From assembly GCF_004353825.1 (NCBI RefSeq), contig NZ_SMNA01000002.1:62001-126000 (forward strand): a stretch of 64,000 nt of DNA. Direction: 5' to 3'. The position numbers and the translations under genes were made by a program. A model generated the notes under the pieces. The model saw nothing but the letters and a program-made list of their open reading frames with translations, ran no database searches and had not been told where the DNA came from. The stretch comes from Occultella glacieicola. GTDB lineage: Bacteria; Actinomycetota; Actinomycetes; Actinomycetales; Beutenbergiaceae. Of this stretch, positions 1 through 64,000 are shown in pieces. Each line of letters opens with the position of its first letter. Position 1 is the first letter of the stretch.

Positions 1-1302
1 GAGGGCACCACGGGTGGTGAGGTCGAGGGTCTCGCCGGGTCGCGGCGTCGCCTCCAGGGTCCCTATCGTCCGTTCCCCGGAGACCAGTGGAAGGGCCACG
101 GGCGTGCCGGTCGGGGAGCCCCAACCAGCCAGCACCGGTCCCGGCGGCTGCCGGAGCGTCGCATCCGCCGGCGGCGCGGCCCACTCGGTGCCGCGCACGG
201 TCACCGATTCCAGCCGCAGGGCGGTCCCGACGCTCTCGACGAGCGAGGTGAGCAGGCCCTCGTCCGTGCCGGTTCGTCCGATCCGGGTGCCCATCGACCC
301 GGCCACCCGCCAATGGTCGTGCGCGACCCCGTACACCAGCCGCCGGATGCGCGCGGCGAACCACAGACGTGTCGGTCCGACCGCGATGACCACCGCGGCG
401 GCCGCGGCCGCCTGGGCGACGCCCTGTCCCGGGACCAGCACCCCGGCGAGCAACGCGGCGACGAGATAGATCCCCGCGAGCGCCGCCGTCAGCACCCCGG
501 CCAGGAGCGCTCGCGAGACCGCCAGCTCGATGCCCCAGAGCCGCTGCCGAAGGATCACGGTGAGGATCGCCGCTGGGAACAGCGCCTGGCTGGCCAGGTG
601 CAGCGCCGGGGTCAGCCAGTCCGGCACGGTCCCCACCGGCGCCAGCAGCGGCACGAACGACACGGCGAGCACCAAGGTGCCCAGGCCGAGCCAGCCCAGA
701 CCGACCGCCTCGGACTCGGGCGACCTCCGCCGTCGGACCTCCACCGCGGCCGCGGTGACCGCCCCGAAGCCGACGGCGGCAACGAGCACCCCCGCGAGCA
801 TCGCGTAGTTGCCCGCCAGGCTCGCCGCCAGGGCGGCGACGCTGATCAGTCCCCCGGTCGCGGGCCCCCACCAGGCGGACCCGAGCGGTCGCTCCCGGAC
901 CAGCCACGGCACCACGAGGAACAACGCGAGGGTGCCCGGGACCCAGGCCCAGCCGAACGTGTCCGCGAGCGGGCCGGGCGTCAGGCCCCGGCTCTCGGTG
1001 AACATGCGCCACCCGCCGCCGAGCGCGGACAGTCCGCCACCGAGCGCCGTGAGCGCCACCAGGTAGCCGACCGGGTGGCGGCGTCGGGACAGGACGAGGG
1101 CCGCGACCGCCCCGTAGACGAGGCCGACCATGACATCCACGATCAGGAACAGGTCGTCGACCGTGCCGACCGGTCGGGCGGCCAGGAACAGCAGCAGACC
1201 GAGGAACGCGAGGAGTCCGGGCAGTCCGGCCGCCCAGGCCGCCACGAACCCCGGGCGCGGCGGTCCGTGACCGCCGCGTCCGCCGTCGCCGGGCTCTGAC
1301 AT
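1..1302 (-). CDS. Multi-pass membrane protein, probable sensor histidine kinase (N-terminal part; runs off the window start)
   Basis: Not in the ORF track. ATG at 1302 reads MSEPGDGGRGGHGPPRPGFVAAWAAG..., many TM segments, and an LRQRLWGIELAVSRA segment typical of actinobacterial sensor kinases. No H-box seen in the window. Confidence 0.65.
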   Translation of the reverse strand, partial: MSEPGDGGRGGHGPPRPGFVAAWAAGLPGLLAFLGLLLFLAARPVGTVDDLFLIVDVMVGLVYGAVAALVLSRRRHPVGYLVALTALGGGLSALGGGWRMFTESRGLTPGPLADTFGWAWVPGTLALFLVVPWLVRERPLGSAWWGPATGGLISVAALAASLAGNYAMLAGVLVAAVGFGAVTAAAVEVRRRRSPESEAVGLGWLGLGTLVLAVSFVPLLAPVGTVPDWLTPALHLASQALFPAAILTVILRQRLWGIELAVSRALLAGVLTAALAGIYLVAALLAGVLVPGQGVAQAAAAAAVVIAVGPTRLWFAARIRRLVYGVAHDHWRVAGSMGTRIGRTGTDEGLLTSLVESVGTALRLESVTVRGTEWAAPPADATLRQPPGPVLAGWGSPTGTPVALPLVSGERTIGTLEATPRPGETLDLTTRGAL

Positions 1303-1321
1303 GAGCAAACTGTAGGGACGA

Positions 1322-2035
1322 TCAGCGCCCCGCCGAGGCGAATTCCGGCCGTGATTGCGCGCGCAGCGCCGCGAGCCCCACGACGAGCAGCCAGATCGGG
1401 CCGACGAAGCCCGCCATGTACTGCAGCGGGGAGACCCCGACCAGGACGATCAAGGCGCCGAGGACCACGCTGACCAGACCGACGACGCGACCGAATGCGC
1501 CGTGCCGGATTGCGGCCAGGCCGAGGGCGAGCCCGCTCACGCCGGCGGTGACCCAGAGCCAGGGGATCGTCGCTACCCAGTGCGAGTAGAACGACACGTC
1601 GGTGGCGACCAGCAGTTCCGGTTCGGTCAGCCCGAACACGAACTCGGTGTCCAGGCCCGATCCCAGCACGAGCACGGCCGAGAGCACGACCAGCCCGACA
1701 GCGGCCACGCCCGGCAGGAGCGACCCGGCCGGGGTGCGACGGGTCAGGTGTCGGTGCAGCCCGACAGCGAACGGGATCAGCGCCAGCCCGGCGACGATGG
1801 TCGCGACGTGGAAGCCGAGGAGCTGCGGCACCATCGTGGAAAGGTGCGCGGTGATCGACTCCGGGGTCGGTGGCGCCGCCGGGTCGTACGCTGGGCTGAC
1901 GGTCAGCGACAGGTAGATGCTCGCCATCCCCGCCAGGCCCGCTCCGACGCCGGCGAGGGCCCAGCCGCGGGACGTGCGCTCCGGCGCCGGACCGCTCGGC
2001 GGCACCCGATGGGACGCAACGGCATGAGTGGACAT
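1322..2035 (-). CDS. Hypothetical integral membrane protein
   Basis: 237 aa with about 6 hydrophobic segments; AAGGAG RBS upstream. Confidence 0.75.
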   Translation of the reverse strand: MSTHAVASHRVPPSGPAPERTSRGWALAGVGAGLAGMASIYLSLTVSPAYDPAAPPTPESITAHLSTMVPQLLGFHVATIVAGLALIPFAVGLHRHLTRRTPAGSLLPGVAAVGLVVLSAVLVLGSGLDTEFVFGLTEPELLVATDVSFYSHWVATIPWLWVTAGVSGLALGLAAIRHGAFGRVVGLVSVVLGALIVLVGVSPLQYMAGFVGPIWLLVVGLAALRAQSRPEFASAGR

Positions 2036-2188
2036 GATGGTTCTCCTTCACACACCCGCCGGGGCCGGTCACCGTGACCGGGGCGCGCGGGCTGAGGAAC
2101 GCCATGCTCGGTGACCCACCGTCCCGGCCGACAGGGCCGTGCGTCCCGGGATGCCGGGCAGTTCCGGCGGGACCGGGTCGAGGGACCC

Positions 2189-2524
2189 TCAGACGCAGGT
2201 GACGCAGGTCCGAGCGGCCGGCCGGGCCTCGAGCCGAGCGGCCGGGATCGGCCGACCGCATCGCTCGCAGACGCCGTACGTCCCGTCCGCGGCCCGGACC
2301 AGGGCCGCGTCCAGCTCCTCGCGTTCGCGCTCCGCGTCGGCGATCAGAGAACCGATCTGGGCCCGGTCGTAGGCGATCGTCGAGCCCTCCGGGTCGTGCT
2401 CGTCGTCGGCGTTCGACGACGCCGAGGAAGCCACGATCTCGGCGTGGGACGCGGTCAGGCCGCGCAGCCGCGCCTCGAGCGTGGCTCGCCGCTCGCGCAG
2501 CCGGGCCTGGGGGTCGACGGGCAT
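2189..2524 (-). CDS. TraR/DksA C4-type zinc-finger protein
   Basis: Coiled coil with DDEHDPEG tip, then YGVCERCG...ARTCVTC. Start placed at MPVDP. Confidence 0.9.
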   Translation of the reverse strand: MPVDPQARLRERRATLEARLRGLTASHAEIVASSASSNADDEHDPEGSTIAYDRAQIGSLIADAEREREELDAALVRAADGTYGVCERCGRPIPAARLEARPAARTCVTCV

Positions 2525-2579
2525 GTGGAGGCAACGCGGCGTGAGGCACGGGCATTCCACCTCGCCCGCGCCCGGTGGG

Positions 2580-3281
2580 TCAGTCGATCCGCAGGAACTC
2601 CCGCACCGCCTCGGTACCGGTGAGGGTGACGTCCGGCAGCCGTGCGGACGCGTTCGCCTCCCAGTCCGCCCGGTCCAGGCGATAGTGCAGCTTCTCGGCG
2701 GGCTTGCCCTCGCGGGCCTCCAGCCGCACCCCGTTCGTGGTGTAGCCGAGTTTGCGGGTGACCCCGTTGGAGGGTCCGTTGTCCGCCCAGGCGCTGGTGG
2801 TGGCGATCTCGGCGCCGAGGCCGGCGAACGCCAGGTGCAGCATCAGCGCCCGCATCCGGGTCCCGACACCGTGGCCCTGGTGGGCGCGGCCCAGCCAGGA
2901 GCCGGTCTCGACGGTGTGGGCCACCGTGAAGTCCCGTGCGTCGATCGCCTGGATCCCGGCCGGCACACCGTCCACGACGACGCCGAGCTCGATCGTCCAG
3001 CCCGCGGGTGACATCGCCGCACGCTTGCCCCATTCGTAGGCGAGCACGCTGCGGGCCACCTCCGCCGGGGTCCCGCGCGTCCACGGGTGGTCGAACGGCA
3101 TGAAGCCCTCGGCATGCACCCCGGCGGCGGCGACGGCGGCGACGGCGAACAGCAGGTCGTCGTCGAGGTAGCGCAGTTCGAGGTCGCCCGACCGAGCGGA
3201 GAGACCCGGGAAGGGCCAGAGGGCAGCAGGGCTCAGGCCCTCGTCGGGGTGGATCTCGGCATGCGTGCGGCGTTCGGGCAT
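2580..3281 (-). CDS. GNAT (RimJ/RimL-like) acyltransferase
   Basis: ETGSWLGRAHQGHGVGTRMR acyl-CoA motif; DNGPSNGVTRKLGY. Confidence 0.88.
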   Translation of the reverse strand: MPERRTHAEIHPDEGLSPAALWPFPGLSARSGDLELRYLDDDLLFAVAAVAAAGVHAEGFMPFDHPWTRGTPAEVARSVLAYEWGKRAAMSPAGWTIELGVVVDGVPAGIQAIDARDFTVAHTVETGSWLGRAHQGHGVGTRMRALMLHLAFAGLGAEIATTSAWADNGPSNGVTRKLGYTTNGVRLEAREGKPAEKLHYRLDRADWEANASARLPDVTLTGTEAVREFLRID

Positions 3282-3430
3282 GCGTCACCCTAGCCGTCGA
3301 CATCGGCGGCGATCACGCTCAATTCGGGCGCGTCACGTTGGACGACGGACGACCCTGATCGGTTGAATGGGACGGAGCCGGTCGAACGGGTTGTTCGACC
3401 ACGCGCCGAGGTGCGCTGGGAGACCCGAAG

Positions 3431-5281
3431 ATGACCGAGGACCGACGTAAGCGGTGGTGGCGGGACCGGATCCGGGCGCTGCCCTGGGTGACCGCTCGAG
3501 CGCCGTGGTGGGTGGCGGCGGTGCTCGGGGTGATCCTGGTCGCGGCCGGGCTGGTGCTGGTGAGCCACCCGCTGGGGGCGCTCGGCGTCCTCGGCTTCTA
3601 CGTCGGGGCGAGCTGCGTGGTCTCGGGCGTCGCCGACCTGCTGGGACGCGGCCCGGCGGCACTGCGCACTGGCGGGGTCGACAGCGCCGAACCGGCCGGT
3701 GCGACGTCGGCGCGGTCGCTGTCGGACCGGCTCCTCCCGTGGTTCTGGATCGCGGTCGGCGTCGTTGTGATCGTCTGGCTCGGACGCGACGTCGGCCTGT
3801 TCGGGCCGGCCATCGCGATCGCGATGATCGTGTCCGGCTGCGTATCGGTGCTGCGACCGATCGTCGGCCGGACCTGGCGGGGAGCACCCGAGGCGATGCT
3901 CGGGATCGCCGAGGTCACCTTCGGGGTACTGGCTCTGCTCTGGCCGGACGCCACCCTCATCGTGATCGCGGTGCTCTTCGGGGCTCGCACCGTTCTGTTC
4001 GGCCTGACGCTGCTGATCCGCGCCGGGCAACAGGTGTGGCGGCCCGGGCATCGTCCCGAACTCCGGGATCGCCGCACGGCGGTCCTGCGCTGGGTCGGCG
4101 CCGCGGCGGTGCTCGCGCTGGCCGTCGGTGCCGGATGGATCAGCCACACGTTGCGGGCCGGCATCCCCGTTGCGGACTCCTTCTTCGACACCCCGGGCGA
4201 GTTGCCGGACACCCCCGGGCACCTGATCCGGTGGGAGGAGTACTCCGGCAACCTGCCGGACGGGATGGTCGGCTTCCGGATCTTCTACACCACCACGAAC
4301 GCCTGGGGCGAGGTCGTGCCCAGCAGCGGGATGCTCGCGGTCCCCGCGGATGCCGACGGTCCGGTCCCGCTGATCACCTGGGCACACGGGACGGTCGGGG
4401 TGGCCCGGGCCTGTGCCCCCTCGATCGGACCCGACGCCCTGACCGTCGGTGGCCAGCCGGCCGCAGCGCAGCTCGCGGACCTGGGCTGGGCGATGGTCGC
4501 GTCCGACTACCCCGGCATGGGCGCCGCAGGCGACGACCCGTACCTGATCGGTGAGGGTGAGGGCCGGGCGGTGCTGGACGCCGCCCGGGCCGCACGTCAG
4601 CTGGAGACCACGTCACTGTCCGACCAGACCGTCATCTGGGGACACTCCCAGGGCGGGCACGGGGCACTCTGGGCCGGGCAGCTGGCCGATGACTACGCAC
4701 CGGACCTAAATGTCCTCGGCACCGCCGCACTCTCACCCGCGAGCAACCCGCGAGCCCTGGCGGACAGCGTCCTGGCCCACCCGGACGCGGCCGGGGCGAC
4801 GCTCGGGATCGCGTTCGTGGTGGACTCCTACACCCGGTACTATCCGGACCTCGCCCTCGATGACACGGTGGTTCCGGCCGGCCGCACGATCGTGCGCGAG
4901 GCGGCGTCCCGGTGCACCGGCGAGGGCGGCACCCTGGTCACGATCCTGGCCGGCCTCTCGGTCGCCCGGGACCAGCCGATCGTGGACCCGGACGCGCTCG
5001 CCGGAACCTTCGGCGACCGGCTCACCGAGAACACGGCGACCGGCCCGTGGGCCGCGCCGGTGTTCATCGGACAGGGTGAGGCCGACGAGGTGATCGAGTT
5101 CGGGATCAACACCGACTATGTCGGTCTGCTCTGCGGTCAGGGCGTCGACGTCGAGTTCCACGGCTACCCCGACGGCACCCACATGAGCGTGCTCGCCACC
5201 GGGTCGCAACTGAACGCCGACGTCGTGCGGTGGACCCAGGAGCGGCTCGCCGGCAGTCCGTCGGAGCCGAACTGCCCGTGA
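3431..5281 (+). CDS. Membrane-anchored secretory lipase (HdeD/DUF308-like TM domain fused to LIP-type alpha/beta hydrolase)
   Basis: About 6-7 N-terminal TM helices; WAHGTVG, DYPGMG, WGHSQGG nucleophile elbow. Confidence 0.85.
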   Translation: MTEDRRKRWWRDRIRALPWVTARAPWWVAAVLGVILVAAGLVLVSHPLGALGVLGFYVGASCVVSGVADLLGRGPAALRTGGVDSAEPAGATSARSLSDRLLPWFWIAVGVVVIVWLGRDVGLFGPAIAIAMIVSGCVSVLRPIVGRTWRGAPEAMLGIAEVTFGVLALLWPDATLIVIAVLFGARTVLFGLTLLIRAGQQVWRPGHRPELRDRRTAVLRWVGAAAVLALAVGAGWISHTLRAGIPVADSFFDTPGELPDTPGHLIRWEEYSGNLPDGMVGFRIFYTTTNAWGEVVPSSGMLAVPADADGPVPLITWAHGTVGVARACAPSIGPDALTVGGQPAAAQLADLGWAMVASDYPGMGAAGDDPYLIGEGEGRAVLDAARAARQLETTSLSDQTVIWGHSQGGHGALWAGQLADDYAPDLNVLGTAALSPASNPRALADSVLAHPDAAGATLGIAFVVDSYTRYYPDLALDDTVVPAGRTIVREAASRCTGEGGTLVTILAGLSVARDQPIVDPDALAGTFGDRLTENTATGPWAAPVFIGQGEADEVIEFGINTDYVGLLCGQGVDVEFHGYPDGTHMSVLATGSQLNADVVRWTQERLAGSPSEPNCP

Positions 5282-5297
5282 GCCGGGCCCGCTCCCG

Positions 5298-6617
5298 TCA
5301 GCCGGCCTCGACCTCGGTGAACACCTCGTCGTAGATCGCGAGCGCCTGGGCCACCTCGTCATCGGTCACGATGCACGGCGGCACCACGTGGATCCTGTTC
5401 TCCGCGGCGAACACGAGCAGGCCGCGGTCCGCGCACGCGGCCTTGATCGCCCCGACCGTGGCCGGCGGCGCCGGGGTGCGCGCCTGCGGGTCCGTGACCA
5501 GGTCGAGGGCCCAGAACACGCCCATCCCCCGGACCTCGCCGATGATCGGATGCTTCTCGGCGAGCGCGCGCAGGCCCGGCCCGAGCACGTCGGTCCCGAT
5601 CCGGTTCGCGTTGGCCACGATGCCCTCGGACTCCATCGCCCGCAGGGCCGCGAGGATGGACGCCGCGGCGAGCGGGTGTCCCGAGTAGGTGAGCCCACCG
5701 GGGAACACCGTGTCGTCGAACGTCTTCGTGATCGGCTCGGAGATCATCACCCCGCCGACCGGCACGTAGCCGGAGTTGACGCCCTTCGCGAACGTGACCA
5801 GGTCCGGGACCACCGTGCCGCCGTCGACCCCGTCCAGGGCGAGCCAGTGCCCGGTGCGGCCGAACCCGGCCATCACCTCGTCCAGGACCAGCATGATGCC
5901 GTGCCGGGTCGCCAGTTCCCGGACCCCGGTCAGGTACCCCGGCGGGGGCACGATCACGCCGGCGGTGCCGGGCACGGTCTCGAGCAGGATCGCCGCGATC
6001 GAGTTCGGCCCCTCACTGAGGATGACCCGCTCGAGGTGGTGCAGGGCGCGCTCGGTCTCCTGCTCCGGGGAGTCGGACCAGAACTCGGACCGGTACGGGA
6101 ACGGCCCGAAGAAGTGCACATGCCCACGGGCGTACTCGTTCGGGATCCGCCGCCAGTCACCGGTGGCGACGACGGCGGCGCCCGTGTTCCCGTGGTAGCT
6201 GCGGTAGGTGGACAGCACCTTGTCCCGTCCGGTGTGCAGGCGCGCCATCCGGATCGCGTTCTCGACGGCGTCCGCCCCGCCGTTGGTGAGGAACACCTTC
6301 GTGAAACCCTCGGGTGCGTGCCGCAGGATCTCGGCGACGGCGCGGCCCCGGACCAGGTTCGCCGTCGGCGGGGCGATGGTGGCCAGCTCGGCCGCCTGCT
6401 CGGCGATCGCGGCGACCACCTTCGGGTGACTGTGCCCGATGTTGGTGTTGACCATCTGCGAGGAGAAGTCCAGGTACTCCCGCCCCGCGTGGTCCCAGAG
6501 CCGCGAGCCTTGGCCGCGGGCGATCGCGATCGGGTTCAGGTGCGCCTGCGCGGACCAGGAGTGGAAGACCTGTTTGTCCAGCGCCAGTGCCTCGGCGCCG
6601 AGGTCGGTGTCCGTCAT
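5298..6617 (-). CDS. Class III PLP aminotransferase (beta-alanine/omega-amino acid type)
   Basis: SYHGNT, DEVMAGFGRTG, TFAKGVNSG motifs. Confidence 0.9.
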   Translation of the reverse strand: MTDTDLGAEALALDKQVFHSWSAQAHLNPIAIARGQGSRLWDHAGREYLDFSSQMVNTNIGHSHPKVVAAIAEQAAELATIAPPTANLVRGRAVAEILRHAPEGFTKVFLTNGGADAVENAIRMARLHTGRDKVLSTYRSYHGNTGAAVVATGDWRRIPNEYARGHVHFFGPFPYRSEFWSDSPEQETERALHHLERVILSEGPNSIAAILLETVPGTAGVIVPPPGYLTGVRELATRHGIMLVLDEVMAGFGRTGHWLALDGVDGGTVVPDLVTFAKGVNSGYVPVGGVMISEPITKTFDDTVFPGGLTYSGHPLAAASILAALRAMESEGIVANANRIGTDVLGPGLRALAEKHPIIGEVRGMGVFWALDLVTDPQARTPAPPATVGAIKAACADRGLLVFAAENRIHVVPPCIVTDDEVAQALAIYDEVFTEVEAG

Positions 6618-6641
6618 CGATGATCAGCCTTCTGTTCTGGG

Positions 6642-6680
6642 TGGGCCGTACCCGGCGAGGCTATCGCCGGGCACGGCCCA
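6642..6680. terminator. Intercistronic hairpin (terminator or mRNA stabiliser) after the solute-binding protein gene
   Basis: TGGGCCGTACCCGGCGA-ggcta-TCGCCGGGCACGGCCCA inverted repeat. Confidence 0.55.
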
Positions 6681-6715
6681 GTGTGGACGGGGTGGGTGAG
6701 GTTGCGTGGCGGGGC

Positions 6716-7873
6716 CTAGTTGCCGCCCTCCACCAGTTCCACCTCGATCGGCTGGAAGTCGGCGCCCATCACGTCCAGGCCCTCGGCCTCGACGTCCTCG
6801 AGCGCCTGCTCGATGTACTGCATGTCCAGCGCCGTCTCCGGCGGCGGTGCAGTGATCAGCGTCGAACCGGTCTCGTTCTGGGTCTGCAGGGCCATGTCCA
6901 CGGTGTTGTCCCAGGTGCCCTGGTCGACGAGCCCGATGCCGTTCGTGGACGGCCAGATGAGCCGGTTCGTCTCGTTCGTCATCCACAGCTGGTGGCTCTC
7001 ACCGAGGGTGGACCCGGCGTTCGTGACGATCGTGGCCGACTCCTCGGGGTTGTCCCTGGCGTAGACCCAGCCGCGGATGACCGCGCGCAGGAACGCGGTC
7101 GTGGTCTCCGCGAAGCCCTCCTCGTTGGCCAGCCGCTCGGTGTCCGCCCAGATCGCATCCTGCAGCATCGCCGACCCGACCTCGTTGTAGTCGATGATGT
7201 TCAGGTCCTCCGGCTGGTACAGCTCACCGGTGTCCGGGTTGAGGGTCTCGAGCACCTGCGCGTACTCGTTGTAGGTCATCGCCTGGGCGGCCTCGATGTC
7301 TCCGGAGAGGAAGCCGAGCATGTCGAAGCCCTGGGTGACGAGCTCGATGTCGTCGACCGTCAGACCCTCCTGGGTCATCGCGGCGAAGATCTCCCACTCG
7401 TTGCCGAAGCCCCAGGACCCGACCCGGCGGCCCTCGAAGTCCGCGATCGTCTCGATCCCGGAGTCCGCCATGGACAGCTGCAGTGTCCCGGACCGTTCGA
7501 AGATCTGCGCGATGTTCGTGATGTTCGCGCCCTGCTCGATCGACCCGAGCACCTTCGGCACCCACGCGATCGCGTAGTCGACGTCCCCGTTGACCAGGGC
7601 GTCCTGCGGCACGATGTCGCCACCGCTCTCGACGATCTCCACCTCGAGACCCTCGTCGGCGAAGAAGCCCTGGTCCTGTGCGGCGAAATAGCCCGCGAAC
7701 TGGCCCTGCGTGAGCCATTGCAGCTGCAGCCGCACCTGGGTCAGTTCACCGTCGCCACCGGTCTCGCCCGATCCGGTGCCGTTGTCGCCACCGTCGTCGA
7801 CGGTGCAGGCGGCCAGCAGCAGCGCTGCCGCGACCGCCCCGGCGCCGATCGCCAGTCGTCTTGAATGCCTCAT
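6716..7873 (-). CDS. ABC transporter substrate-binding lipoprotein, NMT1/THI5-like
   Basis: Lipobox LAAC; LQLQWLTQGQFAGYFAA. Confidence 0.9.
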   Translation of the reverse strand: MRHSRRLAIGAGAVAAALLLAACTVDDGGDNGTGSGETGGDGELTQVRLQLQWLTQGQFAGYFAAQDQGFFADEGLEVEIVESGGDIVPQDALVNGDVDYAIAWVPKVLGSIEQGANITNIAQIFERSGTLQLSMADSGIETIADFEGRRVGSWGFGNEWEIFAAMTQEGLTVDDIELVTQGFDMLGFLSGDIEAAQAMTYNEYAQVLETLNPDTGELYQPEDLNIIDYNEVGSAMLQDAIWADTERLANEEGFAETTTAFLRAVIRGWVYARDNPEESATIVTNAGSTLGESHQLWMTNETNRLIWPSTNGIGLVDQGTWDNTVDMALQTQNETGSTLITAPPPETALDMQYIEQALEDVEAEGLDVMGADFQPIEVELVEGGN

Positions 7874-7930
7874 CGTGGTTCCTTCCGTTGGGTGGTGCGA
7901 GTGCTTCAGGGCCCGACGGCGGTGGTCGCC

Positions 7931-8689
7931 TCAGGCCGGGCGGCGCCGCAGCGCGAGGGTCTCGACGGCGAGCGCGGCCAGGTAGAAGATCAGGCCGAGC
8001 ACGATCGAGGCGAGGACGTAGGACCAGGCCCGCGCGTAGTCGCTGCCTGCCACGGACGCGGTGATGAACGTGCCGAGCCCACCCCGTGGGCCGCCGAAGT
8101 ACTCGGCCACGAGGGCGGCGATCACGGAGAGTGAGGACGCGATCCGCAGGCCGGTGAAGATGAACGGGCGAGCAGTCGGCAGGGTCACGGTGCGCATGGC
8201 CTGCCGGCGGGTGGCGGCGTAGGCCCGCATCAGGTCCCGGTGCACGGGCCGGGTCTGACGCAGGCCGCGCAGCGTGTTCAGGAAGACCGGCACGAACACA
8301 CTGATGCCGGCCACGACCTGCCGGGCGGACTGCAGGTCCGCGCCGAACATCGTGTAGAGCACCGGCGCGAGCGCCACGATCGGGATCACCGCCAGGGCCG
8401 CGACCAGCGGCACCGTCAGCTCGTCGAACACCCGGGCGTTCGCCGCCACCAGGGCCAGTGCGATCCCGAGGACGCTGCCGATGACGAGGCCGACCAGGGC
8501 GTTCCACCCGGTCACCAGGGCCGCGGACACCAGCACCGGGAGGTAGGCGAGCGTCTCGGCGAGGATGGCCGACGGACTCGGCAGCACCAGTTCCGGGATC
8601 GCCAGCACCGTGACCGTGGCCTGCCAGATCACGAGCGCCACGACACCGAGGACCACCGGTGGCAGCACCCGGCGGGCCACGAGGTTCAT
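7931..8689 (-). CDS. ABC transporter permease (NitT/TauT family)
   Basis: MNLVARRVLPP...; EAA-like loop DLMRAYAATRRQ. The start overlaps the ATPase stop codon. Confidence 0.88.
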   Translation of the reverse strand: MNLVARRVLPPVVLGVVALVIWQATVTVLAIPELVLPSPSAILAETLAYLPVLVSAALVTGWNALVGLVIGSVLGIALALVAANARVFDELTVPLVAALAVIPIVALAPVLYTMFGADLQSARQVVAGISVFVPVFLNTLRGLRQTRPVHRDLMRAYAATRRQAMRTVTLPTARPFIFTGLRIASSLSVIAALVAEYFGGPRGGLGTFITASVAGSDYARAWSYVLASIVLGLIFYLAALAVETLALRRRPA

Positions 8690-9528
8690 GTCGCCTCCCC
8701 GGAGCCGCCCGCACTGCCCGCGTGCAGGGCCTCCCGGATCGCTGTGACCGCCTCGAAGAACCGGGGGTCCTCCCGCAGGGCGTCGGTGCGCTGGCCGACC
8801 GGACCGAGCCCGGTGGTCACCGTGGTGGTGACCCGGCCGGGTCGCGGCGACATCACGACCACCCGGTCGGACAGGAACGCGGCCTCCGAGATCGAGTGCG
8901 TGACGAACACGACGGCGGCGCCGGTCTCGGCGCTGATCCGGGCCAACTCGGTCTGCATCCGTTCCCGGGTCATCTCGTCCAGGGCACCGAACGGTTCGTC
9001 CATGAGCAGCAGCCGGGGCCGCTCCGCCAGGGCCCGGGCGATCGCGACCCGCTGCTGCATGCCACCGGAGAGCTGGTCGGGGAACCGGGCAGCGAACTCG
9101 CTCAGTCCGACCAGGTCGAGCAGTTCGGCGGAGCGGGTCCGGCGTTCGGACCTGCCCACGCCGTGCAGTTCGAGCGGGAGTTCGACGTTCGCGGCCACGG
9201 TGCGCCAGCCGAGCAGCCCGGCCTGTTGGAACGCGATGCCATAGGCCTGGTCGAGGCGGGCCTGCGGGGCCGACGTCCCGAACACCCGAACCTCCCCCGA
9301 GGTGGGCCGCTCCAGGTCGGCGATGATCCGCAGCAGGGTGCTCTTGCCGCATCCGGAGGGCCCGATCAGGGACACGAACTCACCGGCGGCGACCGCCAGG
9401 TCGATGCCCTCGAGGGCCTGGGTCAGGCCGTCGGAGGTGGTGAAGGTCTTGTCCAGCCCGGCGACGGCGACGGCCGGCACACCTGCGTCGGCCCGCCCGG
9501 GAGGTGCCGTGGTCTCGGTGGTACTCAT
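8686..9528 (-). CDS. ABC transporter ATP-binding protein (NitT/TauT family)
   Basis: GPSGCGKST, LSGGMQQR, LLLMDEPFGALD. Confidence 0.93.
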   Translation of the reverse strand: MSTTETTAPPGRADAGVPAVAVAGLDKTFTTSDGLTQALEGIDLAVAAGEFVSLIGPSGCGKSTLLRIIADLERPTSGEVRVFGTSAPQARLDQAYGIAFQQAGLLGWRTVAANVELPLELHGVGRSERRTRSAELLDLVGLSEFAARFPDQLSGGMQQRVAIARALAERPRLLLMDEPFGALDEMTRERMQTELARISAETGAAVVFVTHSISEAAFLSDRVVVMSPRPGRVTTTVTTGLGPVGQRTDALREDPRFFEAVTAIREALHAGSAGGSGEAT

Positions 9529-10478
9529 GCGGGTTCCTCTCCACGTCGGTAGCGGCGCAGCGCCAGGCCGAGCAGCGCGACAGCGCCGGCGGCGAGCAGA
9601 CCGAGAACGATGGCGCCGAAGATCGGTGCCCAGGACTTCGGCGGGTCCCCGGCCGCCGACTGCGCGAACTCGAGGATCATCCGCCCGATCCCGCCACGCA
9701 GGCCGATGGACACCTCGGCCACGACGGTGCCGATGACGGCGTTCGCGGCAGCCAGGCGCAGGGCGGGCAGCAGATAGGGCACGCTCGCCGGCAGCCGGAG
9801 CCTGATCAGGGTCTGCCACCAGGAGGCCGCGTAGGAGCGGAGCAGGTCGGCGTGGATCGCGTCCGGGGACTTCAGGCCGCGCAGGGCACCGACCGCCACC
9901 GGAAAGAACGCCAGGTAGGACGCGATGACCGCGACCGACATCCAGTTCTCCCAGGAGATCGGTCCGACGGACAGCCGTGAGCCCCAGTTCCGCACGAGCG
10001 GGGCGAGCGCGATCAACGGGACGGTCTGGGACAGCACCACCCAGGGCAGCACCGCCGACTCCGCAGTACGCAGCCGCTGCATCAGCAGGGCCAGGGCCAG
10101 GCCCACGCTCACTCCGATGACCCAGCTCAGCGCGGCCACCCCGAGGCTGAAGGCTGCTGCCTTGGCGGTGGCCACCCAGAGCAGGTCCGCCCCTTCGGCC
10201 CGGGTCACCGGTTCGGTCAGCCGGACGGCCATGTCCCACAGGTGCGGCATCGCGATATCCGTGGTCCGTGGCAGGATCCGCACCCCGGCCACCACCACCC
10301 CGTCGTCCGGGCCGATGAACTTGTAGGCCTCCCATGCCACCCCCACGGCGAAGACCCCGAGCACCCCCATCAGCACCCGCCGCGTCCGGCCGGTCCGCTC
10401 GTGGGGCGGTGTGGTCAGGGCCGCCGCGGGGTCGGCGGTGCGCTCGGCGACCGCGGTCGCCGTCGTGTGCTCGCTCAT
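9525..10478 (-). CDS. ABC transporter permease (NitT/TauT family)
   Basis: TM helices; DLLRSYAASWWQTLIRLRLP. Confidence 0.9.
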   Translation of the reverse strand: MSEHTTATAVAERTADPAAALTTPPHERTGRTRRVLMGVLGVFAVGVAWEAYKFIGPDDGVVVAGVRILPRTTDIAMPHLWDMAVRLTEPVTRAEGADLLWVATAKAAAFSLGVAALSWVIGVSVGLALALLMQRLRTAESAVLPWVVLSQTVPLIALAPLVRNWGSRLSVGPISWENWMSVAVIASYLAFFPVAVGALRGLKSPDAIHADLLRSYAASWWQTLIRLRLPASVPYLLPALRLAAANAVIGTVVAEVSIGLRGGIGRMILEFAQSAAGDPPKSWAPIFGAIVLGLLAAGAVALLGLALRRYRRGEEPA

Positions 10479-10512
10479 CGGCGGGCCCGTCCGCCGATCG
10501 CGACCGGCGGCC

Positions 10513-11535
10513 TCATACGGCGGCGAACCGGTCGATCACGTGCGCGCCGTAGGCCTCCAGGGTGGCGTCGATGGCGTCGTGCTGGAGATAGGCGGCGAAC
10601 TGGTCCACGCCGAGGTCGGCCAGCACCCGGAGCTTGGCGAGGTGCTCCTCCGGGGTGCCGATGATGCAGAACCGTTCCACGATCTCGTCGGGCACGAACG
10701 TGGTGTGGGTGTTCCCGGCCCGGCCGTGCTCGGCGTAGTCGTAACCCTCGCGGCCCTTGATGTAGTCGGTCAGGGCCTGCGGCACGACTCCCGCACTGCC
10801 GTCGCCGTAGCGCGCGACGATGTCGGCGACGTGGTTGCCGACCATCCCCCCGAACCACCGGCACTGCTCCAGCGCATGCGCCCGAGCCTCCGGTCCGCCG
10901 TCGGGCAGCACGTACGCGGGTGCGGCCACGCAGAACGCGATAGCACTCGGATCCCGGCCCACGGCCTCGGCGGCGGCGCGAACGGCGGTGATCATCCACG
11001 AGGCGATCTCCGGGTCGGCCAACTGCAGGATGAACCCGTCCCCCACCTCTCCGGCCAGGGCGAGCGCCTTCGGCCCGTACGCCGCCACCCACACCTCGAG
11101 CTGGGACGACGTGATCCACGGGATCCGCAGCGTCTTCTCGCCCACGGTGGCCTGCCGGCCGTTGGCGAGCTCCCGGATCACGCCGACCGACTCCCGCAGG
11201 CTCGCGAGGGTGGTCGGCCGCCCGCCCTGCACCCGCACGGCCGAGTCCCCCCGCCCGATCCCGCAGATGGTGCGATTGCCGTACATCTCGTTCAGGGTGG
11301 CGAACATCGACGCCAGGACGCTCCAGTCCCGGGTGGCCGGGTTGGTCACCATCGGCCCGACGAGCACCCGCTGCGTGCGGGCGAGCATCGCCGAGTAGAT
11401 GACGAACGGTTCCTCCCACAGCACGTGCGAGTCGAACGTCCACACATGGGAGAACCCGGCCTCCTCCGCGGCCACGGTGAGGTCGACCACGCGCGAGGCG
11501 GGCGGGTTGGTCTGCAGGACGATGCCGAGATCCAT
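10513..11535 (-). CDS. LLM-class probable F420-dependent oxidoreductase (TIGR03842-like)
   Basis: MDLGIVLQTNPP, WTFDSHVLWEEP, GIGRGDSA, AAYGPKAL. Confidence 0.88.
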   Translation of the reverse strand: MDLGIVLQTNPPASRVVDLTVAAEEAGFSHVWTFDSHVLWEEPFVIYSAMLARTQRVLVGPMVTNPATRDWSVLASMFATLNEMYGNRTICGIGRGDSAVRVQGGRPTTLASLRESVGVIRELANGRQATVGEKTLRIPWITSSQLEVWVAAYGPKALALAGEVGDGFILQLADPEIASWMITAVRAAAEAVGRDPSAIAFCVAAPAYVLPDGGPEARAHALEQCRWFGGMVGNHVADIVARYGDGSAGVVPQALTDYIKGREGYDYAEHGRAGNTHTTFVPDEIVERFCIIGTPEEHLAKLRVLADLGVDQFAAYLQHDAIDATLEAYGAHVIDRFAAV

Positions 11536-11551
11536 GTGCGCTCCTTCGCGG

Positions 11552-12973
11552 TCAGATCAGGTACTGGGACAGGCCGCGCTTGATGTACCGGCCGTGTCCC
11601 GCGCGCCCGCGGTACTCACCGTCGTCGACCACCACGGTGCCCCGGGAGAGCACCGTGTCCACGTGACCGTCGATCTCGAAGCCCTCCCATGCGGAGTAGT
11701 CCATGTTCATGTGGTGGGTCTTGCCGAGCCCGATGGACGTGTGCCCGTTCGGGTCGTAGACCACGACGTCCGCGTCGGCACCGGGTTCGATGACTCCCTT
11801 GCGCCCGTACATGCCGAACATCCGCGCCGGGGTGGTGGACGTGATCTCGACCCACCGTTCCAGGCTGAGCCGGCCCTCGACCACGCCCTGGTAGAGCAGG
11901 TCCATCCGGTGCTCCACCGAGCCGATGCCGTTCGGGATCTTCGAGAAGTCCCCGACGCCCATGTCCTTCTGGTCCTTCATGCAGAACGGGCAGTGGTCGG
12001 TGGAGACCATCTGGATGTCGTTCGTGCGCAGGCTCCGCCACATGTGGTCCTGATGGCCCTCGGCCCGGGCCCGCAGCGGCGTGGAGCAGACCCACTTGGC
12101 ACCCTCGAAGCCGGGCGCACCCAACTGCTCCTCGAGCGAGAGGTACAGGTACTGCGGGCAGGTCTCGCCGAAGACGTTCATGCCGCGGTCCCGGGCGGAC
12201 ATGATCTGCTCCACGGCCTGCTTCGCGGACACGTGCACCACATACAGGGGCGCCCCGGTGACGTCGGCGATCATGATCGCCCGGTGGGTGGCCTCCTCCT
12301 CGGCCTGCCAGGGGCGGGAGATCCCGTGGTAGTACGGGTCGGTCTTGCCCTCGGCGATCAGTTGCTGCACGAGCACATCGATCATGGCGCCGTTCTCGGC
12401 GTGCATCATCATCATCGCGCCGTTGTCGGCCCCCTTCTGGAACGCCCGAAGGATCTGGCCGTCGTCGGAGAGGAACACCCCCTTGTAGGCCATGAACAGC
12501 TTGAAACTCGTGACGCCCTCGCTGACGAGCTCGTCCATGGCGCTCAGCGAGGAGTCCTGCACGTCGGAGAGGATCTGATGGAACCCGTAGTCGATGGCGC
12601 AGTTGCCCGCAGCCTTCTCGTGCCAGAGGTGGTACTGGTCCAGGACGTTCTGATCCGGGTACTGGACCACGAAGTCCACGATCGAGGTGGTGCCGCCCCA
12701 GGCCGCGGCCCGGGTGCCGGTCTCGAACGTGTCCGAGGCGAAGGTGCCGCCGAACGGCATCTCCATGTGGGTGTGCGCGTCGATCCCGCCGGGGATGACG
12801 TACTTGCCGCTCGCGTCGATGACGGTGTCCACTGTTGTCCGCAGGTCCGAGCCGAGCACGGTGGAGCCGGGCTCGAGCAGTGCGACGATGCGCTCGCCGT
12901 CGATGAGCACGTCGTACTCGCGGCGACCGGTGCTGGAGACGACGGTGCCTCCGCTGATCAGGGTGGTGGCCAT
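11552..12973 (-). CDS. hydA: Dihydropyrimidinase
   Basis: PGGIDAHTHM, SFKLFMAYKG, HAENG, STDHCPF. Confidence 0.95.
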   Translation of the reverse strand: MATTLISGGTVVSSTGRREYDVLIDGERIVALLEPGSTVLGSDLRTTVDTVIDASGKYVIPGGIDAHTHMEMPFGGTFASDTFETGTRAAAWGGTTSIVDFVVQYPDQNVLDQYHLWHEKAAGNCAIDYGFHQILSDVQDSSLSAMDELVSEGVTSFKLFMAYKGVFLSDDGQILRAFQKGADNGAMMMMHAENGAMIDVLVQQLIAEGKTDPYYHGISRPWQAEEEATHRAIMIADVTGAPLYVVHVSAKQAVEQIMSARDRGMNVFGETCPQYLYLSLEEQLGAPGFEGAKWVCSTPLRARAEGHQDHMWRSLRTNDIQMVSTDHCPFCMKDQKDMGVGDFSKIPNGIGSVEHRMDLLYQGVVEGRLSLERWVEITSTTPARMFGMYGRKGVIEPGADADVVVYDPNGHTSIGLGKTHHMNMDYSAWEGFEIDGHVDTVLSRGTVVVDDGEYRGRAGHGRYIKRGLSQYLI

Positions 12974-13002
12974 GGGGTGCTCCTCTCAGGTCCGGATCCG
13001 GT

Positions 13003-13851
13003 TCAGGGCTTGGGGATCGAGGTGTAGGACTCGGGCCGGCGGTCCCGGTAGAACTGCCAGTCGTTGCGCACCTGGCGGATCAGGTCCAGGTCGAGGTCGC
13101 GGATCACCACCTCCTCGTGCTCGGCGGAGCCGAGGTCCCCGATGTGGTTACCGCGCGGGTCCACGAACTGGCTGGAGCCGTAGAAGGTCACGGCGAGGTC
13201 CCCGTACTCGTTGTCCTCGGTGCCGACCCGGTTCGGGGCGGCCACGAAGTAGCCGTTCGCGGCAGCCGCGGCGGGCTGTTCGATCTCCCAGAGCCGGTTC
13301 GACAGGCCCGGCTTGGTGGCGTTCGGGTTGAACACGATCTGGGCGCCGTTCAGGCCGAGCTCGCGCCAGCCCTCGGGAAAGTGCCGGTCGTAGCAGATGT
13401 AGACCCCGACCGGGCCGACGGCGGTGGCGAACACCGGGTAGCCGAGGTTGCCCGGCCGGAAGTAGAACTTCTCCCAGAACTTGTCGAGGTTCGGGATGTG
13501 GTGCTTGCGGTAGGAGCCGAGGATGGTGCCGTCGGCGTCGACCACGACGGCGGTGTTGTAGTAGACGCCGGGCTGCTCCTCCTCGTAGATGGGCAGGATC
13601 ATCACCAGGGCGAGTTCCTTGGCGAGGGCGGCGAAGCGCTGCACGATCGGCCCGTCCGCCGGCTCGGCGTAGGCGTAGTACTTGGGATCCTCGGTGATGC
13701 CGAAGTACGGGCCGTAGAACAGCTCCTGGAAGCAGATGATCTGCGCCCCCTGTTCCTTCGCGTCCCGGGCGAACTGCTCGTGCTTGGCGACCATCGACTC
13801 CTTGTCACCGGTCCAGGTCGTCTGCGTGATCGCAGCGCGTACGACGGTCAT
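13003..13851 (-). CDS. Nitrilase-family C-N hydrolase, probable beta-ureidopropionase
   Basis: CFQELF, YRKHHIP, ICYDRHFPE (E-K-C triad); adjacent to hydA. Confidence 0.9.
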   Translation of the reverse strand: MTVVRAAITQTTWTGDKESMVAKHEQFARDAKEQGAQIICFQELFYGPYFGITEDPKYYAYAEPADGPIVQRFAALAKELALVMILPIYEEEQPGVYYNTAVVVDADGTILGSYRKHHIPNLDKFWEKFYFRPGNLGYPVFATAVGPVGVYICYDRHFPEGWRELGLNGAQIVFNPNATKPGLSNRLWEIEQPAAAAANGYFVAAPNRVGTEDNEYGDLAVTFYGSSQFVDPRGNHIGDLGSAEHEEVVIRDLDLDLIRQVRNDWQFYRDRRPESYTSIPKP

Positions 13852-13911
13852 CCCGCTCTCCCATCCTCCGGGCGGGCGGTCGATCGATCCGCGCCCGGTA
13901 CGTGTCCGGTC

Positions 13912-13964
13912 ATTCTTTGACGTACGTGTTACGGCGGCATTTCACTCGGTGTCTCGCATGTGAC
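13912..13964 (-). promoter_or_regulatory. Putative GlnR boxes and -10 of the pyrimidine operon
   Basis: Minus strand GTCAC-n6-GACAC-n5-GAAAT-n6-GTAAC, 10 nt, then AAGAAT. Confidence 0.6.
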
Positions 13965-14127
13965 ACGCCGTCGTGCCAGCCCCAACGTAACGCGAGGGAG
14001 GTCACCATGGCACGAATTTCCTCCGGCCGGGGCGGGTACCGATCCGTGAGCCCCCGATGCCTACCCTCCGGGCGGACCGGAGGAATCGTCCATCGCCGAC
14101 CCGGCACCTTGGCGCCGACGGTAGGAG

Positions 14128-14598
14128 TCAGCCGACGGGCGCGCAGGTGTACTGCAGCTCGGCGCCGTCATGCTGCACGTAGTGCAGCCCGGTGAAACCA
14201 TGTCCTCCGACGAACTCCACGCTGACCTGACTCTCGTCCTCGTCGAGCTGGAACAGCGTGGACGTCAACCTCGTCCCGTTCGCCGCCTCGACGACGATGT
14301 CGATGCTGCGACCCTCCGGCGCATCACCGATGTACCGGGCGGCCAGTGTCATGGTCGCGAAATCCAGGACCTCGGGTCCACTCGCCCCGCCGATCCTCGG
14401 GACGACGAGCGTGCGGCTCTCCTCACCAACGTCAGAGCCGGCCTGGGGCCGGTACTTCGCGGCGCACTCGATCGCATCCGGTGGCGTTGCCTGCGGCTCG
14501 GGCGCAGCAGTGCAGGACACGAGCAGGGCGCCCGCGGCCGCCCACCCGAGGAAGGTCACCGTCCGTGGCGCGCTGACCTGCGTGATCGAGCGGGTCAT
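14128..14598 (-). CDS. Hypothetical lipoprotein
   Basis: Lipobox LLVSC; GAGGAG RBS; two further Cys. Confidence 0.7.
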   Translation of the reverse strand: MTRSITQVSAPRTVTFLGWAAAGALLVSCTAAPEPQATPPDAIECAAKYRPQAGSDVGEESRTLVVPRIGGASGPEVLDFATMTLAARYIGDAPEGRSIDIVVEAANGTRLTSTLFQLDEDESQVSVEFVGGHGFTGLHYVQHDGAELQYTCAPVG

Positions 14599-14668
14599 GG
14601 ACACTCCTCGATTTGGGGTTTCGGGGCTTCGGCCGCCCGTCGCTCGGTGGCTCTCGGCTCGTGCCGGC

Positions 14669-15454
14669 TCAGAGCCCGACGCCGCGGGCCACCTGCGTGT
14701 TCGAGGCCTGCGCGACGGGCCGAATCGTGAGCGAGTCGATGTTGACGTGCCGCGGCCGGGTCAGAGTCCAGGTGATCGCATCCGCGACGTCCTCGGCGAG
14801 CAACGGGTTCGCGACGCCGTCGTAGACGGCCGCGGCCCGGGCCGGGTCGCCGAGCCGGTTCACCGCGAACTCCTCCGTGCGCACCATTCCCGGGGCGACC
14901 TCGATCACCCGGATCGGCTCGCCGTTCAGTTCCAGGCGGAGGGTGTTCCCGAGCACCCGCTCGGCGTGCTTGGCGGCCACGTACCCGGCGCCGCCGGGAT
15001 AGGTGCCGTGCGCCGCGGTGGAGGTGAGCAGCAGGATGTCCCCGCCTCCGTCGGCCCGCAGCTGCGGCAGCAGCGCCTGCGTGACCCGCAGGGTCGAGGA
15101 GACGTTGATCCGGAACATCTCCTCCCAGTCCGCCACCGATCCGGACTCGACCGGATCGGCGCCACGGGCGCCGCCGGCGTTGTTCACGAGGGCGTCGAGC
15201 CGTCCGCCCTCGGCGACGGCCTTCGCCAGGGCAGCCACGTCCTCGTCGCGGGTGAGGTCGGCGACGACGTACTCGGCACCGGTCTCGGCGGCCAGCGCCG
15301 CCAGCCGGTCGGACCGGCGGGCGGTGGCGACGACGGCGTACCCCGCCGTCCGCAGGGAGCGCACCGTCGCGGCACCGATGCCGGTGGATGCGCCGGTGAC
15401 GACCGCGCGCCGCACGATCGGCGCGTCGGGTCCCGTGGTGGGTGGCTGGCTCAT
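14669..15454 (-). CDS. SDR oxidoreductase, YdfG-like NADP-dependent hydroxy-acid dehydrogenase
   Basis: TGASTGIG, NNAGGARG, YPGGAGYVAAK, PGMVRTEEF, RPRHVNI. Confidence 0.88.
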   Translation of the reverse strand: MSQPPTTGPDAPIVRRAVVTGASTGIGAATVRSLRTAGYAVVATARRSDRLAALAAETGAEYVVADLTRDEDVAALAKAVAEGGRLDALVNNAGGARGADPVESGSVADWEEMFRINVSSTLRVTQALLPQLRADGGGDILLLTSTAAHGTYPGGAGYVAAKHAERVLGNTLRLELNGEPIRVIEVAPGMVRTEEFAVNRLGDPARAAAVYDGVANPLLAEDVADAITWTLTRPRHVNIDSLTIRPVAQASNTQVARGVGL

Positions 15455-15541
15455 GGCGTCATGGTGCTACCGGCCCCGGCCGACCGGTAGCACCGTCCAT
15501 TGGATGGACTGGATGGATGCAGGCGGCCGCGGTCCCCGGGG

Positions 15542-16267
15542 TCAGAGGTAGCCGCAGGCGCTGCCCCAATTCGTGTAGTGGCCGAGCCCGACGTAACGCC
15601 AGAACCGGGCGCTGTAGTTCGTGCTGGCTCCCGAGTACACGCTCACGCTGCGCTGCACGCCGTAGGTGTATCCGGACACGCCACTGCTGACGAGCTTCGG
15701 GGAGGACCCGCAGCTCTTGTAGATGCTCATGTATCCGGAGATGCTGCCGCCGCCGTAGTAGGCGAAGCTGCTCACCACGTAGTTGCCGCTGCGGTACACG
15801 CAGAGCGAACCGGGGCCGCTCGTCGTGGAGCAGTCGGCGCCGGTCGCGCCGAATCGCTGGGTGTGCGCCTGGGCCGTCGCCAGACCCTGGGTGGTGGAGC
15901 CGAAGGTCGTGGTGCGCGCCGGTGCGCAGTCCTCACGACGGTCGACAACGGGCAGCAACACGTCCGCCGGTGCGCCGATCTGGGCGGCGACCTCTGGCAT
16001 GGTGGTGTCGGTGATCTCCACCGAGAGCAGGGTGCAGCCGCGCTGGGCCGCGTCCGCCGCCCAGTCGGTGGCACGGGCGGTCGCGCGTTCGGCCTCGGAC
16101 CACGCATACCACTCGGCGTCGGTCGCGTCGGCCGCCGGCTGGCCTGCGGCCTCGGGCTCCAACGGCTCGGCATCGGCCGAGGCCGGCGCCACCAGGAGCA
16201 CCCCCGCCAGCAGGGCCGCTGCACCGGCGACCGCGGCAGCGGTGGCCCTCATTCGTGAGGTACTCAC
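15542..16267 (-). CDS. Secreted protein with 6 Cys and a G/S/Y-rich C-terminal domain
   Basis: Signal peptide ending ASA-D; coding-like codon usage. Confidence 0.75.
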   Translation of the reverse strand: MSTSRMRATAAAVAGAAALLAGVLLVAPASADAEPLEPEAAGQPAADATDAEWYAWSEAERATARATDWAADAAQRGCTLLSVEITDTTMPEVAAQIGAPADVLLPVVDRREDCAPARTTTFGSTTQGLATAQAHTQRFGATGADCSTTSGPGSLCVYRSGNYVVSSFAYYGGGSISGYMSIYKSCGSSPKLVSSGVSGYTYGVQRSVSVYSGASTNYSARFWRYVGLGHYTNWGSACGYL

Positions 16268-16308
16268 GTACTCCCCCTTCGCCGGTCTCTCGACCGGGGT
16301 TGGTTCCA

Positions 16309-16375
16309 GTTGTCTCGTGCCACCACGATCGTGACACAGATCACGTGTGTAATCACCCCAGGGGTGCCGGACATA
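16309..16375. promoter_or_regulatory. Back-to-back ECF-type promoters
   Basis: Minus TGTGTCAC-n16-GACA (16309-16338) and plus TGTGTAAT-n16-GACA (16346-16375), with identical spacing. Confidence 0.55.
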
Positions 16376-16404
16376 TCAGGTTGTAGGGGACGGGGAGAGG
16401 GTGG

Positions 16405-16947
16405 ATGAAGGCCACGCCGGAGGAGCGGTTCGAGTCGTTGTACTGGACTCACCACCGTGAGCTGTTGGCCTTCATCCGCCGTCGGACCTCGCCGAACGTC
16501 GCGGAGGACATCCTGGCCGAGACGTTCGTGGTCACATGGCGACGGATCGAGGAGGTGCCGATGGAAGCGCGACCGTGGTTGTTCGGCGTCGCCCGGAATT
16601 CGATCCGGAACTACCTGCGCGCGGACGGTCGGCAGCAGGCGTTGCGGATCCGGCTCGAGCAGGAGCCGCCGGAGGCGCAGCCGGACCTCTCGGTGGCGAT
16701 CGCCAGCCGGGCGGACCTGGTCACCGCCTGGAACCTGTTGACCGACTCCGAGCAGGAGGTCATCGCGCTGACCGCGTGGGATGACCTCAGCAACAGCGAG
16801 GCCGCGACGGTGCTGGGGTGCACCAAGAGCGCGTTCGCCGTGCGCCTGTTCCGGGCGCGCAGACGCCTCCTCCATCTGTTGGAGCGCACCGGGACCGGAT
16901 CCTCGCGTTCGGGTCCGCGGCGACAGGCGCAGGGGAGCCAGTCATGA
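16405..16947 (+). CDS. ECF RNA polymerase sigma factor
   Basis: AEDILAETFVVTWRR, RPWLFGVARN, region 4 EAATVLGC...VRLFRARRRL. Confidence 0.93.
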   Translation: MKATPEERFESLYWTHHRELLAFIRRRTSPNVAEDILAETFVVTWRRIEEVPMEARPWLFGVARNSIRNYLRADGRQQALRIRLEQEPPEAQPDLSVAIASRADLVTAWNLLTDSEQEVIALTAWDDLSNSEAATVLGCTKSAFAVRLFRARRRLLHLLERTGTGSSRSGPRRQAQGSQS

Positions 16948-17783
16948 GCGACAACAACTCGACGCTGCTGCGTGCCGTGCAGCAGCTTGACCCGCAGGCG
17001 AACCCGGACCCGGTGGACAGCGACGCCCTTCTGGCGCGGGTCCGGTTGGCGATCGCGGACGCTCCTGCGGAGATGCCGGACCTCGCGCCGAGGCCGGTGC
17101 CACGGACCACCCGACGGGTCGTGGTCGGAGCGGCGGCCACGATCCTTCTCGGCGCCGCCGTCTACACGGTCGCGAATCCGGCCCAGCCGCCCGCGTACGC
17201 CTCCTGGACGCCGACCCCGACGGAACTCACCGCCCCGGTGGCTGCCGAGCGCGCCGTCGAATGCCCGACGGTGGAGGTCATGCAGGGCCCGCCCGAGGAC
17301 CCCACCGACATGACCGACATTCCGCTCACCATGAATCTGGCCGAGGAGCGCGGCGACTACACGTTCGCGGTGTCCTCGGGGGTCGGCGCCGAGGGGGAGA
17401 GCGCGTACAGCGTCTGTCTCATCGAACCGGACCGCATCACCGCGCAGGGGGAGGTCCTGCCGGCGGATGCGCTGACGCCCCCGGCCGCGTCCGACGTTGT
17501 CGTGCTGAACTCGAGCATCGACTGGAGTGTGAGTTCCGAGGAGGACGCCATCACCTACCTGGTCGGAACCGCCGGTGCGGACGTGACGGGCATCGATGTG
17601 AACGCTGTGGCCGGCAGCTTCGCCCACGCCTCGCTCGCCGACGGCTGGTGGGCCGTGTGGTTCCCGGGCGACGTGGACCTGACCACCGATCTGACCGTGA
17701 CCACGAGCGACGGCACCACCCGGGAGGTCGCCGCGGTGCCGGGCAGCTCGGACGACACCGGCGATCCGGAGGACACCGACTGA
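16944..17783 (+). CDS. Single-pass membrane protein, probable anti-sigma factor
   Basis: ATGA overlap with the sigma gene; short cytoplasmic N-terminus, one TM helix, extracellular domain. Confidence 0.75.
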   Translation: MSDNNSTLLRAVQQLDPQANPDPVDSDALLARVRLAIADAPAEMPDLAPRPVPRTTRRVVVGAAATILLGAAVYTVANPAQPPAYASWTPTPTELTAPVAAERAVECPTVEVMQGPPEDPTDMTDIPLTMNLAEERGDYTFAVSSGVGAEGESAYSVCLIEPDRITAQGEVLPADALTPPAASDVVVLNSSIDWSVSSEEDAITYLVGTAGADVTGIDVNAVAGSFAHASLADGWWAVWFPGDVDLTTDLTVTTSDGTTREVAAVPGSSDDTGDPEDTD

Positions 17784-17880
17784 GTCGGAACACAACCGAA
17801 CAAGTCTTGGACGGCCCGGTCGGCACGCCGATCGTGCAGGTCCGGGCACCGGAGTGGGGAGGGCCATCCGGCGCCCCACG

Positions 17881-17910
17881 GGGCCGGCCGCGCGGGGGCG
17901 CGGCCGGCTC
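17881..17910 (+). terminator. GC-rich hairpin after the sigma/anti-sigma operon
   Basis: GGGCCGGCCGCGC-gggg-GCGCGGCCGGCTC. Confidence 0.5.
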
Positions 17911-17932
17911 CCGTTGTAGGGTGGGAGACCAC

Positions 17933-17989
17933 GGACACCGGGGCTGACTGTGCCCCGAGTTTGACCGGCCCGATCTGGCCGGCGGGTCC
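17933..17989 (+). ncRNA. Candidate structured 5' leader (three-way junction)
   Basis: GGAC/GTCC closing stem around two 6-bp hairpins, just downstream of a TAGGGT -10 (17917-17922). Confidence 0.4.
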
Positions 17990-18030
17990 TTTGCGCATCC
18001 CCGAGATCCCACCCGCGCTGGAGCCTGCCC

Positions 18031-19056
18031 ATGTCCCATGCTCGTCCCGTCGCCGCGCGCCCGGCCGCGGCGTTGCCCCTCGTCCTCGCCCTGGCCGCCT
18101 GCTCGGGCGGCGCCGCACCGGACCCGCCCGGCGCCGTGCCGCAGGAGTCGACCGTTCAGGCCGAGGTCGGGTACCCGGTGACCGTCGACAACTGCGGCAC
18201 GGAGGTGTCGCTGGAGGCGCCACCGGAACGCATCGTCACCATCAAGTCGGCCCCGACGGAGATGGTCCTGGCGCTCGGCCTCGGCGACCGGCTCGTCGGG
18301 ACCGCGTTCGCCGACGGTCCGCTCCCGGACGACCTGGCCGACGCCGGAGCCGACGTTCCCGTGCTCGCCGAGCAGGCGCCGTCGTCGGAGGTGGTGCTGT
18401 CCACCGAACCGGACCTGGTCTACGCGGGCTGGGAATCGAACCTGAGCGCCGAGACGGCCGGCGACCGGACCGCACTGGCCGACCTGGGCGTGGCCACCTA
18501 TGTGAGTCCTGCGGCGTGCCTCGAGGAGGGCTACCAACCGGACCCACTCACATTCGACGGCGTGTTCGCCGACATCATCGAGGCCGGGGACCTGCTCGGG
18601 GCCCCCGACGCGGCCGCGGACCTGGTGGCCGCACAGCAGGAGGAGCTGGCGGCCGTGGCGCCGTCGGACTCCGGGCTGAGTGCGCTCTGGTACTCCTCGG
18701 GCTCGGACACCCCGTACGTCGGAGCCGGGATCGGCGCGCCCCAGATGCTGATGGACGCGATCGGCGTGGAGAACATCGCCGCGGACATCGACGACTCGTG
18801 GTCCTCGCTGTCCTGGGAGGCGATCGCCGACGCCGAGCCGGACCTGATCATCCTGGTCGACTCCGCCTGGAACACGGCCGAGTACAAGATCGGCCAGCTG
18901 GAGGCGAACCCGACCACCGCGGCGCTGCCCGCGGTGCAGGAGGGGCGGTACCTGATCGTGGACTTCCCCGCCACCGAGGCCGGGGTGCGCAGCGTCCCGG
19001 CCGCGACCGAGCTCGCCGACCAGCTGGCGCAGCTGGAGTCGGGACCCGGCTCATGA
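18031..19056 (+). CDS. Putative F420-0 ABC transporter substrate-binding lipoprotein (BtuF/FepB fold)
   Basis: Lipobox LAAC; VDNCG, RIVTIKS, VYAGWESN, TPYVGAGIGAP, FPATEAGVR recall the TIGR03868 family; cofE nearby. Confidence 0.8.
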   Translation: MSHARPVAARPAAALPLVLALAACSGGAAPDPPGAVPQESTVQAEVGYPVTVDNCGTEVSLEAPPERIVTIKSAPTEMVLALGLGDRLVGTAFADGPLPDDLADAGADVPVLAEQAPSSEVVLSTEPDLVYAGWESNLSAETAGDRTALADLGVATYVSPAACLEEGYQPDPLTFDGVFADIIEAGDLLGAPDAAADLVAAQQEELAAVAPSDSGLSALWYSSGSDTPYVGAGIGAPQMLMDAIGVENIAADIDDSWSSLSWEAIADAEPDLIILVDSAWNTAEYKIGQLEANPTTAALPAVQEGRYLIVDFPATEAGVRSVPAATELADQLAQLESGPGS

Positions 19057-20237
19057 CCCGGCTCGACGTCGAGGCGGCTCGGGCGCCGCAGGAGCTCCGT
19101 TCGGGTGCGCCGTCCGCTCGACCGGCCGGCGCGACCTCCGCGGCCGCCGGACCCGACCCTGCGGTACCCCGGCCGGGCCCCGGGGCCACGCCCCGGCGGC
19201 CCGGCCGGATCCTGCTCTGGCTGCCGGCCGCGATCGCGGTCCTGGTCGTCTCCCTCCTGGTGTCGTTGACGATCGGTCCGGCGCAGATCACCGTCGCCGA
19301 GATCGTCGGGTCCGCATGGCACCACGTCCTGGCCTGGCTGCACGGTCTCGGGCTCGGCGTGGACGTGCCGCCCAACCCACTCACCGAGATCCGTGACGCG
19401 ATCATCTGGTCCGGCCGCGCACCCCGGCTCGCCACCGGCGCGTTCGTGGGTGCCGGGCTCGCCCTGTGCGGCGGGGTGATGCAGGCGATCACCCGCAATC
19501 CGCTCGCGGACCCGTACCTGCTGGGGGTGTCCTCCGGCGCCGCCCTCGGCGCGGTCGCGGTGCTGCTCCTCGGACTCGGTCTGGCCCTGCCCGTCGCGGC
19601 CTTCGGTGGGGCGCTGCTCGCCCTCGGCGCCACCCTCGCCCTGGCCGGGCTCGGCGGGCGGCTCAGCCCGAACCGGACCGTGCTGGCCGGGATCGCGGTG
19701 GCCCAGGCCTGCTCGGCACTCGTGTCCTTCACGATCTTCGCCGGCGCCCGCGGCGACGCCTACCGGGAGATCATCAACTGGCTGATGGGGTCACTGGCGG
19801 GCCGGACCTGGGCCTCCGTCGCGATCGCCGGGATCGCGACCGTCGTGATCGGCGTCGTGCTGCTCGGGTTCGGGCGCACGCTGGATGCGTTCGCGTTCGG
19901 GGACACGTCCGCCGCCTCCCTCGGCGTGCACGTGGTGCGGACCCGGTGGGTGCTGCTGACGCTCACGGCACTGCTCACCGGCGCCCTGGTCAGCGTCAGC
20001 GGAGCGATCGGTTTCGTCGGGCTCGTCCTGCCGCACGTGGTCCGGCTCCTGATCGGTGGGCGACACCTCCGCCTGCTCCCGGTCGCGGCGTTCGGCGGGG
20101 CCACGTTCCTGATCTGGGCCGACACCGCGGCACGGACCGTGTTCGCACCCCAGGAGGTCCCGGTCGGCATCCTCACCGCCGCGATCGGTGCCCCGGTGTT
20201 CGCGTGGCTGCTGGTCCGCTCGAGGAGGACCGCATGA
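19053..20237 (+). CDS. Putative F420-0 ABC transporter permease (FecCD family)
   Basis: MQAITRNPLADPYLLGVSSGA; GAIGFVGLVLPH. Confidence 0.85.
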   Translation: MTRLDVEAARAPQELRSGAPSARPAGATSAAAGPDPAVPRPGPGATPRRPGRILLWLPAAIAVLVVSLLVSLTIGPAQITVAEIVGSAWHHVLAWLHGLGLGVDVPPNPLTEIRDAIIWSGRAPRLATGAFVGAGLALCGGVMQAITRNPLADPYLLGVSSGAALGAVAVLLLGLGLALPVAAFGGALLALGATLALAGLGGRLSPNRTVLAGIAVAQACSALVSFTIFAGARGDAYREIINWLMGSLAGRTWASVAIAGIATVVIGVVLLGFGRTLDAFAFGDTSAASLGVHVVRTRWVLLTLTALLTGALVSVSGAIGFVGLVLPHVVRLLIGGRHLRLLPVAAFGGATFLIWADTAARTVFAPQEVPVGILTAAIGAPVFAWLLVRSRRTA

Positions 20238-21091
20238 GCGGCGCACCGGACGCGACGGTGACCGTCGCGGACCTGTGGGCGAGCGAGTTGCGGTACCGGA
20301 TCAACGCGGCCGAGATCCTCGGCGGCGTGGACGTGAGCGTGCGCGCCGGGCAGATCACCGGGGTGCTCGGGCCGAACGGCTCCGGGAAGTCGACGCTGCT
20401 GCGGCTGATCGTGGGCGCCCTGGTGCCCTCGAGCGGTCACGTGCACCTGCTCGGCCGGGACGTGGCCCGGGTGGGCCGGCGCGAGCGGGCCCGCCAGGTG
20501 GCATTCGTCGAGCAGGAGGCGCACGCCGAGGTGGACCTACCGGTCCGGGACGTGGTGCTCCTCGGCCGGACCCCCCACCGGCCGGTGTTCTCCGGCGACA
20601 GTGCCACGGACCTGGACCTGGTCGAGTCCACGCTCCGACGCGCGGGTGCGCTGGAGCTGGCGGACCGGGCCTACGCGACGCTGTCCGGTGGGGAGAAGCA
20701 GCGGGTCCAGATGGCCCGGGCCCTGGCCCAGACACCGCGGGTGCTCCTCCTCGACGAACCGACGAACCACCTCGATGTCGCCGCCCAGCTGCAGGCACTG
20801 ACGCTGGTCCGGGAGGTGGCCGCCGCCGGCACCGGCGTACTGATGGCCATCCATGACCTCGCCCACGCCGCCGCGGTCTGCGACGACGTCCTGGTACTGC
20901 ACGAGGGCCTGGTGGTCGCCGCCGGGCCCCCGCGGGAGGTGCTCACCCCCGGGCTCATCGCCGCCGTGTACGGCGTGCACGCCGAATGGGTCGACGGCGA
21001 ACACGGGGCCGCTCTGGTGTTCTCACCACTGCGCGGCGAGGGTACGGCTCACCACCATCGGGCGATGCTGGCGGAGTCCTTGCGACGGTAG
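20234..21091 (+). CDS. ABC transporter ATP-binding protein (FecE-like)
   Basis: GPNGSGKST, LSGGEKQR, LLDEPTNHLD. Confidence 0.9.
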   Translation: MSGAPDATVTVADLWASELRYRINAAEILGGVDVSVRAGQITGVLGPNGSGKSTLLRLIVGALVPSSGHVHLLGRDVARVGRRERARQVAFVEQEAHAEVDLPVRDVVLLGRTPHRPVFSGDSATDLDLVESTLRRAGALELADRAYATLSGGEKQRVQMARALAQTPRVLLLDEPTNHLDVAAQLQALTLVREVAAAGTGVLMAIHDLAHAAAVCDDVLVLHEGLVVAAGPPREVLTPGLIAAVYGVHAEWVDGEHGAALVFSPLRGEGTAHHHRAMLAESLRR

Positions 21092-21101
21092 GTTGGGCAC
21101 C

Positions 21102-22388
21102 ATGCCCTTGAGCGACGGACGGCGCTGGCGCCTCGACATCCCCCGCCCGAGCGTGAAGACCCTGAGCACGGCCGCCCGATGGTGGCTCGCGGCCACCGTG
21201 GCGGCCCACCTCGGGGCGGCCGTCACCGTCATGACCGTCGACCACATCCGTAAGCGTCGGACCCCGCTGGCGGGCGAGTTCCCCCGCACCCCACCGGGCA
21301 CCGTGCCGGTGGCGGACTCCGAGGTGACCACCTACACCTTCGGTGCGGACGTGTTCGACGCGATGCTCGACTCGATCAACAACGCTAAGCACACGATCCT
21401 GTTCGAGACCTACATCTGGAAGGCCGACGAGGTCGGGCACCAGTTCAAGGACGCACTCATCGCCGCCGCCCGGCGGGGCGTGGACGTGTACCTCATCTGG
21501 GACACGTTCGGGAACCTGGTGGTCGATCCGCGCTTCTACCGGATGCCGGACCTACCCACACTGCACGCGCTCCGGTTCCCGCTGTTCCGCGGCGGCTTCC
21601 TCACCCTGAATGTGCGCAAGACCGGCCTCGACCACCGCAAGATGCTCGTGGTGGACGGCGAGACCGGCTACGTCGGCGGGTACAACATCGGGTCGCTGTA
21701 CCGCACCCAATGGCGCGACACCCACGTACGCGTCGAGGGGCCGTCGGTCTGGGAGCTGCAGAACGCCTTCGTCGACTTCTGGAACGACCACCGCCGCTCG
21801 TTCCACCCGGAGCTGCCGGACACCGGGGCGCACGGCTGGGAGCCCCGGATCCGTGCCGCCCAGAACGAACCGAGCCGGTTGTTGTTCCCGGTCCGCGGCC
21901 TCTACCTGGAGGCGATCGACCGGGCCGAGTCCCACGTGTACATCACGCAGGCGTACTTCATCCCGGACCGGGAGATCCTGGCCACCCTGATCGCGGCCGC
22001 GCGGCGGGGCGTCGACGTGCGGGTGCTCATCCCGGAGGTCTCCAACCACGTCCTCGCGGACTGGGCCGCACGGACCTACTACACCCGCCTGCTGGAGGCC
22101 GGGGTCACCCTGTGGCTGTTCAAGGGCGCCATGGTGCACGCCAAGACCATGACCGTGGACGGTCGCTGGTCCACGATCGGCACCACGAACATCGACCGGA
22201 TGTCGATGACCGGGAACTTCGAGGTGAACCTCGAGTTCTACGACGACGACCTCGCCGCGCAGATGGAGCGCGTGTTCACCACCGACCTGACCAACGCCCG
22301 CCAGCTCACGCACGAGGAGTGGACCGGACGGAGCCGGGGGACGCGGGTCCTGGAGTACCTGACCAAGCCGTTCGGGCCGCTGCTCTAG
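21102..22388 (+). CDS. Phospholipase D family protein / cardiolipin synthase
   Basis: Two HKD motifs: HRKMLVVD and HAKTMTVD. Confidence 0.9.
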   Translation: MPLSDGRRWRLDIPRPSVKTLSTAARWWLAATVAAHLGAAVTVMTVDHIRKRRTPLAGEFPRTPPGTVPVADSEVTTYTFGADVFDAMLDSINNAKHTILFETYIWKADEVGHQFKDALIAAARRGVDVYLIWDTFGNLVVDPRFYRMPDLPTLHALRFPLFRGGFLTLNVRKTGLDHRKMLVVDGETGYVGGYNIGSLYRTQWRDTHVRVEGPSVWELQNAFVDFWNDHRRSFHPELPDTGAHGWEPRIRAAQNEPSRLLFPVRGLYLEAIDRAESHVYITQAYFIPDREILATLIAAARRGVDVRVLIPEVSNHVLADWAARTYYTRLLEAGVTLWLFKGAMVHAKTMTVDGRWSTIGTTNIDRMSMTGNFEVNLEFYDDDLAAQMERVFTTDLTNARQLTHEEWTGRSRGTRVLEYLTKPFGPLL

Positions 22389-22406
22389 CCCGGAGCCCAC
22401 CTCGGT

Positions 22407-22946
22407 CTAGACGCCCGTGAGGGCGTAGTGGGGCTCCGGTGGCAGTTCGACGGCGATCGCTTCCCCCGGCCGGACGGTGCCGCTGCGCGCCACGACACCC
22501 ATGACCCCGGCGAGCTTGTGCACCTGCCCGGAGTCGTCCTTGCGGAGCACCTTCTTGAGCAGTCCGGGCTGGAAGTCGTTGATCTGCTGGCACGGGTTCC
22601 GCAGCCCGGTCACGATGACGACCGCGTCCGCGATGTGCAGCCGGGCGCCGACGGGCAGGTCGAGCAGGTCGATCCCCACCGTGGTGATGTTCTCGCCCAG
22701 CTGCCCGGGCCCGACGCGGTGCCCCGTCATGCCGAGCTCCTCGAGGAGTTCGGCGTGGATCAGGTGCACCTGACGCAGGTTCGGCTGACTGGGGTTGGCG
22801 GCCACCCGGCTCCGGTGTCTCACCGTGGTACCCGCGTGGGCATCCCCTCGGACGCCGACGCCCTCGACGAGTTCGATCTGCGGGGTGGTGGACTTGCTGA
22901 AGGTGTGGGTCGGGCTGACGTGGACCGAATCGACTCGTGCGCTCAT
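22407..22946 (-). CDS. MOSC domain protein
   Basis: GVRGDAHAG, RQVHLI, LGENITT, TGLRNPC. Confidence 0.88.
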   Translation of the reverse strand: MSARVDSVHVSPTHTFSKSTTPQIELVEGVGVRGDAHAGTTVRHRSRVAANPSQPNLRQVHLIHAELLEELGMTGHRVGPGQLGENITTVGIDLLDLPVGARLHIADAVVIVTGLRNPCQQINDFQPGLLKKVLRKDDSGQVHKLAGVMGVVARSGTVRPGEAIAVELPPEPHYALTGV

Positions 22947-23016
22947 GGGGTGGTGATCCTCGGCGGGTCGGCGGACTCGGCCCGTGCCTGGTCGCGAAGC
23001 CCGCGTGGTGGAACGG

Positions 23017-23751
23017 TCAGTTGCCGGTGCGGAACATGTCCTCCTCGGGCGGGCGGATCGCGACGGCGGCGCCGTCACCGTCCTCCTGGGTGACCAGGTG
23101 CCCGAGGCCGCGGACCACGGCGAACGGGCGTCCCTTCGCCTTGCCGCGGACCAGGTCCGCGGCCCCGGCGATCTCGTCGGCGACGGCGATCACGCTGGCC
23201 CGCAGGTCCCGGCCCTGCATGTCCTGCTGGCCGCGCAGGTCCTCCAGCACGTTCAGGCCGGCCGCGCCGATCGAGATGTCGGCGATGCCGCGCCGCCACG
23301 GGCGACCCACGGTGTCGGTGACCAGCACCCCGGGCCGAACCCCGAGCCGGGCGTTCAGGCCGCGCCGGATCCGGCGGGCTGAGGCGTCCGGGTCCTCCGG
23401 CAACAGCAGCACGGTACCGGGCAGCACGTTCGAGGCGTCCACCCCGGCGGCGGCCATCACCAGGCCCTGCTTGTTCTCCACGATCCGTAGCGTGGACCCG
23501 TCCGGGTACTCGCGGGTGGCCACCACCCGCACCGTCTCGGCGGTGATCGCGGCCTCGCGGTCCTTGCCGGCCACCAGGCGGCCCTCCGCCTTGGCGACGA
23601 TCTTGGAGGCGATCACGATGATGTCCCCCTCGGCCGGCCCGGTCGAGCCGTCGGGCCAGGTCAGGGCGGCGAGCAGCGGGGTGAGCAAGGCGGCCAGGTC
23701 CGTTCCGGACGTGACCTCACCGACGCCGTCGGGCGCTTGGACGAGCAGCAT
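23017..23751 (-). CDS. cofE: Coenzyme F420-0:L-glutamate ligase
   Basis: [50 protein letters not shown]. Confidence 0.93.
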
Positions 23752-24750
23752 TCAGCGGACCACCTTGGGCAGGACGTCGCGGCCGAAGGTCTCGATCCAT
23801 TCGGTCTGGTTCCGGCCGACGTTGTGCAGATAGATACGGTCGAATCCTAGGTCCGCGTAGGCCTGGATCGCACGCAGGTGCACCTCCGGGTCCGCGGAGA
23901 CCACCATCCGGCCCTCGAAGTCCTCCGGTCGCACCATCTTCGCGACCTGGGCGAACTCGAACGGTGAGCGGATGTCCGCCTTCGGGAACCGCATCGCCCC
24001 GTTCGGCCACTGGGTCATCGCGTTCGCGAGGGCCACCTCGTCGGTCTCGGCCCAGGACAGGTGCAGCCGGACCACCTTCGTCATCGACGCCGGATCCCGG
24101 CCGGCCTCCTTCGCGCCGGCGGCGAACCGCGCGAGCAGGGTAGCCACCTTGTCCACCGGTGCACCGATCGTGATCAGGCCGTCCGCATGCTTTCCGGCGC
24201 GGCGCGCGGTCACCGGCCCACCCGCGGCGATCAGGATCTCCGGCGCGACCTCGGGCATGGTCCACAGCCGGGTCGACTCGAGTTTGAAGAACTCGCCGGA
24301 ATGCTTGTAGTCCCGGCCGGCCAGTGAGTTCGAGAACAGCCGCGCGATGAGGTCCACGGCCTCGAACATCCGGTTGATCCGCTCCGGCGCCTCCGGCCAG
24401 TAGCCACCGACGATGTGCTCGTTGATCGCCTCCCCGGAGCCGATGCCGAGCCAGTGCCGACCCGGGTACATCGCCGCCAGCGTCGCGCTCGCCTGCGCCA
24501 CCATCGCCGGATGCCACCGGAACGTCGGCGCACTCACGCCGGGACCGAGGTCCCCGGCGGTCCGCTCCCCCAGCGCCGCCAGCACGTTCCAGACGAACGA
24601 CGCCTGCCCCTGCGCCGGCACCCACGGCTGGTAGTGGTCGGCCGCCATCACCCCGGAGAACCCGTGTGCCTCCGCCTGTGTGGCGTAGGAGAGCACCTCC
24701 CTCGGGTGGAACTGCTCGAGCATCGCCGCGTAGCCGATGGTCAACGTCAT
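23752..24750 (-). CDS. F420-dependent LLM oxidoreductase, G6PDH family (TIGR03557-like)
   Basis: GYAAMLEQFHP, ADHYQPW, GSGEAINEH. Confidence 0.88.
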   Translation of the reverse strand: MTLTIGYAAMLEQFHPREVLSYATQAEAHGFSGVMAADHYQPWVPAQGQASFVWNVLAALGERTAGDLGPGVSAPTFRWHPAMVAQASATLAAMYPGRHWLGIGSGEAINEHIVGGYWPEAPERINRMFEAVDLIARLFSNSLAGRDYKHSGEFFKLESTRLWTMPEVAPEILIAAGGPVTARRAGKHADGLITIGAPVDKVATLLARFAAGAKEAGRDPASMTKVVRLHLSWAETDEVALANAMTQWPNGAMRFPKADIRSPFEFAQVAKMVRPEDFEGRMVVSADPEVHLRAIQAYADLGFDRIYLHNVGRNQTEWIETFGRDVLPKVVR

Positions 24751-24781
24751 GGACGCGAGCCTAATGGGCACACCGGGACGC

Positions 24782-24800
24782 TTATCGGGAATGCTTCTCA
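24782..24800 (+). promoter_or_regulatory. Zur-like operator upstream of rpmG
   Basis: TTATCGGGAATGCTTCTCA matches 14/19 positions of the actinobacterial Zur consensus as I recall it (TTATTGAAAATGATTTTCA). Confidence 0.55.
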
Positions 24801-24878
24801 CCCGAGAGTGGTTGTTCGTGGTGCCGGCGGATCGCCGGCTCAGTGGTGCGGTGAGACCGCGCAGAAGGAGAAGTGTCG

Positions 24879-25049
24879 ATGGCCTCGACCAGCAGGAGCG
24901 TCCGGCCGAAGATCACATTGCGATCGACGGCGGGGACCGGCTATCAGTACGTATCGGAGAAGAGTCGGCGCAACGACCCCGACCGGATTGTGCTGAGCAA
25001 GTACGACCCGCGGGTGCGGCGGCACGTGGAGTTCCGCGAGGCGCGCTGA
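24879..25049 (+). CDS. rpmG: 50S ribosomal protein L33, Cys-free (C-) type
   Basis: Translated by hand: [56 protein letters not shown] (56 aa); AAGGAG RBS. Not in the ORF track. Confidence 0.95.
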
Positions 25050-25100
25050 GGCCGCCGGGTCGCCCGCCGCGGTGGAGGAGTCAGGCCCCGGCCCGAGGAA

Positions 25101-26036
25101 TCAGTCCCCGGCGACCCCTTCGGTCCACTCCCCCGGGAGTTCCTGGGCCGGGTTGGCGACCCGCACCTGCGGCCAGAGCGCGGCCCAGCCGGTCTCGTCG
25201 AACGCCCCGTCCGGGCAGACGAACCGCAACTCGGTGGTGTCCAGGTAGGCGGTGCCCCAGTGGTCCAGCATCACCTCGGTGCGGGCCGCTCCGCGGACCT
25301 CGGCGCCGTCCGTGTTGGTCCAGCCGGACATCAGCAGGTTGGTCCGGTCCTCCTCGGCCGTCTCGGACGAAGGCCCGTTGTAGAGGGCGAGGTCGGCGGC
25401 CGCGGTGGCTCCGGTGGCCCCGTCCGCGGCCTGATGGCCCGTGAGCGTGGTGGCCGACAGGTCGCGAGCATCACCGGCCTCACGCGGGTTGACGGGCTCC
25501 CCGCCCGCACTCGCCCGGGTCAGGTACGTGCACTGGCCGACCAGGACCTCCTCCCAGCCGTCCTCGGTCACCGCGCCCGCGGTCCGGGTGTAACCCGGCG
25601 GCGGGCGCAGCAGCGTCGGTGGCGTGGGCTCGGGCGTGACCCCAGGGTCGGTGGGCGGGTCGGAGGGCTCCGGGGACGGTGACGTGGTCGGCTCCGCCGA
25701 GGTGGGGTCCGGCGACGGCGTCACGCCGGGATCGGCGGTGGACGGCTCCGGTGTCGTCGTGGTGGCCGGGTCGCTGGGGTCCGACGGGCCGGAATCATCC
25801 GGCGGCGTGGGGCTCCCACCCGGAGCCTCAGTACCGCCCGGTGTCGTGGCCGGCGGCGGGTCCCCCGGTTGGTGGTCGGTGCTGCCGGGTTCGGGCGTGG
25901 TCGGCTGGGGGGAGGACGGGACCGGTTCCTCCGGCGGGAGGGTGCGCTCGGCGGCGCAGCCCGCGAGCGTCAGACCGGCCACGAGGGTCAGCCCGACGAC
26001 GGCGCGGCGCACCCGCGACACTCCCGCCATAGACAT
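25101..26036 (-). CDS. Pro/Thr/Ser-rich lipoprotein
   Basis: Lipobox LAGC, long PTS linker (DPGVTP twice), C-terminal domain with 2 Cys. Start uncertain (26030-26057). Confidence 0.75.
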   Translation of the reverse strand: MSMAGVSRVRRAVVGLTLVAGLTLAGCAAERTLPPEEPVPSSPQPTTPEPGSTDHQPGDPPPATTPGGTEAPGGSPTPPDDSGPSDPSDPATTTTPEPSTADPGVTPSPDPTSAEPTTSPSPEPSDPPTDPGVTPEPTPPTLLRPPPGYTRTAGAVTEDGWEEVLVGQCTYLTRASAGGEPVNPREAGDARDLSATTLTGHQAADGATGATAAADLALYNGPSSETAEEDRTNLLMSGWTNTDGAEVRGAARTEVMLDHWGTAYLDTTELRFVCPDGAFDETGWAALWPQVRVANPAQELPGEWTEGVAGD

Positions 26037-26138
26037 CCCCTCGGTCTGCTGATTCATCCCCCGCGCCCGTGGCGCCGCCCCCCGGCGATTCCGAGTGTGC
26101 CATGGCCGCGGAGGAATGACACCAACCTGTGGGATGAC

Positions 26139-27479
26139 TCACGCCGCGTGCAGGACCGCCGCGATCTGCGGGCTGGCGGCCAGGTAGCCGTCCACGAGCC
26201 GGCGGGCCAGGTCCACCGAGTCCACGAGCGGGTGGGTCCCGAACGCGCGCCAGGCGAGCTCGCGCGAGCCGGTGCGAGCGGCCTCGATGAGTTGCCGGTC
26301 GGCCGCCTTGACGGCGGTGACCAGGCCCAGTTCGTCCAGGCTCAGCGGCGTCGGCGGCGTCATCGGGTGCACTCCCGCGGAGTCCACCCGGCAGGGCACC
26401 TCGATCACGGCGTCGTCGGGCAACGTCGGGATGATGCCCTTGTTCGCGACGTCCAGGATCATCGAGGCCCGCTCACCCGAGCGCAGGGCGGCCATCAGGT
26501 CAACGGCCACCTCGTGATAGCCGCCGCCCTCCACGTCCGCCTGCTCCCGTTCGCCGTCGCGGGCCTCGGCCATGTACGTGGCCTCCCGTTCGTGCAGGGT
26601 CTGGTCCCAGGCCGCACGGGCCGAACCGGCCCCGGTGCCCGCCCGGGCGTAGAACGTCGACTGCTGCGCGTCGAGGAACTCCCCGCGGGTCTGCTCGGCG
26701 CGGGAGATCCGAGCCGCCGCCTCCCGGGCGTAGTAGTAGTAGTAGAGGTATTCGTTCGGGATCGCGCCGAGCGCGCGGACCCACTCCGGGCCGAGGGTGC
26801 GCGCCTCCTCGATCGAGGCGAGCAACCCGTCGTCGGCGAGCAGTTCGGGAAGGCGGTCGACCCCGTCGACCACCAGCGAGTGCAGCCAGCCGAGGTGATT
26901 CAGCCCGACGTAGTCGACCACCGTCCGGTCGAGGGCCACGCCGAGCGTGCGGGCCACCCGCCGGACCAGTCCGATCGGGGTGTCGCAGATGCCGATGACC
27001 CGGTCCCCGAGGTGGGTGCGCATCGCCTCGGTGATGATGCCCGCGGGGTTCGTGAAATTGATGGTCCAGGCCTGCGGCGCGAGTGCCGCGATGCGGGCGG
27101 CGACGTGGTCCATGACCGGCACCGTGCGCAGGGCGTAGGCGAGACCACCGGCGCCGATCGTCTCCTGGCCGAGCAGCCCGAGGTCGAGGGCGACCCGCTC
27201 GTCGACGGTGCGGCCGTGCGTGCCGCCCACCCTGATCGCACTGAACACGACGTCGATGCCGTCGACGGCGGAGTCAAGGTCGGGCGCGAGGCTCACCCTG
27301 GGCGCGTGCGGCAGATCGGCGGCCAGGCCGTCCAGGACGGCCGCCATGGTGCGCAGCCGCGAGGCGTCGGTGTCCTGCAGCACCACCTCGGTGGTGTCCA
27401 CGCGATCGTGGGCGCGGGCCAGCGCCGAGTAGACCAGCGGCACCCGGAACCCCCCGCCGCCGAGGATGGCAATTCTCAT
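26139..27479 (-). CDS. Family 4 glycoside hydrolase (6-phospho-beta-glucosidase-like)
   Basis: MRIAILGGGGFR, GQETIGAGG, NFTNPAG, GICD, GLNHL. Confidence 0.92.
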   Translation of the reverse strand: MRIAILGGGGFRVPLVYSALARAHDRVDTTEVVLQDTDASRLRTMAAVLDGLAADLPHAPRVSLAPDLDSAVDGIDVVFSAIRVGGTHGRTVDERVALDLGLLGQETIGAGGLAYALRTVPVMDHVAARIAALAPQAWTINFTNPAGIITEAMRTHLGDRVIGICDTPIGLVRRVARTLGVALDRTVVDYVGLNHLGWLHSLVVDGVDRLPELLADDGLLASIEEARTLGPEWVRALGAIPNEYLYYYYYAREAAARISRAEQTRGEFLDAQQSTFYARAGTGAGSARAAWDQTLHEREATYMAEARDGEREQADVEGGGYHEVAVDLMAALRSGERASMILDVANKGIIPTLPDDAVIEVPCRVDSAGVHPMTPPTPLSLDELGLVTAVKAADRQLIEAARTGSRELAWRAFGTHPLVDSVDLARRLVDGYLAASPQIAAVLHAA

Positions 27480-27519
27480 GTCCGCAACGTAGCCCACCAT
27501 GGCAGACTCGCTACTCACC

Positions 27520-28698
27520 ATGATTTACCCCACTCGTCCGCCCGGCCCCGCCCCCGTCACCCCCACGCTCGACGTGCTGCTCGCCGGGACGGTGTTCTTC
27601 GACCTGGTCTTCACCGGGTTCCCGAACGCACCCGCGCCGGGCACCGAGGTCTGGACGGAGGGCATGGGGTCCTCACCGGGGGGCATCGCGAACCTGGCCG
27701 TGGCCACGGCCCGACTGGGCCTGCGCACCGGCCTTGCCGCCGGTTTCGGCGACGACCTGTACGGCGACTGGATGTGGTCGGTCCTGCGCGACCAGGAGCA
27801 TGTGGACCTGAGCCGGTCCCGTCGCTTCCACGGCTGGCACACCCCGGTCACGGTCTCCCTCGCTCTCGACGACGACCGCTCGATGGTCACCCACGGGCAC
27901 CCCGCCCCCGAGCCGATCACCGACCTGCTGTCGCCGCCGCCGCGCACCCGCGCGGTCCTCGCGGACCTCGGTGACCGCGAGGTGCGGAAGGCCTCCTGGT
28001 GGCGCGACGCGGCCGCCGACGGCGCGCTGGTGTTCGCCGACGCCGGCTGGGACCCGGAGCAGCGGTGGGACCCGCAGATCCTCACCGACCTCGCGCACTG
28101 CCACGCGTTCACCCCGAACGCCGACGAGGCCATGGGCTACACCCGCACCGACACCCCGGAGGCCGCCCTGGTGGCGCTCGCCGAACACGTGCCGCTCGCC
28201 GTGGTCACCCGCGGGTCGCGCGGAGTGATCGCCATCGACTCCTCCACCGGCGAACGGGCCGCGGCGCCGTCACTGCGCGTCGGGGCGATCGACCCGACCG
28301 GCGCCGGCGACGTGTTCGCCGCGGCGCTGGTGCTCGGCACCCTGCGCGGCTGGCCGCTGCTCAAGCGGCTGCGGTTCGGGGTGCTGTGCTCGGCGCTGGC
28401 CGTTCAGCAGTTCGGTGGCTCCCTGGCCGCACCCGGCTGGGGCGACCTCACCGACTGGTGGCGCCTGACCAAGGAGGCCGCGGGCGCCGGTGACCCGAAC
28501 TCCCGGGAGACCGTGACGCACTACGGCTTCATGGACGACTGCCTGCAGGGGGTCGACACCCGGCGGGTACGCCGCGCCGAGGCCACCATCGCCCGGTTCT
28601 CCGACGCGGATGTGGCCATCGACGAACCCGTCGCCCAACCCTCGCTGCGCTATCCGCCGCCGCCCCCACGACCTGACGCTCCGCCGTCGACCCGCTGA
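27520..28698 (+). CDS. PfkB-family carbohydrate kinase
   Basis: GGIANLAVATARLG, DPTGAGDVF. Confidence 0.9.
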   Translation: MIYPTRPPGPAPVTPTLDVLLAGTVFFDLVFTGFPNAPAPGTEVWTEGMGSSPGGIANLAVATARLGLRTGLAAGFGDDLYGDWMWSVLRDQEHVDLSRSRRFHGWHTPVTVSLALDDDRSMVTHGHPAPEPITDLLSPPPRTRAVLADLGDREVRKASWWRDAAADGALVFADAGWDPEQRWDPQILTDLAHCHAFTPNADEAMGYTRTDTPEAALVALAEHVPLAVVTRGSRGVIAIDSSTGERAAAPSLRVGAIDPTGAGDVFAAALVLGTLRGWPLLKRLRFGVLCSALAVQQFGGSLAAPGWGDLTDWWRLTKEAAGAGDPNSRETVTHYGFMDDCLQGVDTRRVRRAEATIARFSDADVAIDEPVAQPSLRYPPPPPRPDAPPSTR

Positions 28699-28725
28699 TC
28701 ACACCCCCCGAACGCAAGGACGACC

Positions 28726-30093
28726 ATGAACCTCAAGACCCTGAAGATCTCGACGGCGGTGCTCGCCGCCGGCGTGCTGCTCGCCGCCTGCGCGCCCGGC
28801 TCGGGCGCCGGCGACCCGACGGAGCCCGAGGACCGGGAGGTCTCCACCGATCTCGCCGCCCTCGGGGACGTCACCCTGACCGTCTGGGACCAGGAGACCC
28901 GCGGCGGCCAGAACGAGCAGATGGAACGGCTCAACGACGCGTTCATGGAGGCGTACCCGAACATCACGATCGAGCGGACCTCACAGTCCTTCGACGACCT
29001 GGAGACCACGCTGCGCGGCGCCATCACCGCCGACGACGCCCCGGACGTGGTGCAGGCGAACAACTCGCGCGGCACCATGGGCGCGTTCGTCGGCGCCGGC
29101 CTGCTCCGGGACCTGACCCCCTACGCGGACGAGTACGGCTGGGCCGACCGGTACCCCCCGTCGGTGCTGGCGGCGTCGACCTATTCCGCGGACGGCGTGA
29201 CGTTCGGCGAGGGCAACATCTACGGACTACCGCAGGTCGGTGAGATCGTCGGGGTGTTCTACTCGCGGACGGCGCTGAGCGCCGCCGGGATCGACGAAGC
29301 GGCCCTGCGCGAGGGCACGTGGGCGGACTTCACGGCGGCGCTGGCGACTGCGCATGCCGCCGGTCAGGTGCCGATCCAGCTCGGCAACCTGGACGGCTGG
29401 CCGGCCGTGCACGTGTTCGGCCCGATCCAGGGCCAGCACGTGCCCGCCGACCAGATCGCCGCACTCGGGCAGGGCAACGCCGGCGCGTCCTGGCTGACCC
29501 CCGAGAACGAGGCCGCGGCCGCCGAACTGCAGTCCTGGGTCGACTCCGGCTACTTCAACGAGGGCCCCAACGGCACCGACTACGACGCCGCCTGGGCCAC
29601 GTTCGGCGAGGGCACCGGCACGTTCCTGATCGGCGGGTCCTGGCTCGCGGCGGACCTCGAGGCGGCCATGGGTGAGGACGTCGGCTTCATGTCGCCGCCG
29701 CCCGCGGAGACCGGGGGCCAGCGGGCCACCACCGGCGCGACCGGACTGCCGTTCGCGGTGACCGAGGCGAGCGCGAACGCCGACGCCGCGGCCGGGTACA
29801 TCGACTTCATCACCAGTGACGACGCGATGGCGATCCTCGCCGAGACCGGCAACATGCCCGTGAACCGGACCGCCGAGCTGGCTCCGGAGTCCGGCGTGAA
29901 CGCGGACATCTTCGCCGCGTTCGGCGACGTCAGCGAGAACGGGCACCTGCTGCCCTACCTGGACTGGGCGACCCCGACCATGGGCGACACGATCGGCGCG
30001 GCGCTGCAGGACCTGATCGCGGGCCAGACCGACCCGGCGCAGTTCACGCAGGCGCTCGAGGACGACTACAGCGCGTTCGTCGAGCAGGGCTGA
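28726..30093 (+). CDS. Sugar ABC transporter substrate-binding lipoprotein
   Basis: Lipobox LAAC; AFMEAYPNITIE. Confidence 0.9.
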   Translation: MNLKTLKISTAVLAAGVLLAACAPGSGAGDPTEPEDREVSTDLAALGDVTLTVWDQETRGGQNEQMERLNDAFMEAYPNITIERTSQSFDDLETTLRGAITADDAPDVVQANNSRGTMGAFVGAGLLRDLTPYADEYGWADRYPPSVLAASTYSADGVTFGEGNIYGLPQVGEIVGVFYSRTALSAAGIDEAALREGTWADFTAALATAHAAGQVPIQLGNLDGWPAVHVFGPIQGQHVPADQIAALGQGNAGASWLTPENEAAAAELQSWVDSGYFNEGPNGTDYDAAWATFGEGTGTFLIGGSWLAADLEAAMGEDVGFMSPPPAETGGQRATTGATGLPFAVTEASANADAAAGYIDFITSDDAMAILAETGNMPVNRTAELAPESGVNADIFAAFGDVSENGHLLPYLDWATPTMGDTIGAALQDLIAGQTDPAQFTQALEDDYSAFVEQG

Positions 30094-30155
30094 GCGGGTT
30101 TGAACAGGTTGCCGGGACCGACGGCGGTGGGCCGGGTACCGGGGGTGGGTGAGCG

Positions 30156-31025
30156 ATGAGGCACCAGCGCCGCTACCTGCCGTACCTGTACCTGACTCCC
30201 GCCCTGCTGCTCTTCGGCACCTTCCTGCTCTACCCGCTGGTGCGGTCGGCGCAGTTCTCGCTGTTCTCCTGGGACGGGCTGGGGGCCTCGGAGTTCGTCG
30301 GGTTCGACAACTACGTCGAGCTGTTCACCGACGAGGTGCTTCGGGCCGCGTTCGGGCACGCGCTCGTGCTGATCCTCTTCTTCAGCGTGCTGCCGCTGGG
30401 GCTCGGCCTCGTGATCGCGGCGATCCTGAACCGGGGCCAGGTGCGGGGCCTGGGGCTGTTCCGGACCGTGGTGTTCCTGCCCCAGGTGCTCGCGATGGTC
30501 GTCGTGGCCGTCGCCTGGCGGCAGATCTACGCACCGAACGGCACCCTGAACACGGCGCTGCGCGCCGTCGGGCTCGACGAGCTCACCCGCACCTGGCTCG
30601 GTGACTACACCTGGACCCTGCCGGCGGTGGGCATGGTGGGCACCTGGGTGCAGACCGGGCTGGTGACGGTGCTGCTGCTCGCCGGAATGGGCCGGGTTCC
30701 GCGGGACCTCTTCGAGGCGGCCCGACTCGACGGCGCGGGTGCGGTCCGGGAGTTCTTCGCGATCACGCTGCCGAGTGTGCGCGGGGAGATCGCGGTGGCG
30801 CTGACCCTGACGATCGTGGCCGCCCTGAAGACGTTCGACCTGGTCTACGTGACCACCGGCGGCGGTCCGGGCAACTCGACCACGGTGCCCGCCTACGAGG
30901 TGTTCCAGCGGGCGTTCCGGGAGGGCGCGGTGGGCTCGGCGGCCGCGATCGCCATCGCCCTGACCGCGATCATCTTCGTGCTGAACGTGATCGTGAACCG
31001 GATCGCCGAAGGGCGGGAGGAATGA
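30156..31025 (+). CDS. Sugar ABC transporter permease
   Basis: EAARLDGA loop. Confidence 0.92.
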   Translation: MRHQRRYLPYLYLTPALLLFGTFLLYPLVRSAQFSLFSWDGLGASEFVGFDNYVELFTDEVLRAAFGHALVLILFFSVLPLGLGLVIAAILNRGQVRGLGLFRTVVFLPQVLAMVVVAVAWRQIYAPNGTLNTALRAVGLDELTRTWLGDYTWTLPAVGMVGTWVQTGLVTVLLLAGMGRVPRDLFEAARLDGAGAVREFFAITLPSVRGEIAVALTLTIVAALKTFDLVYVTTGGGPGNSTTVPAYEVFQRAFREGAVGSAAAIAIALTAIIFVLNVIVNRIAEGREE

Positions 31026-31840
31026 GCACCTCCGCCGCCGAGCGCGCCGTCAACTACGTGATCCTCATCGTGTTCGCCGCGTTCGCGCTCGCCCCGATCG
31101 TGACGGTGCTGGCCGCGGCCCTCTCACCGCAGTCCGGCGCCGAGTCCGCCGGGCTCGCTGGCCTGCACCCGGGCAACTTCGTGGACGCCTGGAGCGAGGG
31201 TGAGTTCTCCCGGTACCTGCGCACCTCCGTGCTGGTGGCCGTGACCGTGGTGTCGGTGGCCGTGATCGCGTCCATCCTGTCCGGGTTCGCGTTCGGCACC
31301 ATGAGGTTCGGCGGGTCCCGGGTGCTCTTCTACCTGTTCCTGCTCGGCATCATGGTGCCGGCCGAGGCGATCGTGGTGCCGCTGTTCTACGACCTGCGCG
31401 AGGTCGGCCTGACGAACACCCTGTGGGCGGTGGCGCTGCCGCAGATCGCCCAGTCGATCGCGTTCGGCACCTACTGGATGCGCGCGTACTTCCGCACCAG
31501 CCCACCCTCGCTGATCGAGGCCGCCACCCTCGACGGGGCGAGCCCGCGCCGGGTGCTGTGGTCGATCCTGGTGCCGATCGGCCGGCCGGCCGTGATGACG
31601 CTGACCGTCCTGGCGTTCATGTGGACCTGGAACGAGTTCCTGATCCCGCTGGTGATGAGCCCGAACGGGGACTTCCGCACGGCGCCGCTGGCCCTGGCGA
31701 TCTTCAAGGGCCAGCACGTGCAGGCGACCGCGCTGCTGGCCGCGGCCGCGGTGCTGGTGGCGCTGCCCGTGGTCATCGTGTACCTGTTCGCGCAGCGGCA
31801 CTTCATCCGGGGCATGCTGGAGGGTGCCGTGCGCGAGTAG
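31022..31840 (+). CDS. Sugar ABC transporter permease
   Basis: EAATLDGA loop; WTWNEFL. Confidence 0.92.
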   Translation: MSTSAAERAVNYVILIVFAAFALAPIVTVLAAALSPQSGAESAGLAGLHPGNFVDAWSEGEFSRYLRTSVLVAVTVVSVAVIASILSGFAFGTMRFGGSRVLFYLFLLGIMVPAEAIVVPLFYDLREVGLTNTLWAVALPQIAQSIAFGTYWMRAYFRTSPPSLIEAATLDGASPRRVLWSILVPIGRPAVMTLTVLAFMWTWNEFLIPLVMSPNGDFRTAPLALAIFKGQHVQATALLAAAAVLVALPVVIVYLFAQRHFIRGMLEGAVRE

Positions 31841-31899
31841 CGGACGTAATCTGGGACCCCGGCCGCGACGGCGCGGCCCCGAGATGGAGGTGGTCCCCC

Positions 31900-32292
31900 A
31901 TGACCGGTCGTGTGGTGCACTTCGAGATCCCGTTCGACGACGGTGACCGGGCCCGCGGCTTCTACCGCGACATCTTCGGCTGGCAGATCGAGACCGTCTC
32001 CGGCTTCGACTACTCCTTCGTCGCCACCGGCCCGAGCTCGCCCGACCAGGGGCCCACCGAGCCCGGCTACATCGGTGGCGGCATGATGCAGCGCGAGGGC
32101 CCGATCGACAAGCCGGTGATCACGATCGACACGACGGACATCGACGCCACCCTGGAGAAGGTGGGTGCCGCCGGCGGCGCGACCGTGCTCGGCAAGACCG
32201 AGATCGGTCAGGACATGGGTTTCACCGCCTACATCACCGACACCGAAGGCAACCTGATCGGCCTGTACCAGAGCGCACGGAAGGGCGGGTGA
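31900..32292 (+). CDS. VOC/glyoxalase family protein
   Basis: MTGRVVHFEIP, FYRDIFGW, DTEGNLIGL; GGAGG RBS. Confidence 0.9.
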   Translation: MTGRVVHFEIPFDDGDRARGFYRDIFGWQIETVSGFDYSFVATGPSSPDQGPTEPGYIGGGMMQREGPIDKPVITIDTTDIDATLEKVGAAGGATVLGKTEIGQDMGFTAYITDTEGNLIGLYQSARKGG

Positions 32293-32347
32293 GGCTCACC
32301 CGAATTCGATTCGGTCGCGCCCCCGCGATCTGGGATGATCTGGAACC

Positions 32348-35038
32348 ATGACTTCCAGCGCCTCCTCCACCCGTCCCGCACCAGCTCCGACCGAGGCCAT
32401 CCGCCCGGTCGCGCAGGTACCGGACAAGCCCTCCCTTGAGGGTCTGGAGGACCGGTGGGGTGCGACCTGGGCGCAGGAGCAGACGTACGCGTTCGACCGC
32501 TCCGCGACCCGCGAACAGGTGTACTCGATCGACACCCCGCCGCCCACTGTGTCCGGCTCGCTGCACATCGGTCACGTGTTCTCCTACACGCACACCGACG
32601 TGGTGGCCCGGTTCCAGCGGATGCGCGGGCGCGAGGTGTTCTACCCGATGGGCTGGGACGACAACGGCCTGCCCACCGAGCGCCGGGTGCAGAACTACTA
32701 CGGGGTGCGGTGCGACCCGTCGCTGCCGTACGTGGAGAACTTCACTCCCCCGCACGACGGCGGCGACGGCAAGTCCGTGAAGGCCGCGGACCAGCAGCCC
32801 ATCTCCCGGCGCAACTTCGTGGAACTGTGCGAGCGGCTCACGGCCGAGGACGAGCAGCAGTTCGAGAAGCTGTGGCGCCATCTCGGGCTGAGCGTGGACT
32901 GGTCGCAGCACTACCAGACCATCGGCGCGCGGGCCCAGAGGGTCGCGCAGACCGCGTTCCTGCGCAACCTCGCACGTGGCGAGGCGTACCAGGCGGCGGC
33001 GCCCGGACTGTGGGACGTGACGTTTCAGACGGCGGTCGCGCAGGCAGAGCTGGAGGCACGGGACTACCCGGGCCACTTCCACAAGATCACGTTCCATACC
33101 CCCGACGGCGAGCGCGTGATCATCGAGACCACTCGCCCCGAGTTGCTCCCGGCCTGTGTGGCACTGATCGCGCACCCGGACGACGAGCGGTACACCCACC
33201 TGTTCGGCACCACCGTGACCTCCCCGCTGTTCGGTGTGGAACTGCCGGTGCTCGCGCACCCGGCCGCCGAGCCGGACAAGGGCGCCGGGATCGCGATGTG
33301 CTGCACGTTCGGTGACCTCACTGACGTGACCTGGTGGCGTGAGCTGCAGCTGCCCACCCGGCCGGTCATCGCCCGGGACGGACGCCTGGTGCCAGAGATC
33401 CCGGACTGGCTCACCACCGAGGCGGGCCGCGCGACGTACGCCGAGATCGGCGGCAAGACGACGTTCTCGGCACGCGCCGCCGTCGTCGATGCGTTGCGCT
33501 CCAGCGGCGACCTGGTCGGCGAGCCCGTGGCCACCCAGCGCAAGGCGAACTTCTTCGAGAAGGGCGACAAGCCGCTCGAGATCGTCACCTCCCGGCAGTG
33601 GTACATCCGCAACGGTGGCCGTGAGGCGCCGGGGCGGGACCTGCGCGGCGAACTGCTCGCCCGCGGTGCCGAGCTCGACTTCAACCCCGAGTTCATGCGG
33701 GTGCGGTACGCGAACTGGGTCAGCGGCCTGAACGGGGACTGGTTGGTCTCCCGACAGCGGTTCTTCGGCGTGGCGATCCCACTCTGGTACCCGGTCGGCG
33801 CGGACGGCGAGGTCGACCACGACCACCCGATCGTCCCGGCCGAGGCGACCCTGCCGGTGGACCCGTCCTCGCACGTGCCCGCCGGGTACACCGAGGACCA
33901 GCGCGGCGTGCCGGGCGGCTTCGTGGGCGACCCGGACATCATGGACACCTGGGCGACGTCCTCGCTGAGCCCGCAGATCGCCGGCGGCTGGCTGGAGGAC
34001 GAGGACCTGTTCGGCCGGGTGTTCCCGATGGATGTGCGCCCGCAGGGGCAGGACATCATCCGGACCTGGCTGTTCTCGACCGTGGTCCGCTCGCACCTGG
34101 AGTTCGACACCCTGCCCTGGCAGCATGCCGCGATCTCCGGCTGGATCCTGGACCCGGACCGCAAGAAGATGTCGAAGTCCAAGGGCAACGTGGTGACCCC
34201 GATGGGGCTGCTGGTCGAGCACGGTTCCGATGCGGTGCGGTACTGGTCGGCCTCCGCCCGGCTCGGCACCGACGCCTCGTTCGATCCGCAGCGGCCCACC
34301 CAGATGAAGATCGGGCGCCGGCTCGCGATCAAGATCCTGAACGCCTCGAAGTTCGCTCTCTCGTTCGCCGGGGACTCCCCCGTGACGCTGGACCCGGCCG
34401 CGGTCACGGAGCCGATCGACCGGGCCGTCCTGCGCGCGCTCGCGGACGTCGTGGACACCGCCACCGAGTCGCTCGAGTCCTACGACCACACCCGGGCCCT
34501 GGAGGTGTCCGAGACGTTCTTCTGGACGTTCTGCGACGACTACCTGGAGCTGGTCAAGGACCGGGCGTACGGCCGCGAGGGCATGGACCCGGATGCGGTG
34601 GCCTCCGCCCGAGCGGCCCTGTGGCTCGCCCTGGACGTAATCCTGCGCCTGTTCGCCCCGGTGCTGCCGTACGCCACCGAGGAGGTCTGGTCGTGGTGGC
34701 GGGACGGTTCGGTGCACCGCGCCGCCTGGCCCACCTCCGACGTGCTGCGCGAGGCCGCCGGTGATGGCGACCCCGAGTTGGTCGCCGTGGCCGGCGCCGC
34801 CCTGGCCGCACTGCGCAAGGTGAAGTCCGAGGCCAAGGTGTCCCAGCGGACGAAGTTCGCCTCGGCCGAGCTGACCCTGGACGCGGCGCAGCACGACCGG
34901 GTCCTGGCCGTGCTGCCGGATCTTCGCGCCGCCGGGGGTGTGGCCGGGGAACTCACCCTGGTCGCAGCGGAGGCCGGCCCGGACACCGTGGGCGTCACCG
35001 TCGCCGGGGACCTCCTGCCTGCCGAGCCGAAGCGGTAG
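32348..35038 (+). CDS. valS: Valine--tRNA ligase
   Basis: DTPPPTVSGSLHIGH, TTRPEL, KMSKSKGN. Confidence 0.96.
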   Translation: MTSSASSTRPAPAPTEAIRPVAQVPDKPSLEGLEDRWGATWAQEQTYAFDRSATREQVYSIDTPPPTVSGSLHIGHVFSYTHTDVVARFQRMRGREVFYPMGWDDNGLPTERRVQNYYGVRCDPSLPYVENFTPPHDGGDGKSVKAADQQPISRRNFVELCERLTAEDEQQFEKLWRHLGLSVDWSQHYQTIGARAQRVAQTAFLRNLARGEAYQAAAPGLWDVTFQTAVAQAELEARDYPGHFHKITFHTPDGERVIIETTRPELLPACVALIAHPDDERYTHLFGTTVTSPLFGVELPVLAHPAAEPDKGAGIAMCCTFGDLTDVTWWRELQLPTRPVIARDGRLVPEIPDWLTTEAGRATYAEIGGKTTFSARAAVVDALRSSGDLVGEPVATQRKANFFEKGDKPLEIVTSRQWYIRNGGREAPGRDLRGELLARGAELDFNPEFMRVRYANWVSGLNGDWLVSRQRFFGVAIPLWYPVGADGEVDHDHPIVPAEATLPVDPSSHVPAGYTEDQRGVPGGFVGDPDIMDTWATSSLSPQIAGGWLEDEDLFGRVFPMDVRPQGQDIIRTWLFSTVVRSHLEFDTLPWQHAAISGWILDPDRKKMSKSKGNVVTPMGLLVEHGSDAVRYWSASARLGTDASFDPQRPTQMKIGRRLAIKILNASKFALSFAGDSPVTLDPAAVTEPIDRAVLRALADVVDTATESLESYDHTRALEVSETFFWTFCDDYLELVKDRAYGREGMDPDAVASARAALWLALDVILRLFAPVLPYATEEVWSWWRDGSVHRAAWPTSDVLREAAGDGDPELVAVAGAALAALRKVKSEAKVSQRTKFASAELTLDAAQHDRVLAVLPDLRAAGGVAGELTLVAAEAGPDTVGVTVAGDLLPAEPKR

Positions 35039-35048
35039 TCCCGCTCGT

Positions 35049-35194
35049 GAGGGCGCGGTCCTGCGGCGCATCCGGCCGTTGCGCCGCAGGACTGCACGCT
35101 CGCCGGAGTAACCCCCGGGCCGCGCAGCCACCACACCCGCGAGGGTGTCATTCTGCGGCGCCACCGCCCGTTGCGCCGCAAGACCGCGCGCTCG
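35049..35194. repeat. Two REP-like palindromic units (35049-35101 and 35139-35194)
   Basis: Shared core CTGCGGCGC...CCGTTGCGCCGCA(G/A)GAC; each unit folds into a hairpin. Confidence 0.65.
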
Positions 35195-35221
35195 TAGCGC
35201 GGGCACCCAGGATCGGGTTGA

Positions 35222-36520
35222 ATGGCGCCCGTGAATCCTGCGCACGCGTGGCTGACCCACGCCCGGTTCGGCATGTTCGTCCACTGGGGGCTGTACTCCC
35301 TGGCCGCCCGGCACGAGTGGGTGATGAACCGTGAGCGGACCCCGCTGGCCGACTACGAGCGGTACGCGACCCGATTCGAGGCGGACCGCTACGACCCGCG
35401 TGCCTGGGCCAGGGCCGCGAAGGCTGCGGGCATGGAGTACGTGGTGCTGACCACGAAGCACCATGAGGGGTTCTGCCTGTGGGACTCCGCCCTCACCGAG
35501 TACAAGGCGACGAACACGCCGTTCGGGCGGGACGCCGTCGCCGAGTTCGTCGAGGCGGTCCGCGCCGAAGGGCTGCGGGTCGGCTTCTACCACTCGCTCA
35601 TCGACTGGCATCACCCGGACTTCACCATCGACGGCGCCCACCCGCGTCGTGACGACGCCGACGTGGCCGCTCAGAACGCGGGGCGGGACATGGGGCGCTA
35701 TCGCGAGTACCTGCACGGACAGGTCCGCGAACTGCTGACCGGTTACGGGCGGGTCGACTACCTGTTCTTCGACTTCTCCTACCCGGACGCGTTCGGTGGC
35801 TCGGACCTGCCCGGCAAGGGCGCCGCGGACTGGGATGCCGAGAATCTGCTCGCGCTGGTCCGCGAGTTGCAGCCGGACATCATCGTCAACGACCGGCTCG
35901 GCATCCCCGGCGACCTGATCACCCCGGAGCAGTACCAGCCGACCGGCCCGATGGAGCGCGACGGGGCGCCGGTCGTCTGGGAGGCGTGCCAGACGCTGAA
36001 CGGGTCCTGGGGCTACGACCGGGACAACCACGACTACAAGGCCCCCGACCTGCTGGTGCGGATGCTGATCGACGGCGTCGCCAAGGACGGCAACCTGCTG
36101 CTGAACGTCGGGCCGACCGGGCGGGGCGACCTGGACCCGCGGGCCGTCGAGTCCCTCGCCGGGATCGGTGCCTGGATGGACACCCACGCCCGCGCGATCC
36201 GCGGGGCCGGGGCCACCGACCTGGTTCCCCCGCCGGATGCCCGCTACACCCGTGCCGGTGACCGGCTCTACCTGCACCTGTTCGCGTGGCCGTTCGGGCA
36301 CGTGCACCTGCCGGGGCTCGCCGGGAAGGTCAGGTACGCCCAGTTCCTGCATGACGCCTCCGAGGTGGCCTACTCCGAGATCGATCCGGACCAGGCCGGC
36401 TGGAACACCACTCCGGACGGGCCGGCACCCGGCACCCTGACGTTGACGCTGCCGGTGCGACGTCCGGACGTGGCGGTTCCCGTGGTGGAACTGTTTCTGG
36501 GTCCGACGGCGGCCGGCTGA
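35222..36520 (+). CDS. Alpha-L-fucosidase (GH29)
   Basis: FGMFVHWGLYS, TTKHHEGFCLW, WEACQTLNGSWGY, GNLLLNVGP. Confidence 0.93.
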   Translation: MAPVNPAHAWLTHARFGMFVHWGLYSLAARHEWVMNRERTPLADYERYATRFEADRYDPRAWARAAKAAGMEYVVLTTKHHEGFCLWDSALTEYKATNTPFGRDAVAEFVEAVRAEGLRVGFYHSLIDWHHPDFTIDGAHPRRDDADVAAQNAGRDMGRYREYLHGQVRELLTGYGRVDYLFFDFSYPDAFGGSDLPGKGAADWDAENLLALVRELQPDIIVNDRLGIPGDLITPEQYQPTGPMERDGAPVVWEACQTLNGSWGYDRDNHDYKAPDLLVRMLIDGVAKDGNLLLNVGPTGRGDLDPRAVESLAGIGAWMDTHARAIRGAGATDLVPPPDARYTRAGDRLYLHLFAWPFGHVHLPGLAGKVRYAQFLHDASEVAYSEIDPDQAGWNTTPDGPAPGTLTLTLPVRRPDVAVPVVELFLGPTAAG

Positions 36521-36582
36521 GTCCGGCGCGCGTGCGCGCCTCATCCTGATCACAGCTCCAAGCACCTGAAAGGTCCGTTGAC

Positions 36583-38886
36583 ATGGTCGTCACCGTTTCC
36601 GACATCCCCCGCCTCCTCGCCGAACTCACCCTCGAGGAGAAGGCGTCGTTGCTGTCCGGCTCCGACTTCTGGCACACCCAGGCCGTCGACCGGCTCGGAA
36701 TCCCGGCCGTGATGCTGACCGACGGGCCGCACGGGTTGCGCAAGCAGGCCGGCGCGACCGACCACCTCGGCCTGAACGACTCGGTGCCGGCCACCTGCTT
36801 CCCGTCCGCCGCCGGGCTCGGCTCCACCTGGGACCCGGACCTGCTCCGCCGGGTCGGGCAGGCGCTCGGCGCGGAGACCCTCGCCAACGACGTGGCCGTG
36901 CTGCTCGGCCCGGGCATCAACATGAAGCGCAGCCCCTTGTGCGGGCGGAACTTCGAGTACGTCGCCGAGGACCCGCACCTGGCCGGCGAACTCGCGGCGC
37001 CGCTGGTCGAGGGCATCCAGTCCCAGGGGGTCGGCACCTCGCTGAAGCACTTCGCCGCGAACAACCAGGAGACCGACCGGATGCGCATCTCGGCCGAGGT
37101 CGATGAGCGGACCCTCCGGGAGATCTACCTGCCGGCCTTCGAGAAGGTCGTCACCCGCGCCCAGCCGTGGACGGTGATGTGTTCCTACAACAGGATCAAC
37201 GGCACCTATGCCTCGCAGGACCCCTGGCTGCTCACCGACGTGCTCCGCAGCGAGTGGGGCTTCGAGGGGCTCGTGGTCTCCGACTGGGGCGCGGTGGACG
37301 ACCGGGTCGCCGGCGTCGCCGCAGGCCTCGACCTGGAGATGCCGGCCTCGGACGGGATCAACGACGCGCGAGTGGTCGAGGCAGTGCGCTCGGGCGACCT
37401 CGCCGAGGCCGACCTCGACCGTGCCGTGGCCCGGGTCCTCCACCTGGTCGCGCGCTCGCAGGCCGCCCGGGCCGAACCGGGCACCACGGATCATGAGGCG
37501 AACCATGCCCTGGCCCGCGAGGCGGCGACCCGCGCCGCGGTGCTGCTGAAGAACGACGACGGCGCGCTCCCACTGGAGCGCGGGTCGCTGCCGGCCACCA
37601 CGGTCGTCATCGGTGAGATGGCACGCACGCCGCGCTACCAGGGCGCCGGGTCCTCACAGGTGAACCCGACCCGGCTGGTGAGCGCTCTGGACGCCCTGCG
37701 TGAGCAGGGCCTCGACGTGCCGTTCGCCCCGGGCTACGTGCTCGCGGAGGCGAGCACCGCCGTCGGGCAGGAGCGCAGCGACGTCGACCTGAGGCGCGAG
37801 GCCGTCGAGCTGGCCACCGGGCGAACGGCGGTGCTGTTCCTCGGCCTGCCCGCGATCGATGAGTCCGAGGGCTACGACCGTGCCCACCTGGACCTGCCGG
37901 CCAGCCACATCGCGCTGCTCGCGGACGTCGCCGCCGTGGCCGACCGCACGATCGTGCTGCTGTCCAACGGGTCCGCCGTGGCCGTGGCCGACTGGCAGGA
38001 GCATGCCGACGCGATCCTCGAACTCTGGCTCGGCGGACAGGCCGGCGGCCCGGCCGCGGTCGACCTCCTGCTCGGCGACGCCGCGCCGTCCGGCCGGTTG
38101 GCCGAGTCGATCCCGGAGCGGCTCGCGGACGTCCCCGCGCAACTGAACTTCCCGGGTGAGAACGGGGTGGTGCGCTACGGCGAGGGCATCTTCATCGGAT
38201 ACCGCGGCCTGGACGCGACGGGCGCCGCCGTGTCCTACCCGTTCGGGCACGGCCTGACCTACACCACGTTCGCCTACGCCGACCTCGCCGTCGACGGCGG
38301 CCCCGTGACCGAGGCCACGGGCGCCGACGACGTCGTGGTCCGCGTGCGGGCCGTGGTCACCAACACCGGTGGGCGAGCGGGCGCCGCCGTCCCGCAGCTG
38401 TACGTCGGCCGGCCGGACTCGCTGCTCGCCCGGGCACCACGTGAGCTGCGGGGCTTCGCCCGGCTCGAGCTCGCGCCCGGCGAGTCCCGGCCGGTCGAGT
38501 TCACCCTGACCCGGCGTGACCTCAGCCACTGGGACACGGTCACCCGCGGCTGGTCGGTCGAGCCGGGGGCGCTGGAGGTCTCGGTGGGCGCATCGTCGCG
38601 GGACCTGCCCCTGCGCGCGGTGCTGCCGCTGGAGGCGCCGGCGCGCCGGGCGCCCCTCACCGGGTACTCGACGATCGGCGAATGGGTCGCCGATCCCGAG
38701 GCGGGGCCGGCACTGATCGGGGCGATGGGCGAGTTCGGGGCCATGTTCGGCCCGGACAGCCCGGACGCGTCGATGGCCGCGTTCCTGACCTCGATGCCCG
38801 TGGTCAAGGTGCCACTGATGGGGATGAGCCGGGCCCTCACCGTCGAGACGCTCGAGGACCTGATCGCCCGGTACGGGACGCGCTGA
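36583..38886 (+). CDS. Beta-glucosidase (GH3) with Fn3-like domain
   Basis: DGPHGLR, GRNFEY, KHFAAN, VVSDWG, YPFGHGL. Confidence 0.93.
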   Translation: MVVTVSDIPRLLAELTLEEKASLLSGSDFWHTQAVDRLGIPAVMLTDGPHGLRKQAGATDHLGLNDSVPATCFPSAAGLGSTWDPDLLRRVGQALGAETLANDVAVLLGPGINMKRSPLCGRNFEYVAEDPHLAGELAAPLVEGIQSQGVGTSLKHFAANNQETDRMRISAEVDERTLREIYLPAFEKVVTRAQPWTVMCSYNRINGTYASQDPWLLTDVLRSEWGFEGLVVSDWGAVDDRVAGVAAGLDLEMPASDGINDARVVEAVRSGDLAEADLDRAVARVLHLVARSQAARAEPGTTDHEANHALAREAATRAAVLLKNDDGALPLERGSLPATTVVIGEMARTPRYQGAGSSQVNPTRLVSALDALREQGLDVPFAPGYVLAEASTAVGQERSDVDLRREAVELATGRTAVLFLGLPAIDESEGYDRAHLDLPASHIALLADVAAVADRTIVLLSNGSAVAVADWQEHADAILELWLGGQAGGPAAVDLLLGDAAPSGRLAESIPERLADVPAQLNFPGENGVVRYGEGIFIGYRGLDATGAAVSYPFGHGLTYTTFAYADLAVDGGPVTEATGADDVVVRVRAVVTNTGGRAGAAVPQLYVGRPDSLLARAPRELRGFARLELAPGESRPVEFTLTRRDLSHWDTVTRGWSVEPGALEVSVGASSRDLPLRAVLPLEAPARRAPLTGYSTIGEWVADPEAGPALIGAMGEFGAMFGPDSPDASMAAFLTSMPVVKVPLMGMSRALTVETLEDLIARYGTR

Positions 38887-38888
38887 CC

Positions 38889-39282
38889 TCAGGGGTGCCC
38901 CGTGGCCTCCGCGTCGCCGATGTGGCCCGGCGCGTTCACGGCGAGCACCCGCTGGACGAACCCGCTGTACTCCTCCATGTAGTGCCGCAGGAAGTCCGCG
39001 GTCGAGGGGTCCGTGCACTCGCCGTCGTCGGCGAAGTCATCGGGCTTGAACGTGATGTAGGCCTCGGGCGCGTTCAACTGGGGGGCGTCGAGGAAGCTCA
39101 GCACGCTGCGCATCGACGACTGCATGACGGCGGTGCCGATGCCGCCGATCGAGGCACCGATGATCCCGCTCGGTTTGCGAGCGAAGGAATTCGTGCCCCA
39201 CGGGCGCGAACCCCAGTCGATCGCGTTCTTCAGCGCGCCCGGGATCGAGGCTCCCCACGAAGTAGCCGATCTTGAAGGCCAT
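38889..39282 (-). pseudogene. NADPH-dependent FMN reductase with internal deletion and frameshift
   Basis: MAFKIGYFVGSL is joined out of frame to SIPGALKNAIDWGSRPWG...; the segment carrying PEYN is missing. Confidence 0.85.
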
Positions 39283-39404
39283 GCCACTCTCCCATCTCGC
39301 GGGATCGGCGGGGAGCCGATCCGCCCGCGTGCGGTGGACCCGCAGGGTTCCATCCTGAACCCCGGGCGTCGTCCCGTCACGCTGGGGGCCCGGGCATGCC
39401 GCCC

Positions 39405-42400
39405 TCAGGCGCAGGTCACCGCCTCATACGCCACACTGAAGCGCTCGTACACGGACTGACCGTCGTTCCAGGCGTACGCGGCGACGGTCACCGATCCGGC
39501 GTCGACCGCCGCGGCTCCGCTCGTGAAGCCGTGGTAGCCGGCCGCGCCTGGCGCGGTGCCGGTCAGTTTGTGGCTGCCGTAGTCCGTCGTCATGCGGATG
39601 TCGAGCGGCACCTCCGAAGTGTTGACGACGTGGACGGCGATGACCGCTTCGGCTCCCCAGCACTGCGGTCGGACGGAGATCCGCAGCGTGACCGGTGGCA
39701 GCGGTTCGTCGGTCACGGCGAGGACGAGAGCGTTGAACAGCGAGACGTTCTTGGTCTCGGCGAGTCCGAGTCCCCAGCTCAGCCAGCCCTCGCGGCCGGA
39801 GCCGTCGTTCTCGTTCAGGACGACCGTGCTCGCCAGCAGCCGCCCGGCCGGGTCGATGCCGATCTCGGCCCAGCTGATCGCGACCTCGTAGGTCGTGGTC
39901 GCGGCGCCCTCGTCGCGGACGACGGCGGCGCTCACACCGGCGGGCGTGCCGGCGACGTCGGCGGGCGCCCACCTGTGCACGACCACCTCGCCGGCATCGG
40001 TGAGGGCGACTCCGATCTCCTGCGGTACCGGGTCCTCGCCGGGCGCTCCGGCGACGAGTCCGATCTGCACGCTGTCGCCCTGCCAGATGTCACCGCCGGT
40101 GCTGGGCTGGGCGTGGACGTCATCCTGGGCACGAAGCGTCAGGTAGAGGTTCTCGTCGTCGTGGGTCAGCCAGATCGACGCCGAGGCGTCCGCTGGGCCC
40201 TCCCAGCCGGGGAGCGCGGGCGCCTCTTCCGTCCCGACCTCCTGCGCGGCCAGTTCCAGCACCGCCGGGTCGGCGACGCCGTCGACGTCGATCCCAAGGC
40301 CGGGCACCCCGACCGGCTCGCCCAAGGGCGTCAGGGTGCCCGACGCGGCGGCGGGCGTGCCGGCGGTGGTCAGGACCGTCGCGGTCCAGCCGGTCGGCTC
40401 GGTCGGCGCGATCGGGACGCTCAGCACGACGGTGCCCGTTGCCGGCACCGACTCGCCCTCACCCACCCGCGTGCGCTCGTCCCCGACGGCCACGTCGACG
40501 CCGTCGAGCGTGATCGCCGTGGGTGTCGCGTTCGTGACCTGCAGCCGCAGGACCTGACCGTCGGGGTCGACGCCGTGCACACCGGTGATCGAGAGTGCCG
40601 GCGTGGGCGAACCCGTGGTGCGCAGCAGCGCGACCGCGACGCCGTCGACCCGTGCGAGCACCGAGTAGGTACGCTCGGCGCCGGAATTCTGCGGCAGGTA
40701 GGCGACGTCGACCGTCGCGCTCTGCCCGGCACCGACGCTCGCGCTCGCCGAGTCGCCTCCGACGGGCTCGAGCTCGAGCTCGATGCCCGACCGTCCGGTC
40801 CGGTCGACGACGACGTGGCCGGTCGCAGGGGTTCCCGCGACCTCGGGCTGGATGTCGAATCGGTACGCGTCCGAGACCGAGACGGTGGTGATGGCACCCT
40901 CGACGTAGATGGGCTCCTCGTCGAGGCTCACGTGCACCAGCCCGTCGCTGTCCGGGGCGAGTTCGACAGCGCCGCCGTAGGCGTCGGTGACGGTGACAGG
41001 ACCCGTCGCAGCGAACGCAGCCGTGGTCGGGACGGTGGCCCACGCCGCGTGGACTGTGCGGTTCCCGTCCGAGAACACGACATCCCACGCATCGTCCCCG
41101 AGGTCGCCGGAGCTCTCGAAGGGCAGGCCCGCGAGCATCCGGTTCATGACGGCGCTGGTCACGTAGGCGGGCTTGGGCACCCAGGCACCGCGGGGGTCGT
41201 CGGTGTTGCGCACGATCCCGAACCGGTGCTCGACCTCACCGGAGTCGGTGCCGTCGTCCATGAAGTCGTAGATGGTGAAGTTCTGCGCGCCGTCAGCGAA
41301 GGCGGTCAGCTGACCGCGAACCATCAGGCGTGCCTGGGTCGCCTCGTCGACGCCGACGGCCGTCTCGGCCGTCGGCCAGCCGACCTCGGACAGCAGCAGC
41401 GGCATGTCGGCGTGGCCGTGCTCACTCATGATCGTGCGGAGCGCGCCGTACTGGCCCTGGAACCGCGACGACCCCTCGGGGGCGTTCGGGTGCGTGTAGG
41501 GGTGGGTCGATACCGCGTCGATCAACTCGAGCCCACCGAGGTCGGCGAACTCGGAGAACCAGTCCTGCCAGTCGTTCATCGGTGCGAGCGCGGGCCCCAC
41601 CAGCACCGCGTCCGGGTAGGCGGCCTTGACCGCGTCGTGCACGACCTGCAGCAGCGCGACGTACTGGGACGCGCTGCCGGCCGCCGGCCCGTCGAGGTCG
41701 CGCCAGTTCCACTCGTTCCAGACCTCGAAGTAGTTGCCCTCGACGCCCAGCTCCGCCACGGTGGCGATGGCGTAGCGTGCGAACGCCTCCCGACCCTCGG
41801 GCGTCGTCGGTGCCTCGTCCGGGAAGTACAGCGGGTTCCCATAGCTGAGCACGCGGAAGTGGCCGAGGCCGAGGTCCTCGAACTCGTCCTGGTAGGCCAC
41901 GACCTTGTCCTGCCAGACGATCTGACCGGGCGTCGTCTCCTGGCCGGCCCAGTAGGCCTCGTCCCGAGCGAGCCCGAATCCCGCATCGGCGACCAGAGCG
42001 GCGGTCTCCAGGGGCCAGGACTGGCCGTAGTGGGTGGCGACGCCGAAGCGGGGATCGCGCACGAAGTCCGCCGGCAGCGGCTCGAGAACCGCGAGGTCGG
42101 TGCCGACCAGGTACCGGGTGCCGTCCGCCGTGGTCCCGACGACATCCGCCGTGTACCAGCCGGGATCGGTGACGCCGAAGGGGAGCGTTCCCTCCAGGTC
42201 GGCGGCCGGGGTCGCGCCCTGGTCGACGACGGTACCGTGCGCGTCGCGGACGGTCCAGGACAGCTCGACGACGTCGTCGCCCGTGAAGGCGACGGCGACG
42301 TCATCGCCGGTGTGGAAGACGTTTCCGCGCGCGAGTGTCTGCAGCGTCAGCGGCGCGGTCACGACGTCGACCTCCGCGACGACGGCATCGATGTCGAGCG

Positions 42401-42971
42401 TGCCCGCGGTGCTGCCCTCCCGGAACGACCAGGTGTCCAGGATGACCGAGAACGCTCGCAGCGGGCCGTGCCAGACGCCGTCGTCGGCGCCACCGAAGTG
42501 CAGGTAGCCGTCGCCCGAGGTGAAGTCCTCGAGGCGAAGGGTCTGCCAACCCTCGGCATCCGGGTCGACGGCCACGCGCTGCTGGTGTGCCTGGCCGGTC
42601 GAGTCCTGCAGCCGGAGGGTGACGAGGTCGACGTCCGCCGTGCGCACCTGCAGCTCGAGCGCCGTGGCCTCGATCTGACCTGGCCAGCGGGCGAGCTCGA
42701 AGGTGCCGGTCGGCACCGAGGCCTCGATCCGGCCGTGCCCGGCTCCGCTGGCCGGTGCCTCGGTGGCGAGGGTGATCGCGCCGCTGGCCGCCCCGGTCGT
42801 GTACACGTCCCAGTCCGGCGAGCCCGGTTCGAAGTCGCCGACGACGACCTGCCCGGTCGCGGCCGGTGCGAGTTCGGCAGGGAGCGGCGCCGCGGTGGCG
42901 CCGATGGCGGTGACGGCGCTGGCCGCCAGGGCGAGGATGGCGGCGAGTGCCGCCGATCGGTATCGCATCAT
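39405..42971 (-). CDS. Secreted multidomain clan-A glycoside hydrolase (GH39/GH5-like) with CBM9-like domain
   Basis: Signal peptide; FEVWNEWN (acid/base), STHPY, LSEVGWPT (nucleophile); DIWQGDSVQIG...YEVAISW. Confidence 0.82.
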   Translation of the reverse strand: MMRYRSAALAAILALAASAVTAIGATAAPLPAELAPAATGQVVVGDFEPGSPDWDVYTTGAASGAITLATEAPASGAGHGRIEASVPTGTFELARWPGQIEATALELQVRTADVDLVTLRLQDSTGQAHQQRVAVDPDAEGWQTLRLEDFTSGDGYLHFGGADDGVWHGPLRAFSVILDTWSFREGSTAGTLDIDAVVAEVDVVTAPLTLQTLARGNVFHTGDDVAVAFTGDDVVELSWTVRDAHGTVVDQGATPAADLEGTLPFGVTDPGWYTADVVGTTADGTRYLVGTDLAVLEPLPADFVRDPRFGVATHYGQSWPLETAALVADAGFGLARDEAYWAGQETTPGQIVWQDKVVAYQDEFEDLGLGHFRVLSYGNPLYFPDEAPTTPEGREAFARYAIATVAELGVEGNYFEVWNEWNWRDLDGPAAGSASQYVALLQVVHDAVKAAYPDAVLVGPALAPMNDWQDWFSEFADLGGLELIDAVSTHPYTHPNAPEGSSRFQGQYGALRTIMSEHGHADMPLLLSEVGWPTAETAVGVDEATQARLMVRGQLTAFADGAQNFTIYDFMDDGTDSGEVEHRFGIVRNTDDPRGAWVPKPAYVTSAVMNRMLAGLPFESSGDLGDDAWDVVFSDGNRTVHAAWATVPTTAAFAATGPVTVTDAYGGAVELAPDSDGLVHVSLDEEPIYVEGAITTVSVSDAYRFDIQPEVAGTPATGHVVVDRTGRSGIELELEPVGGDSASASVGAGQSATVDVAYLPQNSGAERTYSVLARVDGVAVALLRTTGSPTPALSITGVHGVDPDGQVLRLQVTNATPTAITLDGVDVAVGDERTRVGEGESVPATGTVVLSVPIAPTEPTGWTATVLTTAGTPAAASGTLTPLGEPVGVPGLGIDVDGVADPAVLELAAQEVGTEEAPALPGWEGPADASASIWLTHDDENLYLTLRAQDDVHAQPSTGGDIWQGDSVQIGLVAGAPGEDPVPQEIGVALTDAGEVVVHRWAPADVAGTPAGVSAAVVRDEGAATTTYEVAISWAEIGIDPAGRLLASTVVLNENDGSGREGWLSWGLGLAETKNVSLFNALVLAVTDEPLPPVTLRISVRPQCWGAEAVIAVHVVNTSEVPLDIRMTTDYGSHKLTGTAPGAAGYHGFTSGAAAVDAGSVTVAAYAWNDGQSVYERFSVAYEAVTCA

Positions 42972-43032
42972 GTTGCCTGGCCTCGATCTCGTCGGTGAGC
43001 GTCGGGTGACCGGAACCGCTGGTCGGGGTCGG

Positions 43033-43050
43033 TGCGAAAGCAGTTTCGCA
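43033..43050. promoter_or_regulatory. Palindromic operator upstream of the glycoside hydrolase
   Basis: TGCGAAA-gcag-TTTCGCA. Confidence 0.5.
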
Positions 43051-43200
43051 TACGTCTACGAGAACGTCTAGAGTCGCTACAAATCCATGGGATTCGGGGT
43101 GCGCTTGCGGTTTCGCGGATGCATCACGGCCAGGGCGTCGCCGGACCTCGAGGGCTACGTCGCGGCCGGTCCTATGCCGGTGTCACGGCCCCACCTCCGG

Positions 43201-43214
43201 GTATGCTGGCATAC
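43201..43214 (+). promoter_or_regulatory. -10 element overlapped by a palindromic toxin-antitoxin operator
   Basis: GTATGC-tg-GCATAC contains TATGCT and abuts the antitoxin ATG (leaderless geometry). Confidence 0.55.
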
Positions 43215-43442
43215 ATGAAGCGCACAACCGTCAAGATCCCCGACGCACTCGACGCCCGCCTACGGCACGAAGCCGAACGCCGAGGAACGACCATCGCCGA
43301 AGTCAGCCGTGAGGCACTCGAGGCCTACCTCGGCGGACCCTCGACCCGACGCCAGCTCGGTGCAGCCGCAGCCGGGCGAAGCGGAAGAAGCGACGTCTCC
43401 GAGCGCATCGAAGAGATCCTCGCCTCCGAGGTCGGACAATAG
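43215..43442 (+). CDS. vapB: Ribbon-helix-helix (CopG-like) antitoxin
   Basis: MKRTTVKIPDALDARLRHEAERRGTTIAEVSREAL; precedes a PIN gene. Confidence 0.88.
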   Translation: MKRTTVKIPDALDARLRHEAERRGTTIAEVSREALEAYLGGPSTRRQLGAAAAGRSGRSDVSERIEEILASEVGQ

Positions 43443-43855
43443 CGGCGCTCATCGTCGACGCCGGGCCGCTCTACGCCTACGTCGACGCCGACGACGCGCA
43501 CCACGCGGCCGCGCTGGAACTTCTCGAAACACATGCCGGCCCGCTGATCGTCCCCACCCTGGTCATCACCGAGGTGGTCTACCTCCTGGCGACCCGACTC
43601 GGGACAGGTCCGGAAGTCCGCTTCCTCGGCGACCTGGCCGGCGGCTCGTTCACCGTCGAGCCAGTCGCTGCCGCGGACTGGCTACGCATCGCCGAGTTGG
43701 TCGCGCGCTACCGGGACCTGCCACTGGGGACCGTCGACGCCTCGGTCGTGGTCACCGCGGAACGTCTCGGGGTCAGTGAGATCGCCACCGTCGACCGACG
43801 TCACTTCACCGTGGTGCGACCCGCCCACGTCGACGCATTCACTCTCCTGCCGTGA
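43442..43855 (+). CDS. vapC: PIN-domain toxin lacking a canonical start codon (possible pseudogene)
   Basis: Frame reads ALIVDAGPLYAYVDADDAHH...ITEVVYLL...GTVDASVV...TVDRRHF. The first ATG/GTG/TTG is at 43574. Confidence 0.8.
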   Translation, partial: AALIVDAGPLYAYVDADDAHHAAALELLETHAGPLIVPTLVITEVVYLLATRLGTGPEVRFLGDLAGGSFTVEPVAAADWLRIAELVARYRDLPLGTVDASVVVTAERLGVSEIATVDRRHFTVVRPAHVDAFTLLP

Positions 43856-43896
43856 GGCCCGGCGATGCTCAGGTCGTCCTCGGACCGGCTCGGCGC

Positions 43897-45159
43897 TCAG
43901 CCGGCCGCGCCGCCCGCCAGCCGGGCCTGCTCGTCGGAGGTCCACAGCCCGATCAGCCCGCGGAAGTGGGCGAGGAACTCCTCGTGCTCGTGCGGCGGGT
44001 AGGTGGCCCGCACGGTGTCGGTGAGCATGCGGTCGAAGTCTGGTGAGGTGACCCAGTCCAGCACCCGTTCGGGCAGGTCCGCCAGGTGCGTGGCGCACCA
44101 GTCCCAGTACCGGTCGGTCTCGAAGTGGTCGTCGGCGAGGCGCCGGTAGGCGGCCATCCTCCCCGGGTAGTCGAGTTCGGGGTCGTCGGCGATCGCGAAG
44201 TAGGCCGCGGTACTCGTGTCGACCGGCGTGCGACGGCCGGTCACGAGCGCGTACGTGCTCCACCGCACCAGCGCCGTGATCGCCCACGGGAAGTAGTAGT
44301 GCAGCGACGTCACGGCCACGTCCGGACACGCGTTCGCGTAGTCGATCGGGTACACCGCGTCCCCGGTCACGAGCATCTCCGCGGAGTTGAACTCCCACCG
44401 GAAGAACGCGTTCACCAGCCGGGAGACGGTCACCGCCTGCTCACCGGCCGACGGCGTGAGGAAGTCGTGACTGACGGCGTACCGCTGATGCATCGGCTGG
44501 TCCGGGCGGAAGTCCATCACCATGGTCTCGGGCCCGATGGACAGTGCCCTGGCGAAGTGCTCGTAGTCGACGGTGGCCTGCAGGTGCATGAGCATCTGCC
44601 CCGAGGAGTCGTAGGCGGTGCGCAGATCCTCGGGGTTGTCGATCCGGGACACCCCACGCCAGCCACCGCCGTCAAACGGTTTCATGTACAGCGGATAGCC
44701 GAGGTCGGCGGCGATCGCCTCGAGGTCGAAGGGCTCGTTGTACTTCGCGGACGTGTACGCCCAGCGGGCGTTGTCCACCGGGTTCTTGTACGGCACCAGC
44801 ACGGTGCGCGGGATGTTCAGCCCGAGCCGCAGCATGGCGCAGTAGGCACTGTGCTTCTCCATCGACTGGAACGTGAACGGGGAGTTCAGCAGGTAGGTGT
44901 CGTCCATCAGCGCGGCCTTCTTCAGCCACTCCCGGGGCACGTAGTACCAGTAGGCGAGCCGGTCGATGACGAGGTCGGAGGACACCGGGTCGGTGAGTTC
45001 GAACGGGGCGATGGTCAGGCGTTGCGTAGCGATCTCGTGGGTGCGCCCGCCGGCGTCGGTGATCGGTCCGAGCCGCGCCACGATCGACTCGAACGCGCGC
45101 GGCCAGTCCTCCTCCTGCCCGAGCAGCAGGCCGATCAGGTGCCGGGAGATGTCGACCAT
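43897..45159 (-). CDS. ATP-grasp (RimK-like) amide ligase of unknown substrate
   Basis: MEKHSAYCAMLRLGLNIPRT, GYPLYMKPFDGGGWRGVSRI, NSAEM...IDYANAC. Confidence 0.82.
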   Translation of the reverse strand: MVDISRHLIGLLLGQEEDWPRAFESIVARLGPITDAGGRTHEIATQRLTIAPFELTDPVSSDLVIDRLAYWYYVPREWLKKAALMDDTYLLNSPFTFQSMEKHSAYCAMLRLGLNIPRTVLVPYKNPVDNARWAYTSAKYNEPFDLEAIAADLGYPLYMKPFDGGGWRGVSRIDNPEDLRTAYDSSGQMLMHLQATVDYEHFARALSIGPETMVMDFRPDQPMHQRYAVSHDFLTPSAGEQAVTVSRLVNAFFRWEFNSAEMLVTGDAVYPIDYANACPDVAVTSLHYYFPWAITALVRWSTYALVTGRRTPVDTSTAAYFAIADDPELDYPGRMAAYRRLADDHFETDRYWDWCATHLADLPERVLDWVTSPDFDRMLTDTVRATYPPHEHEEFLAHFRGLIGLWTSDEQARLAGGAAG

Positions 45160-45248
45160 TGCGTCCTCCGCAGGTGGGTTTCGTGCCTGGCTGCAACCTA
45201 CTCGGTCGTGGCAACGGCGCCCGTCGGCCGCCACGATAGGGTCGCCCG

Positions 45249-45833
45249 GTGGTCGCCTACGCCGACGAGGACACCCTCGCGCAACGGATCGCCGCGCTCC
45301 CCGGCCGGGCCACCATCGGGATCTCGGGGTACGCCGGCGCGGGTAAGTCCACGCTCACCCGTGCCCTCGTCGGCCGGATACCTGGCGCGACCCGCCTGCG
45401 CGGGGACGACTTCCTGGACCCGGCCCGATCACATCGCCGGTCCCCGGACTGGGACGGTGTCGGGCGGGACCGGCTGCGCGAGGAGGTGCTCCGGCCGCAC
45501 CTGCGCGGCGACCGCACCATTCGGTACCGACCGTTCGACTGGTCACGGCGCGAGCCCGGTGAGCCGGTCACGCTGCCCACCGGGGACGTCCTCGTGCTCG
45601 ATGCGATCGGCATCTTCCATCCCGACCTCCTGGACCTGTTCTCGCTCACGATCTGGGTCGAGGCCGACCCCGAGGATGCGGTTCGGCGCGGGATGGCGCG
45701 CGACCGAGCGCTCGGGCGCCTCCACGATCGGCTCTGGACCGAGGTCTGGGCGCCGAACGATGTCGAGTTCGCGGCGAGGTTCGCGCCGGCCGGTCGGGCC
45801 GAGCTGCGCTACCGGGCCGATCTCGAGCGCTGA
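45249..45833 (+). CDS. P-loop protein, uridine-kinase-like
   Basis: GISGYAGAGKST, DDFLDP, YRPFDW. Confidence 0.75.
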   Translation: MVAYADEDTLAQRIAALPGRATIGISGYAGAGKSTLTRALVGRIPGATRLRGDDFLDPARSHRRSPDWDGVGRDRLREEVLRPHLRGDRTIRYRPFDWSRREPGEPVTLPTGDVLVLDAIGIFHPDLLDLFSLTIWVEADPEDAVRRGMARDRALGRLHDRLWTEVWAPNDVEFAARFAPAGRAELRYRADLER

Positions 45834-45842
45834 GCGGGTCGC

Positions 45843-46589
45843 TCAGCAGAACCGCGGCAGATGATGCGCGATCTGCTTGCGCCACCACGGCCACTGATGG
45901 GACACGTCGTGGCCCCAGACGTCCAGCTCGTGCCCGATGCCCTTGTCCGTGAGCAGCCGGTCCATCGCCAGGGTCGCCGGCAGCGCCCCGGTCGGATCCA
46001 CCTCGAACTCCCCCCGCCCGACGGTCAGGACCGGGTACACCCGCGAGCGCAGCCAGTCCAGGTGGTCGCCGTCGGCCCCGCGCAGGTAGTCCATCGGGTT
46101 CGTGAAGTACGCGTCGTCGCCGCGCTCGCCCCAGGTGCGCCAGAACGACGGGTCGTAGTTGCCCGACTGGCAGATCGCGACCGTGAACAGGTCCGCCCGC
46201 GTCAACATCAGGTGCAGGGCGTGGTAGGCGCCGAGGCTGGCGCCCGTGGTGATCAGGTCCCCCGCGCCCGGGGAGTCGTCGCGGATCACCGGCACGACGG
46301 CGTCGGTCACCCAGCGCTCGTAGTCCCGGTACCGCCGGGCTCGCTCCTCGTGGGAGATCGAGGTGTCCGACCAGGTCAGGTGGTCGAAGGAGTCCACGCA
46401 GTAGAGCTTGATCCGGCCGTCGTCGATCAGCGACGCGAGCGCCCCGACCATGCCGTTCTCCTCGTACTCCCAGGCCCGCCCCAGCTCGGTGGGGAACACC
46501 ACCACCGGGCGGCCCCAGTGCCCGTAGGCGATCAGAGTGCCCGGCCGGTCCAGGCCGGGGGCGTCCAGTTCGACCTGGTCACGTCGCAT
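45843..46589 (-). CDS. Alpha/beta-hydrolase esterase family protein
   Basis: YGHWGRPVVVFPT, TGASLG, WGHDVSHQWPWWRKQ. Confidence 0.85.
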   Translation of the reverse strand: MRRDQVELDAPGLDRPGTLIAYGHWGRPVVVFPTELGRAWEYEENGMVGALASLIDDGRIKLYCVDSFDHLTWSDTSISHEERARRYRDYERWVTDAVVPVIRDDSPGAGDLITTGASLGAYHALHLMLTRADLFTVAICQSGNYDPSFWRTWGERGDDAYFTNPMDYLRGADGDHLDWLRSRVYPVLTVGRGEFEVDPTGALPATLAMDRLLTDKGIGHELDVWGHDVSHQWPWWRKQIAHHLPRFC

Positions 46590-47649
46590 CGTGGCCTCCG
46601 GCCACCTTGTGCCCGACGGCGGCGGTCACCAACCGGGTCAGGTGCGGCTCCAGGGCGTCGCGCCAAGAGACGTAGTTGTGCAGGTCGTCGGTCTCGGCGT
46701 AGCGCACGTCCCAGCCCAGCCGGCTCAGGTGGGCTGCCATCAGCCGGTTGTTCACGACGTTCTCCTCCGTCGCGCCACAGGTGAGCGTGACGACCGGCAG
46801 CATGACCGACCCAGGCTCCGCCGTCGCCCCGGCGATCTCGGCCACGAACGAGGTGATGTCGCCGAACCTGGCGAACCACGACTCCTGGGCGTCGGTGCCC
46901 GGCGTGAAGAAGGAGCCGGACTGCAGGAACAGGCCGTCGAAGGCACCGGGGTGACGCCACTGGGCGTGCAGGGCGGCGAGCGCGCCGAGGCTGACGCCGG
47001 CGGCGACCATGACGGTCGTGGGCCACTGGTCACGGGCGGCGTCCAGGACGTGCAGCACGAGGGCGTCGGCGTAGTCGTCGTTCGCGGCGTACCAGGACAT
47101 CCGGTCCGGTGAGCCGAGCAGCAACACCCGCAGTGGCGCGAGGACGCCGGCGTCGATCCGGGACCCGATGAAGTCGGTGAGGTGCCCCATCGCGGCGTAG
47201 TCGGGCCCGTCGTGGGCGATCAGCAGCGGCGCCGGCTCGTCCGGGTCGAGCCGCTCCGGGACCCAGAGGGTGCCGTCGATGTCGCCCACCGGGGTGTCGG
47301 TGAAGGAGACGTCCGCGAGCCGGCTCGCGATCGGTTCGGCCGCCAGCCAGCCGGGCGTGGCATAGCCCGGCAGCTCCAGCACCGACCGGTCGCCGAACCC
47401 ACCGGGAGCGGTGTGCGGGTTGGCCGGGTCCAGGAGGGTGGTGGTGACCTCGAACCGGTACTCCACCCGTCCCAGCGGCGGCCGCGGGATGCACAGCTCC
47501 CAGACGCCGTCGGTGCGGGTCAGGTCCCGGGGTGAGTCGGTGGTGCCGAGGTCGGCATCGAGGCGGACCCGCCGGTAGCGCGCGTCGGGATCGGCGAGCC
47601 GGAAGCACACCTCGTTCCCGGAGGTCTCGGTGCTGGGGTCCTCGCGCAT
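46579..47649 (-). CDS. Enterochelin-esterase-like hydrolase with N-terminal Ig/CBM48-like domain
   Basis: LDPANP, LIAHDGPDY, AGVSLG, LQSGSF, HNYVSWRD. Confidence 0.82.
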   Translation of the reverse strand: MREDPSTETSGNEVCFRLADPDARYRRVRLDADLGTTDSPRDLTRTDGVWELCIPRPPLGRVEYRFEVTTTLLDPANPHTAPGGFGDRSVLELPGYATPGWLAAEPIASRLADVSFTDTPVGDIDGTLWVPERLDPDEPAPLLIAHDGPDYAAMGHLTDFIGSRIDAGVLAPLRVLLLGSPDRMSWYAANDDYADALVLHVLDAARDQWPTTVMVAAGVSLGALAALHAQWRHPGAFDGLFLQSGSFFTPGTDAQESWFARFGDITSFVAEIAGATAEPGSVMLPVVTLTCGATEENVVNNRLMAAHLSRLGWDVRYAETDDLHNYVSWRDALEPHLTRLVTAAVGHKVAGGHDAT

Positions 47650-47733
47650 GGTTGGAGACTAGCCACCCGCGCGTGGTTGCGCCGGACCGGCCATCGCGGA
47701 ATAGGAGTACCGGTGATCCGGGTTCGACCGTGC

Positions 47734-48165
47734 ATGACCGACACCACGTTCGATCCCCGCACCGTGCTCACCACCGCCAAGATCGGCGTTCTCGCCACGA
47801 TCAAGGCGAACGGGCTGCCCCAGCTCTCCCCGGTGACCCCGTTCTACGACCGCGATGCCGAGCAGCTCCTGGTCTCGATGACCGAGGGCCGCGCCAAGAC
47901 GACCAACCTGCGCCGCGACCCGCGGGCCGCGCTCGAGGTGACCAGTGAGAACGGCTGGGAGTGGGCGACCGCCGAGGGTCCGGTGACCCTGACCGGGCCG
48001 GGCACCGACCCGAACGGACCCGAGGTCGAGGCGCTCGTGGACTACTACCGGCGCGCCGCCGGAGAGCACCCGGACTGGCAGGAGTACCGCGACGTCATGG
48101 TCGCCGACCGCCGGGTCCTGATGACGATGAAGGTCGAGCGTGTGTACGGGGCGAAGATCCGCTGA
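47734..48165 (+). CDS. PPOX-class F420-dependent oxidoreductase
   Basis: LATIKANGLPQLSPV, AKTTNLRRDPR, GEHPDWQEYR. Confidence 0.9.
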   Translation: MTDTTFDPRTVLTTAKIGVLATIKANGLPQLSPVTPFYDRDAEQLLVSMTEGRAKTTNLRRDPRAALEVTSENGWEWATAEGPVTLTGPGTDPNGPEVEALVDYYRRAAGEHPDWQEYRDVMVADRRVLMTMKVERVYGAKIR

Positions 48166-48177
48166 CGCGGCGGCCCG

Positions 48178-48948
48178 TCAGCACGCCAGGTACCGGTCCA
48201 GCACCAGGTCCACCAGCTCGACCGGCGGAACCTCGCCGTCGACGAGCAGCGGCGGGGTGACCACGTCCGCACCGCAGCCCACGGCGAGGTCGGCGAAGTA
48301 GCCCGGCGCGAGCAGGTAGGTCGCGACGACGACGCGACCTGCGCCGTCGGGCCGGGCCCGCAGGCCGGCCCGCGCGGTCGCGACCGCGTCCCCCAGGCTC
48401 GGGCCGGCCGCGGAGATGAAGCCGGTGATGACGTCACGGCGCAGCGCCGCGGCGAGCATCTCGCCGGTCTGTTCGCAGTGGGCCACGGCGCCCGCGTCCG
48501 AGGAGCCGGCGGCCGCCAGGACGACCGCATCACCGGCCGCCAGGCCCGCCTCGGTGAGTCGGTGCTGCAGTTGGCGGACGAGCCGCGGATCCGGGCCGAG
48601 TGCGCGCATCACCCGGGTGTCGGGGTTCGTGGCGGCGGCCTCGGTGAGGTCCACGTGCACGTGGTAGCCGGCCGAGAGCAGCAGCGGCACGATCCGCACC
48701 GCCCCGCGGCCCAGCCCGGTCAGCGACGTCGGCACGTCGGGCTGCTGCACGTCGACGAACGAGCCGGCCACGGGCACGTCCGGACGACGGTCCGCCACCG
48801 CCTGCACCAGGCCGGCGACGGCCCGCTGGCCCGCGGGCGAGGACGTGCCGTGCGAGCACGCGAGCAGGGCCGGCATCGTCCGGGTGGCGGGGGTGAGCGG
48901 GGCTCGGCCGTGGCGGGTGTGCGGGGCGCCGGCGAGGATCGCTGTCAT
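48178..48948 (-). CDS. Sirohydrochlorin chelatase (SirB/CbiX family)
   Basis: SHGT, FVDVQQP, PLLLSAGYHVHVDL, YLLAPGYF. Confidence 0.88.
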   Translation of the reverse strand: MTAILAGAPHTRHGRAPLTPATRTMPALLACSHGTSSPAGQRAVAGLVQAVADRRPDVPVAGSFVDVQQPDVPTSLTGLGRGAVRIVPLLLSAGYHVHVDLTEAAATNPDTRVMRALGPDPRLVRQLQHRLTEAGLAAGDAVVLAAAGSSDAGAVAHCEQTGEMLAAALRRDVITGFISAAGPSLGDAVATARAGLRARPDGAGRVVVATYLLAPGYFADLAVGCGADVVTPPLLVDGEVPPVELVDLVLDRYLAC

Positions 48949-48954
48949 GCCCCG

Positions 48955-49009
48955 ACGCTAGGTGGGCGCTGTTACGCCGGAGGGTGTCGATCGGTTTCGG
49001 GACGGTTAA
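48955..49009 (-). promoter_or_regulatory. Putative GlnR boxes and -10 of the chelatase gene
   Basis: Minus strand TTAAC-n6-GAAAC ... GTAAC, 10 nt, TAGCGT, 6 nt, ATG. Confidence 0.6.
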
Positions 49010-49030
49010 GACTTCCGCACGCCGCGCCGG

Positions 49031-50053
49031 TCACCCGTGCGCGCGCAGCCGCGGCGCGAGGTCTCGCTCGAAGAGCTCCAGGAACCGGCGCTGGTCCTGC
49101 CCGGGGGCGTGGAAGACGAGGTGGTTGAACCCGGCCCGGCGGTATTCGAGGACCTTCTCGGCGGCCTCGTCCGGGTCCGCGGAGACGATCCAGCGCTGCG
49201 CGATGGTCTCGATCGGCAGCGCGTCCGCGGCCCGTTCCATCTCGATGGGGTCGTGGATCGAGTGCTTCTGCTCGGCGGTGAGCGACAGCGGCGACCAGAA
49301 CCTGGTGTGCTCCAACGCAGCTTCGGGATCGGTGTCGTAGGAGAGCTTGATCTCGATCATCCGGTCGATCGTGGCGGGGTCCCGCTCGGCCTTGGCCGCA
49401 CCCTCGGCAACCGCCGGGATGAGCTTCTCGGTGTACAGGTCCCAGCCCTTGCCGGACGTGCAGATGAACCCGTCCCCGGCCCGGCCCGCGTACCGGGCCA
49501 CCATCGGACCGCCGGCCGCGATGTAGACGGGGATGCCGCCGTCGGGCCGGTCGTAGATGCTCGCGCCGTGCGTGGAGTAGTACTCGCCCTCGAAGTCGAC
49601 CCGGTCGCCGCTCCACAGCTCCCGCATCAGGCGGACCGCCTCGCGCAGCCGGGCGAACCGCTCCTTGAACTCCGGCCAGTCCTGCTCCCCGGCACCGCGG
49701 AACCCGGTGGCGATCTCGTTCAGCGCCTCCCCGGTGCCGACACCGAGCATGATCCGCCCCGGGTAGAGCACGCCCATGGTCGCGAACGCCTGGGCGATCA
49801 CGGCGGGGTTGTACCGGAACGTCGGCGTCATCACGGAGGTGCCGATCTGCACCCGGGAGGTCCGCTCCCCCACCGCCGCCATCCACGCCAGCGAGAACGG
49901 AGCGTGCCCACCATCGTGGCGCCACGGCTGGAAGTGGTCGCTGACCGCGACGCTCTCCATCCCGTGCTCCTCCGCCGCGACGGCGATCTCCACGAGTTCC
50001 CGGGGGGCGAACTGTTCGGCCGAGGCCTTGTAACCGAGCTTCAGGGGCAGCAT
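49031..50053 (-). CDS. fgd: F420-dependent glucose-6-phosphate dehydrogenase
   Basis: [47 protein letters not shown]. Confidence 0.95.
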
Positions 50054-50133
50054 GAGACATTCCTGTCGTGGCGGGTGCGGTGCCTCAAACGTAGTCGACA
50101 ATGATCAGCACCGAACGAGAGGGAACGCCGCGA

Positions 50134-51138
50134 ATGCTGATCGAGACCCGGGTCGACGGTCTGACCGTGCTCGTCCTCGGCGCCGGCGCGCAGGCCGCCC
50201 GCCTCGAGCGCCGCTATGCCGCCGCGGGCGCGCTGGTGCGCACCGCGTCGATGCCCGACGACGTCACGCCGGCCCTGCTCGACGGCGTCGCTCTGGTGGT
50301 GGTCGCCTTCACCCCGGCCGAGGTCTCGGCGGAGTGGGACCTGACGCTCGCCGGGGTGGCCCGCACGCACCTGCTCAGCCGCGAGCCCGAGGCTCCGGCC
50401 GGGCAGGTGACCCTCGTCGGGGGCGGTCCGGGCGCCGACGACCTGCTCACCCTCGCCGCCGTACGCGCCCTCGCCACCGCGGACGTGATCCTGTTCGACC
50501 GGCTCGCGCCCACCGATCACCTGGCCGACCTCGCTCCCGGCGCGGAGCTGATCGACGTCGGCAAGCGGCCCGGTCATCACCCGCTGGGTCAGACCGAGAT
50601 CGAGTCCCTGATGATCGAGCGGGCCCGAGCCGGTCAGCGGGTGGTCCGGCTCAAGGGCGGAGACCCGTTCGTCTTCGGCCGCGGCGCCGAGGAACTCGGG
50701 TCCGCGCGGGCCGCGGGGGTATCCGCGCGCGTCGTCCCCGGGATCAGTGCGGCGATCGCGGTGCCGGCGGCGGCCGGGATCCCGGTGACCTATCGCGAGG
50801 TCTCCCACCACTTCACCGTGATCTCCGGGCACCACCCCCTCTCCGGCGACGAGCACGCCCACCTGACCCGCGCGCTCACCCTCGGCGGGACCGTCGTGGT
50901 CCTGATGGGCGTCGGCACCCTGCCGCACCTGCTCGCCGGGCTGCTGCGGGCCGGGCTCGCCCGCCAGACCCCGGTCGCGGCGATCGAGCGCGGATACACC
51001 CCGGACCAGGCGAGCACCCTCAGCACCGTCGGGGAGGCCGTCGCCGAGGCGACCCTCGCCGGGATCTCCTCCCCCGCCGTCATCGTGCTCGGGAACGTGG
51101 TCCGGATCGGCGGCCGAGCCGACCTCCCCGGGACTTGA
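50134..51138 (+). CDS. cobA: Uroporphyrinogen-III C-methyltransferase with short CysG-like N-terminus
   Basis: [25 protein letters not shown]. Confidence 0.88.
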
Positions 51139-51165
51139 CCTCAACCATGGTTGATGTCGTTGGGT
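51135..51165 (+). promoter_or_regulatory. MerR/SoxR-type promoter-operator
   Basis: TTGACC, then a 19-bp spacer containing the dyad TCAACCATGGTTGA, then TTGGGT. Confidence 0.7.
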
Positions 51166-51201
51166 GGGATCCCTGACCCACCGACCCCAGGGAGACCATC
51201 G

Positions 51202-52185
51202 ATGGACGCCATCCGCCTGCACGCCTTCGGCCCGCCCGAGAACCTCGTCCTGGACGAGGTCCCCGACCCCGAGCCGGGCCCGGGCCAGGTGTTGATCGCC
51301 GGGCGCGCGCACGGTGTGCACCTGCTCGACACGACGCTGCGCCGCGGCGAGCCCGGTCCGCTGCCGCTGCCGGCTCTGCCGACGATCCCGGGCCGCGAGG
51401 TCGCCGGCTCCGTCGCCGCGGTCGGACCTGGGGTCGACCCGGCCTGGGTCGGTCGCCGGGTCGCCGCGCACCTGGGGGCGGTGCCCGACGGCGGAGGTTA
51501 CGCGAGGCTGGTCGTGGCACCGCTCGAGGTGCTGCACCCGATCCCCGACGGGCTCTCGGAGGCCGTGGCGGTCGCGATGATCGGCACCGGCCGGATGGCC
51601 ACGATCGTGCTCGACGCCGCCCAACTCGAGTCCGAGGACAGGGTGGTCATCACCGCCGCCGCTGGTGGGTTGGGCAACCTGTTCGTGCAGGCCGCACTGC
51701 GGGCCGGCGCCCGGGTGGTCGCCCTCGTCGGCGGCCCGGCGAAGGCGGACCGATTCGCCGAGGTGCTCGCCGACATCGACACGTCCGCCCTCACCGTCCT
51801 CGACTATCGCGCCGACGACTGGCTCGACGAGGCCCGCTCGGCACTCGGCGACGGCGGCGCGACCGTGGTGTTCGACGGCGTCGGCGGCGAGTCCGGCACC
51901 GCGGCCGCGTCCCTGCTCGTCTCCGGTGGCCGCCTGGTCTGCTACGGCTGGGCCTCCGGCGCCGCGACCGACGTCCCGGCCGACGCCGCCTACACGGTGG
52001 TGCCGATCGTCGGACCCGGTGCCAAGCCGATCACCGACATCTTCCAACGCCAGCAGCATGCCCTCGCCCTCGCGGCCGCCGGCACGTGGCGTCCACTGCT
52101 CCACGAGGTCCCGTTCGCCGACGCAGCCGGCGCCCACCGCGACCTGGAGGCCCGGGCGACCACCGGGAAGGTCGTCCTGGTCTGA
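51202..52185 (+). CDS. MDR-family quinone oxidoreductase (zinc-binding dehydrogenase superfamily)
   Basis: FGPPENL, IPGREVAG, AAAGGLG, TTGKVVL. Confidence 0.9.
   Translation: MDAIRLHAFGPPENLVLDEVPDPEPGPGQVLIAGRAHGVHLLDTTLRRGEPGPLPLPALPTIPGREVAGSVAAVGPGVDPAWVGRRVAAHLGAVPDGGGYARLVVAPLEVLHPIPDGLSEAVAVAMIGTGRMATIVLDAAQLESEDRVVITAAAGGLGNLFVQAALRAGARVVALVGGPAKADRFAEVLADIDTSALTVLDYRADDWLDEARSALGDGGATVVFDGVGGESGTAAASLLVSGGRLVCYGWASGAATDVPADAAYTVVPIVGPGAKPITDIFQRQQHALALAAAGTWRPLLHEVPFADAAGAHRDLEARATTGKVVLV
52037..52179 (+). repeat. Direct repeat copy 1 (3' end of the quinone oxidoreductase gene)
   Basis: 143 bp, 13 mismatches against 53888-54030 by hand alignment. Confidence 0.9.
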
Positions 52186-52190
52186 CGTCA

Positions 52191-52248
52191 GCGAAGGGTG
52201 CGCTCTTGCGGCGCAAGGGCGCCATCAGCCGCGCGATGACACCCTCGC
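52191..52248 (-). repeat. REP-like unit, reverse-complement relative of 35139-35194
   Basis: Reverse complement reads GCGAGGGTGTCAT...TTGCGCCGCAAGA. Confidence 0.65.
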
Positions 52249-52280
52249 TCCGCGGAGTCTCAGCCTTGTTGACCAGGGAT

Positions 52281-52310
52281 GGTTGACCAACCATGGTCAA
52301 CCGGTAGAAT
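52281..52310 (+). promoter_or_regulatory. Toxin-antitoxin promoter with palindromic operator
   Basis: GGTTGACCA-acca-TGGTCAACC over TTGACC; TAGAAT 6 nt before the ATG. Confidence 0.7.
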
Positions 52311-52316
52311 CGACCC

Positions 52317-52544
52317 ATGGAGCACGTGAAAGTCCAGTACGCGAAGACGCACCTCTCCGCGCTGATCGCTTCGGTCGAGCGTGGCGAGGAGGTCGTCATC
52401 GCCCGAGGAGATCAACCCGTTGCCCGGCTCGTGCCCATCGAGGGCCGCGAGCACCGCGACCTCGGGTTCGTCGCCTACCCCGTACCCGACGAGTTCTTCG
52501 CGCCGCTGCCGGAGGACGAGTTGGCCGCATGGGAGGGCGCGTGA
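52317..52544 (+). CDS. Phd/YefM-family antitoxin
   Basis: AKTHLSALIASVERGEEVVIARGDQPVARLVP. Confidence 0.92.
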   Translation: MEHVKVQYAKTHLSALIASVERGEEVVIARGDQPVARLVPIEGREHRDLGFVAYPVPDEFFAPLPEDELAAWEGA

Positions 52545-52930
52545 CGTTCCTGCTCGACACGCATGCGCTGCTCTGGGCGCTCACCGACCCTGAACGCCTC
52601 GGTCCCGAGTCGAGCCGGATCATCTCCGCCCGCTCGTCCCGGCTCATCGCCTCGGCCGCATCGGCGTGGGAGATCTCCACCAAGCAGCGTCTCGGCAGAC
52701 TTCCGCACGCCGACGCGCTCGTCGGTGCCTATCCCCGACATCTCGATCGCTTGGGCGTTGTCCGGCTGCCCATCAGCGAGGAGCACGCGCTCCTCGCCGG
52801 AGGGCTCGAGTGGGCCCATCGCGATCCGTTCGACCGACTGCTGGCCGCACAAGCGATGATCGAGTCCCTGACGCTGCTGACCAAGGACCCGGCGTTCACC
52901 GGGCTTCCCGGGCTTGCGACCACCTGGTGA
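52541..52930 (+). CDS. vapC: VapC PIN-domain toxin
   Basis: GTG start overlaps the antitoxin stop; FLLDTHALLW, SAWEI, HRDPFDRLLAAQA. Confidence 0.92.
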   Translation: MTFLLDTHALLWALTDPERLGPESSRIISARSSRLIASAASAWEISTKQRLGRLPHADALVGAYPRHLDRLGVVRLPISEEHALLAGGLEWAHRDPFDRLLAAQAMIESLTLLTKDPAFTGLPGLATTW

Positions 52931-52980
52931 GTACGCCATCAGGGACCCTCTCCTTCGACCCGTGGACGTAGGGCTGGTGC

Positions 52981-53553
52981 TCACCCGACGACGATGGGTC
53001 GCAGAATCGGGGTCAGCCACCAGAGGATGACCCCCCAGGCCAGCGCAACGACGAGGATCGACGGCACCGCAGTCGTCCACCACCGGCGCAGGCGTCTGCG
53101 GACGGGGCGACCGTCCACGGCATCGCCGGGGTCTCCGTCAACCCATGCCCGCATGGCCCTGCCCGCGTCGGAGAGTCGCCGACTCACGAGGAAGGCCTGC
53201 AGGAGCGACGAGCCGTAGGCGGCCGGCTCGAAACTTCTCGAGTCGAACAGGTGCACGGTGATCCCGTCGTGCCACTCAACGTCCACGATCAGGGACCGGG
53301 GGATCCGTGACTCGATGATGACGTCCGTGATCACCAGGTCGTCGTCCTGGGCGTAGACCTGGGCGGTCCCGATCGCCCCGAAGAAGCCGAGCATCCCGGT
53401 GATCAGGACTGGATAGCCCACATACCCGGGCCACGCCGCATCACTGACCATGACGAGGGAGAACATCGTGAACACGACCACTGACGCAATCGCGCAAAGA
53501 CCGACGAGCACCGGCCGTGGTGGTGCCAGACTCAGCCGCGCAGCGGAGCTCAT
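52981..53553 (-). CDS. Hypothetical membrane protein (bacterial PH-like middle domain)
   Basis: Two TM helices, a beta-rich segment, and a C-terminal TM helix. Confidence 0.65.
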   Translation of the reverse strand: MSSAARLSLAPPRPVLVGLCAIASVVVFTMFSLVMVSDAAWPGYVGYPVLITGMLGFFGAIGTAQVYAQDDDLVITDVIIESRIPRSLIVDVEWHDGITVHLFDSRSFEPAAYGSSLLQAFLVSRRLSDAGRAMRAWVDGDPGDAVDGRPVRRRLRRWWTTAVPSILVVALAWGVILWWLTPILRPIVVG

Positions 53554-53887
53554 CGAGGCGTACCGCGCGCTGTTGGCCCTCGGCTGTGCTGCTCAGCGGT
53601 AGCGTCCCGGGTCGCCCGTTCCGGACCGGGCTCTGTGACCGGGTCGGAACGCAGCAGCGCGATGCCCGGGCTCGGTCCTCGCGTCATGCCGGTTCGTTCC
53701 AGCGCCCGCAACTCCTGCCCATCAGCCACGACCTCCCGTTCCGCCCTCGACGGATAGCGCAGAGTATCGAGCCGGGCGGTCGGGGTGTGGTCGATCGGCG
53801 TCGGAGAGTCGTGACCGACTCGGGCTGGCCGGTGGCGGCCGGAGCAGTGAGGATCGGGCAAGTTCGAGCCGCTAGCCCACTTGACGA

Positions 53888-54030
53888 ACATCTTCCAGCG
53901 CCAGCAGCGGGCGCTCGTCCTCGCGGCCGCCGGGACCTGGCGTCCGCTGCTCCACGAGGTCCCGTTCGCCGAGGCCGCCCGCGCCCACCCCGACCTGGAG
54001 GCCCGGGCGACCACTGGGAAGGTCGTCCTG
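53888..54030 (+). pseudogene. Orphan duplicate of the quinone oxidoreductase 3' end (direct repeat copy 2)
   Basis: Encodes IFQRQQRALVLAAAGTWRPLLHEVPFAEAARAHPDLEARATTGKVVL without the rest of the gene. Confidence 0.85.
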
Positions 54031-54064
54031 CTCGAGAATCGCGCATTCCGCACTTCTGTACGTC

Positions 54065-54616
54065 TCAGCGCGCTCGGCGGCCGGAGAAGATCCACGTCGT
54101 CCCGGCGTCACCGGCCACGGTGACTCGCACCTTCTGCCACAGCCGCGGCCGCGGGATCCCTGCGGTGTACTTGCCAGTGGCCAGCGCGGAGATCACGGCG
54201 AGAAGGTCGCTCTCCGAGATGTAGCACTCGGCACGTGGGATCTCGATCTCGAGATCCGAATACCCCACCCACAAGTACGCATCATCCTCTTCGATCACCT
54301 CGATCGTCCGAGGCGGCGAGACGCTCACTATCCTCAGAACAGGGGTGTCGTCGGCGCCGACGGCTCTCGCCCGCACCGGCGAGACATGAGCGACGACCCC
54401 CTCGTCATCCCGCCTGACTCGGTCCGAAACGTAGCCCAGCACGGGCCATCCCATCCCGAGCAGACTCAGGAGCGCAACAAGCCTGGAGGAGATCCACGCA
54501 ACCTTGCGCCATCTCCGGTTCGATGCCGTGAGAGCCCTGCGTTCACTGGTCATGCGGATGCTTCCGAGGCGCCACCCGAGTTCGGTCATGGAACACCTGG
54601 GGCCCTCTCTCAGCAT
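54065..54616 (-). CDS. Hypothetical protein with one TM segment
   Basis: ORF in a visibly lower-GC segment; start uncertain. Confidence 0.45.
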   Translation of the reverse strand: MLREGPRCSMTELGWRLGSIRMTSERRALTASNRRWRKVAWISSRLVALLSLLGMGWPVLGYVSDRVRRDDEGVVAHVSPVRARAVGADDTPVLRIVSVSPPRTIEVIEEDDAYLWVGYSDLEIEIPRAECYISESDLLAVISALATGKYTAGIPRPRLWQKVRVTVAGDAGTTWIFSGRRAR

Positions 54617-54719
54617 CCCGTCACCGACGGTGAGCGAAATCTACCGAGAGCGGTGATACGCAAGCAGCCGAAACAACGTCACAGATCGTCCACACGACGT
54701 GGCGCACCGTCAGATCCCA

Positions 54720-55850
54720 CTAGGCGAGCTCGAGCCGGTAGCCCCTCTTGACCACCGTCTTGATCAGGTCACGCCCGGCCGCCTCGCGCAGGCGGGCGAT
54801 GGCCACCTCGGCGGCGTGCGGGTCGGTGGAGTCCCCGGGCAGCACGGCCAGCACCGCCTCGCGGGAGACCACACCACCTCCCGCGAGCAGGCGCAGCACC
54901 TCCACCCCGGTCGGTGACAGCGGCAGCACCTGCCCGTCGAGGACAGCGACCCGGGACCGGATCTGCAAGGCGCCGACGGCGGTGTTCAGGGCGAGCGTCT
55001 CGGCGTGCTCATAGTGGCCGACCAGGGTCCGCACGAGCGCACCGAGGCGGCCCCGCTCAGGCTGCAGCGGCACGATCCCTCGGTGCTCCAACGGTTTCGC
55101 TGTGATCGGCCCGACTGCTGCGGCGATCATCGCACCCGACGCGAACCGCGCCACGATCTCGGGTCCGAACCCCTCCTCCTCGGCCGCGGACAGCCATGCC
55201 TCGGCGCCGGGAGCGGAGGTGAACACGACGGCGTCGATCTCGCCGGTGGCTGCCGCGCGGGCCGACGCCCGGACCGCGTCGGCGTCGAGGGCGGGACCCC
55301 ACCGGTACACGATCAGGCTCTGCACGTCGGCGCCCGCCTTGGCGAAGACCGCGTCCAGGCCGTCCGCTCCGGCGCCGTGATGCTGCACGGCCACCCGCAG
55401 GCCGGCTACCCCCTCGCCGAGCAGGACGTCGGCGATCTCTCCGGAGGTCTCGGACTCGGCGACCCAGTCGGCCTGCAGCCCGGCCGCCTGGATGGCGCCG
55501 CGGGCCTTCGGGCCGCGGGCCACGATCCGTGAACCGGCGAGCACGGCCAGCAGGTCATCGGCGATGCCGTGCGCGTCCGCGGCCTCGATCCAGCCGCGGA
55601 ACCCGATCCCGGTGGTGACGACCACGACGTCCGGGGCGTGTTCGACCAGCTCCCGGGTGTCGGCGATGAGCTGCTCGTCGTCGACGTTGGACAGGATGCT
55701 CAGCGCGGGCGCGTGCCGCACCTGGGCGCCACGCCTGGTCAGTGCCGCGGCGAGCTCGGCGGAGCGGCGGTCCGCGGTGATCAGCACGGTGCACCCGGCC
55801 ATCACCTGACCGAGGGCGGGCCTGCCCGACGGCAGGTCCTCGCGGTTCAC
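54720..55850 (-). CDS. nnaR: HemD-like domain fused to an OmpR-type winged helix (NnaR-like nitrate assimilation regulator)
   Basis: TADRRS, TTGIGFRGW, VQHHG; C-terminal HAAEVAIARLR...TVVKRGYRL; lies after nirBD. Confidence 0.82.
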   Translation of the reverse strand: MNREDLPSGRPALGQVMAGCTVLITADRRSAELAAALTRRGAQVRHAPALSILSNVDDEQLIADTRELVEHAPDVVVVTTGIGFRGWIEAADAHGIADDLLAVLAGSRIVARGPKARGAIQAAGLQADWVAESETSGEIADVLLGEGVAGLRVAVQHHGAGADGLDAVFAKAGADVQSLIVYRWGPALDADAVRASARAAATGEIDAVVFTSAPGAEAWLSAAEEEGFGPEIVARFASGAMIAAAVGPITAKPLEHRGIVPLQPERGRLGALVRTLVGHYEHAETLALNTAVGALQIRSRVAVLDGQVLPLSPTGVEVLRLLAGGGVVSREAVLAVLPGDSTDPHAAEVAIARLREAAGRDLIKTVVKRGYRLELA

Positions 55851-56740
55851 GCGAGGAGCACCCGGGCGCCGGGCGCCACGTCGTGACCCGCATGCTCGGG
55901 GTCGAACCCGGAGCGCACCCGAGCCGGGCGACCCGCCACCCCGTGGTCCCTGGTGGGCGCCGGCGTGAGCAGGCCCGGCGCGGCGACGTCGCCGAGCACG
56001 ATCACGGCGGGATTGCGCACCCCTACCTGCTCGGCGCGGGCGACCAGCTCCCCCAGCGGCGCACGGGTGACCCGCTGGGCCGGCGTGGACCCGTTCTCGA
56101 CGATGGCTGCGGGCAGGCCGGGGGCGGACCCGGCGGCCAGCGCCTGGTCCACGATCCGCTCCAGCATCGCGACGCCCATCAGGATGACGACGGTAGCGCT
56201 GCGGTGTTTCAGACAGGTGACGGCCGCCTCGTCGAGTCCGTCATGGCCACTGAGCACGTGGAACGCGGCCACGGTGCCGCGGTGGGTCACCGGGATGTCC
56301 GCGAGCGCGGGAACGGACAGTGCGCTGCTCACCCCGGGGATGATCTCGACGGCGATGCCGGCCTCCCGGCACGCGATCGCCTCCTCGCCGCCGCGGCCGA
56401 ACACGAACGGGTCGCCGCCCTTGAGGCGCACCACCACGCGGCCCCGCCGGGCCTGCTCGAGGAGGATCTCGTTGATCTCCTCCTGCGGCACCCGGTGGTG
56501 GCCGGGCACCTTCCCGACGTCGATGACCTCGACGTGCGGCGGCAGGTCGTCGAGCACCTCGGTCGGGGCCAACCGGTCCACCACCACCACGTCGGCCGTC
56601 TGCAGTGCCCGCCACGCCCGCAGGGTGAGCAGATCCAGCGCGCCCGGGCCGCCGCCGACGAGGATCACCCGGCCGACGCCGCCGGAGGCCCCTGCGGCAC
56701 ATGCGGCACCTGCCGCAGCACCCGCCCGCTGCGTGCTCAC
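55847..56740 (-). CDS. cobA: Uroporphyrinogen-III C-methyltransferase
   Basis: [25 protein letters not shown] start overlaps the nirD stop. Confidence 0.9.
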   Translation of the reverse strand: MSTQRAGAAAGAACAAGASGGVGRVILVGGGPGALDLLTLRAWRALQTADVVVVDRLAPTEVLDDLPPHVEVIDVGKVPGHHRVPQEEINEILLEQARRGRVVVRLKGGDPFVFGRGGEEAIACREAGIAVEIIPGVSSALSVPALADIPVTHRGTVAAFHVLSGHDGLDEAAVTCLKHRSATVVILMGVAMLERIVDQALAAGSAPGLPAAIVENGSTPAQRVTRAPLGELVARAEQVGVRNPAVIVLGDVAAPGLLTPAPTRDHGVAGRPARVRSGFDPEHAGHDVAPGARVLLA

Positions 56741-57162
56741 GCGGCCGGCTCCGCGGCGCCGTCGAGCAGTCCCACCTGCACCACGCCATCGGTGACCCGC
56801 ACCGGGAAGGTGCGCAGGTTCGCCTGCGCGGGGTCGAGCGGGGTGTACCCGACCGGGTCGAGGCAGGCGCCGGTCTCGAGGCTGAACACCTGCTTGTACA
56901 TCGGTGCCGCGACCGTGGGCCGACCCTGCCGGGTACCGACGATCCCGCGGGACATGATGTTCGCGCCGCTGTACGGGTCGCGCTGCTGCACCGCGCGGAC
57001 GGAGTCGTCCGGGAGCCGGAACAGGGCGATCTGGTCGCCGTCCACGAGCGCGGCGGCGCCGCGTTCGACCGCGAGGTCGTGCAGCAGACAGACGCGCACC
57101 CAACGCCCGACGGCGGTGCTCGCCTCGTCCGCGGCGGTGGCGGTGCTGGCGGTGGTACTCAT
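56737..57162 (-). CDS. nirD: Nitrite reductase small subunit
   Basis: QIALFRL, DPYSGANIMSRGIVG, APMYKQVFSLETG. Confidence 0.93.
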   Translation of the reverse strand: MSTTASTATAADEASTAVGRWVRVCLLHDLAVERGAAALVDGDQIALFRLPDDSVRAVQQRDPYSGANIMSRGIVGTRQGRPTVAAPMYKQVFSLETGACLDPVGYTPLDPAQANLRTFPVRVTDGVVQVGLLDGAAEPAA

Positions 57163-59849
57163 GAGCGGACCGCCAGGGTGGCGCCGGCGATCAGGACGGG
57201 CGCGCCGGTCTCGGCGGCAGCCTCGCGTTCCGCCTCGGTGGCTGGGCGGATCTGACCACGCTCGGGCACGTAGGCCAGGTCCGGGTCGGCGGTGGCCGGG
57301 GCGTTCACGAAGGAACCGAACCGGCGGAGCTTCTCCGGGTCCTCCAGGACGGCCCGCCACTCGTCCTCGTAGTTGCCGACGTGGGCGGCCATCGCGGTGT
57401 CCAGGTCCGCGGCGATGCCGAGGGAGTCGTTCATGATGACCTCGCGGACGCCGTCGAGGCCGCCCTCGACGTCCTCGATCCAGGGCGCGGTGCGCTGCAG
57501 CCGGTCCGCGGTGCGGATGTAGTACATGAGGAACCGGTCGATGGTGCGGATCAGGGCGCGGGAATCGAGGTCCTCGGCGAGCAGCTGCGCGTGCCGCGGG
57601 GTGAACCCGCCGTTGCCGCCGACGTAGACGTTCCAGCCCTTGTCCGTGGCGATCACGCCGACGTCCTTGCCGCGGGCCTCGGCGCACTCACGGGCGCACC
57701 CGGAGACGCCGAGCTTGAGCTTGTGCGGGGACCGCAGACCCCGGTAGCGCAGCTCCAGCTCGACGGCCATGCCGACCGAGTCCTGCACCCCGTACCGGCA
57801 CCAGGTGGACCCGACGCAGGACTTCACGGTGCGCAGCGACTTGCCGTAGGCGTGCCCGGACTCGAAGCCGTGCTCCACGAGCCGTCGCCAGATCTGCGGG
57901 AGCTGCTCGATCCGGGCGCCGAACATGTCGATGCGCTGGCCACCGGTGATCTTCGTATAGAGGCCGAAGTCCTTGGCCACCTGCCCGATGACGAGCAGCC
58001 CGTCCGGGGTGATCTCGCCGCCGGGGATCCGCGGCACCACCGAGTACGTGCCGTCCTTCTGCAGGTTCGCCATCACGTGGTCGTTCGTGTCCTGCAGGGT
58101 GGCCTGCTCCCCGTCGAGGATGTGCCCGTTGCCGAGGGAGGCCAGGATCGAGGCGACCACCGGCTTGCAGATGTCGCATCCGCGGCCCGGCCCCACGCCG
58201 TCGGGCACTTCCGCGGAAGCGGCGCTGACGGAGCCGAGAGTCCCGACAGCGCCGAACCGGCCGATGATCTCGCTGAACGTGTGCAGCTCCGCGACCCGGA
58301 CGGCGTCGAAGAGCTGCGCCCGGGACAGGTCGAAGTGCTCGCAGAGGGCGCCCGAGACCTCCACACCGGCCCGTTCGAGCTCGGTGGTGGTGAGCTTCTT
58401 CACCAGCGGCAGGCAGGACCCGCAGGAGGTGCCGGCCTTCGTGCAGGCCTTCACGCCGGCCACGTCGGTGCACGCGTGTTCGGTGACCGCGGCTCGGATC
58501 GTCCCGGCGGTGACGTTGTTGCAGGAGCACACGGTGGCGGCGTCGGGCAGTTCCAGGCTCGCCGCGCCGCCGCCGGTGGACTCCGGCAGCAGGAACGCGC
58601 CCGGATCGCCCGGCAGCTCGCTTCCGACCATGGGACGAAGCGACGCGTATGGGCTCGCGTCCCCCACGAACACGCCGCCGAGCAGGGTGCGGGCGTCGTC
58701 GGAGAGCACCAGCTTCTTGTAGACGCCGGCCACCGGGTCCGCCCAGACGAGTTCCATCGCGCCCTCGGTGCGGGCGAACGCGTCCCCGAAGCTGGCCACG
58801 TCGACACCCTGCAGCTTCAGCTTGGTGGCGGTGTCCGCGCCGGGGAACGTGGCCTTGCCGCCGAGGAGCCGGTCCGCGACCACCTCGGCCATCGCATACC
58901 CCGGGGCGACGAGGCCGATGCAGCGGCCCTCGATGCAGGCGACCTCACCGACCGCCCAGACGTGCGGGTCCTGCGTGCGGCAGTCGAGATCCACCACGGC
59001 GCCGCCGCGTTCCCCGATGTCCAGGCCGGCGGCCCGGGCCAGCTCGTCGCGGGGACGGACACCGGTGGCGACGACCACGACGTCGACGTCGAGCCGGCCG
59101 CCGTCGACGAAGTCGAGCCGGCCCACGTGACCACTCCGGCGGGACGGGCGCAGCTGCGCGGTGGCGGTGTCCGTGCGCACGGCGATGCCCATGTCGTTGA
59201 TGAGGCGCTTGAGGGCCTGCCCGCCGCCGAGGTCGATCTGGGCGTCCATCAGGTGCGTGCCGAACTGGATCACGGTGGCCTGCGCGCCGAGCGCCTTGAG
59301 CGCGCCGGCGGCCTCGAGGCCGAGCAGGCCACCACCGATGACGGCGCCGCGGACCGGGCGCTCGAAGTCGGTGGACCTCCCCTTGCCGGCGGCGGCGCGC
59401 TTGTCCTCGACCCAGCCGCGCAGGGCGGCGACGTCGTCGATGGTGCGGTAGACGAACACGCCGGGCAGGTCGTTGCCGGGGATCGGCGGCATCGCCGCGC
59501 TGGAACCGGTCGCGAGGATGAGCTCGTCGTAGTGGTGGGTGCGGCCGAGCCGGTCGGTGACCTGGTGGGAGTCCCGGTCGATCGTGGTGATCGCGCAGTC
59601 CCGGTGGAGCGTGACCAGCGGGTCCTCCCACAACTCCGGGTCGCCGAGCGTGAGTTCCTCGGGGTCACGGGCGGAGAAGTAGGAGGTCAGGGCCACCCGG
59701 TCGTAGGGCTTCGCGGCCTCCTCGGCGAACACGCTGATCCGCCAGGCGCCGGCACCGTCCCGGGCGCGCAGGGCCTCCACGAGGCGCTGGGCCACCATAC
59801 CGCCACCGACGACGACCAGGTGCTTGGGCTGGTTTCCGCTCTGGCTCAT
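57159..59849 (-). CDS. nirB: Nitrite reductase (NADH) large subunit
   Basis: FAD/NAD motifs, CSCNNV...CGSC, KSCVGSTWC, SGCARECAE. Confidence 0.96.
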   Translation of the reverse strand: MSQSGNQPKHLVVVGGGMVAQRLVEALRARDGAGAWRISVFAEEAAKPYDRVALTSYFSARDPEELTLGDPELWEDPLVTLHRDCAITTIDRDSHQVTDRLGRTHHYDELILATGSSAAMPPIPGNDLPGVFVYRTIDDVAALRGWVEDKRAAAGKGRSTDFERPVRGAVIGGGLLGLEAAGALKALGAQATVIQFGTHLMDAQIDLGGGQALKRLINDMGIAVRTDTATAQLRPSRRSGHVGRLDFVDGGRLDVDVVVVATGVRPRDELARAAGLDIGERGGAVVDLDCRTQDPHVWAVGEVACIEGRCIGLVAPGYAMAEVVADRLLGGKATFPGADTATKLKLQGVDVASFGDAFARTEGAMELVWADPVAGVYKKLVLSDDARTLLGGVFVGDASPYASLRPMVGSELPGDPGAFLLPESTGGGAASLELPDAATVCSCNNVTAGTIRAAVTEHACTDVAGVKACTKAGTSCGSCLPLVKKLTTTELERAGVEVSGALCEHFDLSRAQLFDAVRVAELHTFSEIIGRFGAVGTLGSVSAASAEVPDGVGPGRGCDICKPVVASILASLGNGHILDGEQATLQDTNDHVMANLQKDGTYSVVPRIPGGEITPDGLLVIGQVAKDFGLYTKITGGQRIDMFGARIEQLPQIWRRLVEHGFESGHAYGKSLRTVKSCVGSTWCRYGVQDSVGMAVELELRYRGLRSPHKLKLGVSGCARECAEARGKDVGVIATDKGWNVYVGGNGGFTPRHAQLLAEDLDSRALIRTIDRFLMYYIRTADRLQRTAPWIEDVEGGLDGVREVIMNDSLGIAADLDTAMAAHVGNYEDEWRAVLEDPEKLRRFGSFVNAPATADPDLAYVPERGQIRPATEAEREAAAETGAPVLIAGATLAVRS

Positions 59850-59909
59850 CTGGACTCCTCCGGTGATCGTCGACCGCTGCCGATCGGCAGTGGTGGGGCG
59901 ATGTCGGTG

Positions 59910-59995
59910 ACGCTATGAGGCGGCGGTTTCACGTCAGTGCCCCGCCCGTTGCCCGGTCGTAACGTTGTTCTCACGCGTCGCCCGAGCAGGGTGAG
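59910..59995 (-). promoter_or_regulatory. nirB promoter with NnaR-like and GlnR boxes
   Basis: CTCAC-n16-GTGAG (59970-59995); minus strand GTTAC-n6-GCAAC-n6-GGCAC-n6-GAAAC (59926-59963); TAGCGT -10 (59910-59915). Confidence 0.75.
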
Positions 59996-61580
59996 AGATC
60001 GCGTCGCTGCGGCCCGACGGCGTTGGCCGGGTCGGTCGCTCGGCTGCGCCGAGCCAGTCCAGCAGCCCGCAGACGGTCTCCTTGCAGCCGCCGCACCCGG
60101 TTGTCGCCCGGGTGGCGCGCGCGATGTCCGCGGCGGTGTGGGCGCCGTCGCGGCAGGCCGTCACGATGTCCCCCTTGGTGACCCCGTTGCACAGGCACAC
60201 GGTGGCCGAGTCCGGCATCCGCTCCGGAGTGGCCGCGGGGGCCGCGGCACTCGCGAGGGGCCGGATCAGCAACTGCGCCGGGTCGGCGGGGACCGGGGTG
60301 CGGCGCGTGTACGCGGCGCTCAGGTCCGCGGCCACCTCGGGCGCCCCCACGCAGGTGGCGCCGACGAGCAGCCCGTCGGCGACGACCACCTCGACGTGGC
60401 GGCCGGAGGCCGGGTCGGACAACCGTACTGAGCGGTGGCCGGGGTCCCGGCGTCGCCGGGTGCCGCTGACGCCCATCGTCACCACCTCGAGACCGGCGGC
60501 CTTGAGGCGGACCACGTCGGTGCCCGCGGCTAGGGCAGGCGTCGCCGCAAGCCCGGCCGGGCGGGACACCACCCCCGCGTTCAGGCTGAGCCGCAGCGCG
60601 ATGCTCGGCCGCTCCGGCCGGGCCGCGGACGGCGGCCCCTGTCCCGGGCGGGAGAGCCGGTCGGCGAGCCGGCGGGCCTGGTCCCACCCTTGGGCGATCA
60701 GACCGGCCCCACCCTCGGGCGGCTGGGCGCAGTCCCCGATCGCGAAGATCCTGGGGTCGTCGGGGCTGGCCAGGTCCTCGCCGACCAACACGCCGCGGTC
60801 GACGGCGAGGCCCGCGGAGCGGGCCAGCGCCACCTCCGGGGTGGTGCCGCAGGCGAGGACCACCAGGTCGGCGGCCAGGGTGACCGGCCGCTCCCCTGCG
60901 TCGACCTCGATGCTGGTGACCCGGCCCTCCTCGACGACGACCCGCCGGGTCCTGGCCCCGGTCCAGGCGGCGATGCCGAGGCCGGCGAGGGAAGCCTGCG
61001 CCACCTGGCCGGCGTCGGCGTCGAGCTGGCGGTCCATCACGGTCGGTGCGGCGTGGATCACGGCCACCTCGAGCCCGCGGCGGGCCAGCCCGCACGCGGC
61101 TTCCAGGCCGAGCACCCCGGCGCCGATGACGACGGCGCGGCGGGCGTTCGCGGTCGCCGCGACGATCTCGCGGGCGTCGTCGAGGGTGCGCAGCGCGTGC
61201 ACGCCGGCGGGCAGGTCGCACTCGAGCCCGGGCAGGTCCGGGATCCGGGCGACCGAGCCGGTGGCGAGCACCACCCGGTCATAGCGGTGCGACCCGGAAC
61301 TGGTGAGCACGGTCCGCGAGGCGCGGTCGATCGCGATGACCGGGGCGCCGCGCTCGACGCGCACCCGGTCGCCGTCGGGCTCGGGCAGTGCAAGGGCGGA
61401 CATGTCGACCTTGCCGGCGACCACCTCGGAGAGCAGCACCCGGTTGTAGGGGTGGTACTCCTCCTCGCCGAGCAGCGTCACGTCGAACTCGGCGTCGGCG
61501 TCCCGGGCAGTCAGGTCGGCGACGAACCGGGAGCCGACCATGCCGTTGCCGACCACGACGATCCTGGTGGTTGCGGTCAC
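59934..61580 (-). CDS. Assimilatory nitrate reductase electron-transfer subunit (FAD/NAD plus BFD-like 2Fe-2S)
   Basis: VVGNGMVG, GAGVLGLE, CLCNGV...TGCGGC. Confidence 0.88.
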   Translation of the reverse strand: MTATTRIVVVGNGMVGSRFVADLTARDADAEFDVTLLGEEEYHPYNRVLLSEVVAGKVDMSALALPEPDGDRVRVERGAPVIAIDRASRTVLTSSGSHRYDRVVLATGSVARIPDLPGLECDLPAGVHALRTLDDAREIVAATANARRAVVIGAGVLGLEAACGLARRGLEVAVIHAAPTVMDRQLDADAGQVAQASLAGLGIAAWTGARTRRVVVEEGRVTSIEVDAGERPVTLAADLVVLACGTTPEVALARSAGLAVDRGVLVGEDLASPDDPRIFAIGDCAQPPEGGAGLIAQGWDQARRLADRLSRPGQGPPSAARPERPSIALRLSLNAGVVSRPAGLAATPALAAGTDVVRLKAAGLEVVTMGVSGTRRRRDPGHRSVRLSDPASGRHVEVVVADGLLVGATCVGAPEVAADLSAAYTRRTPVPADPAQLLIRPLASAAAPAATPERMPDSATVCLCNGVTKGDIVTACRDGAHTAADIARATRATTGCGGCKETVCGLLDWLGAAERPTRPTPSGRSDAISHPARATRENNVTTGQRAGH

Positions 61581-63757
61581 GGGGCGACCGCCTGCGCTGC
61601 GGCCATCGGCTCGGCGACGGGGACCATCGGGGTCACCGAGACGGCGCAGACCTTGAACTCCGGCATGTGCGAGATCGGGTCGGTCGCGTCGGTGGTGATC
61701 CGGTTGACGCTGCCGGCGCCGCTCCAGTGGAACGGCATGAACACGGTGTCCGGCCGGATCCGGTCGGTCCAGCGTGCGGGTGCCTGGACCGTGCCGCGTG
61801 CGGAGGTGAGCCGGACCCGGTCGCCGTCGGCGATGCCGAGGCGGAACCCGAGGATGGGGTGCAGCTCCACGAACGGCTCGCCGCTGATCCGCTCCAGGTC
61901 CGGCACCCGGTGGGTCTGCGCGCCGGACTGGTAGTGCTGCAGCACCCGGCCGGTGACGAGATAGATCGGCGCGTCCGGCCGGACGTCGTCGCTCGGGCCG
62001 ACGTGGTCGACCGCGATCATCCGGGCCCGCCCGTCCGGGGTCGGGAACGCGTCCAGGAACAGCCGCGGCGTGCCCGGGTGGTCCGGCCCGGGGACCGGCC
62101 AGAACAGGCCGGGGCCGCCGTCGACCTCGTCGGCGTCGAGGCGGGCGTGGCTCAGGCCGGCGTAGTCCGCGATCCCGCCGGCGGAGGCCGCGGCGAGTTC
62201 GTCGAAGACGACGGCCGGGTCGGTCTCGAAGTGGACGTCGGAGCCGAGCCGGCGGGCCAGCTCGGCGAGGATCCACAGCTCCGAGCGGGCCTGCCCGGGG
62301 GCGTCGACGGCGCGGCGCCGTCGGATCACACGGCCCTCGAGCGAGGTCATGGTGCCCTCCTCCTCCGCCCACTGGGTGACTGGCAGCACCACGTCCGCGA
62401 GGAGCGCGGTCTCCGAGGGGACGAAATCGCACACCACGAGCAGGTCCAGGGCAGCCAGCCGGTCCGCGACCCGGTCGGTGTTCGGGGCGCTGACGAGCAC
62501 GTTCGAGCCGTGCACGAACAGCGCCCGGGGGCCGCCCGGGGTGCCGAGCGAGGTCAACAACTGCACGGCGGGCTTGCCGGGCCCGGGGATCGTGGCCTCC
62601 TCCACGCCCCAGACCCGTGCGACGTGGGCGCGGGCGGCCGGGTCGTCGATCTTGCGGTAGCCGGGCAGCTGGTCGGACTTCTGGCCATGTTCGCGCCCAC
62701 CCTGCCCGTTGCCCTGCCCGGTGATGGCGCCGTAGCCGGAACCGAGGCGGCCGGGCAGCCCGAGCGCCAGGGCGAGGTTGATGGCGGCGGTGACGGTGGC
62801 GGTGCCCTGTCTGGACTGCTCGACGCCGCGTCCGGTGAGGATGTAGGCACCGGGACCCCCGTGTGCCGGCGCGGCGGCGGCGAGCAACCGGGCCACCTCC
62901 CGCAGTTGCGCCGCCGGCACCCCGCACACGCCCTCGGCTCGTTCGGGCCACCACGCCGCCACCGAGCGCTGCACGTCGGCGGCGCCGGTGGTGCGGTCGG
63001 CGAGGTAGGCCTGGTCGGCGAGCCCTTCGGTGAGCACCACGTGCGTGAGCGCGAGCAGGACCACCAGGTCCGTGCCGGGCACCGGCTGCAGGTGCACCCC
63101 ACCCTCGCCGGTGCCCGGCCCCGCCCCGGTGAGGGCCGCCGTCGTACTCCGACGCGGGTCCACCACCACGAGACCGCCGCGTTCACGCACCCCGGCCAGA
63201 TGCTGCACGGACGGCGGCATCGTCTCGGCGAGGTTGGACCCGAGCAGCATGACCGCGCCGGCCCCGGCGAGGTCGGCGAGCGGGAACGGCAGCCCGCGGT
63301 CCGCGCCGAGGCTGCGGTTCGCCCCGGCCGCGGCGCTGGCCATGCAGAACCGGCCGTTGTAGTCGATGTTCGGGGTGCGCAGGACGGTGCGGGCGAACTT
63401 GCCGAGCGCGTACGCCTTCTCGTTCGTGAGCCCGCCGCCGCCGAACACGGCGACGGCGTCGCGCCCGTGGGCGGACCAGATCGCCTCGATCCGGGTGGTG
63501 ATCACGGTGAGTGCCTCGTCCCAGGTGGCCGGGTGCAGGTCACCGTCCGGGCCGCGCAGCAGCGGGGTGGTGATCCGGTCCGGGGTGTTCAGCACGGTGG
63601 CGCTGGTCCAGCCCTTCTGGCACAGGCCCCCGAGGTTCGTCGGGAACTGCCGCGGCCCGATGGTCACCGGCGTCGTGGTGCCCGGCGCCGCGGGGGTCAG
63701 CGTCATCGCGCACTGCAACGCGCAGTACGGGCAGTGGGACATGGTGCCGGCAGTCAC
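61577..63757 (-). CDS. nasA: Assimilatory nitrate reductase catalytic (molybdopterin) subunit
   Basis: HCPYCALQC...LCQKG, DYNGRFCMASA, GQGNGQGGRE, PEFKVCAV. Start at 63757 (GTG) or 63742 (ATG). Confidence 0.9.
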   Translation of the reverse strand: MTAGTMSHCPYCALQCAMTLTPAAPGTTTPVTIGPRQFPTNLGGLCQKGWTSATVLNTPDRITTPLLRGPDGDLHPATWDEALTVITTRIEAIWSAHGRDAVAVFGGGGLTNEKAYALGKFARTVLRTPNIDYNGRFCMASAAAGANRSLGADRGLPFPLADLAGAGAVMLLGSNLAETMPPSVQHLAGVRERGGLVVVDPRRSTTAALTGAGPGTGEGGVHLQPVPGTDLVVLLALTHVVLTEGLADQAYLADRTTGAADVQRSVAAWWPERAEGVCGVPAAQLREVARLLAAAAPAHGGPGAYILTGRGVEQSRQGTATVTAAINLALALGLPGRLGSGYGAITGQGNGQGGREHGQKSDQLPGYRKIDDPAARAHVARVWGVEEATIPGPGKPAVQLLTSLGTPGGPRALFVHGSNVLVSAPNTDRVADRLAALDLLVVCDFVPSETALLADVVLPVTQWAEEEGTMTSLEGRVIRRRRAVDAPGQARSELWILAELARRLGSDVHFETDPAVVFDELAAASAGGIADYAGLSHARLDADEVDGGPGLFWPVPGPDHPGTPRLFLDAFPTPDGRARMIAVDHVGPSDDVRPDAPIYLVTGRVLQHYQSGAQTHRVPDLERISGEPFVELHPILGFRLGIADGDRVRLTSARGTVQAPARWTDRIRPDTVFMPFHWSGAGSVNRITTDATDPISHMPEFKVCAVSVTPMVPVAEPMAAAQAVAP

Positions 63758-63764
63758 GCGCCGC

Positions 63765-64000
63765 TCAGATCCCGGCCGTGGCCATCGCGGACCCGCGCCG
63801 CGCGTATACGGCCCAGGTGACCACGGCCATCGCCGCGTACACGGCGATGAAGATCGCGAGCGCCGGCGCCAGCGAGCCCGCGAGTTCATTCGACGCCGCG
63901 AACCCGCGTGGGATGAGAAACCCGCCGAACGCCCCGATCGCGCCCGCGATACCGATGCACCCGGCGGCGGCCTTCACCGCGGCCGGCCCACCGCCGTCGG
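63765..64000 (-). CDS. narK: Nitrate/nitrite MFS transporter, C-terminal part
   Basis: IGIAGAIGAFGGF nitrate signature; TWAVYAR; precedes the nitrate reductase. Confidence 0.8.
   Translation of the reverse strand, partial: DGGGPAAVKAAAGCIGIAGAIGAFGGFLIPRGFAASNELAGSLAPALAIFIAVYAAMAVVTWAVYARRGSAMATAGI

Follow-up and report, generated by a model that had tools for sequence, protein, structure and literature searches.

A conserved three-way-junction RNA at the head of putative deazaflavin importer mRNAs in actinobacteria lacking FO synthase

Does the leader of a putative F420-0 importer operon in Occultella glacieicola contain a functional RNA, and to which signal might such an RNA respond? The operon lies in a 64,000-nucleotide stretch of contig NZ_SMNA01000002.1 (assembly GCF_004353825.1, positions 62,001 to 126,000), referred to below as the window, and all coordinates are given in window numbering. 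A first-pass annotation had placed a riboswitch-like three-way junction resembling the purine riboswitch ahead of the importer genes, and had suggested that it might sense a deazaflavin.

The operon is encoded on the forward strand and comprises genes for a substrate-binding lipoprotein of a putative F420-0 (FO/F420-0) ABC importer (18031..19056; 459.9 bits against TIGR03868, cut-off 392.4 bits; PF01497), a permease (19053..20237; above the TIGR03869 cut-off), and an ATPase (20234..21091) whose best match, TIGR03873, is under its cut-off. Two of the three components of the cassette in the window are over their family cut-offs, and the operon can be assigned to the putative F420-0 transporter TIGR03868/TIGR03869/TIGR03873, with FO a likely cargo besides F420-0; TIGR03868 is itself a hypothetical equivalog, and the cargo is accordingly putative. 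A solved close relative of the binding protein, PDB 4MLZ (E 1e-96), is titled only 'periplasmic binding protein'. The reverse strand carries cofE, encoding F420-0:glutamate ligase (23017..23751; TIGR01916 above cut-off), with no motif 5' of the gene, and a gene for an F420-dependent LLM oxidoreductase of the TIGR03557 family (23752..24801).

All parts of the leader were found where the first-pass annotation had placed them: TAGGGT at 17917-17922, GGAC at 17933-17936, the hairpins P2 and P3, AGTTTGA between them, and GTCC at 17986-17989. The TAGGGT sequence is a -10 box of the TANNNT type, which fails a strict sigma-70 scan; transcription would start about 6-8 nt downstream of it, so that the 5' strand of P1 (GGAC) lies at or just past the predicted first base of the transcript. 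Hairpin P2 (17939..17957) has a loop at 17945-17951 ending in a conserved U (17951), and hairpin P3 (17965..17982) a loop at 17971-17976 ending in an invariant U (17976); in both a closing G follows. The junction J2/3 between them (AGTTTGA, 17958..17964) is not conserved in sequence among relatives, where it is usually 4 nt long with G at position 2. Beyond the 3' strand of P1 (GTCC with its flank, 17981..17989) the leader continues through a C-rich spacer (17990..18019; 14 C and 6 G within its 30 nt), which may be a Rho-loading or ribosome standby site, to a Shine-Dalgarno-like GGAG (18020..18023) 7 nt 5' of the ATG at 18031. The 57-nt motif on the forward strand (17933..17989) scores 40.1 bits and is the sole strong model match in the window, its own row being among the model seeds. 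No credible second copy was seen in the window's own genome, where 150 of about 16,000 candidates were scored.

Folding energies distinguish the core from its surroundings. The 114-nt span originally noted is not unusually stable relative to shuffled sequences (z -0.82; 43 of 200 shuffles as good), and its minimum-energy fold does not contain P1. The 57-nt core (17933-17989) alone folds into the three-way junction, with z -2.33 and 4 of 200 shuffles as good.

Relatives were drawn from the best 80 of 305 related loci, two of which end before the leader. In nearly all of the others a parser recovered the same layout: a TANNNT box, 5-10 nt, P1, P2, a short junction, P3 and P1. Because the parser demanded the box and favoured pairs, tests independent of it weigh more. 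A plain MAFFT alignment with 59 leaders has 81.7% of its cells paired and two-sided changes in 17 of the 19 pairs; RNAalifold recovered P2 and P3 from this alignment, and not P1. In an unfitted MAFFT alignment of 86 leaders (from 122 parsed rows, of which 26 were removed as poorly parsed and the remainder as duplicates), 84.8% of cells are paired versus 70.2% in shuffles (0 of 500 as high) and at most 52.7% in a partner-slid control. Conservation and covariation in orthologous leaders, the decisive check proposed in the first-pass annotation, are both present there, with two-sided changes in 18 of 19 pairs. Paired cells amount to 70% in P1, 93.7% in P2 and 86% in P3, P1 being the weakest helix in part owing to alignment register shifts. 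The top five position pairs by mutual information are all predicted pairs, and within the inner stems G-U pairs outnumber A-C mismatches by 114 to 18, which points to RNA of the sense strand. The covariance model R1 matches the leader in 77 of the 80 loci, 58 of them model seeds, and in 22 of 28 newly fetched loci of family f5 at E < 0.05, including at least one repeat of a seed. The alignments and model matches thus bear out a conserved, covarying three-way junction at the head of the importer mRNA, and the 57-nt element is almost certainly a real conserved RNA.

The family is compact. P1 has 4-5 bp and starts approximately at the predicted first base; P2 and P3 are hairpins of 6-7 bp, their loops mostly measuring 6-7 nt. 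J1/2 measures 0-2 nt, J2/3 mostly 4 nt (57 of 102 leaders) and J3/1 mostly 1-2 nt, and in 71 of 102 leaders the distance from the -10 box to P2 is 11-12 nt. A Y-G closing pair follows the loop-terminal U in 93/102 and 98/102 leaders for the two hairpins, and in both hairpins together in 88/102. These loop-terminal uridines are the only two unpaired positions conserved at 90% or more; three G positions are conserved at 76-80%, and no junction base reaches 90%. In one leader, L241, the P2 and P3 loops differ by a single base, and L012:848-950 has a second copy of P2, so that three similar hairpins stand ahead of the P1 3' strand. In L016, L019, L020, L024, L025 and their kin P1 is directly followed by a fourth hairpin that is lineage-wide and has an AGAUGR loop; fourth hairpins differ in other lineages, and none is strong in the window. 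A general test for a fourth hairpin was uninformative (98 of 111 native sequences vs 82% of shuffles).

The likeness to the purine riboswitch that was originally remarked on holds for topology only. Like that riboswitch (RF00167), the motif is a three-way junction with 6-7 bp arms and 6-7 nt loops at the head of a transporter mRNA. The purine riboswitch has highly conserved joining strands J1/2, J2/3 and J3/1 and an L2-L3 contact with two central G-C pairs, according to the part of the source seen (PMC6847200), whereas in the present motif J2/3 is mostly 4 nt, the joining strands vary and the context is one of deazaflavin salvage. The AGUUU junction, taken as a purine-like signature, occurs in the window alone among 102 distinct leaders, and even the closest relative, L001, has another junction. 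The remark that the loops lack the canonical kissing nucleotides was correct: L2 ends in GG in 0/102 leaders and L3 starts with CC in 3/102, no L2/L3 pairing was found, and the complementarity of the loops is no better than that of permuted ones. With variable joining strands, no L2-L3 contact and no RF00167 match anywhere in the genome, a purine riboswitch was rejected. No other Rfam family reached its gathering score in the window either, and a relaxed search of the region and 20 related leaders gave chance matches only.

Guanidine-II (mini-ykkC) riboswitches have ACGR tetraloops. The motif shares with them two look-alike hairpins ahead of a transporter and differs in its variable loop length and in P1, which closes the hairpins; no ACGR tetraloop occurs in the 102 leaders, and this class was rejected as well.

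The distribution of the motif is narrow. Besides family f5 it is present in families f14 and f44, which belong to other orders. In 25 unseeded f5/f14 genomes the best genome-wide match of model R2 lies directly 5' of the importer in 11, the coarse search having given none, or a chance match first, in the remaining 14; direct scans added four further unseeded leaders (L138, L092, L141 and a degenerate L009). Among transporter-linked model matches 11 of 11 (one of them repeating a seed) have a TANNNT box 5' of them, versus 1 of 36 other matches, which were judged to be chance by eye or script; the model used for this comparison contains no promoter. In overlapping class, order and phylum samples (150, 150, 150 and 80 genomes) every box-bearing match but one precedes TIGR03868-like or EamA genes, although these searches scored only 37-70 candidates per genome and overlooked even some seed leaders, so that rare contexts can escape. 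The fbiC, cofD, cofC and cofE loci tested gave no significant model match. The importer itself (TIGR03868 above cut-off) occurs in 16 of 301 genomes of the class sample, in 1 of 151 of the f44 sample and in 46 of 151 of the f5 sample, which marks about a third of the sampled f5 genomes as probable deazaflavin scavengers. One genome, G583, has a second importer paralogue with a motif of its own (L202:857-2015), divergent from cofD.

The metabolism of the hosts bears on the cargo. A match for cofH/fbiC (FO synthase) is absent in 78 of the 80 carrier genomes, and cofD is above cut-off in 59 of them; cofE is present in all 10 genomes tested, including five carriers without cofD, and cofC in 4 of 5 tested. 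The window's own genome is without cofH and has cofD, cofC and cofE. In f5, 26 of the 33 genomes having cofD encode it within 3 kb of the importer on the same strand. The absence of cofH together with the retention of cofD in most genomes suggests that the carriers salvage FO or F420-0. Judged by gene content, they would use F420 and be unable to make its core; FO could serve as the starting point where cofD is present, and F420-0 or a later form would be needed where it is absent. The designation as an F420-0 importer therefore stands as regards the binding protein and permease families, and is refined by the 59 of 80 genomes with cofD, which make FO at least as likely a cargo. The gene context of the leader thus points to deazaflavins. 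As RNA of the sense strand, the conserved structure stands at the extreme 5' end of the mRNA and is confined to importers in actinobacteria without FO synthase.

Related importers are preceded by a different RNA. Cobalamin riboswitches (RF00174, gathering score) occur at 11 of 13 paralogues below the TIGR03868 cut-off, versus none of seven importer loci above it and none in the window, and conversely the motif was found at 0 of 14 leaders of below-cut-off sister importers. In a quick, unrooted tree of 46 proteins a branch with 100% support separates the 32 motif-bearing rows from the rest. The sister binding proteins under cobalamin riboswitches (L103-L112, L114 and L116) are probably B12 importers; in L107 two such riboswitches stand back to back. 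The motif and the cobalamin riboswitch share their position before a related class of binding proteins and a setting of cofactor salvage, and differ in size (about 57 vs about 190 nt), with no match either way.

A second gene context was found in genus g3. In G040 the motif and its box precede a gene for an EamA-family transporter, unrelated to the ABC importer; this genome is without TIGR03868 and cofH and has cofD, cofC and cofE. In G602 of the same genus (88% complete), the EamA gene and the motif are again present, with no cofH match and without TIGR03868, and G601, also of this genus, has cofH and no such EamA; the EamA context thus comprises three genomes of one genus. The motif is absent at 13 more distant EamA homologues and at three others. 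Promoter capture could account for the transfer of the motif to the EamA gene; the structure has nonetheless been kept. In G142, which lacks cofH, GntR-like, fgd-like and EamA-homologue genes (named by eye) stand in one run (L217 / L283:1381-3268 and downstream), the EamA homologue directly after the fgd-like gene and without the RNA motif. This gene run in a genome without cofH supports a link of the EamA group to F420. If the motif is a deazaflavin riboswitch, the EamA protein would be a second, unrelated FO importer.

How the motif might act on the operon was considered in 92 full leaders (another 26 rows were set aside as duplicates or for want of a clear GGAG start). The probability of P1 exceeds 0.5 in 12 of the 92, a marginal stability that is expected for a switch helix. 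When P1 was forced or forbidden, the accessibility of the Shine-Dalgarno sequence shifted upward in 12 leaders and downward in 13, giving no common direction. The P1 3' strand can pair with the Shine-Dalgarno region in the window (duplex -15.5 kcal/mol), L001 and L102, an alternative that is not family-wide; in f14 leaders a segment past a fourth hairpin can pair with this region. Native P1-to-Shine-Dalgarno pairing is only slightly above that of cross pairs (p 0.011), one of two untranscribed controls being near-equal (p 0.017), and kinship confounds the covariation test of this pairing. The 30 nt leading up to the Shine-Dalgarno sequence have a C skew of 0.37, versus 0.05 in 879 control genes taken from the window genome only, about 10% of which reach the skew of the leaders; such a spacer is compatible with Rho loading and is not proof of it. 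No intrinsic terminator was found 3' of the motif in the window, and no expression platform common to the family emerged.

The preferred reading is a leader that responds to deazaflavins, either by binding them directly or by way of a protein. Of the two, we tentatively favour the former, with the motif as a sensor domain in a cis-acting RNA switch that couples the uptake of deazaflavins to F420 supply. P2 and P3 would fold during transcription, and F420 or FO would then bind a compact fold, maintained by the loop U-G steps together with the two arms of fixed length, and would lock P1. In the locked form expression of the operon would be reduced, most likely because the C-rich spacer stays accessible to Rho or because the ribosome-binding site changes its pairing partner; the OFF direction is suggested by the precedent of cofactor importers. 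Covariation, rigid geometry, the absence of cofH, the cobalamin riboswitches of the sister importers, the EamA context, the marginal P1 and the C skew are counted in favour of direct sensing. Counted against it are the two conserved unpaired bases, which are thin for a ligand pocket, the lack of a common shift in Shine-Dalgarno accessibility, of a terminator, and of the motif at the biosynthesis loci tested, as well as the restriction of the EamA case to one genus and of the C-skew control to one genome. As in riboswitches, a conserved and covarying 5'-leader structure stands at functionally linked genes; the many highly conserved unpaired nucleotides of a pocket are represented here by two positions at 90% or more and three at 76-80%.

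The thinness of the conserved bases would be less of a difficulty for a protein reader, since few such bases suffice for a protein. A dimeric, F420-sensing RNA-binding protein, for which CofE and other F420-binding proteins are candidates, might read the two similar loops, the junction being held shut and the ribosome-binding site freed when the cofactor is scarce. We consider this only slightly less likely than direct sensing, noting that both hairpins share the Y-G closure after the loop-terminal U in 88/102 leaders, that the near-identity of the L241 loops and the duplicated P2 of L012 fit such a reader, that the P1 3' strand can reach the Shine-Dalgarno region in the three leaders named above, and that no genome tested lacked cofE. 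We know of no RNA binding by CofE, and no regulator is common beside the 80 loci (a MarR-like gene, named by eye, occurs in 8, in a noisy clustering of open reading frames). ANTAR target RNAs have two hexaloops with A1 and G4, as given in the part of the source seen (PMC8164766). Like these targets, the motif has two similar hairpins, mostly with loops of six bases, in leaders of actinobacteria; it differs in its closing P1, its 7-bp stems and its location at the transcript start rather than over the ribosome-binding site. The A1/G4 rule fails in all 92 hexaloops (0/44 in L2 and 0/48 in L3), and an ANTAR target was rejected.

It is unlikely that the motif is a constitutive 5' structure that senses nothing and merely buries the first bases in P1, stabilising the mRNA or setting a pause. 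The start of P1 near the predicted first base, the few conserved unpaired bases and the lack of a common platform would agree with such a role, yet fixed arms, two loop uridines and retention at an unrelated transporter exceed what stability needs, and the structure occurs as one copy per genome and at no other genes.

It appears improbable that the switch responds to some different signal accompanying the use of F420 (a metal ion, the redox state, FMN or riboflavin), or that the transporter carries something other than a deazaflavin. TIGR03868 is a hypothetical equivalog whose nearest relatives are under cobalamin riboswitches, and EamA-type riboflavin importers exist (RibN belongs to EamA), which provides a precedent for this alternative. 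It is opposed by the same-strand cofD within 3 kb in 26 of 33 f5 genomes having cofD, by the near-complete absence of cofH, and by the lack of an FMN or cobalamin model match. The FMN riboswitch precedes the riboflavin importers ribM, ribN and ribU, according to the part of the source seen (PMC4418817). Like it, the present motif is one RNA element that marks unrelated importers of a flavin-like cofactor precursor; it differs in having no sequence or model match to the FMN element, which also occurs at biosynthesis genes, unlike the motif at the loci tested. Finally, two DNA palindromes bound by a repressor just 3' of the promoter, as the fixed distance from the -10 box and the two similar inverted repeats might suggest, are very improbable, because the arms vary freely with pairs kept (G-U 114 vs A-C 18), spacer length varies between 4 and 10 nt, the conserved U-G step is not mirrored, and P1 closes both hairpins.

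The sequence comparisons support a cis-RNA family tied to deazaflavin import, which is not a purine variant and has no earlier description in Rfam or the searched literature, and for which ligand sensing is plausible. Neither Rfam 15 nor the searched literature, seen in part, contains an RNA sensor for F420 or FO, although unnamed motifs in survey supplements, such as the 224 motifs of PMC5737381, could include the leader; the main text of RNA-motif surveys, as far as seen, does not mention F420. The parts seen of PMC8498797 do not mention a riboswitch or uptake, those of PMC12855090 mention only the FMN riboswitch, and the searched literature, likewise seen in part, holds no demonstration of F420 uptake. 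It is conceivable, at somewhat less than even chances, that the motif is the first deazaflavin (FO or F420) riboswitch class, a minimal 57-nt junction with few fixed bases that replaced a cobalamin riboswitch when a B12-type importer changed its cargo, and that it now flags EamA as an FO importer too.

For direct tests of binding the motif offers a construct that is short and aligns well, and its second context nominates EamA as a new importer family. If it is a true F420 sensor, F420 levels in engineered strains could be monitored with it; were a protein to read the motif instead, F420 metabolism would have a new RNA-binding regulator.

Two further observations concern the surroundings of the leaders. 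A DNA box of GGATCCAG-like repeats lies about 25-50 nt 5' of the importer -10 box in L004, L010-L013, L022, L026, L087 and L090; such a box is found in L231 too, before an fgd-like gene and cofE, and a similar one in L093-L101. The box may serve as an operator, either for an F420 regulon or for the divergent operon. On the reverse strand of the window (9525-13851) there is a pyrimidine-degradation-like cluster of nitrilase-like, dihydropyrimidinase-like and ABC genes (named by eye), which also holds a TIGR03842 F420-dependent LLM enzyme above cut-off, and similar genes occur near several related loci.
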